Source: a virus | Lineage: Duplodnaviria > Heunggongvirae > Uroviricota > Caudoviricetes | Reading direction: 5' to 3' (one strand) | Virus record (IMG/VR): IMGVR_UViG_2609459791_000001 | Span: 1-15,845 of that record | DNA: 15,845 nucleotides | Shown here: piece after piece, positions 1 through 15,845 of the stretch | How the letters are laid out: each line of letters starts with the position of its first letter | Numbering within the stretch: the first letter of the stretch is position 1 | Notes under the pieces: generated by a model | The model's database searches: none | What the model was told of the DNA's origin: nothing | What the model saw: only the letters and a program-made list of their open reading frames with translations | Position numbers and translations under genes: made by a program

Positions 1-72
1 AATTCGTTGTCAGGATAAGGACAATCAATAAAGGACTTCTGTATGAGTCATACAGAAAGAACAGGATTTTAA

Positions 73-1506
73 ATGAATAAGAAATCGTTATGGAAGCTAA
101 TTCTGATATTAGCGATCCCATGTATTATTGGTTTTATGCCAGCTCCGGCAGGATTAAGCGAACTGGCGTGGGTGCTTTTTGGTATTTACCTGGCGGCCAT
201 TGTGGGGCTGGTTATCAAGCCTTTCCCGGAACCTGTCGTACTGTTAATTGCCGTTGCTGCCTCAATGGTGGTGGTCGGTAACTTATCCGACGGTGCGTTT
301 AAAACCACCGCCGTATTAAGCGGTTACTCTTCAGGTACCACCTGGCTGGTGTTCTCGGCGTTTACCTTAAGCGCCGCATTTGTGACCACCGGTTTAGGTA
401 AACGTATTGCCTATCTGCTGATTGGTAAAATCGGTAACACCACGCTGGGTCTGGGTTACGTTACGGTATTCCTCGATCTGGTACTGGCTCCGGCAACACC
501 GTCTAACACCGCGCGTGCGGGCGGCATTGTGTTACCGATCATCAACAGCGTGGCGGTGGCTTTGGGGTCCGAACCGGAAAAAAGTCCGCGTCGTGTCGGA
601 CATTACCTGATGATGTCCATTTACATGGTCACCAAAACCACCAGCTATATGTTCTTTACCGCAATGGCGGGGAACATTCTGGCGCTGAAAATGATCAACG
701 ACATTCTGCACCTGCAAATTAGCTGGGGTGGATGGGCGCTGGCAGCCGGATTGCCGGGCATCATTATGCTGCTGGTCACCCCGCTGGTGATTTACACCAT
801 GTATCCACCAGAAATTAAGAAGGTGGATAACAAAACCATCGCTAAAGCGGGCCTTGCCGAACTAGGACCGATGAAAATCCGCGAAAAAATGCTGCTCGGT
901 GTCTTTGTGCTGGCGCTGCTGGGCTGGATTTTCAGTAAGTCTCTGGGGGTTGATGAATCCACCGTGGCAATCGTTGTTATGGCAACCATGCTGCTGCTGG
1001 GTATCGTTACCTGGGAAGACGTGGTTAAAAATAAAGGCGGCTGGAATACCTTAATCTGGTACGGCGGTATTATCGGCTTAAGCTCCTTATTATCGAAAGT
1101 TAAATTCTTCGAATGGTTAGCTGAAGTCTTTAAAAATAACCTGGCATTTGATGGTCACGGTAACGTTGCTTTCTTCGTTATTATTTTCCTCAGCATTATC
1201 GTGCGTTATTTCTTCGCTTCCGGTAGTGCCTATATCGTTGCTATGTTACCGGTATTTGCCATGCTGGCGAACGTCTCCGGCGCACCGTTAATGTTAACCG
1301 CGCTGGCACTGTTGTTCTCCAACTCCTATGGCGGCATGGTTACTCACTATGGCGGCGCGGCAGGTCCGGTCATCTTTGGCGTGGGTTATAACGATATTAA
1401 ATCCTGGTGGTTGGTCGGTGCGGTACTGACGATATTAACCTTCCTGGTGCATATCACCCTCGGCGTGTGGTGGTGGAATATGCTGATCGGCTGGAACATG
1501 CTGTAA
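73..1506 (+). CDS. ybhI: Putative inner-membrane anion/carboxylate transporter (DASS-like permease)
   Basis: 477-aa ORF, hydrophobic throughout with many predicted TM segments; position immediately upstream of an aconitase-family gene and ybhC matches the E. coli ybhI-ybhJ-ybhC arrangement next to att-lambda. Confidence 0.85.
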   Translation: MNKKSLWKLILILAIPCIIGFMPAPAGLSELAWVLFGIYLAAIVGLVIKPFPEPVVLLIAVAASMVVVGNLSDGAFKTTAVLSGYSSGTTWLVFSAFTLSAAFVTTGLGKRIAYLLIGKIGNTTLGLGYVTVFLDLVLAPATPSNTARAGGIVLPIINSVAVALGSEPEKSPRRVGHYLMMSIYMVTKTTSYMFFTAMAGNILALKMINDILHLQISWGGWALAAGLPGIIMLLVTPLVIYTMYPPEIKKVDNKTIAKAGLAELGPMKIREKMLLGVFVLALLGWIFSKSLGVDESTVAIVVMATMLLLGIVTWEDVVKNKGGWNTLIWYGGIIGLSSLLSKVKFFEWLAEVFKNNLAFDGHGNVAFFVIIFLSIIVRYFFASGSAYIVAMLPVFAMLANVSGAPLMLTALALLFSNSYGGMVTHYGGAAGPVIFGVGYNDIKSWWLVGAVLTILTFLVHITLGVWWWNMLIGWNML

Positions 1507-1514
1507 ATATACTC

Positions 1515-1628
1515 GTCATACTTCAAGTTGCATGTGCTGCGTTTGCGTTCGCTCACCCCAGTCACTTACTTATGTAAGCTCCTGGGGATTCACTCACTTG
1601 TCGCCTTCCTGCAACTCGAATTATTTAG
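1515..1628. repeat. ERIC (enterobacterial repetitive intergenic consensus) element in the ybhI-ybhJ spacer
   Basis: Contains cgctcaccccagtcacttactt and atgtaagctcctggggattcac, which I recognise as the two halves of the ERIC core (the ERIC2 / ERIC1R primer sequences) in inverted arrangement; flanked by inverted repeat caagttgca / tgcaactcg. Boundaries approximate. Confidence 0.75.
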
Positions 1629-1688
1629 AGTATATCCATTTATTATCTTTCTGCGCACTTCACGGTGCGCAGATATCTGGAGCATTTG

Positions 1689-3950
1689 ATGATCAAGTTA
1701 TCTGAAAAAGGCATGTTTCTCGCCAGTAATAACGAAATAATTGCCGAAGAACATTTCACCGGCGAAATTAAAAAAGAAGAAGCCAAAAAAGGCACTATTG
1801 CCTGGTCTATTCTCTCTTCTCATAATACGTCCGGAAATATGGATAAACTTAAAATTAAGTTTGATTCATTAGCCTCTCACGATATTACCTTTGTTGGTAT
1901 TGTACAGACCGCTAAAGCGTCCGGAATGGAACGTTTCCCGCTGCCGTATGTGCTGACCAACTGCCATAACTCACTCTGCGCCGTCGGCGGCACCATTAAC
2001 GGTGATGACCATGTTTTTGGTTTATCGGCAGCTCAGCGTTATGGCGGTATTTTTGTGCCTCCGCATATTGCGGTCATCCATCAATATATGCGTGAGATGA
2101 TGGCAGGCGGCGGCAAAATGATCCTCGGGTCAGACAGCCACACCCGTTACGGTGCATTAGGGACAATGGCAGTCGGTGAGGGCGGCGGTGAGTTGGTAAA
2201 ACAGCTGCTTAATGACACCTGGGATATCGACTATCCGGGAGTTGTTGCGGTGCATCTGACCGGAAAACCAGCGCCGTATGTGGGGCCGCAGGATGTGGCG
2301 CTGGCTATCATCGGTGCCGTGTTCAAAAACGGCTACGTCAAAAACAAAGTGATGGAATTCGTAGGTCCCGGTGTTGCTGCGCTCTCTACCGATTTCCGTA
2401 ACAGCGTTGACGTTATGACCACTGAAACGACCTGTTTAAGTTCTGTCTGGCAAACCGATGAAGAAGTCCATAACTGGCTGGCGCTGCACGGTCGCGGCCA
2501 GGATTACTGCCAGCTTAACCCTCAACCGATGGCGTACTACGATGGCTGCATCAGCGTTGATTTAAGCGCCATCAAACCAATGATTGCGCTGCCGTTCCAC
2601 CCGAGCAACGTGTATGAAATCGACACACTGAACCAGAACCTGACCGACATTCTGCGTGAGATTGAAATTGAGTCCGAACGCGTGGCGCACGGTAAAGCCA
2701 AACTCTCGCTGCTGGATAAAGTGGAAAATGGTCGCCTGAAAGTGCAGCAGGGGATTATCGCGGGCTGTTCTGGCGGTAACTACGAAAACGTCATCGCGGC
2801 GGCGAATGCACTGCGCGGTCAATCCTGTGGCAATGACACCTTCTCGCTGGCAGTTTACCCGTCATCACAGCCGGTGTTTATGGATCTCGCCAAAAAAGGT
2901 GTGGTAGCAGATTTGATTGGCGCAGGCGCAATCATCAGAACCGCGTTCTGCGGCCCATGCTTTGGCGCGGGCGATACGCCAATCAACAACGGATTAAGTA
3001 TTCGCCACACCACGCGCAACTTCCCGAACCGCGAAGGCTCTAAGCCAGCTAATGGGCAGATGTCAGCGGTGGCGTTGATGGACGCTCGTTCTATCGCTGC
3101 GACTGCGGCAAACGGTGGCTATTTAACCTCTGCCAGCGAACTTGATTGCTGGGACAACGTGCCGGAGTACGCCTTCGATGTAACGCCGTATAAAAACCGT
3201 GTTTATCAGGGCTTTGTGAAAGGGGCAACTCAGCAACCGCTGATTTACGGACCGAACATTAAAGACTGGCCGGAATTGGGTGCGCTGACTGACAATATCG
3301 TCCTGAAAGTGTGCTCGAAGATCCTCGACGAAGTGACCACCACCGACGAACTGATTCCTTCCGGTGAAACCTCTTCTTATCGTTCAAATCCGATTGGTCT
3401 GGCGGAGTTTACCCTGTCACGCCGCGATCCCGGTTATGTTGGCAGAAGTAAAGCGACTGCTGAGCTGGAAAATCAGCGTCTGGCGGGGAATGTCAGCGAG
3501 CTGACAGAGGTGTTTGCGCGCATTAAGCAGATTGCTGGTCAGGAGCATATTGATCCGCTGCAAACTGAAATTGGCAGCATGGTATATGCGGTGAAACCAG
3601 GCGATGGTTCTGCGCGTGAACAGGCGGCGAGCTGCCAGCGTGTGATTGGCGGTCTGGCGAATATTGCCGAAGAGTACGCGACTAAACGCTACCGTTCTAA
3701 CGTCATCAACTGGGGGATGTTACCGCTGCAGATGGCGGAAGTGCCAACCTTTGAAGTGGGGGATTACATTTACATCCCTGGCATTAAAGCGGCGCTGGAT
3801 AATCCGGGTACGACGTTTAAAGGTTATGTGATCCATGAAGATGCGCCGGTAACGGAAATTACGCTCTATATGGAAAGTCTGACTGCTGAAGAGCGCGAGA
3901 TTATCAAGGCGGGTAGTTTGATTAACTTCAATAAAAACCGTCAGATGTAA
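1689..3950 (+). CDS. ybhJ: Aconitase-family hydratase/dehydratase (putative)
   Basis: ORF in track begins at 1665, but ATG at 1689 is preceded by GGAG (1679-1682) and gives 753 aa; contains aconitase-like motifs GSDSHT and CGPCFGAG. Confidence 0.88.
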
Positions 3951-3965
3951 AAAGCGCCATGTGAA

Positions 3966-4172
<207 letters not shown>

Positions 4173-4183
4173 GTTAATTGCTC

Positions 4184-5467
4184 TTACTTCTTCGCCTCTG
4201 CAACCACTTTACTACCCACGCCGCGGTTATTGTATTCCCACATGCGGTTGTAGTTAGTGTCATTCAGATTGCGCTGTATTTCGTCGTTATCATCTACGCT
4301 GCCGGTATTACCCGCAAACGGACGATTAGAGATCACCGCATCGGCCCACGGTTTAGCCGTGTTAAAACCTTCGTTGATGGCGCTATCACGGATCACCACC
4401 TGACCGTTGGTATTGGCATCAACATCCAGCGAGCGGCCCAGTTGCGCCACACCATCACCGAAAGCATTGAAACGGCTGTTTACGGCGAGGAAACCGTAGT
4501 AAATGTTGGACAGCGTAGCCGGTGCAAACACATACGCTTCTTGCTGAGTACGTGAGTTCACCACGCGGAATTCGGTGTTATCGAACACCACTGCGCCGCG
4601 ACCAGAAACGATATCCACATCCCCTTCAATGTAGCTGTTGGTCACCAGCGTACGCGGCTGACGATTCGTTTCCAGACGGTTCTGCACACCGCTGTTGGTG
4701 ACAAAGAAGGTGTTCTGACGACCGAGAATGTTAACGTTGTTAATCTGTACCTGGTCACCATCAGTACGCAGTGCCACCGCCGGATGGTTACCTACATCTA
4801 CGCTATCGCCCAGCGTGTTTTCGATGGTCAGATTTTGCAGTTGCAGGCCATTGTTTTGTGACCAGAAGACCGCAGAGCAGAGAACACCGATACTGTCGCT
4901 GCGTTTGCTCTGGCAGCTATCGTACATATACCACGCTGGTTTACCTGGCATATATTTGCCGCGCGGGTTGACGTCGTGACGCCAGTCGGCAGGGCTCATG
5001 CCACCATCAAGGGAAAGCCCAATCTTCACATCAATCGGTTTTTCACCTGTACCGTACAGAGTAATTCCACCCGGAGCGGCAGGGACATATACCGTTCCCT
5101 GATACTCACCAGGCATCACGGCAATATACTGGCGCTTGTTGGTACGCTTGATAATTGCCGCATCTACCGCCGCCTGAATCGTGGTATGCGTTACACCTTG
5201 AGTGCCCGCCGGGCCGACAACAAAGTCAGGTTGCGCAGGCAGGGTAATCGGGGAAGGATTCCACGCTGCAGCACCTGGTGTCAGGGATGCAAAATAGTGT
5301 TGAGCATCGAAATTCTGCGCTTCTTTTGCCGACAGAATCGGGCGAGAAGAGGTACCAGGCGCGGTTTGATCAGAAGGACGTTGATCGGGCGGAGTTGAGC
5401 TACAGGCGGTCAGCGTCACGCCAAAAGCCAATGCCAGCGCCAGACGGGAAACTGAAAATGTGTTCAC
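4184..5467 (-). CDS. ybhC: Outer-membrane lipoprotein, pectin-methylesterase-like family
   Basis: 427-aa ORF; GTG start at 5467 with GGAG upstream; N-terminal signal peptide with lipobox LTAC; pectinesterase-like segments (AVALRTDGDQ, GDVDIVSGRGAVVFDNTEF); last chromosomal gene before the att core. Confidence 0.85.
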   Translation of the reverse strand: MNTFSVSRLALALAFGVTLTACSSTPPDQRPSDQTAPGTSSRPILSAKEAQNFDAQHYFASLTPGAAAWNPSPITLPAQPDFVVGPAGTQGVTHTTIQAAVDAAIIKRTNKRQYIAVMPGEYQGTVYVPAAPGGITLYGTGEKPIDVKIGLSLDGGMSPADWRHDVNPRGKYMPGKPAWYMYDSCQSKRSDSIGVLCSAVFWSQNNGLQLQNLTIENTLGDSVDVGNHPAVALRTDGDQVQINNVNILGRQNTFFVTNSGVQNRLETNRQPRTLVTNSYIEGDVDIVSGRGAVVFDNTEFRVVNSRTQQEAYVFAPATLSNIYYGFLAVNSRFNAFGDGVAQLGRSLDVDANTNGQVVIRDSAINEGFNTAKPWADAVISNRPFAGNTGSVDDNDEIQRNLNDTNYNRMWEYNNRGVGSKVVAEAKK

Positions 5468-5499
5468 AGGTTGCTCCGGGCTATGAAATAGAAAAATGA

Positions 5500-5601
5500 A
5501 TCCGTTGAAGCCTGCTTTTTTATACTAAGTTGGCATTATAAAAAAGCATTGCTTATCAATTTGTTGCAACGAACAGGTCACTATCAGTCAAAATAAAATC
5601 A
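5500..5601. other. attL: attL (B-O-P') of a lambda-type integrase; 15-bp core GCTTTTTTATACTAA at 5514-5528 followed by the P' arm
   Basis: Exact lambda att core sequence; sequence to the right (gttggcattataaaaaagcattgcttatcaatttgttgcaacgaacaggtcactatcagtcaaaataaaatcattatttgatttc) matches what I remember of the lambda P' arm with arm-type Int sites; int gene immediately adjacent. Confidence 0.9.
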
Positions 5602-6672
5602 TTATTTGATTTCAATTTTGTCCCACTCCCTGCCTCTGTCATCACGATACTGTGATGCCATGGTGTCCGACTTATGCCCGAGAAGATGTTGAGCAAACTT
5701 ATCGCTTATCTGCTTCTCATAGAGTCTTGCAGACAAACTGCGCAACTCGTGAAAGGTAGGCGGATCCCCTTCGAAGGAAAGACCTGATGCTTTTCGTGCG
5801 CGCATAAAATACCTTGATACTGTGCCGGATGAAAGCGGTTCGCGACGAGTAGATGCAATTATGGTTTCTCCGCCAAGAATCTCTTTGCATTTATCAAGTG
5901 TTTCCTTCATTGATATTCCGAGGGCATCAACATGCAATGCTGTTGGGATGGCAATTTTTACGCCTGTTTTGCTTTGCTCGACATAAAGATATCCATCTAC
6001 GATATCAGACCACTTCATTTCGCATAAATCACCAACTCGTTGCCCGGTAACAACAGCCAGTTCCATTGCAAGTCTGAGCCAATATGGTGATGATTCTGCT
6101 GCTTGATAAATTTTCAGGTATTCGTCAGCCGTAAGTCTTGATCTCCTTACCTCTGATTTTGCTGCGCGAGTGGCAGCGACAGGGTTTGTTGTTATATGGC
6201 CTTCAGCTATTGCCTCTCGGAATGCATCGCTCAGTGTTGATCTGATTAACTTGGCTGACGCCGCCTTGCCCTCGTCTATGTATCCATTGAGCATTGCCGC
6301 AATTTCTTTTGTGGTGATGTCTTCAAGTGGAGCATCAGGCAGACCCCTCCTTATTGCTTTAATTTTGCTCATGTAATTTATGAGTGTCTTCTGCTTGATT
6401 CCTCTGCTGGCCAGGATTTTTTCGTAGCGATCAAGCCATGAATGTAACGTAACGGAATTATCACTGTTGATTCTCGCTGTCAGAGGCTTGTGTTTGTGTC
6501 CTGAAAATAACTCAATGTTGGCCTGTATAGCTTCAGTGATTGCGATTCGCCTGTCTCGGCCTAATCCAAACTCTTTACCCGTCCTTGGGTCCCTGTAGCA
6601 GTAATATCCATTGTTTCTTATATAAAGGTTAGGGGGTAAATCCCGGCGCTCATGACTTCGCCTTCTTCCCAT
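5602..6672 (-). CDS. int: Tyrosine integrase, lambda Int type
   Basis: 356-aa ORF; translation (MGRRRSHERRDLPPNLYIRNNGYYCYRDPRTGKEFGLG..., C-terminal ...HELRSLSARLYEKQ...LLGHKSDTMASQYRDDRGREWDKIEIK) matches lambda Int as I remember it, including the catalytic-domain HxxR and Tyr region; adjacent to att. Confidence 0.95.
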   Translation of the reverse strand: MGRRRSHERRDLPPNLYIRNNGYYCYRDPRTGKEFGLGRDRRIAITEAIQANIELFSGHKHKPLTARINSDNSVTLHSWLDRYEKILASRGIKQKTLINYMSKIKAIRRGLPDAPLEDITTKEIAAMLNGYIDEGKAASAKLIRSTLSDAFREAIAEGHITTNPVAATRAAKSEVRRSRLTADEYLKIYQAAESSPYWLRLAMELAVVTGQRVGDLCEMKWSDIVDGYLYVEQSKTGVKIAIPTALHVDALGISMKETLDKCKEILGGETIIASTRREPLSSGTVSRYFMRARKASGLSFEGDPPTFHELRSLSARLYEKQISDKFAQHLLGHKSDTMASQYRDDRGREWDKIEIK

Positions 6673-6868
6673 TTCTGATCCTCTTCAAAAGGCTACCTGT
6701 TACTGGTCGATTTAAGTCAACCTTTACCGCTGATTCGTGGAACAGATATTCTCTTCCATCCTTAACCGGAGGAGGGAATATCCTGCATTCGCGCACCCAT
6801 CGACGAACTGTTTCAAGGCTTCTTGGGCGTCGCTGGCGAGCGTTCCACTCCTGAAGTGTCAAGTACAT
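6650..6868 (-). CDS. xis: Excisionase, lambda Xis type
   Basis: 72-aa ORF MYLTLQEWNARQRRPRSLETVRRWVRECRIFPPPVKDGREYLFHESAVKVDLNRPVTGSLLKRIRNGKKAKS, overlapping the int start by 23 nt as in lambda. Confidence 0.95.
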   Translation of the reverse strand: MYLTLQEWNARQRRPRSLETVRRWVRECRIFPPPVKDGREYLFHESAVKVDLNRPVTGSLLKRIRNGKKAKS

Positions 6869-7084
6869 CGCAAAGTCTCCGCAATTACACGCAAGAAAAA
6901 ACCGCCATCAGGCGGCTTGGTGTTCTTTCAGTTCTTCAATTCGAATATTGGTTACGTCTGCATGTGCTATCTGCGCCCACAGCATCCAGTGGTCATAGCA
7001 GTCGCTGATGTTCTCGGCTTCGATAACTCTGTTGAATGGTTCTCCATTCTATTCACCTGTAACTCGGAAGTGCATTTATCATCG

Positions 7085-7142
7085 CCATAAAACAAAACTC
7101 GCCGTAGCGAGTTCAGATAAAAGAAAACCCGCACTCGGCGGG
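7085..7142 (-). terminator. Tandem rho-independent terminator-like hairpins for leftward transcription, upstream of xis
   Basis: On the minus strand: hairpin cccgccgagtgcggg (7128-7142) followed by a U-rich run, and hairpin actcgctacggcgagt (7097-7112) followed by ttttgtttt. Confidence 0.5.
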
Positions 7143-7164
7143 TTCGCATTCGTTCAAATTGCGT

Positions 7165-7446
7165 TTACTTCTTGGCGTTCTGTTCATCCATATCGATATA
7201 CCATGGGTTGCTTCCCTTGGGCATGTTTAACGACTGCTCGCGATAGTATCTGATGCGCTCCATGAAATACTCGCGTGAGTGCTCAGGTTGCTCTCATGAT
7301 ACCTGCTCAGTGATAACAGGTATGTTAAGGCGCTCTCTGTACTCCATGCCTGATGCTGCAAGGTCAACGTTTACCTTGTTCTGTTTTTCTTTCGATTTCT
7401 CGGCGATGTTATGCCTGACATTGTCAACCCGCCTCCTTCTGAACAT
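7165..7446 (-). pseudogene. ea8.5: ea8.5-like reading frame (282 nt) interrupted by one in-frame TGA at codon 51
   Basis: ATG at 7446 (minus) to TAA at 7165-7167 is a single frame of 94 codons with one internal TGA (7294-7296): MFRRRRVDNVRHNIAEKSKEKQNKVNVDLAASGMEYRERLNIPVITEQVS*EQPEHSREYFMERIRYYREQSLNMPKGSNPWYIDMDEQNAKK. Length and distance from xis match where I remember lambda ea8.5 (93 aa). Identity to lambda Ea8.5 is not verified. Confidence 0.4.
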
Positions 7447-7666
7447 AACGGTTATAAATCAGTCCCTGAGGGCCATAAGGAAGCGGGATGTGCAACTCCT
7501 CTGGTTCAGAAACTATCCATTCCCCGGCCATCTCCGCTGGAGAGGTAATGATAAGTTGTTTGCTAATAAAAGGACCACTCCTCTCAACAACAAGCTTACC
7601 ATCTTCATTAATAAAAGCTTGGATGTCAGGTGTGCTTCCACACTTGGTGATGCAGCGTTTGAACAT
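7424..7666 (-). CDS. Hypothetical small phage protein (80 aa), accessory region beside xis
   Basis: ORF in track 7424-7708; internal ATG at 7666 is preceded by GGGGGA at appropriate spacing, giving MFKRCITKCGSTPDIQAFINEDGKLVVERSGPFISKQ...; overlaps the ea8.5-like start by 23 nt in another frame; co-directional with the 191-aa gene. Confidence 0.5.
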   Translation of the reverse strand: MFKRCITKCGSTPDIQAFINEDGKLVVERSGPFISKQLIITSPAEMAGEWIVSEPEELHIPLPYGPQGLIYNRYVQKEAG

Positions 7667-7792
7667 TTTGTGTCCCCCCATTTTATGGACGGGGTAATTA
7701 TAACACATTGAAATATAGTAATATTTGACGTAGATTTCTTTTGATCTATAAGCGATTTTTTAATGCTTTTAAGTTATAAATACTTGTTTTCA

Positions 7793-8368
7793 TCACCCAT
7801 CTTGCTGCGGTGCTACTATTGAAAAGTACTCACACCCTTTAGCCCAAATAGTTTTGATAGTTGTCCAACTGACTGGAACCTTGATTTCGATTCTTCCGCT
7901 GCCGTCACAAGTTTCGCAATCATCATCACCAAAGCATTCCGGGCAGCTTATAAACGTAGTTTCTGAAAATTCACCGGATAGCACACCCTTAGCGCCGTTC
8001 TCAGCGGTTAGTTTCTTCGGCACTATAACCCAACCATCCGGAGTTACCGGAGAGTTGCCATTTATATCGAAGTTTGGCTCTGCGTCCTGAACCAGGAGGA
8101 TGTAACCATTCTTGGCAGTATCAAGTTCTAACGCCTCGGTGACGGTACCGAAATAGCGATTACCTAAATCCGCATCACAAGTGCTTACATCAATGGAAAC
8201 CTCCATGCCTTCGATTAATTCTGGCAAGTTGTAAGTTTGGCTTACAGGTTCTGCTCCCAGTGATGCCAGTGCAATTCGTGCCAGTTCCATTTGTTCGCCA
8301 CGAGTAAGCCCGTTTTCAAGCGGATTTTTAATGAACAATTCAATACGTTCTTTGGTAATAGTGGTCAT
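7793..8368 (-). CDS. Hypothetical phage protein (191 aa) with C-terminal DnaJ-like CxxCxGxG zinc-finger motif
   Basis: ORF with good SD (AAGGA, 8 nt before ATG at 8368); C-terminal CPECFGDDDCETCDGSG gives two CxxC pairs in CxxCxGxG-type spacing; acidic N-terminal two-thirds. No family recognised from memory. Confidence 0.65.
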   Translation of the reverse strand: MTTITKERIELFIKNPLENGLTRGEQMELARIALASLGAEPVSQTYNLPELIEGMEVSIDVSTCDADLGNRYFGTVTEALELDTAKNGYILLVQDAEPNFDINGNSPVTPDGWVIVPKKLTAENGAKGVLSGEFSETTFISCPECFGDDDCETCDGSGRIEIKVPVSWTTIKTIWAKGCEYFSIVAPQQDG

Positions 8369-8597
8369 TTGTTAGTCCTTAAACTGCTAGTTGCAATTGC
8401 ATTTCAAAGCGGTCGCGTTGTTCACAATACGCAAGAGAACCAGGGCTATTGTGTGCCTCAAACTGCAAATACCTTCCAACGAAACGCTCCAGAAATAAAC
8501 GCAAGCCAATCCCAAAAGAATCTGACGTAAAAACCTTCAATTACACAGCTCACCTGTGGGATATCCGGTGGCTAAGATATCGTGCGAGGAAATGACA
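8369..8597. promoter_or_regulatory. Divergent intergenic region between leftward accessory genes and rightward nin-like genes; contains 10-bp perfect palindrome tgcaattgca (8392-8401)
   Basis: Only non-coding stretch separating the leftward and rightward gene blocks; occupies the place where a complete lambdoid phage has its whole early/immunity region. Promoter elements not confidently identified. Confidence 0.3.
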
Positions 8598-8939
8598 ATG
8601 GATTATTCACAGTTAAGTGATTTTGAAATTAACAGAATGGTAGGAGACATAATTTTTAAAGGCCTTTGGGCAAGTAAACCGGAAACATCAGGGAATAACA
8701 CCAACAAATGGTATTACGGAAATGCTGATACAACTTTTGAGCCATTAAATCATTTGCCTGACTACTGCAATGATCCGAGCGCTTCATGGCCGATTATTGA
8801 GAAATACAGGATTTCTATCTTAGACCAGTTAACTGAATGGTGTGTGGATGCAAAAGGCGTAAGCCCAATATTTGATACCAGACCTCTCCGCGCCGCCATG
8901 ATTGTCTTTCTCCTGATGCAGGAGGCCAATAATGCTTAG
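8598..8939 (+). CDS. Hypothetical phage nin-region protein (113 aa; possibly NinX/DUF2591-like)
   Basis: ORF in track starts at GTG 8556; ATG at 8598 lies 7 nt after GAGGA (8586-8590). Family assignment is from weak recollection only. Confidence 0.5.
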
Positions 8940-9020
8940 CCCATCTCAATCCCTTCAATACCTGAAAGGAAGCATAGAGCGGGCTTCAATGTGCACAGAG
9001 TGGATTCTATCTAGGTTTAG

Positions 9021-9149
9021 CGCATACAGAAGATTGCCGGTAAAGGGCATGCCAAGCAAGTCGATGCTGCATATGCAAAAGAATGCGCGCTGGAAGGTAT
9101 GGCGAGAACACAGGTTATCTGGCTGAAAGAGGGGGTTATTAAGGCGTGA
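9021..9149 (+). pseudogene. ybcO: 3' remnant of a ybcO-like (DUF1364) gene, lacking its 5' part
   Basis: Frame ending at TGA 9147-9149 reads ...[30 protein letters not shown], matching the C-terminus of DLP12 YbcO as I remember it, and overlaps the rusA start as in DLP12; in-frame stops at 9012-9014 and 9018-9020 and no start codon mean only about 42 codons remain. The 64-aa track ORF 8932-9126 is a different frame across the same DNA. Confidence 0.5.
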
Positions 9150-9508
9150 ATACCTACAGCATCACATTACCCTGGCCTCCGAGTAATAATCGCTATTACC
9201 GCCATAATCGCGGGCGCACGCACGTCAGCGCAGAGGGGCAGGCATACCGCGATAACGTCGCCCGAATCATTAAAAACGCAATGCTGGATATCGGCCTGAC
9301 TATGCCTGTGAAAATCCGCATTGAGTGCCACATGCCGGATCGCCGTCGCCGTGACCTGGATAATCTGCAAAAAGCCGCTTTTGACGCACTCACTAAAGCA
9401 GGTTTCTGGCTGGATGATGCTCAGGTCGTTGATTACCGCGTTGTGAAGATGCCTGTTACCAAAGGTGGGAGGCTGGAACTGACCATCACCGAAATGGGGA
9501 ATGAATGA
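9146..9508 (+). CDS. rusA: Holliday-junction resolvase RusA
   Basis: 120-aa ORF (GTG start) [51 protein letters not shown]...[31 protein letters not shown], matches DLP12 RusA closely from memory. Confidence 0.9.
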
Positions 9509-9730
9509 TGTTTGAGTTTAATATGGCAGAACTTCTTCGCCACCGCTGGATGCGCCTGCGCTTATATCGTTTCCCCAGTTCTGTTTTGACCGATTACCGA
9601 ATACTGAGGAATTACGCCAAAACCCTGACAGGAGCAGGAGTATGAAGTCAGAGATAACAATCAACTAATACTGTTTTATTGATTTTTGCTTGTAATTGGC
9701 GTTCTGGTCTGATTTTTGTGGAGTAAGTTG

Positions 9731-10114
9731 ATGCGTGATATTCAGATGGTTCTTGAGCGTTGGGGAGCGTGGGCGGCTAATAATCATGAAGATGTGACCT
9801 GGTCGTCCATTGCCGCCGGTTTTAAGGGATTAATTACTTCAAAAGTAAAATCTCGCCCGCAATGTTGTGACGATGACGCTATGATCATTTGCGGGTGCAT
9901 GGCCCGTCTGAAAAAGAACAACAGCGATTTGCACGATTTATTAGTAGATTATTATGTAGTCGGTATGACATTCATGTCACTGGCAGGTAAGCATTGCTGC
10001 TCTGATGGTTATATCGGGAAAAGGTTACAGAAGGCTGAGGGCATAATTGAAGGGATGTTAATGGCATTAGATATCCGGTTAGAGATGGATATCGTTGTTA
10101 ATAACTCTAATTAA
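9731..10114 (+). CDS. Q: Late-gene antiterminator Q (phage 82 / DLP12 QuuD type)
   Basis: Track ORF starts at TTG 9716; ATG at 9731 gives 127 aa [26 protein letters not shown]... with Cys-rich zinc-binding region ([18 protein letters not shown]); position rusA-Q-lysis is canonical. Confidence 0.85.
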
Positions 10115-10127
10115 TACGCCAATTATT

Positions 10128-10292
10128 TACTAAAAGTTATTAAAAATGGGGCGTTGAAACGCCCCCAAAAATAAAGGGTAATATATAACAGAAGGTTTGT
10201 ATAGTTAGAAGCAAGGTTGTGCTTCTAAAGGAAGTGGCTTGAGGGAGCCACTTATATGTTGGGGAGGCAAAGCCTCCCACAACATATCTTTT
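10128..10292. terminator. Cluster of four stem-loops between convergent Q and porin genes (likely porin terminator(s) and Q-dependent late leader / tR-prime equivalents)
   Basis: Hairpins ggggcgttgaaacgcccc (10148-10165; U-run on minus strand), agaagcaaggttgtgcttct, gtggcttgagggagccac, and a long stem atatgttggggaggc-aaa-gcctcccacaacatat (about 10254-10290; followed by cttttag on plus strand). Confidence 0.5.
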
Positions 10293-10302
10293 AGTAATCA
10301 AA

Positions 10303-11385
10303 TTAGAACTGGTAAACCATACCTACAGCAACGATATCATCGGTAGCAACGCCAGATGCTTTCGTGAAATCGCTCTTATCAATCAGGTTGATTTTGTAGT
10401 CAACAAAAGTGGACATATTTTTGTTGAAGTAATAGGTTGCACCTACATCAACATATTCAACCAGGTCCTGATCACCCCAAACACCCAAGTCTTTTCCTTT
10501 AGAATGCAGGTAAGCAACGGATGGACGCAGGCCGAAGTCGAACTGATATTGTGCAACAGCTTCGAAGTTTTGTGCTTTGTTGGCAATATGGTTATTACCA
10601 AAAACAGTCATGTTCTGGGTTTCAGAATAGGTGGTGGCCAGATAGATGTTGTTCGCATCATATTTCAGACCAGCTGCCCATACTTCAGCATTTTGACCAG
10701 AAGCATTCAGACCGTTGTTACCGTAGATAACCTGATTATTAGTGCGATCAGATTTAGCATAGGTTGCACCCACGCCGAATCCTTCATACTCATAAGTAGT
10801 TGAGAAACCGAAACCATCGCCATTAGCTTCAGTTACTTCATTTCGGTCATTTTTGCCCTGATACTGAGCTGCAAAGTTCAGGCCATCAACCAGACCAAAG
10901 AAGTCGTTGTTACGATAAGTTGCAACACCTGTGGTGCGACCAGTCATGAATACATCTGTTTGGGTCCAGGTATCGCCACCGAATTCTGGCAGAACGTCAG
11001 TCCACGCACCGATGTCGTATGCTACACCGTAGTTACGGCCGTAATCGATTGAGCCGTAGTCACCGAATTTCAGGCCTGCAAATGCAAGACGGGTTTTGTC
11101 TTTGGAGGAACCTTGAGATTCAGCGCGGTTGCCTTTGAATTCATATTCCCACTGACCGAAACCAGTCAGTTGATCGTTGATTTGGGTTTCACCTTTGAAG
11201 CCAAGACGGGCATAAGTAGTATCACCATCATCTGCATCATTAGAGGAGAAGTAGTGCTTAGCATTAACTTTCCCGTACAGATCCAGCTTGTTACTGTCTT
11301 TATTATAAATTTCAGCTGCCTGAGCAGACATCGCCATCAGTACTGATGCAGCTACAGCAGAAATTGCCACTGTTAATTTTTTCAT
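10303..11385 (-). CDS. nmpC: Phage-encoded outer-membrane porin, OmpC/OmpF family (Lc / NmpC-like), apparently intact
   Basis: 360-aa ORF with signal peptide [23 protein letters not shown], porin-typical N-terminal AEIYNKD...KLDLYGK and C-terminal ...VAVGMVYQF ending in aromatic residue; located between Q and the lysis genes as in PA-2 and DLP12. Confidence 0.9.
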
Positions 11386-11974
11386 CGTGAGCCCTTTTTT
11401 TTGAACTATTATTAAAAAATGATGTCACTGCGCGATAAATATTCATCTAATCAATGTGATTATTTCAAGATGTAAGTTTTAGTTTCTCGTTTAATTTGTG
11501 AAGTAGATCTCTATTTTTATCTGAACTTTTTTCTATCGAATCCTATTCATGGCTCTTGGCTGAATAAAAATAAATCTATTAGCCAATTTATATTAATGGC
11601 TGTTATTTATAAGTGCTCTATAATTTGAAGGTTCAATTTAAATTGGCTAAAAATAACGCTGGAAATTATTTATTGGTTATTTGTTAAGATTTTCTTATGT
11701 ATTTGTGGTGGAGTTTTGAACACTCGGTAGCATTCTCATAAATATCATTCAGTGGTTTACGTACGTAAAAAATTGGTTATGCTGTTAAGAGTGGTTACTT
11801 CGTCACACAGCTTAAACCCGCCGTCGAGCTGGTTTTTCCATTTTTTGAGTCTCGATATTAGCTGATAACTCAATACCTGAGTTATTCACTGACTCCGAGT
11901 CTGTTACGTTTCTGCTTTTTTGCGATACGTTGTATTCCCTCAATTTACACCCGCTTTGTCTGCGAGGTGGGGTT
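11386..11974. promoter_or_regulatory. AT-rich 590-bp intergenic region: porin promoter/regulatory region and leader of lysis operon
   Basis: Long strongly AT-rich spacer directly upstream of the minus-strand porin start, with no ORF of 60 aa or more in the track; individual promoter elements not resolved. Confidence 0.3.
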
Positions 11975-12190
11975 ATGAAATCCATGGATAAGTTAACAAC
12001 GGGTGTCGCCTATGGCACCTCAGCAGGTAGTGCCGGTTACTGGTTTTTACAGCTGCTCGATAAAGTCACGCCCTCACAGTGGGCGGCAATTGGAGTGCTG
12101 GGTAGCCTGGTATTTGGCCTGCTGACGTACCTGACAAACCTTTATTTCAAGATTAAAGAAGATAAGCGCAAGGCTGCGAGAGGTGAATAA
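11975..12190 (+). CDS. S: Class II holin (pinholin), phage 21 S type, with dual start motif
   Basis: Track ORF from 11930; ATG at 11975 gives 71 aa [71 protein letters not shown], two TM segments and Met1/Met4 dual starts as in S21. Confidence 0.85.
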
Positions 12191-12687
12191 TGCCTCCATC
12201 ATTACGAAAAGCCGTTGCTGCTGCTATTGGTGGCGGAGCAATTGCTATAGCATCAGTGTTAATTACTGGCCCAAGTGGTAACGATGGTCTGGAAGGTGTC
12301 AGCTACATACCATACAAAGATATTGTTGGTGTATGGACTGTATGTCACGGGCATACAGGAAAAGACATCATGCTCGGTAAAACGTATACCAAAGCAGAAT
12401 GCAAAGCCCTCCTGAATAAAGACCTTGCCACGGTCGCCAGACAAATTAACCCGTACATCAAAGTCGATATACCGGAAACAATGCGCGGCGCTCTTTACTC
12501 ATTCGTTTACAACGTGGGTGCTGGCAATTTCAGAACATCGACGCTTCTTCGCAAAATAAACCAGGGCGATATCAAAGGCGCATGTGATCAGCTACGTCGC
12601 TGGACATATGCTGGCGGTAAGCAATGGAAAGGGCTGATGACTCGCCGTGAGATTGAGCGTGAAGTCTGTTTGTGGGGGCAGCAATGA
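12190..12687 (+). CDS. R: SAR endolysin (lysozyme, T4-lysozyme-like fold) R21/RrrD type
   Basis: 165 aa; start ATG overlaps holin stop (TAATG); N-terminal Gly/Ala-rich weakly hydrophobic SAR segment [20 protein letters not shown] followed by lysozyme domain. Confidence 0.9.
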
Positions 12688-13151
12688 GCAGAGTAACTGC
12701 GATTATCTCCGCTCTGGTTATCTGCATCATCGTCTGCCTGTCATGGGCTGTTAATCATTACCGTGATAACGCCATTACCTACAAAGCCCAGCGCGACAAA
12801 AATGTCAGAGAACTGAAGCTGGCGAACGCGGCAATTACTGACATGCAGATGCGTCAGCGTGATGTTGCTGCGCTCGATGCAAAATACACGAAGGAGTTAG
12901 CTGATGCGAAAGCTGAAAATGATGCTCTTCTGCGGAAGCTTGATAATGGTGGCAGGGTGCTCGTCAAAGGAAAATGCCCTGTGCCATCCTCTGCCGAAAC
13001 CTCCAGCGCCTCCGGCATGGGCAATGATGCCACCGTCGAACTCTCTCCAGTTGCTGGACGAAACGTTCTCGATATCCGGGACGGAATTATCCGCGACCAA
13101 ACAGCACTGAGAACGCTTCAGGAATACATTAGGACGCAATGCCTTCGATGA
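12684..13151 (+). CDS. Rz: i-spanin Rz
   Basis: ATG at 12684 overlaps R stop (ATGA); N-terminal TM segment then coiled-coil-like charged region; contains embedded +1-frame lipoprotein gene. Confidence 0.8.
12904..13110 (+). CDS. Rz1: o-spanin Rz1 (outer-membrane lipoprotein), embedded in Rz in the +1 frame
   Basis: 68-aa [26 protein letters not shown]... with lipobox MVAGC and proline-rich mature region ([16 protein letters not shown]), wholly inside Rz. Confidence 0.7.
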
Positions 13152-13327
13152 TAGCGATAATTTTACTCATCATCCTTCACATCTGGCTCTGTAGACAGGG
13201 TGGTGATCACTTCTGGAGTAAATCCAGATTAAACATCTCATTGCTGATGCTTGATATTGAGCATCTGGCGCGCAGTAAGGGGCTGCGTTGAGATAAGAGC
13301 CAGTTCATTACAAATACCAGGATTTAG

Positions 13328-13350
13328 CCTCGCATTCGCGGGGCTTTTTA
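13328..13350 (+). terminator. Possible rho-independent terminator downstream of Rz
   Basis: cctcgc-attc-gcgggg stem-loop (one G-U pair) followed by cttttta. Confidence 0.35.
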
Positions 13351-13493
13351 TATCTGAATTTCACAGCGCATCTCACGCGCATATTAACGAGAGCCTTTCA
13401 GTAAGCGAGCCTGAGAAATGCCGTTATAGGTGGCGACCTCTCTCGGGCGGCTTTTCTGTGAGACAGGCTCACTTTCTAAAAGGTAAAGACGCT

Positions 13494-14018
13494 ATGAATA
13501 ATCATTCAGTTATTCCAGCCTTCGACTTCCGAGAAATGGTGCAAGCCAAAAACGGAGAGGTCGTTACCACATCCAGAAAAATTGCCAAGTACTTCGGCAA
13601 GCGACACGGTGATGTTCTCAGGAAAATCGAGCAGGTTAAGGCTGATTGCTCGCGTGAGTTTAGCCAACGCAATTTTGCGTCGGCTGATTATATCGATGAG
13701 CAGGGCAAGGTTCGCCCGATGTACAGCCTGACGAAAGATGGCTGGATCATGGTTGTGATGGGGTTCACCGGGAAAGCTGCTGCGGCAATCAAGGAGAGCT
13801 ATATCGCAGCATTCAACTGGATGGCAGAACAACTGAGCCGCCGCATGGCAATTGGCGAAGAAATGCAGCACCGCTACGCCATCAAAGAAACACGCTCAAA
13901 GCTGAAAGGTACGATCGGCAGTCGGTTAATGAACGAACGGAAGAAAGAGAAGCGTGTCCTGGCTGTCGAGCATGAATACATCTTGCAGGTGACACAGCCT
14001 GAACTGCTGATTAATTGA
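13494..14018 (+). CDS. rha: Rha-family phage regulatory protein (174 aa)
   Basis: ATG at 13494 preceded by AAGGTAAAG; N-terminal region VTTSRKIAKYFGKRHGDVLRKIE is the characteristic Rha-domain motif; the longer TTG-initiated frame from 13251 is rejected as a 5' extension. Confidence 0.7.
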   Translation: MNNHSVIPAFDFREMVQAKNGEVVTTSRKIAKYFGKRHGDVLRKIEQVKADCSREFSQRNFASADYIDEQGKVRPMYSLTKDGWIMVVMGFTGKAAAAIKESYIAAFNWMAEQLSRRMAIGEEMQHRYAIKETRSKLKGTIGSRLMNERKKEKRVLAVEHEYILQVTQPELLIN

Positions 14019-14320
14019 AGATGTCATTACAAAGCCTATCTACGGGGGGCTTGATAATGGCTTATACCCTGCACGGGATAACTTAACTGATATCCCTTTT
14101 AACGGATAAAGGTATTCAAGCCTGACACATCATGCGCTGTATCGTCGCCGTATTCCCGCATTAACCATGACCGTAGCCTGACGGGGAATTCCTTCTGCGT
14201 GAGTGTGCGGGAATAATCAAAAACGATGCACACCGGGTTATTAACGCGTCAACTGAACGCGGGGTTGCTCTTCATGTCAGCCAGTCCGGTGCAGGGGTAG
14301 AAGAAACCGGACGTTATGGT

Positions 14321-14731
14321 TTAGTGTGGAAACATTTGTGATGTGCTCTGTATGTTTTCAGTAAAGAGTAATGAATTATCAAAGGTATAGTAATATCTTT
14401 TTTGTTCGTGGATATTTGTAACCCACCGAAAAACTCCTGCTTTAGCAAGGTTTCTTCTGTATTCCTGAAATGTGATCTCTCTGGATTTCAGCTTATTAGA
14501 GGTCGTTTCTATAAGATGCCTATCCTTTGAAAATTTGACAGACACAATGTTTTTTAGGCCCTTTAATAACACTGTATTATCATTTTTTAATACAATATGA
14601 ACATTCTCTGTGGCTAAATAGTAAATGTAATGTGAGACATTGTGACGTTTTAGCTCAGAATAAAACCATTGATAGTTTAAATCGTTTCGAACTTTATCAA
14701 ATATTTGTTTAAAAATGACTACCTGATCCAT
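14321..14731 (-). CDS. DUF1398 / YbcV-like protein (136 aa), AT-rich moron gene
   Basis: Track ORF starts at 14746; second ATG at 14731 follows GGAAGG at good spacing and gives 136 aa; visibly lower G+C than flanking phage DNA; resembles DLP12 YbcV in size, position (between Rz and terminase) and, from memory, sequence. Confidence 0.6.
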
Positions 14732-14790
14732 AGATAAACCTTCCATGTGATATGAGGGGGGGCGTAGTCTGCACGATTATCTAAATTGCT

Positions 14791-15024
14791 TCAATCTGGT
14801 CTGATCTGTTTTCTGAGCAATTCAGTAATGTCACTCTTTTCTTTGTTTGCTTCAGGAGAAACTCTTTTTTCTGAGCACAGTCTCCGGCGGCAGGCTTCAA
14901 TGACCCAGGCTGAGAAATTCCCGGACCCTTTTTGATCAAGAGCGATGTTAATTTGTTCAATCATTTGGTTAGGAAAGCGGATGTTGCGGGTTGTTGTTCT
15001 GCGGGTTCTGTTCTTCGTTGACAT
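14791..15024 (-). CDS. Ribbon-helix-helix (Arc/MetJ/CopG-like) DNA-binding protein, 77 aa
   Basis: Basic N-terminal tail (MSTKNRTRRTTTRNIRFPNQ) followed by RHH-like pattern IRFPNQMIEQINIALDQKGSGNFSAWVIEACRRRL (beta strand, helix A, G-x-S/N turn, helix B); immediately upstream of and co-directional with the DUF1398-like gene. Confidence 0.6.
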   Translation of the reverse strand: MSTKNRTRRTTTRNIRFPNQMIEQINIALDQKGSGNFSAWVIEACRRRLCSEKRVSPEANKEKSDITELLRKQIRPD

Positions 15025-15223
15025 GAGGTTGTCCCGTATTCAGTGTCGCTGATTTGTATTGTCTGAAGTTGTTTTTACGTTAAGTTGATGCAGATCAATT
15101 AATATGATACCTGCGTCATAATTGATTATTTGACGTGGTTTGATGGCGTAGATGCACGTTGTGACATGCAGATGATAATTATTATCATTTTGCGGGTCCT
15201 TTCCGGCGATCCGACAGGTTACG

Positions 15224-15412
15224 GGGCGGCGACCTCGCGGGTTTTCGCTATTTATGAAAATTTTCCGGTTTAAGGCGTTTCCGTTCTTCTTCGTCGTAAC
15301 TTAATGTTTTTATTTAAAATACCCTCTGAAAAGAAAGGAAGCGACAGGTGCTGAAAGCGAGCTTTTTGGCCTCTGTCGTTTCCTTTCTCTGTTTTTGTCC
15401 GTGGAATGAACA
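15224..15412. other. cos: cos site, lambda type: cosN 12-nt cohesive-end sequence GGGCGGCGACCT (15224-15235) followed by cosB (terminase R sites / IHF site)
   Basis: Sequence ccgacaggttacg-GGGCGGCGACCT-cgcgggttttcgctatttatgaaaattttccggtttaaggcgtttccgttcttcttcgt matches the lambda genome ends as I remember them with a few substitutions; Nu1 starts about 190 bp downstream as in lambda. Confidence 0.85.
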
Positions 15413-15845
15413 ATGGAAGTCAACAAAAAGCAGCTGGCTGACATTTTCGGTGCGAGTATCCGTACCATTCAGAACTGGCAGGAACAGGGAATGCCCGTTC
15501 TGCGAGGCGGTGGCAAGGGTAATGAGGTGCTTTATGACTCTGCCGCCGTCATAAAATGGTATGCCGAAAGGGATGCTGAAATTGAGAACGAAAAGCTGCG
15601 CCGGGAAGTTGAAGAACTGCGGCAGGCCAGCGAGACAGATCTCCAGCCAGGGACTATTGAGTACGAACGCCATCGACTTACGCGTGCGCAGGCCGACGCA
15701 CAGGAGCTGAAAAATGCCAGAGACTCCGCTGAAGTGGTGGAAACCGCATTCTGTACTTTCGTGCTGTCGCGGATCGCAGGTGAAATTGCCAGTATTCTCG
15801 ACGGGATCCCCCTGTCGGTGCAGCGGCGTTTTCCGGAACTGGAAA
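15413..15845 (+). CDS. nu1: Terminase small subunit Nu1 (5' part; runs off window end)
   Basis: ATG at 15413; translation MEVNKKQLADIFGASIRTIQNWQEQGMPVLRGGGKGNEVLYDSAAVIKWYAERDAEIENEKLRREVEELRQ... matches lambda Nu1 (winged HTH at N-terminus). Not in ORF track because no stop occurs within the window. Confidence 0.9.
   Translation, partial: MEVNKKQLADIFGASIRTIQNWQEQGMPVLRGGGKGNEVLYDSAAVIKWYAERDAEIENEKLRREVEELRQASETDLQPGTIEYERHRLTRAQADAQELKNARDSAEVVETAFCTFVLSRIAGEIASILDGIPLSVQRRFPELE

Follow-up and report, generated by a model that had tools for sequence, protein, structure and literature searches.

The lambdoid element studied here is very probably a recently formed, defective remnant of a ∼47-kb lambda-like prophage, reduced by two illegitimate deletions at the level of microhomology. 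The window (the whole 15,845-nt stretch of DNA analyzed) is a 100% match to E. coli 20AR0354 record NZ_CM132272.1 and covers the left two-thirds of the element. In that strain the element occupies the interval between ybhC and ybhB (gal-bio), the classical lambda attB, and the annotation places ybhC in one flank and ybhB/bioA in the opposite one. The junctions described below are known from the assembled sequence of this record, a chromosome-level WGS assembly; the same genome contains other lambdoid sequences, with six matching places in the record.

The element is bounded by the 15-bp lambda att core in direct repeat and measures 14,955 bp from att to att. The attL core (BOP′), GCTTTTTTATACTAA at 5514–5528 on the + strand, matches the lambda att core exactly and has a single occurrence in the window (0 expected by chance), and the P′ arm that follows it equals lambda over all 60 bases compared. 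The attR copy lies outside the window, at L001 34570–34584 (window-equivalent 20469–20483). An earlier note, made from the window alone, had placed cos about 9.7 kb from the att core, in agreement with the 9,710 bp that we obtain from the core to cosN. The att cores, Int and Xis with the P′ arm, and the gene order nin-Q-lysis-cos-Nu1 identify the element as a lambdoid prophage at lambda attB.

Within the left arm, annotation, tblastn and Pfam all support int (5602–6672, − strand) and xis (6650–6868, − strand), and the int/xis/attP′ DNA is 98.5% identical to that of lambda. The lambda-type tyrosine integrase (356 aa; Pfam domains Arm-DNA-bind_1 and Phage_integrase) is identical to lambda Int at all but 3 of 356 residues and has all of the catalytic residues R212, K235, H308, R311, H333, and Y342; a C197Y change is private to the element. 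The 72-aa excisionase differs from lambda Xis at a single residue. Leftward ea-region genes follow at 6908–8368 (− strand, from annotation and comparison with STEC313): an orf55-like pseudogene (6908–7075) and a theta-like pseudogene (7165–7446), both with internal stops, then an annotated hypothetical gene (7424–7666) and an annotated 191-aa ORF (7793–8368). Both pseudogenes are likewise annotated with internal stops in an apparently intact relative. Over 2,948 bp the left arm shows two mismatches to the STEC313 prophage, which runs on past this point into exo-bet-gam, repressor, O, and P.

The element departs from that layout at 8460/8461, where the 3′ end of a leftward ea-region gene is joined to approximately codon 14 of ninE through a 2-nt microhomology (“AA”) with no insertion sequence (IS) scar. 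On the left side of this first junction is a 3′ remnant of ∼27 codons (8379–8461, − strand) of a 251-aa ea-region gene, WP_000582228.1 in STEC313; on the right side is a 5′-truncated ninE (8462–8595, + strand) that lacks its first ∼13 codons and covers Pfam NinE profile positions 14–58 of 58. The TTG at 8449 chosen by PGAP as the start of this gene is fortuitous and lies inside left-arm DNA. The interval from 8368 to 8598 was correctly described in the earlier note as ∼230 bp without a repressor, Cro, N, or replication gene, but it is not empty, since it holds a gene remnant, the junction, and the truncated ninE. The left parent of the deletion is of the STEC313 type and the right parent of the HS30-1 type, and both arms map to the base, which locates the end-points of the early deletion and bears out the proposal of a deletion-derived defective prophage. 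The missing DNA amounts to ∼11.3 kb relative to HS30-1 and ∼12.4 kb relative to STEC313, and comprises exo/bet/gam, N, repressor/cro/cII, O/P, ren, ninB, and dam.

To the right of this junction, the element has three mismatches to the HS30-1 prophage over 7,386 bp; the stretch of HS30-1 examined is annotated with all early and morphogenesis genes and ends as the side tail fibre gene begins. The remaining nin/Q block (8598–10114, + strand; annotation and Pfam) consists of ninX (8598–8939), an old ybcO/DUF1364 remnant (9060–9149), rusA (9146–9508), ylcG (9505–9645), and Q/quuD (9731–10114). A 5′-truncated ybcO-like remnant had been noted at 9021–9149; it is real, with annotated limits of 9060–9149, but the apparently intact HS30-1 prophage and the genome record of phage ev099 have it too, so it is unrelated to the first deletion. 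A 360-aa OmpC/NmpC-like porin, carried as cargo on the opposite strand (10303–11385, −; annotation and Pfam), separates Q from the lysis genes. The lysis cassette (11975–13151, + strand; annotation and Pfam) encodes the holin EssD (11975–12190, a Pfam match to the P21 family), the endolysin RrrD (12190–12687), and the Rz spanin (12684–13151), and is followed by three accessory genes supported by annotation and Pfam: Rha (13494–14018, +), a DUF1398/YbcV-like gene (14321–14731, −), and a YlcI/YnfO-like gene (14791–15024, −).

The cosN sequence GGGCGGCGACCT (15224–15235, + strand) aligns to lambda position 1, the DNA flanking it is 95–98% identical to lambda, and the cosN/cosB region is intact. 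The cos/Nu1 DNA is 98% identical to lambda, and the terminase small subunit gene Nu1 (15413–15845, + strand) is cut at ∼nt 437 of 546. Homology to Nu1 ends at window-equivalent 15849, just beyond the end of the window, and Pfam supports the truncation. Here, at ∼15841–15849, Nu1 is joined to the side tail fibre gene (stf) across ∼5–7 nt of microhomology, GGAAA(CC), and the annotation passes directly from a partial Nu1 to a partial tail fibre gene. This second deletion took out ∼20 kb (20.2 kb), and with it terminase A and every head and tail gene. Nu1 had been listed as intact in the earlier note; the deletion that cuts it falls at the end of the window and was hence invisible to that reader.

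We searched the whole att-to-att element by tblastn with early or structural proteins of lambda (34 queries), HS30-1 (16), and STEC313 (9), and obtained zero matches. These searches detected no exo, bet, gam, kil, cIII, N, cI or other repressor, cro, cII, ren, ninB, or dam, no O or P of the lambda, HS30-1, or STEC313 types, and no A, W, B, C, D, E, V, H, or J; lambda Q also found no match in the element. None of three immunity types was matched by tblastn, and Pfam scanning of 20 ORFs revealed no repressor (including HTH repressor), Cro, N, or replication domain. The early, immunity, and replication region that had been reported missing from the window is therefore missing from the element as a whole, and neither annotation nor tblastn places immunity or replication genes in the remainder of the prophage outside the window. 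By sequence, the element appears to lack every feature of an intact inducible temperate lambdoid phage that we looked for: immunity and N, O/P with ori, and a complete set of terminase, head, and tail genes. It has the defining feature of cryptic or defective prophages such as DLP12, namely prophage DNA at an att site without functions essential for lytic growth.

Both junctions are rare and the surrounding DNA is young. The ybhC-attL-int joint of a lambda-type integrase at attB is present in 1,920 of 5,426 complete E. coli genomes, vs. one genome for the first junction and one for the second. The 5.5-kb chromosomal flank differs by 2–3 bases from those of ET881 and HS30-1, and ET881 carries the same prophage with different deletions, sharing both ends with the element. 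Because the arms are only 2–3 bases away from apparently intact prophages, the deletions must be recent. No single genome of the collection has both parental arms intact in one prophage, and for this reason the ancestor is inferred from the two relatives together with ET881. Adding the two losses (11.3–12.4 kb and 20.2 kb) to the 15.0 kb that remain gives ∼47 kb; the related phage ev099 has 47,224 bp, and the element is colinear with ev099 and HS30-1 in the order nin-Q-lysis-cos-Nu1.

The history would then have begun with a ∼47-kb lambda-like prophage at attB between ybhC and ybhB. One deletion would have fused the 3′ end of the ea-region gene to ninE and eliminated the recombination, N, immunity, replication, and early nin genes, and the other would have fused Nu1 to stf with loss of terminase A and of the whole set of head and tail genes. 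From established lambda biology, an element without a repressor, pL/pR, N, O/P, or ori is expected to be capable of neither repression nor induction nor replication. Likewise, with no promoter upstream of Q, the late terminator would keep the lysis cassette silent unless Q with matching specificity came in trans. Both int and xis look coding-competent, yet with pL and cII lost, excision would presumably be rare unless helped by a superinfecting lambda-type phage; promoters of their own may still drive the porin on the opposite strand and the small accessory genes. In functional terms the element is predicted to be a newly formed cryptic prophage with the layout of K-12 DLP12.

Dependence on a helper had been raised as an alternative, in which a PICI-like element or cos-satellite keeps int/xis, cos, and part of Nu1 for excision and packaging by a helper lambdoid phage. 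Its length falls in the PICI size range, int and xis are coding-competent, both att sites are present, the cosN/cosB region is intact, and the genome has other lambdoid sequences (six matching places). We nevertheless consider this reading highly improbable. The annotated and scanned ORFs include no primase/helicase domain of a replication module with its own ori, no helper-responsive master repressor or antirepressor target, and no capsid-size, packaging-redirection, or other packaging-hijack gene; Rha and Q are the sole regulatory genes, and both are ordinary late-region lambdoid genes also found in the apparently intact HS30-1 prophage. All retained segments are colinear with ordinary lambdoid prophages (the two arms checked being only 2–3 bases off), both joints are private microhomology-level deletion scars, and the architecture occurs in one of 5,426 genomes instead of being conserved across many unrelated strains. 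The element has a single cos in 15 kb, and by established lambda biology a circle of that kind that does not replicate is no substrate for lambda packaging, which needs ∼38–52 kb between cos sites. A chimeric join made during assembly between lambdoid prophages of this genome would be similarly far-fetched: several lambdoid regions in this chromosome-level WGS assembly do share long repeats, but repeat misassemblies join within shared sequence, whereas the joints here lie in unique sequence with 2–7 nt of homology, both att cores and both chromosomal flanks are correctly placed, and a shortened form of this prophage is seen independently in the related strains ET881 and SW071610.

Somewhat less remote, and still unlikely, is that this is a long-domesticated remnant in which int, xis, Q, the porin, the lysis genes, and cos have been kept by selection; the earlier note had taken the retention of int, xis, Q, porin, holin/endolysin, and Nu1 to suggest selection on some of them. 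In favor of selection, DLP12 and several prophages at attB-lambda that were deleted independently also retain the block from nin through Q, porin, lysis genes, and cos to Nu1. The lysis genes of DLP12 are reported to serve the host in forming vesicles and maintaining the cell wall (PMC7918800), and cryptic prophages can help in stress tolerance (PMC3105296), both of which count on the same side. The relatives that keep the block were, however, found by searching with that block, which introduces ascertainment bias, and Nu1, named among the retained genes, was itself cut by the second deletion. Junctions private to one genome and arms nearly identical to apparently intact prophages leave no time for decay, so that retention of the remaining genes is uninformative about selection. 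Recent formation by two deletions from a lambda-like prophage remains our preferred explanation.

The closest parallel is DLP12 of K-12, which is found in many E. coli genomes (PMC6379469). It shares the order int-xis … ninE-(ybcO)-rusA-ylcG-quuD-porin(nmpC)-essD-rrrD-Rz-ybcV-like-ylcI-like-cos-Nu1(nohD)-tail fibre assembly, with DNA identities of 98% over the ybcO 3′ end, rusA, and quuD (98% also over the block from 9060 to 10344), 92% from nmpC to rzpD, and 97.6% over cos and nohD. The same two blocks have been lost from DLP12, recombination/immunity/replication (exoD′ joined to peaD′) and head/tail (aaaD′ joined to tfaD), although its breakpoints are in exo/P and A and those of the element in ninE and Nu1. 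DLP12 lies at argU with a different integrase, vs. lambda attB and a lambda-type Int here, and in K-12 it carries inserted IS3 and IS5 as well as additional cargo (emrE, ybcK-M), whereas the junctions of the element are strain-private, IS-free, and very recent. With lambda and wild lambda-like prophages (HS30-1, STEC313; phage ev099) the element shares att core, chromosomal site, and prophage orientation, but it lacks ∼32 kb, and its Q, lysis, and nin modules belong to the DLP12/phage 21 type instead of being those of lambda. Prophages in Res13-Lact-EB12-05, F95, 1585m1, and ET881/SW071610 have the same attB and right arm and all lack the immunity region; their junctions differ from those of the element and mostly involve IS elements (IS1 in Res13, IS5 in F95, ISEc52 in 1585m1). 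In the ET881 prophage the loss extends from inside int to inside ninX, and gpA contains an IS66 fragment. Head genes are retained in the Res13, F95, and 1585m1 prophages, and tail genes also in Res13 and F95, within the stretches examined.

Taken alone the element matters little, being an ordinary dead prophage. Its value is in showing clearly, at base resolution, how prophage decay begins: two IS-free microhomology deletions took ∼47 kb to 15 kb and to a DLP12 layout, with near-isogenic relatives that are apparently intact (HS30-1) or differently deleted (ET881) available for comparison. Gene retention in a remnant this young is no evidence for selection. The deleted prophages at attB-lambda, together with a recurrent Nu1 breakpoint, could seed a population-level study of how and where lambdoid prophages are inactivated.

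The same Nu1 breakpoint (ending ...GTTTTCCGGAACTGGAAA at the break, within ∼4 nt) is joined to three different stf positions in three prophages, each at a different chromosomal site: besides this element, VREC0864 has one at the Qin site and TW14425 one at the DLP12 site. Because of this coincidence, the second deletion may not have been a simple random event, and we tentatively raise the possibility, which we hold to be the less probable one, that its Nu1 end-point is non-random. The morphogenesis region could be lost repeatedly at a sequence-directed hot spot, e.g., at a small GTTTTCC/GGAAAAC inverted repeat, or a defective Nu1′-stf junction could be passed between prophages by recombination and erode further afterwards. 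Two of the Nu1-stf junction types were also found in IMG/VR contigs.

Two deletion junctions, bounded by arms nearly identical to those of apparently intact relatives, show that the 14,955-bp att-to-att element is a deletion-derived defective prophage, so that this reading in the earlier note was correct. At 100% identity, the window corresponds to a chromosomal stretch of E. coli 20AR0354 (NZ_CM132272.1; isolated from human urine in New Zealand), and in the annotated record of that strain (L001) ybhC and ybhB flank phage-like DNA within the gal-bio interval. One copy of lambda's 15-bp att core, GCTTTTTTATACTAA, lies at window 5514–5528 (chance expectation 0), and a second 14,955 bp downstream (L001 34570–34584), beyond the window. 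Lambda's P′ arm adjoins the first core, with complete identity over the 60 bases compared, and the int-xis block shares 98.5% DNA identity with lambda 27724–29340. Int has three residue changes compared with its lambda counterpart, every catalytic residue being conserved; one of the changes, C197Y (codon 197, window 6084 region), is found in neither lambda Int nor that of STEC313 or HS30-1, the two prophages used below as left- and right-arm parent types. The flanking genes, the paired lambda cores, the P′ arm and the lambda-type int-xis block thus place the prophage at lambda's classical attB, oriented in the classical way. The element is not DLP12 at argU, as its gene content might suggest, since a scan of the window found no tRNA. 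Upstream, in the ybhJ-ybhC intergenic region, an Rfam naRNA4 match (RF02564; window 4045–4115, plus strand; 60.7 bits vs. a gathering score of 59.5) lies amid two ~100-bp copies, ~92% identical, at 3974–4076 and 4067–4168; it is chromosomal and has no relation to the prophage.

Annotation and Pfam matches show that the element retains int and xis, four short leftward ORFs of the ea region (two of them interrupted by internal stops), a truncated ninE followed by ninX, a DUF1364/ybcO remnant, rusA, ylcG and Q (quuD type), an OmpC/NmpC-like porin on the opposite strand, holin, endolysin and Rz, Rha, a DUF1398 gene and a YlcI-like gene, and cos with Nu1, the latter cut by the second deletion. The cosN site (GGGCGGCGACCT, 15224–15235) aligns with lambda position 1, and the interval between the att core and cos, put at ~9.7 kb from the sequence alone, measures 9,710 bp. 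When the complete att-to-att element was searched by tblastn with recombination, N, immunity, replication and early nin proteins (lambda, HS30-1, STEC313) and with lambda morphogenesis proteins, the only matches were Int, Xis, NinE (from residue 10 on), NinX, Nu1 (residues 1–146) and the C-terminal 28 residues of a single ea-region protein. That the early region is missing, as noticed earlier within the window, is therefore confirmed, and the search beyond the window likewise located no immunity or replication genes.

Several irregularities in the retained DNA are, or appear to be, older. The orf55-like gene (window 6908–7075) and the DNA polymerase III theta-like gene in the ea8.5 slot (7165–7446) both contain internal stop codons, which predate the deletions because the apparently intact STEC313 prophage is annotated with internal stops in both. 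A 191-aa ORF at 7793–8368 (minus strand) has a CxxC-rich segment at its C-terminus and no Pfam match; in relatives RefSeq annotates it as two pieces, a "DnaJ" gene plus a partial pseudogene, a pattern suggestive of an earlier fusion of ea-region genes. The DUF1364/ybcO fragment (9060–9149) is indeed a fragment, as previously recognized, but it is unrelated to the early-region deletion: it is likewise annotated in the HS30-1, Res13, F95, 1585m1 and ET881 prophages and falls within a stretch colinear with the related 47,224-bp phage genome ev099. It is a mosaic scar of older date, found also in relatives that look complete.

The end-points of the first deletion could be placed by alignment to relatives. 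Matches to the left arm in many E. coli genomes stop at window 8461, and matches to the right arm in many genomes and phages start at 8460, giving a junction at 8460/8461 (GTGTGCCTCAA joined to ACTGCAAATACC) at which the parents share only "AA"; neither an IS nor an IS scar is present there. The left arm differs from STEC313 at 2 of 2,948 positions, and in STEC313 it is followed by ea22, exo, bet, gam, kil, a repressor, cro-like and cII-like genes, O, P and the nin region. The right arm differs from HS30-1 at 3 of 7,386 positions; upstream of it HS30-1 carries exo-bet-gam-kil-cIII, a LexA-type repressor, cro, cII, O, P, ren, ninB, a dam methylase and the first ninE codons, and over the stretch retrieved, which runs out where the side tail fibre gene begins, a full set of early and morphogenesis genes is annotated. 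The loss amounts to ~11.3 kb relative to HS30-1 and ~12.4 kb relative to STEC313. Its left break falls within a leftward gene encoding 251 aa, 83 nt before that gene terminates, and its right break 41 nt into ninE, for which the Pfam NinE profile is matched at positions 14–58 only. Hence the ~230-bp gap of the earlier note does lack early genes but is not blank, consisting of a gene tail, the junction and the beheaded ninE. The deletion also created a chimeric reading frame (8449–8595), in which an in-frame TTG at 8449, within left-arm DNA, precedes the truncated ninE; PGAP calls this a complete 48-aa NinE family protein, the TTG start being fortuitous. A promoter and terminator scan of the junction and the Q region returned fewer promoter-like sites than shuffled sequence and none at the junction, so that a deletion-made promoter driving ninE to Q showed no sign of existing.

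The second deletion joins Nu1 to the side tail fibre gene (stf). Homology to Nu1 stops at window-equivalent 15849 (numbering extended past the window end), corresponding to lambda nt 627 and ~nt 437 of the 546-nt gene, and stf homology starts at 15841, with the microhomology GGAAA(CC) at the joint (CCGGAACTGGAAACC followed by CGTGCAG). Nu1 had appeared intact because the window ends inside this junction; it is in fact truncated. On the ev099 map, positions 616 to 20833 (~20.2 kb) are gone, and with them terminase A, the portal, the protease, decoration and capsid proteins, all tail genes, J and lom. What the element retains and the two losses (15.0 + 11.3–12.4 + 20.2 kb) sum to ~47 kb, the size of ev099. 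Past the junction lie partial stf, tfa, a sensor diguanylate cyclase and then attR. The cyclase (443 aa, WP_000586336.1; L001 32598–33929, in the b-region between tfa and attR) is also present in ET881 and is apparently prophage cargo.

The Nu1 breakpoint (GTTTTCCGGAACTGGAAA) recurs within ~4 nt in three prophages at three chromosomal sites, each with a different stf partner position; the loci concerned are window 15805–15845 (on to L001 29950), L011 ~12040–12130, L013 ~9040–9065, L015 and L016. In the VREC0864 prophage at the Qin site (CTGGAAAAC followed by AGGCC) the stf partner is 66 nt upstream of the element's, and in the TW14425 prophage at the DLP12 site (CTGGAAA followed by TCAGATT) it is ~1.2 kb downstream. 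A scan of IMG/VR for further variants added two contigs repeating the VREC0864 and TW14425 junction types; GTDB genomes yielded none, and metagenomes a single unrelated, GC-rich chance match. In K-12 the Qin nohA break is at Nu1 nt ~529, away from the recurrent site. If breakpoints were uniform within Nu1, we estimate the probability of two more breaks within ~7 nt of the first at ~(7/546)^2, or ~2 × 10^-4. The breakpoint coincides with the 3′ arm of a short inverted repeat (GTTTTCC-GGAACT-GGAAAAC), whose predicted hairpin is modest (centroid −6 kcal/mol, z = −1.24) and too weak to be the sole cause of a hot spot. An invertase (Pin/Gin-type) pseudo-site was also rejected on comparison by eye with half-site consensus sequences, as the crossovers lie off the central dinucleotide and the AAACC half-site is missing in two of the three stf partners. 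The element's joint equals that of VREC0864 minus the 66 nt between GGAAA repeats. These patterns suggest either a deletion hot spot or a defective junction that spread among prophages by recombination and was then nibbled.

Counting full-coverage matches to a 120-nt probe across the first junction, we found it in 1 of 5,426 complete E. coli genomes. The second junction was likewise present in one of the 5,426, the sole other full-coverage match having a different joint; a ybhC-attL-int joint like that of the element occurs in 1,920 genomes. The 5.5-kb chromosomal flank is 3 bases from HS30-1, 2 from ET881 and 48 from STEC313. ET881 and SW071610 have prophage ends in common with the element, differing at 1 base in 735 over the retained part of int and 1 in 3,943 over the tfa-cyclase-attR end. 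Their deletions are different: one runs from inside int to inside ninX, and the other joins a truncated gpA, beside an IS66 fragment, to the end of stf. Because ET881 keeps Nu1 and part of A, gone from the element, and the element keeps stf DNA gone from ET881, the morphogenesis deletions are independent events in one prophage lineage. Related prophages at the lambda attB in other strains have lost their immunity/replication regions independently (L002 13807–14952, L003 15801–17068, L007 7509–9019 and L008 6203–7121 plus 13905–16001); an IS stands at three of the joints, namely IS1 (Res13), IS5 (F95) and ISEc52 (1585m1), and the int-ninX joint of ET881 is IS-free. Early-region loss has thus recurred at this site.

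This distribution bears on other accounts of the element. Dependence on a helper, the other possibility raised previously, is not supported: a satellite would be expected to carry a replication module, a helper-responsive regulator or a packaging-redirection gene, all absent here, and the architecture occurs in one genome alone, built of segments of ordinary prophage DNA. Moreover, a non-replicating 15-kb circle with a single cos is no substrate for lambda packaging. The strain-private junctions and almost complete lack of divergence contradict long-term domestication of a remnant and equally leave the suggested selection on the retained genes unsupported. Since Res13, F95, 1585m1 and ET881 were recovered by searching with the retained block, its common retention among them reflects ascertainment and is no evidence for selection. 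An assembly artefact is unlikely, as both joints lie in unique sequence with 2–7 nt of homology, outside repeats.

On established lambda biology, a prophage lacking repressor, pL/pR, N, O/P and ori should neither be maintained as, nor be induced into, a replicating phage. Q would lack a transcription source, and no promoter-like site arose at the first junction; the lysis cassette, downstream of the late terminator, should therefore stay silent unless a Q of matching specificity is provided in trans. With pL and cII lost, int/xis-mediated excision should require superinfection by a phage. Expression may persist for the accessory genes and for the porin on the opposite strand.

The element adds a further example, confined to one strain, to a well-known class. 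For DLP12, the K-12 cryptic lambdoid prophage at argU, the lysis module has reported roles in the host (PMC7918800), as do K-12 cryptic prophages generally (PMC3105296), and the selective logic of losing inducibility has been discussed (PMC6379469); the present remnant is too young for testing such ideas. It shares backbone and layout with DLP12, with 92–98% DNA identity over ybcO′-quuD, nmpC-rzpD and cos-nohD, and both blocks are also gone from DLP12, as exoD′-peaD′ and aaaD′-tfaD joints.

Follow-up and report, generated by a model that had tools for sequence, protein, structure and literature searches.

The locus considered here raises the question of what a lambdoid prophage carries in the position of lambda ea8.5, and whether it is still a working gene. 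Specifically, a minus-strand frame at 7165-7446 has the place and length of ea8.5 and is interrupted once, by TGA; it could be read as a broken ea8.5, as two small ORFs, as the source of a recoded or truncated but working protein, as a sequencing error, or as the remains of some other gene. The window, by which we mean the entire stretch of 15,845 nucleotides that was analysed, begins in chromosomal DNA (73-5467, with Na/sulfate symporter family, aconitase-family and pectinesterase-like genes) and passes into a prophage that starts with lambda-type int (5602-6672) and xis (6650-6868). After xis come an orf55 homologue, the interrupted frame, an 80-aa gene and a 191-aa chimeric ORF, and at about 8461/8462 a deletion or recombination joint brings the exo-xis side straight up against the ninE/ninX side. 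Past this joint lie ninX (8556), rusA (9146), Q (9716), an opposite-strand porin gene, and genes for a holin, a lysozyme and an Rz-like spanin. Because exo/bet, N, the repressor (immunity) region and the replication genes are all absent from it, the prophage in the window is defective. The porin gene (10303-11385, minus strand; 360 aa, Porin_1, E = 3.6e-152) lies between the Q antiterminator and the lysis genes and is prophage-borne cargo.

Identity of the frame in the ea8.5 position

Translation of 7165-7446 yields 94 codons, from ATG to a terminal TAA, with a single internal TGA at codon 51 (7296-7294), in agreement with the first-pass annotation of this DNA, which had described a 282-nt minus-strand frame with exactly one internal stop. 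By a Poisson estimate the chance of a single stop in 93 random codons is about 7%, which makes the frame only mildly unusual; we count it as real because one Pfam model fits the same frame on both sides of the TGA. This model, PF06440 (DNA_pol3_theta), aligns with residues 12-77 of the conceptual product over profile positions 2-67 of 70 (E = 1.3e-28), and the match, which spans the stop, scores 98.9 bits against a family cut-off of 34.6. Likewise, the product matches phrog_1105, 'DNA polymerase III theta subunit' (E = 1.1e-31), and among PDB structures it comes closest to HOT of phage P1 (1se7/2ido, E = 2.7e-29) and theta of E. coli (1du2, E = 5.7e-16). Members of the theta/Hot family, proteins of ~85 residues, bind and stabilise epsilon (DnaQ), the proofreading subunit of the host DNA polymerase III, and P1 HOT is able to replace theta (PMC2528190).

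The product of 7165-7446 thus shares its family (PF06440, phrog_1105) with P1 Hot and with the 85-residue theta genes of temperate enterobacterial phages and prophages. It is 70-79% identical to intact 85-residue prophage theta/Hot proteins, but unlike them it is broken, by a frameshift at codon 3 and by a nonsense codon at an invariant Arg. It is also homologous to E. coli HolE (theta), a three-helix protein in which the TGA aligns to Arg42 of the EREQPEH motif; whereas HolE comes from a 76-residue chromosomal gene, the frame described here is a diverged, phage-type and inactivated copy. It has neither the unbroken ORF of ~76-87 codons, read from its own Shine-Dalgarno sequence and ATG, that would mark it as a theta/Hot gene, nor the invariant Arg of the xREQPE motif, where a stop codon stands instead. 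Because of the TGA at codon 51 and an ancestral ATG that is now 1 nt out of frame, we file it as a pseudogene of the family and not as a functional member. It is very probably a decayed prophage copy of a DNA polymerase III theta/Hot gene, and its product would no longer function.

The likeness to ea8.5 is one of position. When the window is anchored on int (5602-6672 equals lambda 27812-28882), lambda ea8.5 (29374-29655, 282 nt) projects onto 7164-7445, and the supposition that the frame has the position and size of that gene is accurate to within 1 nt. The two share the slot between an ea22-like gene and orf55/xis, their length, their strand and a place in the leftward early operon, and it is this agreement of slot, length and colinear position that would favour reading the frame as an ea8.5 homologue with a nonsense mutation. 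The sequences, however, show no similarity. The first-pass annotation had named an alignment showing no similarity to Ea8.5 as the result that would overturn its identification, and this is the result obtained: when the conceptual product is compared with lambda Ea8.5 by BLASTP, the match covers 19 residues at E = 7.2. In a megablast search of 50,697 phage records, the lambda match is limited to window 6869-7130 (lambda 29079-29340, 95% identity) and stops about 34 nt short of the ea8.5 position. The product matches a different family strongly, and it contains no cysteine, while the zinc-finger part of Ea8.5 needs Cys/His ligands; the fold of lambda Ea8.5 is a hybrid of homeodomain and zinc finger (PMC8614690). 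Together the megablast, Pfam and BLASTP results effectively rule out homology to ea8.5. Since the lambda match ends at ~7130 and similarity to Ea8.5 is absent, the ea8.5 slot has undergone mosaic replacement, with the frame lying inside the replaced part; such positional replacement is common in lambdoid mosaics, and the relation between the two genes is one of positional analogy only.

Table 1. Features in and around the theta/Hot pseudogene (positions in the window)
Feature	Position	Strand	Basis
Theta/Hot-family pseudogene	7165..7446	-	PF06440, PDB matches, RefSeq pseudo label; PGAP extent same in identical genomes
Nonsense codon 51 (in-frame TGA) in place of the invariant Arg; C-to-T transition from CGA	7294..7296	-	Alignments with sister alleles and homologues
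Ancestral start ATG (7421-7419), then TCA GG-; 1-nt deletion between 7414 and 7413	7413..7421	-	Comparison with L018
Shine-Dalgarno AGGAGG of the ancestral, now out-of-frame ATG	7432..7437	-	10 nt upstream of ATG 7421
Residual 16-codon ORF MSGITSPRNRKKNRTR* from the ancestral start	7371..7421	-	Translation
Upstream 80-aa gene, unknown function, intact	7424..7666	-	phrog_9613, E = 2.6e-50; RefSeq WP_000476264.1, hypothetical protein
Tandem pair of terminator-like hairpins immediately downstream of the pseudogene	7095..7145	-	Stems 7145-7125 and 7114-7095
Lambda orf55 homologue, broken by TAG at codon 9 (7051-7049)	6908..7075	-	Lambda and four other copies read TGG (Trp)

The surroundings of the frame are listed in Table 1. 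As the first-pass annotation had noted, the upstream 80-aa gene overlaps the start of the frame, in fact by 23 nt over the ATG; a Pfam search with this gene gave no match. Terminator-like sites number six where 0.7 would be expected, and a third such hairpin (6899-6918, minus strand) follows orf55. The end of the lambda similarity falls inside the first hairpin of the tandem pair, and the mosaic boundary thereby coincides with a terminator. The TAG in the orf55 homologue adds a further nonsense mutation close to that of the theta pseudogene, and 28 complete E. coli genomes share its context. An IS66-family element (ISCro1 transposase, TnpB and TnpA; L001:307-2922) lies between the theta pseudogene and orf55 in strain 98-3133, at a point that corresponds to window 7074/7075. 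On the other side, the 191-aa ORF (7793-8368, minus strand) looks chimeric: its residues 1-45 match Ea22-like N-terminal PHROGs, and the rest carries a CxxCxGxG-type zinc-finger motif and the PGAP name 'molecular chaperone DnaJ'. For an identical genome, PGAP records the ORF in two pieces, a 137-aa CDS and a partial pseudogene.

Two lesions in one reading frame

The nonsense codon falls at an invariant position. In both protein and DNA alignments with intact phage genes, namely those of the Klebsiella phages KO-TP1, ST846-OXA48phi9.2 and RothC, of HK639, and hot of P1, the TGA stands opposite the xREQPE Arg, which these genes encode as AGA, CGT or CGC. The same column holds Arg in 118 of 118 intact homologues, each of them the representative of one 90%-identity cluster. 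Codon 51 is CGA in L016 and L021, the closest pair of sister alleles, which shows that the TGA arose from CGA by a C-to-T transition. Hence the expectation that codon 51 is a sense codon elsewhere holds in every relative, but the TGG that had been suggested does not appear: the codon is one for Arg throughout, CGA in the sisters and CGT, AGA or CGC further out. In the AlphaFold model of an intact homologue (P0004, pLDDT 82.7), helices span residues 11-31, 38-44 and 47-64. The Arg, at residue 43, precedes the last of them, and the stop would thus, judged from the model, remove helix 3 and the C-terminal tail.

The other lesion lies at the start of the gene. The intact allele L018 begins ATG TCA GGT CAT AAC ATC GCA (MSGHNIA), whereas the window reads ATG TCA GG CAT AAC ATC GCC, and the comparison shows that one base is missing from codon 3. 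Restoring this base would give an N-terminus of MSGHNIAEKS. The start M-x-x-[H/W/F/Y]-N-I-A is found in nearly all of the 118 intact homologues; 29 of the 118 begin with MSGHN, and 99 are 85 residues long. The ancestral ATG sits 2 nt past the stop of the upstream gene (7426-7424), which is the usual coupled arrangement, and with its Shine-Dalgarno sequence it now encodes only the short ORF listed in Table 1. The 93-codon frame is open only because of an in-frame ATG at 7446, 25 nt further upstream and inside the upstream gene, where no Shine-Dalgarno sequence can be recognised. Slippage by -1 from the ancestral ATG was considered and rejected: AAG AAA AAC is no canonical slippery heptamer, and the TGA would still be met. 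The codon-3 deletion is common to all copies examined (the window, L001-L007, L015, L016, L021 and L022), and we infer that it is older than the TGA. It may have left the gene partly unsilenced, with the frame open to the upstream ATG.

Sister alleles and spread among E. coli prophages

Table 2. Copies of the pseudogene lineage: codon 51 and lesions beyond the codon-3 deletion
Allele	Codon 51	Further lesion
Window lineage	TGA	The nonsense codon itself
L022 (strain ERP001)	TGA	None; codon 50 still GCA
L021 (355-634, strain VTB97448v)	CGA	2-nt deletion in codons 46-47; PGAP 'frameshifted'
L016 / P0002 (L016:3001-3465)	CGA	1-nt deletion near codon 80; run-on 154-residue product
L015	TGA	Ancestral ATG changed to AGG
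L006	TGA	11-nt deletion at the 5' end
L008	TGA	Recombination joint replaces all sequence upstream of ~7420

Over and above the one event that they share, the sub-lineages in Table 2 have undergone several independent disabling events, as is expected if the gene was already dispensable. Since L022 reads GCA-TGA, the change A50S arose later than the stop. The product of L016 is the protein listed at NCBI as a 154-aa 'DNA polymerase III subunit theta', and it is read through the terminators into the next ORF. Between the window and L016 there are eight nonsynonymous differences and one synonymous (pN/pS 1.9); among intact genes pN/pS is 0.12-0.33. By a binomial estimate, one synonymous change or fewer in nine would be expected with a probability of ~0.015 if omega were 0.22, but would be unremarkable if evolution were neutral. 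Of the eight distinct polymorphisms within the TGA lineage, six are nonsynonymous and two are synonymous. Furthermore, at four positions the window has a residue that none of the 118 homologues shows: M in place of V at 34, E in place of A at 35, R in place of K at 37 and S in place of L at 57. These small counts (nine and eight events) suggest that evolution has been near-neutral. The alternative of two small ORFs, which the first-pass annotation had entertained, is set aside on similar grounds: both halves belong to one domain, and the substitutions look neutral.

The exact 41-nt context of the TGA is found in 82 of 5426 complete E. coli genomes, at 84 places, all of them chromosomal. The TGA is not confined to one strain, nor is it an error of assembly; with the identical context in 82 independent complete genomes and in one metagenome contig, the chance that it is a sequencing or assembly error in the record, a point that had been flagged for checking, is practically nil. 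The TCA-CGA version of the same 41-mer, a hypothetical ancestor, has no match in complete E. coli genomes, and the GCA-CGA version occurs in one, which carries a frameshifted allele. The TGA allele is far commoner than its CGA sisters, which are known from one complete genome and two draft assemblies. The genes next to it differ among carriers, with excisionase or TorI downstream and Ea22-like, DUF550, DUF551 or Rad52 genes upstream, and these differing neighbours on both sides indicate that the module moves by mosaic recombination. Among the 50,697 phage records, no isolated phage carries the TGA allele at the level of megablast; only relatives of 70-78% identity were found.

Where surroundings could be seen, intact theta/Hot genes (L018 of E. 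coli, L012 of HK639, L009 of KO-TP1) lie near ninB or NinG of the nin region. Unlike these relatives, the broken lineage occupies the exo-xis region adjoining xis, which indicates that a move to this slot preceded the decay of the gene. The 8461/8462 joint, for its part, is present in only one of the 5426 complete genomes (NZ_CM132272.1, strain 20AR0354), and other carriers of the TGA allele retain exo and the remainder of the exo-xis region; the pseudogene therefore predates the large deletion of the prophage in the window. The view that a nonsense mutation reflects gene decay in a defective prophage is supported both by the sense codon in relatives and by the lost block of prophage genes. 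Its description as recent needs qualifying, as the TGA is present in 82 genomes and in several mosaic contexts.

It is also worth considering how this locus appears in databases. In eight of eight sampled TGA copies, RefSeq PGAP gives the locus as pseudo under the name 'DNA polymerase III subunit theta; internal stop', and the entry BY40_RS11490 (NZ_CP051001.1) is identical to 7165-7446 in sequence and frame coordinates. It is thus an ordinary pseudogene that RefSeq has already annotated. The PGAP entry notes the internal stop only, without the codon-3 deletion or the independently broken sister alleles, and what is added here is limited to that older frameshift in the start region and to the series of alleles. 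Two candidates for an intact allele were rejected: P0001, from a search of 5.8 billion proteins, is 98% identical with W at 51, but the DNA of its contig carries the TGA; P0002 keeps the Arg but has a 3' frameshift. The contig of P0001 is L015:493-774, from an ENA metagenome, where the gene caller evidently read TGA as Trp, and the protein could be mistaken for an intact allele. Likewise, two PHROGs of unknown function, phrog_10131 of 50 aa and phrog_29833 of 52 aa, correspond along their whole length to residues 1-50 and 42-93 respectively, and they appear to have been built from fragments of the broken lineage and not from real proteins. These two spurious families and the spurious 'W51' metagenome protein are a caution for users of such databases.

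Alternatives and the proposed course of decay

The abundance of the TGA allele, in 82 genomes as compared with one complete genome with CGA, would be explained by selection if the allele encoded a working fragment of 50 residues that kept helix 1 with the greater part of helix 2 and either still bound epsilon or served as a modulator or decoy. Residues 1-50 alone do score above the Pfam cut-off, at 56 bits, and the 50-residue family phrog_10131 matches the fragment from end to end. Nonetheless, we consider such a product improbable. Its sole start would be the ATG at 7446, which has no Shine-Dalgarno sequence, while the good Shine-Dalgarno sequence and its ATG are out of frame; residues absent from the family stand at the near-invariant positions 34, 35 and 37, and the polymorphisms in codons 1-50 are mostly nonsynonymous. 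Helix 3, which is among the best-predicted parts of the fold, would be lost, and the damage at other places in the sister alleles suggests that the gene was already dispensable. Moreover, while selection for the truncated form could explain the excess of TGA over CGA, drift or hitch-hiking could do so equally well. A narrower proposal, in which the fragment has been kept as a prophage-encoded modulator of replication fidelity that engages the host epsilon, is quite improbable; if true, it would account for the ratio of the TGA allele to its CGA sisters in complete E. coli genomes, which is about 80 to 1.

A full-length theta-like protein would still be made if the TGA were recoded, by readthrough with Trp or as selenocysteine. 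The W that the database protein P0001 shows at codon 51 might be taken to favour this, as might the base after the stop, UGA followed by G not being the strongest stop context in E. coli. However, P0001 is an artefact of gene calling, since its DNA carries the TGA as well; the native residue, which is Arg in all of the homologues, would not be regained with Trp or Sec; and the ancestral start is frameshifted besides. For a SECIS-like structure 3' of the UGA, the fold of 7300-7236 gives a z of -1.3, and 16 of 200 shuffled sequences fold as well. An Rfam search up to E = 1 returned only rsmX, at 24 bits where the gathering score is 56; this match is taken as chance, driven by the two terminator hairpins. 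Recoding is very improbable on these grounds.

The reading that we prefer, of a theta/Hot gene in decay, allows a history to be proposed, in which the order of events is our reconstruction. The 1-nt deletion in codon 3 would have come first, parting the body of the gene from its Shine-Dalgarno sequence and ATG, with the ATG at 7446 keeping a 93-codon frame open. Selection would then have been relaxed, and sub-lineages would have gained differing lesions, that of the window lineage being the change from CGA to TGA at the invariant Arg. Further non-conservative substitutions, such as A50S after the stop, would have followed. At most, the old start would give a peptide of 16 residues, or the locus would yield a fragment of 50 residues without helix 3, and neither would be expected to act as theta. 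The allele would persist and spread among the lambdoid prophages of E. coli as a neutral passenger of mosaic recombination.

For annotation, the consequence is that the frame is correctly called a theta/Hot pseudogene and not ea8.5, and it has little importance beyond that. For the lambdoid prophages, the locus marks the exo-xis slot adjoining xis as a swap site, in which unrelated small genes replace ea8.5. Finally, with one shared first lesion followed by several independent second lesions, the lineage provides a small textbook case of the decay of a prophage accessory gene.

Follow-up and report, generated by a model that had tools for sequence, protein, structure and literature searches.

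The 229-base stretch at positions 8369–8597 of the window (the whole stretch of DNA that was analysed, 15,845 nucleotides) is very probably a scar, left in a lambda-like prophage when illegitimate recombination deleted part of it. As read from the sequence, it consists of two 5′-truncated coding sequences that stand back to back and point apart, with no replacement control region. According to the mechanism that we propose, the break would join the inside of a leftward DpdA/TGT-like gene, approximately 26 codons before its stop codon, to codon 14 of the rightward ninE gene. The join would have been made across 2 bp of common sequence (AA, at 8460–8461), and the deletion would have taken out about 11–13 kb. 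What is left between the 191-aa ORF on the left and ninX on the right is a 10-nt native spacer, then 83 nt from the 3′ end of a dead coding sequence, and lastly a 5′-truncated ninE (ninE′), the apparent TTG start of which is supplied by the junction itself.

A similarity search matched the window at 100% identity to the chromosome of the urine isolate E. coli 20AR0354 (NZ_CM132272.1). The PGAP annotation of the window places ybhC and ybhJ at the flanks of the lambda attachment site. The lambda att core GCTTTTTTATACTAA was present as an exact match at 5514–5528 on the plus strand (0 expected by chance), where it represents attL and marks the left end of the prophage. The int and xis genes were 98.5% identical to those of lambda and HK629, and the int/xis arm was 98.6% identical to that of phage ev099. 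By these marks, the element can be assigned as a lambda-like defective prophage of E. coli that occupies the lambda attachment site beside ybhC. When the window was scanned in full against Rfam, there was a sole match, to the REP-derived nucleoid-associated RNA naRNA4 (4045–4115, plus strand; 60.7 bits versus a gathering score of 59.5). This match sits in the host ybhJ-ybhC intergenic region, outside the prophage, and the scan found no structured RNA in the 229-base stretch.

The leftward gene block of the prophage comprises int, xis, two pseudogenes, an 80-aa ORF and the 191-aa ORF, and the rightward block comprises ninE′, ninX, a DUF1364 fragment, rusA, ylcG and quuD (Q). Past quuD, a gene for an OmpC/NmpC-like porin on the opposite strand is followed by essD, rrrD, an Rz-like gene and a Rha-family gene. 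Neither the PGAP annotation nor the ORF list contained N, cI, cro, cII, O or P in the element, or any repressor or cro gene between the leftward int/xis block and the rightward nin/Q block. The two leftward pseudogenes (6908–7075 and 7165–7446, minus strand) were called by PGAP, and one of them is a homologue of the DNA polymerase III theta subunit (HolE/Hot-like); both have internal stops, which is a further sign of prophage decay. In the rightward block, a 64-aa ORF at 8932–9126 matched no Pfam or PHROG family. It overlaps the DUF1364 (ybcO-like) fragment, which PGAP placed at 9060–9149 and which lacks its N-terminus. Lambda_2E9, an intact phage, has this 64-aa ORF in its annotation too, so the arrangement at 8932–9149 is older than the decay of the prophage.

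On the right-hand side of the scar, PGAP annotated a NinE family protein of 48 aa (8449–8595, plus strand). From position 8460 onwards, this ORF corresponds to ninE from the last base of codon 14 through the stop codon, and the first 41 nt of the gene with its native ATG are absent. Its TTG start, with the opening three to four codons (8449–8459), is the antisense of the left-hand remnant and not ninE. The ORF matched the NinE family (Pfam PF05322; E = 1.2e-32, 111.9 bits versus a cutoff of 25) over profile positions 14–58 of 58, rather than over the full length with a native start codon; the full-length NinE of Lambda_2E9 has 58 aa and ends in ...RYRARK*. Matches to hundreds of lambdoid phages and E. 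coli prophages started exactly at 8460, and the sequence from 8460 to 8700 was 100% identical to that of many phages. From the same position, the right arm was collinear in one piece with the intact phage ev243 (98.8% identity over 4,469 nt), and in intact phages this collinearity runs from ninE through ninX, rusA, Q and the porin gene to the lysis genes. The first complete rightward gene is ninX (DUF2591; 8598–8939, plus strand; Pfam Phage_P22_NinX, E = 7.4e-17; phrog_444). Its start lies 2 nt past the ninE stop, as in intact phages, and Lambda_2E9 has the same arrangement. An assignment of the frame reading ...HLWDIRWLR... to the end of a replication (P) or ninC gene was ruled out by the similarity search and by Pfam, both of which identified it as NinE. 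Judged by these alignments, the protein that RefSeq lists as a "NinE family protein" in this prophage is the product of a chimeric, 5′-truncated ORF.

On the left-hand side, positions 8379–8461 (minus strand) hold the 3′ remnant of a 251-aa DpdA/queuine-tRNA-ribosyltransferase-like gene, made up of the stop codon, 26 codons and 2 nt, with the 5′ part deleted; the last 26 codons of the gene correspond to 8382–8461. The window equals the CREC-2 prophage (locus L002, 4123–4205) up to 8461 and diverges beyond. Identity was 99.5% over 8257–8461, and the flank overall was 99.5–100% identical to the CREC-2 prophage and the Stx1a phage EH2115. The 251-aa parent protein ends in ...FEMQLQLAV* and falls in phrog_887, annotated as queuine tRNA-ribosyltransferase, that is, DpdA/TGT-like (E = 3.3e-101). 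In relatives, its gene belongs to the early-left operon, where it lies downstream of ead/Ea22, exo, bet, gam, kil and cIII and 10 nt upstream of the homologue of the N-terminal module of the 191-aa ORF. The full gene was found at 4123–4878 of L002 and at 1626–2381 of a second locus (L009). Lambdoid phages of both E. coli and Salmonella carry it in their early-left operon, and it is a candidate 7-deazaguanine DNA-modification gene.

The 10 nt between this remnant and the 191-aa ORF (8369–8378, minus strand) were read from the sequence as the native intercistronic spacer, with the ribosome-binding site (AAGGA) of the 191-aa ORF. In CREC-2 and EH2115, the two genes are parted by this spacer as well, and in Salmonella phage S107 it has two differences beside the start codon. 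The 191-aa ORF (7793–8368, minus strand) is an intact early-left (ea-region) ORF and the first gene of the leftward block. It matched phrog_60 over residues 1–190 (E = 1.4e-41), and its N-terminal 46 codons were 95.7% identical to hkaE of HK620. The module formed by the N-terminal 46 aa is found in hkaE and in EaA-type genes, which suggests that the ORF is a mosaic of the ea region rather than a fragment. PGAP called only the first 46 codons (8231–8368), as an incomplete pseudogene, yet the ORF is open. Only PHROGs placed the two left-hand proteins, as the 251-aa parent matched no Pfam or NCBIfam family and the 191-aa ORF no Pfam family.

A three-way alignment of the window with its left parent (CREC-2) and its right parent (Lambda_2E9) placed the deletion junction at 8460–8461, where a 2-bp microhomology (AA) is common to both parents. 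The junction and both truncations are directly visible. In the similarity searches, the left homology stopped at 8461 and the right homology started at 8460, which makes the breakpoints sharp; of the two genes that are cut, the DpdA-like gene retains only its 3′ end, as detailed above, and ninE lacks its first 13 codons. All the features of a cryptic-prophage deletion junction that we looked for were found, namely a sharp breakpoint, truncated genes, lost essential functions and an inherited junction. An 11-nt near-repeat was also observed, with CCTTAAACTGC at 8377–8387 and CCTCAAACTGC at 8456–8466. Since the latter copy spans the deletion joint, the AAACTGC of ninE is also found 79 nt leftward, in the left parent. 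This near-repeat is probably due to chance, and it represents an alternative microhomology that was left unused. The direct and inverted repeats in 8300–8700 formed no repeat family and were short two-copy chance matches only.

The content of the missing interval could be read directly from relatives. We found no single phage with both exact parental flanks, and the deletion was sized instead from ev017 and the CREC-2 prophage, in which the equivalent points lie ∼12.9 kb and ∼11.2 kb apart, respectively. In both, the interval holds the rest of the ea genes, exo/bet/gam, kil, cIII and sieB, and further N, a LexA-family repressor gene (cI), cro, cII, O, P, ren and ninB; that of ev017 also holds a DNA methyltransferase gene. 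N, cI, cro, cII, O and P provide functions essential for phage growth. In lambda, the early promoters pL and pR lie with their operators in this interval, and since it was deleted, pL, pRM and pR are gone together with their operators. The lack of a repressor, of N, of O/P and of pL and pR would explain why the prophage is defective and non-inducible. The preliminary description had regarded the 229-base stretch as a divergent intergenic spacer that stands in place of the immunity region. With respect to position this was right, as N, cI, cro, cII, O and P are located there in intact relatives, and the 191-aa ORF and ninX do diverge from it. However, the stretch is not simply intergenic, because it is occupied by ninE′ and the DpdA-like remnant.

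In lambda-type phages Q is transcribed from pR, and in the absence of Q the transcripts from the late promoter of lambda terminate before the lysis genes. If nothing is transcribed from pR, Q would not be made, and the lysis genes would stay essentially silent behind their own late regulatory region, downstream of the opposite-strand porin gene, as in DLP12. The porin gene (10303–11385, minus strand) and a 589-bp AT-rich intergenic region (11386–11974) part Q from essD, as in intact phages, and a strong terminator-like hairpin lies by the porin gene (10165–10148, minus strand). The same arrangement is found in the intact phages ev243, ev099 and ev017, which argues that the OmpC/NmpC-like porin gene is a lysogenic-conversion gene native to this position, rather than one brought between Q and the lysis cassette by a rearrangement. 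With this gene, its terminator and the 589-bp region lying between Q and essD, the lysis cassette would rely on its own late control region and not on the scar. The S-R-Rz operon of DLP12 likewise has its own regulatory region, which is controlled by Q, RpoE and Hha (PMC7918800). It had been a concern that expression of Q and the lysis genes without repressor control would oblige the prophage to avoid lethal lysis by another mechanism. This concern disappears if pR went together with the immunity region, as Q is then left without a known promoter. Since the lysis cassette would moreover be under its own control, no extra mechanism against lysis is needed, and this would explain why Q and the lysis genes require no special silencing.

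The junction was detected in 1 of 5,426 complete RefSeq E. coli genomes, and one or other of its halves is present in ∼2,200 genomes. The exact chimeric NinE′ protein was indexed in 45 blocks of a public assembly collection, and the scar was present in at least 24 draft-assembly contigs at the lambda attachment site. The contigs read, 24 in number, could be grouped into five places, all of which have the same context of ybhJ, ybhC, xis ... ninE′, ninX, rusA, ylcG and Q; int was intact in three of these, split in one (L007) and not called in another (L005). When the five sister loci were aligned, they proved to be 100% identical to the window over 411 nt, junction included. Since the sister sequences are all identical, they are uninformative on selection on the scar. 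The scar can be regarded as an inherited lineage marker, and its junction sequence would be convenient for this use.

Two of the sister loci showed further changes. In L007 (CP050197.1), the integrase is split into two ORFs of 154 and 141 aa (3155–4224), and the Rz-like lysis gene (10236–10476) was called at just 80 aa, which indicates that decay went on after the shared deletion. In L005 (GCA_044021655.1; 9002–11395), which carries the same scar, an IS1380-family transposase (420 aa, ISEcp1-like) is encoded downstream of Q, and the locus also encodes a CTX-M family extended-spectrum beta-lactamase of 291 aa (NCBIfam blaCTX-M, 627 bits versus a cutoff of 570). No porin or lysis genes were called in the returned part of this locus. 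The presence of the IS1380-family element and blaCTX-M downstream of Q indicates that the cryptic prophage offers blaCTX-M a chromosomal landing site in this lineage.

Conceivably, the joint did not arise from a single internal deletion, but from recombination between two resident prophages or with an incoming phage, which would make it a mosaic, or from successive deletions. Lambdoid phages are highly mosaic, the parents of the joint were found in different phages (CREC-2 and the Stx1a phage EH2115 versus Lambda_2E9 and ev243), and no single record with both flanks at 100% identity was identified. However, ev099 carries both a lambda-type int/xis arm and a ninE-ninX-Q-porin arm, which makes a single parent plausible. 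In addition, the joint lies inside two genes that have only 2 bp in common there, whereas mosaic exchanges usually take place at gene borders. We give a mosaic or multi-step origin a small but real chance, and the product would be the same non-functional scar either way. As regards the activity of this scar, the preliminary description had supposed that the stretch carries the promoters for both gene blocks. A sigma-70-like promoter consensus scan of both strands returned 0 sites in 8200–8750 versus 1.2 expected, and a scan of the whole window placed no site in 8369–8597; both cover consensus sites only, with weak, non-canonical or alternative-sigma promoters and read-through from outside beyond their reach. 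By a rough −35/−10 position-weight score of our own, based on consensus frequencies, the best plus-strand candidate was TTGTTA-17-TGCAAT, at 6.1, and the best minus-strand candidate was TTGAGG-17-TCTCTT, at 5.1. The supposed promoters were thus not borne out: the scans revealed no promoter-like site, and the stretch is a joint of two truncated genes. The junction could still have made or kept a weak chance promoter, giving low constitutive expression of ninX-rusA-Q and/or the 191-aa ORF, with Q too low for lysis. Any sequence of ∼44% GC can hold weak promoters, two candidates did receive a score, and both downstream genes keep good ribosome-binding sites. Yet among all 229-bp tiles of the window these candidates rank only at the 38th and 17th percentile, respectively, their scores are attained in 78% and 91% of shuffles, and the consensus scan found fewer sites than expected. 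Moreover, the equivalent operon of DLP12 is effectively silent until an insertion sequence gives it a promoter, as experiments on rusA suggest that adequate expression of the ybcN-rusA operon needs insertions that provide an active upstream promoter (PMC4118853). A weak promoter at the junction is accordingly unlikely. It is very improbable that such a junction-made promoter and/or a translatable chimeric NinE′ ORF gives low expression of rusA/Q that is kept in the urinary E. coli lineage as a host benefit; if this were true, the host could, for example, gain a reserve resolvase for Holliday junctions or a low activity from the lysis cassette. The likeliest reading is that, as in DLP12, neither gene block retains its promoter.

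The perfect 10-bp palindrome TGCAATTGCA at 8392–8401 was confirmed, and it is located 24–33 nt upstream of the start codon of the 191-aa ORF. This position had led to the proposal that it is an operator, or another protein-binding site, that controls the 191-aa gene. Against this proposal, the palindrome lies in coding sequence, within the C-terminus ...FEMQLQLAV* of the DpdA-like remnant, where the minus-strand codons (AT)G CAA TTG CA(A) specify M-Q-L-Q. A search for additional copies showed that it is the sole exact copy in the window. One-mismatch copies numbered 3 versus 1.27 expected, a count reached by 22 of 200 shuffles, and two of them lie kilobases away, at chance level. Perfect 10-bp palindromes as such occur in the window at chance frequency (16 versus 17.3 ± 4.4 in dinucleotide-preserving shuffles), and when the 229-bp region is shuffled, at least one turns up in 19% of cases. 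In S107, the orthologue of the DpdA-like gene is ∼88% identical in DNA and reads TGCAGTTGCA at this site. The synonymous change from TTG to CTG breaks the dyad and leaves the peptide MQLQLAV* unchanged, which argues that the constraint is on the protein and not on DNA symmetry; the comparison with S107 thus gave no conservation of the dyad as DNA independent of coding constraint, and it largely refutes an operator. In intact relatives, the palindrome is located inside an operon, in the last codons of the upstream gene and 10 nt before the next cistron, and an operator would not be expected at such a position. There is also no promoter overlapping the palindrome and no repressor gene nearby. 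Since CAA followed by TTG is self-complementary, a Gln-Leu-Gln run easily yields a palindrome. Taken together, an operator is extremely improbable; the palindrome is best explained as a by-product of coding and should not be annotated as an operator. None of the features of an immunity region that we looked for was present in the stretch, be it cI or cro genes, a dyad operator array, sigma-70 promoters on each strand or a dyad conserved as DNA. We infer that the scar carries no dedicated promoter or operator, and its importance is small beyond correct annotation.

When compared with known systems, the scar resembles the lambda immunity region (OL/pL-N ... cI-OR/pRM/pR-cro) in position only, as the place where the leftward and rightward early genes diverge. 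Unlike that region, it has no repressor gene, cro, repeated dyad operator array or promoter consensus, and consists of dead coding DNA. The right arm is 95–99% identical to and collinear with that of the intact Jouyvirus-type phages ev243, ev099, ev017 and Lambda_2E9, which have the order ninE-ninX-rusA-ylcG-Q-porin-holin-lysozyme in common. In contrast to these phages, 11–13 kb of recombination, immunity and replication genes are missing here between the two arms. The closest studied parallel is DLP12 of E. coli K-12, a cryptic lambdoid prophage with the gene order ybcN-ninE-ybcO-rusA-ylcG-quuD-nmpC-essD-rrrD-rzpD. Each is a defective lambdoid prophage that no longer has its immunity and replication region. 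Each retains the nin/rusA/Q genes as a promoterless block, and in each a porin gene sits after Q, ahead of an S-R-Rz lysis cassette that has a regulatory region of its own; the resemblance extends to the PGAP gene names rusA, ylcG, quuD, essD and rrrD. The two differ in that the present prophage occupies the lambda attachment site by ybhC, whereas DLP12 is integrated at argU. They also differ in that the present prophage has a clean two-gene junction from the DpdA-like 3′ end to ninE codon 14, and ninX with a truncated ninE where DLP12 has ybcN with a full ninE. The scar represents a well-known kind of prophage decay, and the genes involved are already annotated in RefSeq.

Follow-up and report, generated by a model that had tools for sequence, protein, structure and literature searches.

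The window analysed in this work, a stretch of 15,845 nucleotides, matches the chromosome of E. coli strain 20AR0354 with 100% identity, and the annotation of that strain supplies the gene order used here. At the centre of the analysis is a porin gene on the minus strand (10303..11385). To its left lies the gene of the antiterminator Q (quuD; plus strand, 9731..10114, with an alternative start at 9716), assigned by annotation and by Pfam Phage_antitermQ, and to its right the holin gene essD (plus strand, 11975..12190), a holin of the P21 S type by annotation and by Pfam (P21 holin S) and the first gene of the lysis cassette. The element that carries these genes is flanked by the host genes ybhI, ybhJ and ybhC on the left and by ybhB and bioA on the right. 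Its left part comprises an integrase, an excisionase, a few pseudogenes, ninE, ninX, rusA, ylcG, quuD and the porin gene, and its right part essD, rrrD, Rz, rha, ybcV-like and ylcI-like genes, a truncated nohD, tail-fibre fragments and a diguanylate cyclase gene.

The left prophage end is marked by the lambda att core GCTTTTTTATACTAA (5514..5528, plus strand), an exact match where none is expected by chance, and is adjoined by genes for a lambda-type integrase with an arm-binding domain and for the excisionase. The element has no immunity, replication or morphogenesis (head and tail) genes, and its content and insertion site identify it as a defective lambdoid remnant of ~14.8 kb at lambda att, with ybhC and ybhB on either side. 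DLP12 was considered as the carrier and ruled out, since the element resides at lambda att with a lambda-type integrase and DLP12 at argU; the two elements have the Q-porin-lysis module in common. In strain HS30-1 the same 2.1 kb module, 100% identical, is found inside a complete-looking lambdoid prophage.

The porin and its relatives

The porin open reading frame (ORF) is complete, running from ATG to TAA over 360 codons, and residues 29-360 of its product match positions 1-337 of the 337 positions in Pfam PF00267 (Porin_1) with E=3.6e-152, a full-length match that argues against an ORF arising by chance. Codons 1-23 (11317..11385, minus strand) encode a signal peptide that is the same as the sig_peptide of the PA-2 record J02580. 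Cleavage is predicted after AQA, an AXA site of the Sec type, and the mature porin begins with AEIYNK. The loop-3 constriction motif is present as LPEFGGDT at residues 132-139 (PEFGG) and aligns with the motifs of OmpK37 and OmpC, as does the terminal Phe of the C-terminal VYQF with the terminal residues of the same two proteins. Porins with solved structures in the PDB (OmpK37, OmpC, OmpK36, PhoE and OmpF) align across the whole mature protein, with E values down to 2e-135, and this end-to-end alignment points to a 16-stranded, trimeric beta-barrel.

A tblastn search of the phage collection with the porin matched 42 records, each covering at least 80% of the protein. The free temperate phages ev099 and ev243 encode a 100% identical porin, PhiR70_1 one that is 99.4% identical, and a large group of phages including ev017 and 4A7 one with ~94% identity, and nmpC of P7 is 82% identical; the record of phage 434 holds a porin copy with IS5 after codon 346, as in K-12. 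For ev243, the identity of 100% extends to the Q-to-porin intergenic region. Both ev099 and ev243 are complete phage genomes, whereas the element in the window is devoid of immunity, replication, head and tail genes.

Among characterized porins, Lc of phage PA-2 (GenBank J02580), with 365 aa against 360 aa in the window, shows 90.4% protein identity by tblastn and 92% in the protein alignment, where NmpC of K-12 is likewise 92% identical. The first 98 residues of Lc, signal peptide included, are identical to those of the window porin, and residues 1-180 of both Lc and NmpC are nearly so. The lc gene occupies the same slot, from Q to the lysis genes, in the same orientation, although PA-2 is a viable phage and the carrier studied here a defective remnant. 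In DLP12 (qsr'), nmpC sits in the same quuD-porin-essD-rrrD module with near-identical flanks, but this K-12 copy is interrupted by IS5B and has a different loop allele, whereas the copy in the window is uninterrupted. Given these identities, we regard the window porin as a member of the known NmpC/Lc family of lambdoid-prophage porins.

The chromosomal porins OmpC, OmpF and PhoE of E. coli and OmpK37 of Klebsiella (PDB 6v78) share superfamily and fold with the window porin, as judged by full-length alignment. An orthologue of OmpC was considered and rejected: identity to K-12 OmpC is only 61%, the score against the NCBIfam OmpC subfamily model NF007841 is 515 bits (cut-off 484) against 752 for true OmpC, and the gene lies in a prophage and not beside micF. 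That the cut-off of this model is passed explains the RefSeq name 'ompC: porin OmpC', which in this instance is best read as a family label with no bearing on orthology.

The initial annotation had described an Lc-type phage porin, complete with signal peptide and C-terminal aromatic residue, encoded antisense between Q and the lysis genes and preceded by a long AT-rich stretch. That description holds in all its parts: the product has 360 aa with a 23-aa signal peptide and ends in VYQF, quuD (+), the porin gene (-) and essD (+) follow one another, GC content across 11400-11800 is 0.26-0.30, and identity, slot and orientation all agree with Lc/NmpC.

The 3′ untranslated region

Between the stop codon of the porin gene and the end of its predicted transcript lie 163 nt (10140..10302, minus strand) to which homology and folding assign three hairpins and a terminator. 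The intrinsic terminator, a hairpin GGGGCGTTTCAACGCCCC followed by ATTTTT (10148..10165, minus strand), was located by terminator scan and by folding, and is the predicted end of the porin/ipeX transcript. The 3′UTR as a whole folds with a minimum free energy of -58.5 kcal/mol (z=-7.6), and 0/200 shuffled sequences fold as well. Relative to DLP12 and PA-2 it carries single-base changes only (~96-97% identical), and column identity averages 96% over seven sources with differing porin alleles, including DLP12, PA-2 and four other phages. In the predicted fold, the substitutions specific to the window are confined to loops, linkers or an existing mismatch position; changes among the seven similar sources are few, and they either lie in loops or at mismatches or reduce the length of one stem, a variation too small for a covariation test. 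The stretch is found in 36 records of the phage collection, with the porin gene adjacent every time.

A scan of the whole window against Rfam returned no family for the 3′UTR; its only match in the window was a REP-type naRNA4 at 4045-4115. The recently reported prophage sRNA svsR proved unrelated, being located in cI and targeting lamB. Homology, fold and location instead identify the 163-nt 3′UTR as ipeX, the IpeX of DLP12 and PA-2 occupying the same position, from the porin mRNA 3′UTR to the terminator, with 167 nt against 163 nt here.

Lysogeny by PA-2 reportedly lowers OmpC by way of the ipeX part of the lc transcript, an effect that Castillo-Keller et al. are said to have described in 2006. 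In the literature ipeX is an RNA of 167 nt that arises from the phage porin promoter within the porin transcript, is then processed, and reduces OmpC and OmpF (PMC12197685, PMC10690425, PMC8065619, PMC5069750). This RNA of the porin 3′UTR is the documented route to the loss of porin-dependent phage receptors (PMC12197685, PMC8065619, PMC5069750). Against the interpretation favoured below counts that ipeX has no known base-pairing target site (PMC12197685, PMC10690425). By analogy with these systems, we infer that the ipeX of the window would repress OmpC and OmpF.

Upstream region and regulation

The upstream, putatively regulatory region of the porin gene (11386..11750, minus strand) is AT-rich, with a GC content of 0.26-0.30 over 11400-11800 compared to 0.40-0.50 within the porin gene, and it is ~96-97% identical to its PA-2 counterpart. 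Over the ~590 bp that separate the porin ATG from the holin start, identity to the region upstream of PA-2 lc amounts to 96-97%, and mean column identity of the porin upstream region to PA-2 and K-12 is 96%. DNA of 26-30% GC is of the kind silenced by H-NS, a consideration that also weighs against the favoured interpretation.

A putative proximal CRP site, ATAGAGATCTACTTCACAAAT (11494..11514, minus strand), is identical in sequence to the site annotated in PA-2 J02580 and lies 109-129 bp before the porin ATG. The distal CRP site annotated in the PA-2 record is present in identical sequence at 11790-11810. It falls within the initial transcribed region of the late promoter homologue described below and is kept in 933W, which has no porin, so that it may belong to late-promoter function rather than to porin control. 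A consensus promoter scan of 9600-12300 yielded no sigma-70 promoter for the porin and no late promoter, the sole two matches lying inside Q. The small ORFs of the AT-rich region are all short and unconvincing, and 'ORF1' of PA-2, an antisense frame at the 3′ end of lc, has no preserved counterpart of at least 50 aa in the window.

Published work on relatives of the gene offers several indications of how it might be controlled. The nmpC transcript of K-12 is 6.3-fold lower in a cya mutant, and nmpC forms part of a cAMP-dependent 'hunger' response in this strain (PMC4512719). Both nmpC paralogues of the uropathogenic E. coli (UPEC) strain CFT073 strongly favour 37 °C over 23 °C, in RNA and in protein (PMC12890032), and a paper cited in the same source links NmpC to heat resistance. 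According to a review, NmpC is found in the outer-membrane proteomes of 89% of UPEC isolates (PMC9609314). The nmpC of E. coli B, which is uninterrupted too, is termed 'quiescent' in a title cited in PMC3333887.

Position relative to the late promoter

The order Q-porin-holin is also found in K-12, PA-2, ev243, 4C10, mEp332, PhiR63_2 and ev099. QuuD itself is 78-81% identical to the Q proteins of 933W-type Stx phages and distantly related to Q21. The late promoter was sought directly after Q, where the DNA (10100-10310) has no similarity to the porin-less 933W-type phages. A homologue of the pR'-qut-terminator region of 933W is located beyond the porin gene, at 11756..11837 on the plus strand, with 76-77% identity to 933W 20665-20746 and aimed at the holin gene. 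Homology to 933W predicts a pR' -35 element TTTACG (11756-11761), a -10 element TATGCT (11778-11783) and a degraded terminator hairpin (11817-11832) with a T-run, all on the plus strand, the assignment of pR', qut and terminator following features that the 933W record labels 'putative'. The terminator hairpin is weak in the window, at -9.5 kcal/mol (z=+0.5) against -21.9 kcal/mol (z=-3.2) in 933W.

Homology between the Q proteins ends after LEMD (~10092), whereas Q of 933W runs ~25 residues further and overlaps its pR'. Because the homology to Q stops at this point and the pR' homologue lies past the porin gene, the porin cassette (~10092-11750) has the appearance of a discrete insert separating Q from its target promoter. 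A search for repeats flanking the cassette as insertion scars found nothing convincing, and a tRNA scan of the window found none of the tRNAs that occupy this slot in Stx phages. In Lambda_ev245 an antisense lipocalin gene fills the same slot after a related Q, which makes the slot a general cargo position.

The stx genes of 933W-type phages are also cargo placed between a Q of 78-81% identity and the lysis genes. The stx genes, however, follow pR' on the late strand and are co-transcribed upon induction, whereas the porin cassette precedes the pR' homologue and is on the opposite strand. Confined between Q and the pR' homologue, oppositely oriented and equipped with its own terminator, the cassette would stand outside the late operon and be unopposed by late transcription, an arrangement suited to expression in the lysogen.

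Mosaic structure and selection

Nucleotide identity to PA-2 is 97-100% from the holin start to ~10880, falls to 62-93% per 60-nt block from 10880 to the porin stop (with both PA-2 and K-12 in the comparison), and returns to 93-98% in the 3′UTR. The drop in identity and the rise in dS delimit a diverged 3′ half (10303..10880, minus strand) that, by position, encodes the surface-loop patches L4, L5, L6 and L8. Synonymous and non-synonymous divergence between the window porin and PA-2 lc were estimated by the method of Nei and Gojobori. Codons 1-175 give dS 0.06 and dN 0.005, and codons 176 to the end dS 1.03 and dN 0.09. Within the 3′ half, values outside the four variable patches are dS 0.80 and dN 0.023, corresponding to a dN/dS of ~0.03 in the barrel segments, while inside the patches dS is saturated and dN reaches 0.34.

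The substitutions and both indels relative to Lc cluster at alignment columns 182-190, 219-236, 268-272 and 340-352, and these four patches coincide with regions that are prone to indels between porins. On the basis of OmpF/OmpC topology, we take them to be the external loops L4, L5, L6 and L8. Strong purifying selection acts on the barrel parts of the protein, and the changes cluster in the surface loops. A dN/dS of ~0.03 maintained despite a dS of ~1 argues that the porin has been functional as a protein over evolutionary time, and loop-focused change is the pattern expected of a surface protein facing phages or immunity. The 3′ half itself is therefore an old allele, recombined between conserved, near-identical flanks.

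Continuity of the locus among E. coli genomes

The K-12 annotation gives nmpC as a pseudogene in two pieces, with IS5B inserted 58 bp short of the ORF end, a position that cuts off the porin promoter from ipeX. Promoter and ipeX are contiguous in the window, as they are in PA-2. A probe of 401 bp with the K-12 IS5 site at its centre (10160-10560) was used to survey 5426 complete E. coli genomes, and the locus was considered uninterrupted where one place covered at least 80% of the probe, a measure that gauges continuity at the IS5 site only. The probe matches 2532/5426 genomes, and the locus is uninterrupted at the K-12 IS5 site in 2210/5426 (~40%), that is, in 2210 of the 2532 genomes with the 3′ end of the gene. 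Partial probe matches, among the matches listed, come from the K-12 laboratory strains DH5a, J53 and C600 and from one mouse-passaged isolate. The window's own allele, at 99% identity or more, is represented by 278 records.

The uninterrupted state at the IS5 site is therefore the norm and K-12 the exception. The initial annotation was right that K-12 nmpC is disrupted by IS5, as the pseudogene split by IS5B attests, but it had presented the intact porin as notable by contrast with K-12, and with 2210 of 2532 genomes uninterrupted at the site this part falls away. It had also named the porin as probably the functional conversion gene of the element. An intact Lc/NmpC porin in a classical conversion slot accords with a role of that sort; the definite article is too strong, because the diguanylate cyclase gene, which lies outside the window, is other possible cargo of the same element.

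Discussion

The porin gene is intact, belongs by homology to the NmpC/Lc family and is under purifying selection; ipeX and the upstream region are conserved around it, and the cassette sits upstream of the pR' homologue. The explanation that we consider highly probable is that ~10092-11750 constitutes a self-contained NmpC/Lc porin cassette, in which one transcript would deliver two outputs, a replacement porin and ipeX, independently of late transcription. Transcription would start in the AT-rich upstream region and run as far as the terminator (10148-10165), which lies just short of Q. The resulting mRNA would encode a general-diffusion porin of the OmpC/OmpF/PhoE superfamily, whose 23-aa signal peptide would direct it to Sec for export and whose C-terminal Phe would serve its assembly into a beta-barrel, while ipeX, processed out of the porin transcript, would lower the synthesis of OmpC and OmpF. 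With the cassette on, the host porins, receptors for many phages, would be replaced by a phage porin with different loops, which would change the set of adsorbing phages and possibly permeability. By analogy with lc and nmpC, expression would depend on cAMP-CRP and be favoured at 37 °C; the cassette is probably activated by CRP and likely damped by H-NS.

That the porin is functional in the lysogen is likely, given the intact gene, the purifying selection on its product and published reports of NmpC protein in natural isolates (PMC9609314, PMC12890032). We further infer that the strain would express the porin, with an effect on OmpC and OmpF and exclusion of phages. One feature of the carrier speaks against this explanation: a remnant without tail genes is no longer in a position to let a phage benefit from self-exclusion. 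The 'quiescent' nmpC of E. coli B, the consensus scan that yielded no porin promoter, and a pR' assignment that follows 'putative' 933W features and comes with a degraded terminator hairpin also weigh against it.

The most serious alternative, which we hold possible though well short of probable, accepts that the cassette is expressed and places its value in physiology rather than in defence against phages, be it uptake during carbon hunger, permeability to antibiotics or bile, or adaptation to temperature. The membership of K-12 nmpC in the cAMP-dependent 'hunger' response (PMC4512719), the strong preference for 37 °C in a uropathogen (PMC12890032) and the link to heat resistance made in a paper cited there are all in keeping with such a role, as is the fact that the remnant makes no virions, so that exclusion would serve the host alone. 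However, the allele differences are concentrated in four surface-loop patches, as pressure from phages or immunity predicts and transport does not, and the porin comes physically linked to ipeX, by which the OmpC and OmpF receptors are removed. The physiological and anti-phage readings are compatible with each other.

It is less probable still, and in our view unlikely, that the porin is intact but silent, an undecayed part of a remnant whose AT-rich promoter is subject to H-NS-type silencing and which contributes nothing measurable. The upstream GC content of 26-30%, the outcome of the consensus scan, which gave no sigma-70 promoter, and an element stripped of immunity, replication and morphogenesis genes would all fit this account, together with the term 'quiescent' applied to E. 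coli B nmpC in a title cited in PMC3333887. Yet a barrel dN/dS of ~0.03 despite a dS of ~1 attests to long-term selection on the protein, and viable temperate phages carry the same protein. NmpC is, moreover, found in 89% of UPEC isolates (PMC9609314) and thermoregulated in RNA and protein in CFT073 (PMC12890032), and even in K-12 an nmpC transcript can be detected and depends on cAMP (PMC4512719).

That the Q-proximal segment 10115-10302 is conserved for late-gene control on the plus strand, and not as ipeX, is very improbable: the segment abuts Q, is found in phages only together with this Q type and has one hairpin (~10258-10290) followed by CTTTT on the plus strand, but nothing similar to it follows Q in the 933W-type phages, whose Q is 78-81% identical, the pR'-qut homologue sits at 11756-11810 instead, the only canonical terminator within it faces the minus strand, and published work maps ipeX to the porin 3′UTR (PMC12197685, PMC5069750).

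Within the favoured explanation of a self-contained porin cassette, the mosaic structure allows a more speculative proposal, which we put forward with little confidence. The cassette may act as a receptor-swap device in which the conserved 5′ half with the promoter, on one side, and ipeX, on the other, serve as recombination anchors between which diverged L4-L8 alleles are shuffled among prophages; ipeX would remove OmpC and OmpF, and the loop allele would decide which phages can or cannot use the replacement porin. Less likely than this shuffling of loop alleles is a sharing of control elements between the porin promoter region and the divergent pR', an arrangement that could couple the late genes to cAMP because the distal 'CRP site' sits in the initial transcribed region of pR'.

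The locus is an already known and very common prophage module, and the finding is real but ordinary; references cited in PMC8065619 place the Lc/NmpC porin in the literature since 1975 and ipeX since 2006. It carries little weight as a discovery; its consequences are practical. The 'ompC' labels that RefSeq attaches to genes of this kind can mislead inferences on porins and permeability, as in the prediction of carbapenem resistance, and K-12 is an atypical reference for the porin locus, because IS5 uncouples the promoter from ipeX in that strain. With its mosaic of loop alleles and its place upstream of the pR' homologue, the cassette would serve as a neat model for morons that are expressed in the lysogen, the contrasting case being stx.

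Apparent insertion of the porin cassette between Q and its target promoter

A homologue of the pR'-qut-terminator region of the Stx phage 933W was identified by homology on the plus strand of the window (11756-11837). It lies a short distance 5' of the holin gene, with 1.64 kb separating it from the antiterminator gene Q; insertion of the porin cassette thus appears to have taken place between Q and the promoter that Q targets. In the window, the hairpin of the homologous terminator is degraded. The edge of the cassette also coincides with a divergent Q C-terminus (10092-10114): whereas 933W Q (L009, the 933W locus, 640-714) continues for approximately 25 residues beyond LEMD, the Q of the window module ends differently. 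From this comparison, the C-terminal tail of Q appears to have been replaced through insertion of the porin cassette.

Porin upstream region and annotation

The AT-rich region upstream of the porin gene contains an inverted repeat with arms TTAGCCAATTTATATT (11579-11594) and AATTTAAATTGGCTAA (11635-11650), which are 94% complementary, are spaced 40 nt apart and could constitute a regulator binding site. On the minus strand, CTTACATCTTGAAATAATCA (11453-11472) presumably resembles the OmpR C1 box of ompC; in older genetics, nmpC/lc is reportedly OmpR-independent. PGAP labels the prophage porin (10303-11385) "ompC: porin OmpC" in the RefSeq annotation of records H1-H26, and some phage records term it OmpD. 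In the RefSeq entry for ev243, the annotated start of the porin coding sequence is an ATG inside the gene, and a "hypothetical protein" overlapping it is listed as well, although the full ORF is intact in that phage.

Related copies, cargo slot and chromosomal setting

The sequenced stock of phage 434 (OL657227.1, 43214-44254) carries IS5 in nmpC after codon 346. Because this lesion is identical to that of the K-12 prophage DLP12, it suggests that the 434 stock obtained its nmpC region from a K-12 host.

The prophage remnant is located at the lambda att site (5514-5528). In the chromosomal ybhJ-ybhC intergenic region, an Rfam naRNA4 (REP-type element) match on the plus strand (4045-4115; 60.7 bits, gathering score 59.5) is an ordinary REP sequence of the chromosome.

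In phage Lambda_ev245 (L006, 3050-3574), an antisense gene for the lipocalin Blc follows a related Q (87% identity), where the window has the porin; the two genes are different cargo of one common slot. The right end of the remnant, beyond the window (L002, 31166-34828), holds tail-fibre fragments; a further candidate cargo gene, for a sensor diguanylate cyclase, is located there too.

Follow-up and report, generated by a model that had tools for sequence, protein, structure and literature searches.

A covarying RNA leader before rha in a DLP12-like prophage: a candidate translational lock on late-operon cargo genes

The stretch of DNA analysed here (the window, 15,845 nucleotides) is a DLP12-like defective lambdoid prophage adjoining ybhC, and directly after its lysis genes it carries a gene of the Rha family. 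This locus raises the question of whether such a gene is out of place there, and of what lies in the 342 bp that separate it from Rz.

Identity and position of rha

The genes of the window run in the order rusA, ylcG, quuD, an intact porin gene (minus strand), essD, rrrD and Rz/Rz1 (Rz at 12672-13151 and Rz1 at 12904-13110), after which come a 50-aa ORF, rha, a DUF1398 gene and a YlcI/YnfO gene (both on the minus strand) and nohD. The initial annotation had described a plus-strand Rha-family gene directly after Rz, and this description was borne out on both counts. The gene occupies 13494-14018 on the plus strand and encodes 174 aa, and an HMM search placed the Phage_pRha domain (PF09669) at residues 25-111, counted from the ATG at 13494 (2.2e-28; 99.1 bits compared to a cut-off of 29.9). 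RefSeq annotates 13494-14018 as a Rha family transcriptional regulator with the same ATG. The window protein is 73% identical to phi80 Rha across 99% of its length and 37% identical to P22 Rha; a match to phrog_518 spans residues 1-172, and 243 homologues distributed over many Enterobacterales were recovered with full-length coverage, every one of them named Rha. By these comparisons, rha of the window is an ordinary orthologue of phi80 rha, with nothing essential different.

The ORF is real, and its true start is the ATG at 13494. An in-frame extension back to a TTG at 13251, which had been pointed out in the initial annotation, proved to be incidental, and this TTG and a GTG at 13458 were both rejected as starts: in 26 of the 68 distinct leader versions, a stop codon interrupts the frame within 30 nt upstream of the ATG. 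The sequence AAGG at -11 to -14 together with the ATG is a conserved start feature of the leader family, in which types A and B are distinguished by 1-nt indels. Several GenBank records place the start of rha 5′ of the ATG, and the start-codon annotations in several reference genomes are thus corrected by the leader analysis.

The Rha product has a DNA-binding domain at the N-terminus (residues 25-111) and, towards the C-terminus, a conserved helical module (residues ~107-170), and the best-conserved portion of the Rha family is the C-terminal half (KETRSKLKGTIGSRLMNERKKEK). The homology search of this half that had been proposed gave a divided answer. A Pfam search with residues 101-174 returned no match even at E ≤ 10, PF10549 (ORF11CD3) included, and BLASTP of the C-terminal half against an ORF11CD3 tail found nothing, whereas hhalign against the ORF11CD3-type tails of other cassette proteins aligned residues 107-174 with a probability of 92% and E = 6e-7, at only 17% identity. 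This suggests that the C-terminal module is distantly related to the ORF11CD3 tails, although by the curated Pfam test it is not a member of that family. An AlphaFold2 model of Rha (pLDDT 83.8) shows an alpha/beta N-terminal domain followed by two long helices. A sequence search of the PDB with Rha gave no match, and a Foldseek search of the PDB with the model gave weak matches only, mostly to winged-helix proteins of the PadR/MarR kind (best E = 0.017).

In phage lambda and in the DLP12 prophage of K-12, bor/borD lies on the opposite strand directly after Rz. In the window, rha stands in the place of bor, between Rz and the ybcV homologue, and the segment 12929-14132 has no homology to K-12 DLP12, homology resuming at 14133. 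The assignment of rha to the bor position therefore holds. It does not follow that the arrangement is unusual, as had also been suggested for a Rha gene co-oriented with the late region. The rha gene reportedly received its name in the work of Henthorn and Friedman in 1995 on phages phi80 and P22. In phi80, it follows Rz/Rz1 immediately on the late strand, separated from them by an annotated terminator, and it carries the annotation 'DNA synthesis inhibition in IHF- hosts'; in P22, it lies directly 3′ of gene 15/Rz1, also on the late strand; and the same arrangement was found in HK639, 2B8, Chronis and the Stx2 phage phiON-2011. [quoted passage not shown] The slot between Rz/Rz1 and the packaging genes is canonical for rha. 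The window copy shares with its phi80 and P22 counterparts the slot, the strand and the upstream leader family described below, and differs in that it sits in a defective DLP12-like prophage. Gene and position are already textbook, and the novelty of this locus is not to be found there.

Limits of the cassette and spread of its leader

The interval 13152-13510 (359 nt) has a better predicted fold than shuffled sequences (z = -3.85), and the initial annotation had regarded the whole interval before rha as one structured leader of 340 bp. That a structured RNA precedes rha was confirmed, but the 342 bp turned out to be composed of several parts rather than of one leader. The first part, 13152-13325, is backbone sequence that is also present in phages without rha, such as mEp460 and Ayreon. 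It is overlapped by the 50-aa ORF (13139-13291, plus strand; WP_001139682.1, phrog_11822), which also occurs in mEp460 and belongs to the backbone, outside the rha cassette. The coding status of this ORF is doubtful because the differences among 32 versions are distributed 71/13/29 over codon positions 1/2/3 and one version contains an in-frame stop.

The second part is an intrinsic terminator on the plus strand at 13326-13349, likewise a backbone element, which consists of the stem-loop AGCCTCGC-ATTC-GCGGGGCT followed by TTTTT. A terminator-like hairpin had been noted at 13328-13350, and we confirm it with slightly different limits: the predicted hairpin covers 13326-13345 (8 pairs, 6 of them G-C, and a loop of 4) and the T-run extends to 13349. 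The phi80 and HK639 records annotate the homologous hairpins as terminators, and in other phages the stems differ and the T-run is kept. A hairpin with a T-run lies within 70 nt upstream of the leader in 105 of 118 distinct leader versions.

The limits of the cassette were given by an empty site in mEp460, where the terminator is retained and is followed, after 4 nt, by sequence equal to the window from 14025 onward. Therefore, the rha cassette extends from 13351 to 14024 on the plus strand (674 bp), comprises a spacer, the leader and the ORF, and is missing from the otherwise collinear mEp460 site. Upstream of the ORF, the portion that moves with the gene is only 13351-13493, namely the spacer (13351-13365) and the leader proper (13366-13493). 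On the right flank, a conserved linker (14025-14110) recurs after unrelated cassette ORFs, and a plus-strand hairpin at 14032-14052 (AAGCC..GGCUU) has no T-run and hence was not scored as a terminator.

A moron in the sense of Juhala and Hendrix is said to be an extra gene lying between otherwise adjacent sequences, with its own sigma-70 promoter upstream and a terminator downstream. The rha cassette shows the first of these properties, being absent from between its neighbours at the mEp460 site, and it resembles lambdoid morons such as bor in being a discrete gene that is present or absent between conserved late-region neighbours. As for the second, scans for the sigma-70 consensus and for terminators recognised neither a plus-strand promoter before rha nor a plus-strand terminator after 14018. 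Whereas bor lies on the opposite strand with signals of its own, the rha cassette is co-oriented with the late genes and carries an RNA leader that it shares with other cassettes.

The 128-nt leader is almost 100% identical between the window and phi80, compared to about 79% for the coding sequence, and it is near-invariant over the window, phi80, HK639, Omnitron and ENT1. The core pattern of the leader was found in at least 119 IMG/VR contigs, and over all loci collected there were 91 distinct versions of a 250-nt stretch around the core. By blastn, the leader was present in 159 phage records, including HK106, Sf101, epsilon34, g341c, SPN3UB, many Stx phages and HK620, in which the copy precedes hkbK. 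By megablast, close versions were present in 641 of 5426 complete E. coli genomes (about 12%), where they were never annotated as RNA. A covariance model recovered true copies in Yersinia, Serratia, Pantoea, Rahnella, Buttiauxella, Pluralibacter, Shimwellia and other genera.

At least six unrelated types of ORF were found directly after the leader. These cargo genes encode Rha proteins of several lineages and KilA-N proteins, both groups including members with an ORF11CD3 tail, as well as T5orf172/MUG113, ANT/KilAC and HNH_3 with AP2 proteins. A diverged leader of the same architecture and little sequence identity precedes P22 rha; a Stx2 phage has two diverged copies, one before ant (between R and Rz) and one before rha; and phi80 has a second copy before gene 66. 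Lambda, Gifsy-1, K-12 DLP12 and mEp460 gave no copy, nor did the remainder of the P22 genome, and the early-region Rha gene that the Stx2 phage has in addition is without a leader. The module is therefore tied to the late-region slot and not to Rha genes as such.

Two pairings in the leader RNA

The leader begins with a short hairpin, P1 (13366-13380, plus strand), in which two GCGC strands enclose the loop AUCUCAC. P1 is present in 50 of 50 aligned members, with 99.5% of cells paired and one compensatory change from C-G to U-A. It is followed by hairpin Y (13393-13484, plus strand), a long and imperfect hairpin of 92 nt with a minimum free energy (MFE) of -46.8 kcal/mol. At the base of Y, an anti-Shine-Dalgarno (anti-SD) strand, GCCUUU..AG..AAG, is paired with CUU..CU..AAAGGU; above it, GAGCCUG is paired with CAGGCUC, AGAAA with UUUCU and GCCGUU with GGCGGC, and the apical hairpin is AGGU-GGCG-ACCU. 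The Shine-Dalgarno (SD) region AAAGGU (13479-13484, plus strand) is thereby buried in the base of Y. At 37 °C, the predicted probability of being unpaired is at most 0.05 for five of its six bases and 0.11 for the first A, and the predicted burial persists to 45 °C.

When 50 members were aligned to the covariance model, 93.3% of cells were paired, and changes on both sides were found in 30 of 42 pairs, compared to a mean of 12 in shuffled alignments (none of 500 shuffles was as high) and 6-13 in slid controls; an alignment derived from a covariance model is biased towards the structure on which the model was built. In a MAFFT alignment, which was not fitted to the structure, RNAalifold recovered P1 and three helices of the upper part of Y, with compensatory changes in 11 of 21 pairs. 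The base helix (anti-SD:SD, helix 4) also covaries, with compensatory types at, for example, columns 60-187, 62-185 and 64-183. Two observations assign the fold to the plus-strand RNA: G-U pairs are common, and the reverse strand reaches 28 bits compared to 162. The leader is a covarying structured RNA. In the predicted fold, moreover, the Shine-Dalgarno region is paired to an upstream complement, and this pairing is kept by covariation. Of the 10 nt that precede the AUG, 6 or more were paired in the full-length MFE structures of only 36 of 65 members, and members such as the second copy of phi80 (phi80-2) and L011-2 have altered or deleted loops and apical hairpins. The only invariant elements are UGAG and YCURUG, and an invariant core of the kind that binds a ligand in riboswitches was not found. 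P1 and the junction formed by UGAG and YCURUG are left outside the two-state model presented below.

A second helix crosses hairpin Y. Its 5′ strand, A (CGAGAG, 13388-13393, plus strand), lies just 5′ of Y, and its 3′ strand, A′ (CUCUCG, 13440-13445, plus strand), lies in the internal loop that follows the apical hairpin on its 3′ side. Helix A:A′ has 6-7 bp and occurs in at least 12 compensatory versions over the leader family. Besides the window type (CGAGAG:CUCUCG), these include CCCGAG:CUCGGG, CCAAGAG:CUCUUGG, CCGAGAG:CUCUCGG, ACCCGAG:CUCGGGU, CGCAGAG:CUCUGCG, AGAGAG:CUCUCU and CCAAA:UUUGG, as well as GAAAGU:ACUUUC in the second copy of phi80, CCAAAGA:UCUUUGG before Stx2 ant, CACAGAA:UUCUGUG before Stx2 rha and CCACCGA:UCGGUGG in P22. 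Since A is contiguous with the base of Y and A′ lies about 26 base pairs up its stem, the geometry indicates that A:A′ would exclude the anti-SD:SD base helix. When the nascent RNA was represented by a prefix ending just after A′, the MFE structure included A:A′ in 52 of 65 distinct members; the full-length MFE structure included it in 0 of 65, in a folding method that is blind to pseudoknots. A:A′ might coexist with the upper part of Y instead of alternating with it.

Several other elements were considered and set aside. The inner hairpin at 13420-13451 with its U-run was rejected as a terminator or the 3′ end of a small RNA, the U-run being lost in the Stx2, P22 and other types and covarying as the strand of a helix. 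The ATG of a three-codon mini-ORF in the leader (ATGCCGTTATAG) is not conserved. A UUUCAG:CUGAGA hairpin was predicted in the early fold, but inspection by eye found no covariation of it across the variants, and a K-turn at the bulge fitted poorly on inspection.

A search of Rfam 15 over the leader, at the gathering score and at E ≤ 10, identified no family, the best score being 19 bits for mir-627 compared to its gathering score of 86. The models of the IsrK/C4 RNAs (RF01394, RF01695 and RF03163) gave no match at E ≤ 10 in 13100-13560, whereas in the positive control, Gifsy-1, they gave 79, 69 and 48 bits; homology to IsrK/c4 was rejected on this basis. No description was found in the searchable literature, including searches with sequence strings of the leader itself, and the leader RNA is apparently undescribed so far.

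A proposed control of translation in the late operon

The interpretation that we favour, and consider somewhat better than even, is that an rha orthologue in its canonical slot travels in the 674-bp cassette behind a leader whose two competing folds would limit the translation of swappable cargo. The leader itself is most likely a two-state translational lock on late-operon cargo genes. This reading is the best supported because the predicted MFE structure of the nascent RNA contains A:A′ in 52 of 65 members and that of the full-length RNA buries the Shine-Dalgarno region.

Since a terminator lies upstream in 105 of 118 versions and no promoter was seen, we infer that the gene is reached only by Q-modified late transcription; late read-through is assumed because the promoter scan found none. 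Transcription that is resistant to the terminator, driven by the Q antiterminator, would be the only way into the cassette. On the nascent RNA, the 5′ helix A:A′ (13388-13393 with 13440-13445), which is not expected to form alongside the hairpin base, would arise first and delay closure, or a factor might stabilise it. A short or conditional window for ribosome entry would then precede the locking away of the Shine-Dalgarno region. At equilibrium, the 92-nt hairpin would pair the upstream CCUUU tract with the Shine-Dalgarno region, and the message would be translationally closed. The predicted outcome is a limited synthesis of a DNA-binding protein able to harm phage growth, and the terminator and the buried Shine-Dalgarno region would together form a double lock suited to such a product. 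One leader would serve a swappable set of cargo that includes Rha, KilA-N, Ant/KilAC, T5orf172 and HNH-AP2 proteins.

Delayed folding is the basis of translational control in the leader of the MS2 maturation gene, and metastable structures are known from hok mRNA. In kind, the rha leader resembles such leaders, in which the SD sequence is sequestered and folding is delayed or alternative: an upstream complement is predicted to pair with the Shine-Dalgarno sequence at equilibrium, and an early alternative helix would delay closure. It differs in being unrelated to them in sequence and context, and its kinetics are predicted only. In IsrK-orf45-anrP of Gifsy-1 and c4-icd-ant of P1/P7, a structured leader RNA silences the translation of an antirepressor-like phage gene, which alternative RNA pairings decide (PMC4825925). 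The likeness of our leader to IsrK and c4 is that of a structured leader proposed to silence an antirepressor-like phage gene. For IsrK, in contrast, which lies after Q, a promoter has been mapped and the terminator works, and its action is in trans via an upstream ORF; none of this is evident in the rha leader, which lies after Rz.

The two-state model gives no account of the reported IHF dependence of rha. Comparison with the IHF consensus gave one site with one mismatch at 13500-13512, which is not above chance.

The strongest alternative, although we consider it unlikely, is that the structured RNA of the leader is static, whether pseudoknot or long hairpin, and serves processing or stability, for example as an RNase III site, rather than switching. 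RNase III acts on comparable hairpins in the lambda N leader and in T7 early mRNAs. In a version of this proposal, cleavage would set the cargo mRNA apart from the lysis transcript, with its ribosome-binding site freed or protected as a result. In favour, hairpin Y is long and imperfect, with internal loops. The UGAG/YCURUG junction, with a bulge of 6-7 nt, stays constant while the flanking helices covary, which suggests a recognition site, and P1 followed by an AU-rich linker resembles a module for processing or for protection of a 5′ end. The strict maintenance of the crossing helix A:A′ would be left without a reason.

It is more doubtful still that the leader element is a self-contained unit with a promoter of its own. 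P1 would then be an operator palindrome between a -35-like TTCACA/GTAAAC and a -10-like TATTAA, and a short RNA ending at the inner GCCG..CGGC-UUUUCU hairpin would be made beside a read-through mRNA, as in Gifsy-1 IsrK or P1 c4. P1 is indeed palindromic, an AT-rich hexamer lies 3-4 nt before the hairpin (a perfect TATAAT in leader version L120), and in leader types A and B the inner hairpin is followed by a U-run; dual short and long RNAs of IsrK control an antirepressor-like gene (PMC4825925). However, the plus strand showed no sigma-70-like site, conservation is lowest at the -35 and -10 hexamers, and the -35-like spacer is missing from the 16 versions in which the terminator abuts P1. The U-run is interrupted or absent in the Stx2, P22, phi80-2, L136 and L167 types and covaries with a 5′ A-run as a helix, and neither isrK nor C4 of Rfam matches the window, while Gifsy-1 gives both.

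We consider it very improbable that the leader is conserved merely as a homologous linker for cassette recombination, or through recent transfer, without a function as RNA. Phage genomes are mosaic, short conserved linkers lie on both flanks of the cassette, and the same leader is joined to many different ORFs, all of which would suit a linker. But a linker predicts identity and not compensatory double changes, yet covariation is seen in 30 of 42 pairs and A:A′ exists in at least 12 different complementary versions, and the diverged P22 and Stx2 versions keep the architecture with little sequence identity. Least credible of all is the picture in the initial annotation, in which the late-region Rha gene is unusual and its 340-bp leader a single unit, possibly a separate transcript or an extension to TTG 13251: the ORF is open from 13251 and several GenBank records have starts upstream of the ATG, but the position is canonical, most leader versions have an interruption of the upstream frame (26 of 68 within the last 30 nt before the ATG), and types A and B differ by 1-nt indels.

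Taking the two-state lock further, we suggest tentatively that the leader may represent an undescribed family of phage mRNA switches, in which two mutually exclusive, covarying pairings would gate potentially toxic DNA-binding cargo placed where the lysis cassette ends. The speed of the Q-modified polymerase, an RNase or a host factor would then be candidates for the signal of the switch. Members of the family occur in lambdoid, P22-like and Shiga-toxin phages from the whole of Enterobacterales. A strongly covarying RNA structure lies unannotated in phages as well studied as P22, phi80 and HK620, and in Stx2 phages, whose two copies adjoin the lysis genes, and the leader defines a class of late-operon cargo genes for which it would be a common control module. 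It offers a testable handle on how genes of the rha type are kept harmless, and on this tentative reading it might also supply the missing cis element for the IHF dependence of rha expression that was observed 30 years ago.

Junction and diverged copies of the leader

Within the conserved folded RNA leader that lies directly 5′ of rha, the sequences UGAG (window 13412-13415) and YCURUG (13456-13460) lie at a two-helix junction with a 6-7-nt bulge. Both were found to be unchanged even in the P22 and Stx2 phage versions, where the helices on either side covary. The UGAG and YCURUG sequences may be where a protein or an RNase recognises the leader.

The Shiga-toxin phage phiON-2011 (L176) carries two diverged leader copies with Rz between them (17157-17312 and 18522-18673), one 5′ of ant and the other 5′ of rha, and a third Rha-family gene, in its early region, is without a leader copy. 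On both L194 and L200, contigs of a "Bacillota bacterium" MAG, T5orf172 and Rha genes come after enterobacterial copies of the leader that are near-identical, which is probably due to binning contamination.

Gene annotations in and around the leader

The annotated rha starts of P22 (rha/orf201; L004 2405), phi80 (L001 2632), HK639 (L005 2093) and Chronis (L010 1566) all lie inside the conserved non-coding leader, and the phi80 ORF PHI80_65 (L001 4122-4421, minus strand) overlaps the second leader copy of that phage; these four starts and this ORF are probably misannotations.

Upstream of rha in the window, a 50-aa plus-strand ORF of phrog_11822 (13139-13291) is annotated in RefSeq as a hypothetical protein. 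When 32 versions were compared, differences at codon positions 1, 2 and 3 numbered 71, 13 and 29, respectively, with first positions dominating, and one version had an in-frame stop. This ORF may not be a gene.

Cassette boundaries and other features of the window

Short conserved linkers (window 14020-14059 and 14047-14110; L003 2225-2300) were found again 3′ of unrelated cassette ORFs, and the first forms a clean 10-bp hairpin at the empty site of mEp460. The two window linkers look like right-hand boundaries of cassettes.

Elsewhere in the window, naRNA4, a REP-derived nucleoid-associated ncRNA, was matched at 4045-4115 (plus strand), barely over threshold (Rfam, 60.7 bits versus a gathering score of 59.5). 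An intact porin gene (10303-11385, minus strand; annotated ompC), encoding 360 aa, separates Q from the lysis genes; its counterpart nmpC in the K-12 DLP12 prophage is interrupted by IS5.

The isrK locus of Gifsy-1

The Gifsy-1 isrK locus (L173 34131-34329, minus strand) was matched in Rfam not only by isrK but also by the C4 antisense RNA and c4-a1b1 models, and because of these latter matches the IsrK-orf45-anrP unit looks like a c4/ant immunity module of the P1 type.

Follow-up and report, generated by a model that had tools for sequence, protein, structure and literature searches.

The two adjacent minus-strand genes between the lysis genes and cos of this lambda-related phage are already catalogued genes of lambda-type prophages, ynfO/ydfO (ylcI/ybcV), and neither of them is new. 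In their behavior they are two separable accessory cassettes rather than a toxin-antitoxin pair. We consider it probable, if by no means certain, that they are lambda-family genes of the ynfO/ydfO type that are often neighbors at the right chromosome end and run antisense to late transcription, with the DUF3950 gene encoding a ribbon-helix-helix (RHH) regulator and the DUF1398 gene a moron-like protein activated by PdhR.

Identity and setting of the gene pair

The window, by which we mean the entire 15,845-nucleotide stretch of viral DNA analyzed (IMG/VR record IMGVR_UViG_2609459791_000001), contains both minus-strand open reading frames (ORFs) where the original prediction had placed them. 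The DUF1398 gene, of the ydfO/ybcV type, spans 14321-14731 and encodes 136 aa (Pfam DUF1398); the DUF3950 (YlcI/YnfO) gene spans 14791-15024 and encodes 77 aa (Pfam and NCBIfam). Their location between Rz (12672-13151), on the lysis side of the interval, and cos was likewise recognized correctly. The cohesive-end sequence GGGCGGCGACCT lies on the plus strand at 15224-15235, with the cos nick at 15223/15224, and Nu1, which starts at 15416, is 98.6% identical to lambda Nu1. The interval also holds a Rha-family gene on the plus strand (13491-14018). At the DNA level, the pair has a 100% match to E. coli prophages in which the two genes are annotated as DUF1398 and YlcI/YnfO. The earlier family calls and the assignment to the accessory region between Rz and cos stand; what had been overlooked is the identity with ynfO and ydfO of K-12, the presence in lambda and the structure of YdfO.

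One detail of the gene model has to be corrected. A longer ORF (14321-14746, 141 aa) is available through an alternative upstream ATG at 14746, but the 136-aa start at 14731 is preceded by a Shine-Dalgarno sequence (GGAAGG, 14739-14744), is the start used in RefSeq and is where distant homologs begin. The 136 aa and the 45-bp spacing of the original prediction do not belong together: the gap is 59 nt from the 14731 start, and 44 nt only for the 141-aa version. An apparent ‘fusion’ of the two domains in one protein of 233 aa (P0001) was dismissed as a gene-calling artifact in which the TGA stop is read as Trp.

In the K-12 prophage Qin, ynfO and ydfO (b4533, b1549) are found in the same order as in the window, separated by a gap of 57 nt and at like distances from nohA/Nu1 and from a Fur box; of the 77 YnfO residues, 3 differ, and YdfO is about 97% identical. 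Unlike the window, Qin has decayed as a prophage and is located elsewhere in the chromosome, and a C-tract that is seven residues long in the window has five there. The right end of lambda (lambdap78, lambdap79 and a 64-aa YlcI-like ORF) and the prophage DLP12 (ybcV-ybcW-ylcI) resemble the window in having a DUF1398 homolog (78% aa identity), in its position between lysis genes and cos and in the same Fur box. Their DUF3950 protein is 94.5% identical over the first 55 aa, but its tail of 14 aa is unrelated. They differ further in what separates the two genes, namely about 540 bp together with a plus-strand gene of 68 aa (ybcW/lambdap79), and in that bor takes the place of the Rha gene.

Linkage of DUF3950 and DUF1398

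The pair had been likened to a type II toxin-antitoxin or dedicated regulator-effector module. As a toxin-antitoxin system, the RHH protein would be both antitoxin and autorepressor, and DUF1398 the toxin. This reading is tempting: a small gene for a basic, DNA-binding-like protein comes first and a larger one second, on the same strand and with a short gap, the genes adjoin in most close relatives, and the small protein is weakly similar to HicB-like antitoxins (PHROG). Gene order, sizes and a possible RHH N-terminal domain also recall the systems with RHH antitoxins (ParD/ParE, RelB/RelE, CcdA/CcdB and FitA/FitB). Nevertheless, neither version is supported, because each gene commonly occurs without the other.

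Among phage records, 155 contain DUF3950 and 43 DUF1398; in complete E. coli genomes, we counted 8362 places with DUF3950 versus 3402 with DUF1398, and of 5426 such genomes, 3785 encode the former domain and 2652 the latter. Stx-type phages carry DUF3950 next to HNH-TerS-TerL and without DUF1398, their homology being limited to codons 1 to about 52 of the DUF3950 gene. DUF1398, in turn, stands without DUF3950 in six viral contigs (97–100% identity), as chromosomal ycgX, in Kluyvera and at other Enterobacteriaceae loci, the last of which have neither DUF3950 nor phage genes within 6 kb (tblastn). The chromosomal stand-alone homologs adjoin stress and biofilm regulators. In lambda and DLP12, the opposite-strand ybcW intervenes between the two genes; the ybcW and ylcI transcripts overlap in K-12 (PMC12288877). 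Finally, a single full-length DUF3950 allele accompanies DUF1398 alleles of either 76% or 100% identity. Orphan DUF1398 genes could be served in trans by a DUF3950 copy elsewhere in the genome.

Other features speak against a toxin-antitoxin system as well. In contrast to the RHH-antitoxin systems, the two genes are not obligately linked, they lack a conserved toxin-binding tail as well as a known toxin fold or catalytic residues, and their regulatory signals are separate. Phages with DUF1398 proteins of 76–78% identity have DUF3950 tails, the putative toxin-binding part, that are unrelated in sequence and in length (27 versus 14 aa), and the 59-nt gap has a separate Shine-Dalgarno sequence and regulator box rather than the compact layout of a translationally coupled operon. 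No catalytic-type residues, that is, no acidic, His, Cys or Ser residues, are conserved across DUF1398 homologs. Neither protein matched a toxin family in Pfam, NCBIfam or PADLOC; PADLOC-DB 2.0 returned a chance-level Csx23 match for DUF1398 (E 0.013) and nothing for DUF3950. Furthermore, YdfO was overproduced alone for NMR (2HH8), and ybcV overexpression from an ASKA clone, whose cells were scored on entry into stationary phase, proved compatible with growth up to that point (PMC2853380); both observations would argue against strong toxicity. We regard a toxin-antitoxin function as highly improbable.

The DUF1398 cassette and its product

The homology shared by the window, Qin, DLP12 and lambda starts exactly at a PdhR-box-like sequence, about 72 nt before the ATG of DUF1398. 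In the window, this sequence (AACAGATCAGACCAGAT, 14794-14810, minus strand) lies within the 3′-terminal part of DUF3950 and delimits the mobile DUF1398 cassette on its left; it is one base off the Qin site AAcaGGTcagACCAgaT, with a G-to-A change in one half-site where Qin keeps the consensus G. The Qin site was recovered by genomic SELEX with PdhR, an equivalently placed site lies upstream of ybcV in DLP12, and ybcV mRNA is down 10-fold in a pdhR mutant (PMC7660256). The adjoining leader (14732-14793, minus strand) contains the TGA stop of the DUF3950 gene (14791-14793), a −10-like GATAAT (14776-14781), a run of seven C residues (14756-14762; G on the plus strand) and the Shine-Dalgarno sequence. 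Both the GATAAT and the Shine-Dalgarno sequence are conserved in the window, Qin, DLP12 and lambda; the C-tract varies from 4 to 7 residues among loci with identical flanks. The folding of the leader RNA is not better than that of shuffled sequences (z = −0.10).

A PdhR box about 72 nt before the ATG, at the very start of the cassette, suggests that DUF1398 has its own promoter, and since the GATAAT lies 26 nt downstream of the box center, this host regulator probably acts as an activator. A consensus promoter scan did not flag the candidate promoter.

These signals also bear on a less rigid form of the regulator-effector idea, in which the pair would work as a unit in the window and in Qin, with DUF3950 repressing one leftward transcript that extends over DUF1398 as well, even though the parts can exist alone elsewhere. 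The adjacency of the genes in 79 of 80 and 69 of 75 loci of close relatives, with a constant gap of 57–60 nt, makes co-transcription or functional coupling possible in this arrangement. Consistent with it, our scan found no terminator 3′ of either gene and hence none between them, the junction is flanked by the two arms of a 10-nt inverted repeat (14781-14790 / 14816-14825), and ylcI transcripts continue into the next gene in K-12 (PMC12288877). However, the inverted repeat is missing from lambda and DLP12, DUF1398 retains the 72 nt ahead of it, including the PdhR box and the GATAAT, when it is away from DUF3950, and ybcV, although separated, is still expressed in a PdhR-dependent manner (PMC7660256). 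Moreover, most DUF3950 copies have no adjoining DUF1398, and no motif recurs between the sequences ahead of lambda-type and of Stx-type DUF3950 genes or in the promoter region of DUF1398. A shared operon of this kind is conceivable, but we think it rather unlikely.

The reading we prefer is that of two separable cassettes. As anticipated by the original prediction, the DUF1398 coding sequence is conspicuously AT-rich, with 31.4% G+C (GC3 31%) compared to 46.8% in the window and 44–55% in neighboring genes. Only 1.6% of 411-nt segments are as low as this, and the remaining ones lie upstream of the porin gene. The DUF3950 gene, at 44% G+C, is not unusual, so that a distinct base composition is a property of DUF1398 alone. 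Together with the cassette-like homology that begins about 72 nt upstream of the ATG, this bears out the proposed separate acquisition of DUF1398. The cassette shows the sharp boundary, at the PdhR box, and the presence/absence pattern of a moron, in that phages of the Stx type and a locus disrupted by IS5 do not have it. Like bor and lom of lambda, DUF1398 is a late-region accessory gene, dispensable for plaques and variably present among related phages, with a G+C content off that of the surroundings. Transcription independent of the late operon, known for bor and lom, would be expected for it. What sets bor and lom apart is that their products are envelope proteins that have a signal sequence and a known phenotype.

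The DUF1398 protein matches its Pfam profile (PF07166; searched with the 141-aa ORF) over its full length (positions 1-119 of 119; E 1.7e-46, 157.6 bits with a cut-off of 22). It has the fold of YdfO, a duplicated alpha-alpha-beta-beta-beta unit whose NMR structure (PDB 2HH8) was solved with the soluble protein in solution. A structure-based search retrieved no neighbor among solved or viral predicted structures; DUF1398 is an internally duplicated orphan fold. A phmmer match to parafibromin (E 0.006) was dropped, as the fold search gave no support. The protein is basic (pI 9.6) and, on inspection of its sequence, has no evident signal peptide or membrane segment. With a dN/dS of 0.17–0.25, it is under purifying selection, and the residues conserved across the family are mostly hydrophobic or aromatic, plus R15, T41, N43, R112 and N119.

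The literature search turned up no functional paper on DUF1398, in agreement with the earlier view of the family as uncharacterized. The inherited labels ‘putative envelope protein’ and ‘head protein’ are baseless, and a reported protection against oxidative stress by YdfO overexpression (PMC4077768) goes back to a paper that concerns YfdO, not YdfO (PMC3105296). Knock-down of lambdap78 leaves the efficiency of plating at about 1 (PMC10695390). We imagine DUF1398 as an AT-rich, moron-like cassette, probably with its own promoter, which would be expressed mainly in the lysogen and be dispensable for lytic growth. Its product would be soluble, basic and non-enzymatic, with a binding rather than a catalytic role; its target in the lysogen is presumably a host macromolecule.

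Alternatively, the genes might serve in defense, superinfection exclusion or anti-defense, given that the accessory region between Rz and cos is a known position of lysogenic-conversion genes, such as bor in lambda. The AT-rich, cassette-like nature of DUF1398 is compatible with this, and lambdap79, the ybcW-like gene that is absent from the window, is named in a 2026 preprint whose subject is a bacterial immune NADase domain. Against such a function stand the PADLOC and structure searches described above and the stand-alone chromosomal homologs, which are found among stress and biofilm regulators and not in defense islands. Likewise, the papers found link the genes to phage resistance only through an incidental loss of ydfO in one resistant isolate (PMC8711792). 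We consider a role in defense very unlikely.

DUF3950 and the region towards cos

The 77-aa DUF3950 protein (pI 10.5) is recognized by Pfam (4.9e-21, 74.8 bits, cut-off 25) and by the NCBIfam model YlcI_YnfO_N (35.7 bits, cut-off 30). It combines a basic N-terminal arm and a nearly invariant stretch of 50 aa with a hypervariable tail, 27 aa long in the window. Codons 1-50 are under strong purifying selection (dN/dS 0.06–0.10 at pS 0.5–0.64). The original prediction of an RHH protein is plausible. In its favor, hhalign aligns DUF3950 with Arc in the correct register, at a score that is not significant (E 0.029, probability 1.7%), and with Mnt at E 0.27. Weak PHROG matches point to HicB-like proteins in 12 of 16 members (best 0.003) and to an Arc-like repressor in 6 of 16 (0.073), and a low-confidence, single-sequence structure prediction (pLDDT 55) yields helices at residues 19-31 and 38-49. 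On the other hand, a profile of the 16 DUF3950 proteins retrieved nothing among PDB sequences and no RHH family in Pfam at E values up to 10. A tblastn match to a Pasteurella phage ‘transcriptional repressor’ proved to be due to chance, being on the opposite strand to the annotated gene.

A putative Arc-like RHH core at residues 12 to 50 or so is plausible from these sequence comparisons. With Arc and Mnt of phage P22, DUF3950 shares its size, the basic N-terminal arm and the N-[IL]-R-[FW]-P motif of a putative strand, after which two predicted helices would agree in length with those of the repressors, as would a turn with Gly; it differs in that the similarity is statistically insignificant and in that there is no antirepressor partner in a divergent, immI-like layout. 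We propose that the conserved 50 or so N-terminal residues most likely form an Arc/Mnt-like dimer that would bind DNA, and that DUF3950 is probably a small transcriptional (auto)regulator produced from the prophage. The variable tail is no partner-specific module for DUF1398.

The region between the DUF3950 start and cos (15025-15223) corresponds to the right end of the lambda chromosome, to which it is about 95% identical. It contains a pair of 8-bp inverted repeats (15094-15101 / 15119-15126), and a consensus scan found no minus-strand sigma-70 promoter within it. A palindromic Fur box (ATGATAAT-T-ATTATCAT, 15172-15192) is situated about 35 nt from the cos nick and about 155 nt ahead of the ATG of DUF3950; it agrees with the Fur consensus at 16 of 19 positions (15174-15192, minus strand) and is the single match at three or fewer mismatches, with 0.01 expected. 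It is identical to the ‘nohB’ site of DLP12 (25.3 bits) and retained in 78 of 79 lambda-type loci; its Qin/lambda variant, the ‘nohA’ site, is positive in gel-shift and FURTA assays (PMC2189734). A promoter-like sequence on the plus strand (GTGACA-16-TATCAT, 15161-15188) overlaps the box. A comparison of these lambda-type upstream sequences with their Stx-type counterparts yielded no convincing common operator motif.

This setting raises the question whether DUF3950 belongs to the packaging end, binding near cos or the terminase start and controlling transcription into the region or its use, with DUF1398 as an unrelated passenger. The sole constant neighbor of DUF3950 is indeed the start of the packaging module, always in divergent orientation (Nu1/cos in lambda types, HNH-TerS-TerL in Stx types), and DUF3950 is listed with TerS/TerL in capsid-forming PICIs (PMC13612085). 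In addition, a plus-strand promoter-like site, presumably Fur-controlled, is situated between DUF3950 and cos. Yet, no operator-like motif is common to lambda-type and Stx-type genomes, some phages with a related Nu1-like terminase have no DUF3950 gene, and a position at a module junction may just mark where insertions are tolerated. We deem a packaging-related role unlikely.

A bolder reading seems improbable as well. DUF3950 might be a so far unrecognized repressor of the Arc type and a marker of the junction between lysis and packaging genes, both in lambdoid phages and in capsid-forming PICIs. Together with host Fur and PdhR, whose boxes are found about 155 nt upstream of the gene and at its 3′ end, it would gate leftward transcripts expressed from the prophage, among them that of DUF1398 as a host-modulating protein of new fold. 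If true, the expression of prophage accessory genes would be tied to iron and pyruvate status.

The locus reveals no new kind of system. Nevertheless, DUF3950 and DUF1398 are among the commonest uncharacterized genes of E. coli prophages, and both are present in lambda and in K-12. Their separability guards against a tempting but unsupported annotation as toxin and antitoxin, and it narrows the useful questions to the DNA targets of DUF3950, the control by PdhR and Fur, and the binding partners of DUF1398.

The gene pair and its prophage setting

The original prediction held that a minus-strand pair of genes, for a ribbon-helix-helix (RHH) DNA-binding protein and a DUF1398 protein, lies between the lysis cassette and cos and resembles a type II toxin-antitoxin or regulator-effector module. 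Both ORFs are real: the 77-residue product of 14791-15024 (-) matches Pfam DUF3950 and NCBIfam YlcI_YnfO_N, in both cases over the curated cut-offs, and the ORF at 14321-14746 (-) matches Pfam DUF1398 at 1.7e-46. The biological start of the latter is likely the ATG at 14731, yielding 136 residues, because it is preceded by GGAAGG, is used in RefSeq and is where distant homologues begin; the intergenic gap is therefore 59 nt and not the 45 bp initially proposed. The AT-richness ascribed to the DUF1398 gene holds (31.4% G+C versus 46.8% for the window, within the lowest 1.6% of equal-sized windows), and the DUF3950 gene, with 44% G+C, is ordinary for the window. Both are under purifying selection, with dN/dS values of 0.17-0.25 for the DUF1398 gene and of 0.06-0.10 for codons 1-50 of the DUF3950 gene, the latter at a synonymous divergence of 0.5-0.64.

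The pair is already known, albeit functionally uncharacterised: in Escherichia coli K-12, the Qin prophage carries it as ynfO-ydfO in the same layout as the window and DLP12 carries ylcI and ybcV, the right end of phage lambda encodes both proteins (lambdap78 and a 64-residue ORF about 200 bp from cos), and a structure has been solved (YdfO, PDB 2HH8). Prophages of several E. coli chromosomes match the 1.2-kb segment at 100% identity, with the genes labelled ‘DUF1398 domain-containing protein’ and ‘YlcI/YnfO family protein’. Of 5426 complete E. coli genomes, 3785 contain the DUF3950 domain sequence (8362 places) and 2652 the DUF1398 gene (3402 places). A literature search found no functional paper for DUF1398, DUF3950, ydfO, ybcV, ycgX, ynfO or ylcI. 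The names ‘putative envelope protein’ and ‘head protein’, which propagate for DUF1398 through records of lambda, HK629, DE3 and others as well as PHROG 413, are unsupported by sequence or structure. P0001, a 233-residue ‘fusion’ with both Pfam domains that is equivalent to 14321-15024 and heads a cluster of 761 sequences, is a gene-calling artefact, which reads the DUF3950 TGA stop as Trp and whose DUF1398-leader C-tract is 2 C shorter.

The window represents a lambda-type prophage including its left junction, with the order ybhI/ybhJ/ybhC-type host genes, integrase, NinX, RusA, Q, porin, holin/endolysin/Rz, Rha-family gene, DUF1398/DUF3950 pair, cos (GGGCGGCGACCT, from 15224) and Nu1. The left end up to the integrase (1-6672) contains host genes for a Na/sulfate symporter family protein, an aconitase family protein and a pectinesterase, i.e. 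the ybhI-ybhJ-ybhC neighbourhood, followed by the lambda-type integrase gene (5602-6672, -), which places the prophage at the lambda attachment site. The only Rfam match in the window, the nucleoid-associated naRNA4 (4045-4115, +; 60.7 bits), lies in this host part. Since int and ninX are only about 1.9 kb apart, the prophage seems to lack most of its early region; in HS30-1, the strain that best matches the right part of the window, the early region is complete. A second accessory cassette of the late region is a porin gene (10303-11385, -; Porin_1, 3.6e-152), which lies between Q and the lysis genes; apart from the DUF1398 gene, the window is strongly AT-rich only directly upstream of this porin gene (11159-11590). 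Between Rz and DUF1398, an antirepressor-like Rha-family gene (13491-14018, +) stands in place of bor. The same slot holds a KilA-N gene in Stx-type phages, and AntA/AntB is listed beside YlcI/YnfO in capsid-forming PICIs, a loose, recurrent link between DUF3950 and antirepressor-like genes. While bor itself is absent, 14147-14173 is the degenerate remnant of a promoter that in phage HK629 is annotated ahead of bor; it differs at 7 of 27 positions, and both hexamers are damaged.

Separability of the two genes

In close relatives, the two genes adjoin in 79 of 80 and 69 of 75 loci, but this linkage is not obligate. Stx-converting phages have the order Rz, KilA-N, DUF3950 (opposite strand), HNH, TerS and TerL, and tblastn detected no DUF1398 at these loci; across the phage collection, DUF3950 occurs in 155 records and DUF1398 in only 43. 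Conversely, tblastn detected neither DUF3950 nor phage genes within 6 kb of DUF1398 in any of 24 recovered genome loci (from Kluyvera, Pseudocitrobacter, Salmonella, Raoultella, Escherichia and Shigella). For instance, a 45% identical chromosomal paralogue in E. coli, which by gene order is ycgX, is flanked by bluR and iraM, and a 35% identical Kluyvera homologue by genes for a MASE4-GGDEF protein and a cold-shock-domain protein. Six viral contigs carry DUF1398 genes 97-100% identical to that of the window beside a ybcW-like gene and a different Nu1-like terminase, with no DUF3950 within 4 kb. In lambda and DLP12, about 540 bp and a 68-residue gene on the other strand (lambdap79/ybcW) separate the two genes. 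Furthermore, one DUF3950 allele (at least 97% identity) occurs next to DUF1398 alleles of ~76% as well as ~100% identity, which demonstrates recombination between the genes. In one viral contig (L039, 438-1454), the next gene after DUF3950 is an IS5-type transposase, which takes the place of DUF1398 and some of the lysis region. The lambdap79 gene (3371-3577 of the lambda locus L002), which the window lacks, is scored ‘essential’ by CRISPRi (EOP 3e-4), probably because of polarity on the late transcript; a preprint of 2026 about an NADase domain of bacterial immunity names it six times.

A type II toxin-antitoxin module of DUF3950 and DUF1398 is highly improbable, as every defining feature that could be tested fails: besides the facultative linkage, the operon is not compact, the DUF3950 tail does not co-vary with DUF1398, neither a known toxin fold nor a catalytic residue set is present, and a PADLOC search with the pair gave no match. 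Indirectly, the overproduction of YdfO alone for NMR and the scoring of an ASKA ybcV clone in cells entering stationary phase (PMC2853380) would speak against strong toxicity.

Boundaries and regulatory sites

Each gene has its own module boundaries. Homology of the DUF3950 gene to Stx phages extends from the ATG to about codon 52, with unrelated tail and upstream DNA, and in a 16-member alignment residues 1-50 are nearly invariant while the tails vary in length and sequence. The DUF1398 homology common to the window, Qin, DLP12 and lambda starts precisely at a PdhR box (in the window AACAGATCAGACCAGAT, 14794-14810), some 72 nt before the ATG, and from there spans a conserved GATAAT, the C-tract and a Shine-Dalgarno sequence; about 26 nt separate the box centre from the downstream -10-like hexamer. 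PdhR genomic SELEX sites in DLP12 and Qin correspond to these positions, and ybcV mRNA is 10-fold down in a pdhR mutant (PMC7660256). We infer that the DUF1398 cassette has its own PdhR-activated promoter. A simple consensus scan of the cassette flagged neither promoter nor terminator, and the RNA fold of the leader is not significant. The leader's homopolymer (14756-14762, G7 on the plus and C7 on the minus strand) varies among loci with identical 60-nt flanks (7 C in 3, 6 in 18, 5 in 2 and 4 in 1), which could reflect slippage or sequencing error. At the junction, the PdhR-like box lies between the arms of a 10-nt inverted repeat (14781-14790/14816-14825), which are 90% complementary and spaced by 25 nt; the repeat is found in Qin and absent from lambda and DLP12.

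The 199 bp from the DUF3950 ATG to the cos nick correspond to the right end of lambda. Between this gene and Nu1, about 35 nt from the nick, lies a strong Fur box (palindrome 15172-15188; 16/19 consensus match at 15174-15192; chance expectation 0.01). Of 79 lambda-type loci, 78 retain it, at 153-159 nt before the DUF3950 ATG; phage lambda itself also has it, and Stx-type loci lack it. The box of the window is identical to the ‘nohB’ site of DLP12, the third strongest predicted Fur cluster of the K-12 genome, and equivalent to the Qin/lambda ‘nohA’ version, which is gel-shifted by Fur and FURTA-positive (PMC2189734). From our reading of the dates, the nohA assignment predates the annotation of ynfO. 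The box overlaps a plus-strand promoter-like site directed into Nu1, and it may control a promoter reading either rightward into Nu1 or leftward into DUF3950.

The adjacency of the genes, with no terminator between them, is compatible with a looser reading, in which DUF3950 in the window's arrangement also regulates a transcript reading into DUF1398; we consider this tenable but less likely.

The gene products

The DUF3950 protein is very basic (pI 10.5) and has an Arg/Thr-rich arm, an N-I-R-F-P motif and predicted helices 19-31 and 38-49 with KGSGN in between. With hhalign, this region aligns in the right register with the N-L-R-W-P strand and helix A of Arc (sequence checked against 1ARQ/1ARR), and family members repeatedly give weak matches to HicB-like and Arc-like repressor families in PHROG; the alignment itself is not significant (E 0.029), so the RHH assignment is reasonable but unproven. 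ACCCGCA (minus strand) occurs at 14985-14992 and 15000-15007, within the codons of the arm, and again at about 15197-15204 beside the Fur box; the recurrence may be a coincidence of repeated Thr-Arg codons.

Within phmmer range, DUF1398 is confined to Enterobacteriaceae (196 clusters among 1.84 billion representatives). Residues conserved in distant members are hydrophobic or aromatic, together with R15, T41, N43, R112 and N119, and none of them is part of a typical catalytic set. Lambda plates no less efficiently when lambdap78 is knocked down (PMC10695390). For the ionic liquid [C2mim]Cl, more than 100-fold induction of ydfO is reported in exponential-phase cells (PMC4077768). A reported rise in oxidative-stress resistance upon YdfO overexpression (PMC4077768, citing PMC3105296) stems from confusion with YfdO of prophage CPS-53.

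Overall, the original observation is confirmed and its interpretation partly supported. On the best account, the two genes are independent accessory cassettes: DUF3950 as a putative small Arc-like DNA-binding regulator, and DUF1398 as an AT-rich, probably PdhR-controlled moron whose product would be a non-enzymatic binding protein.
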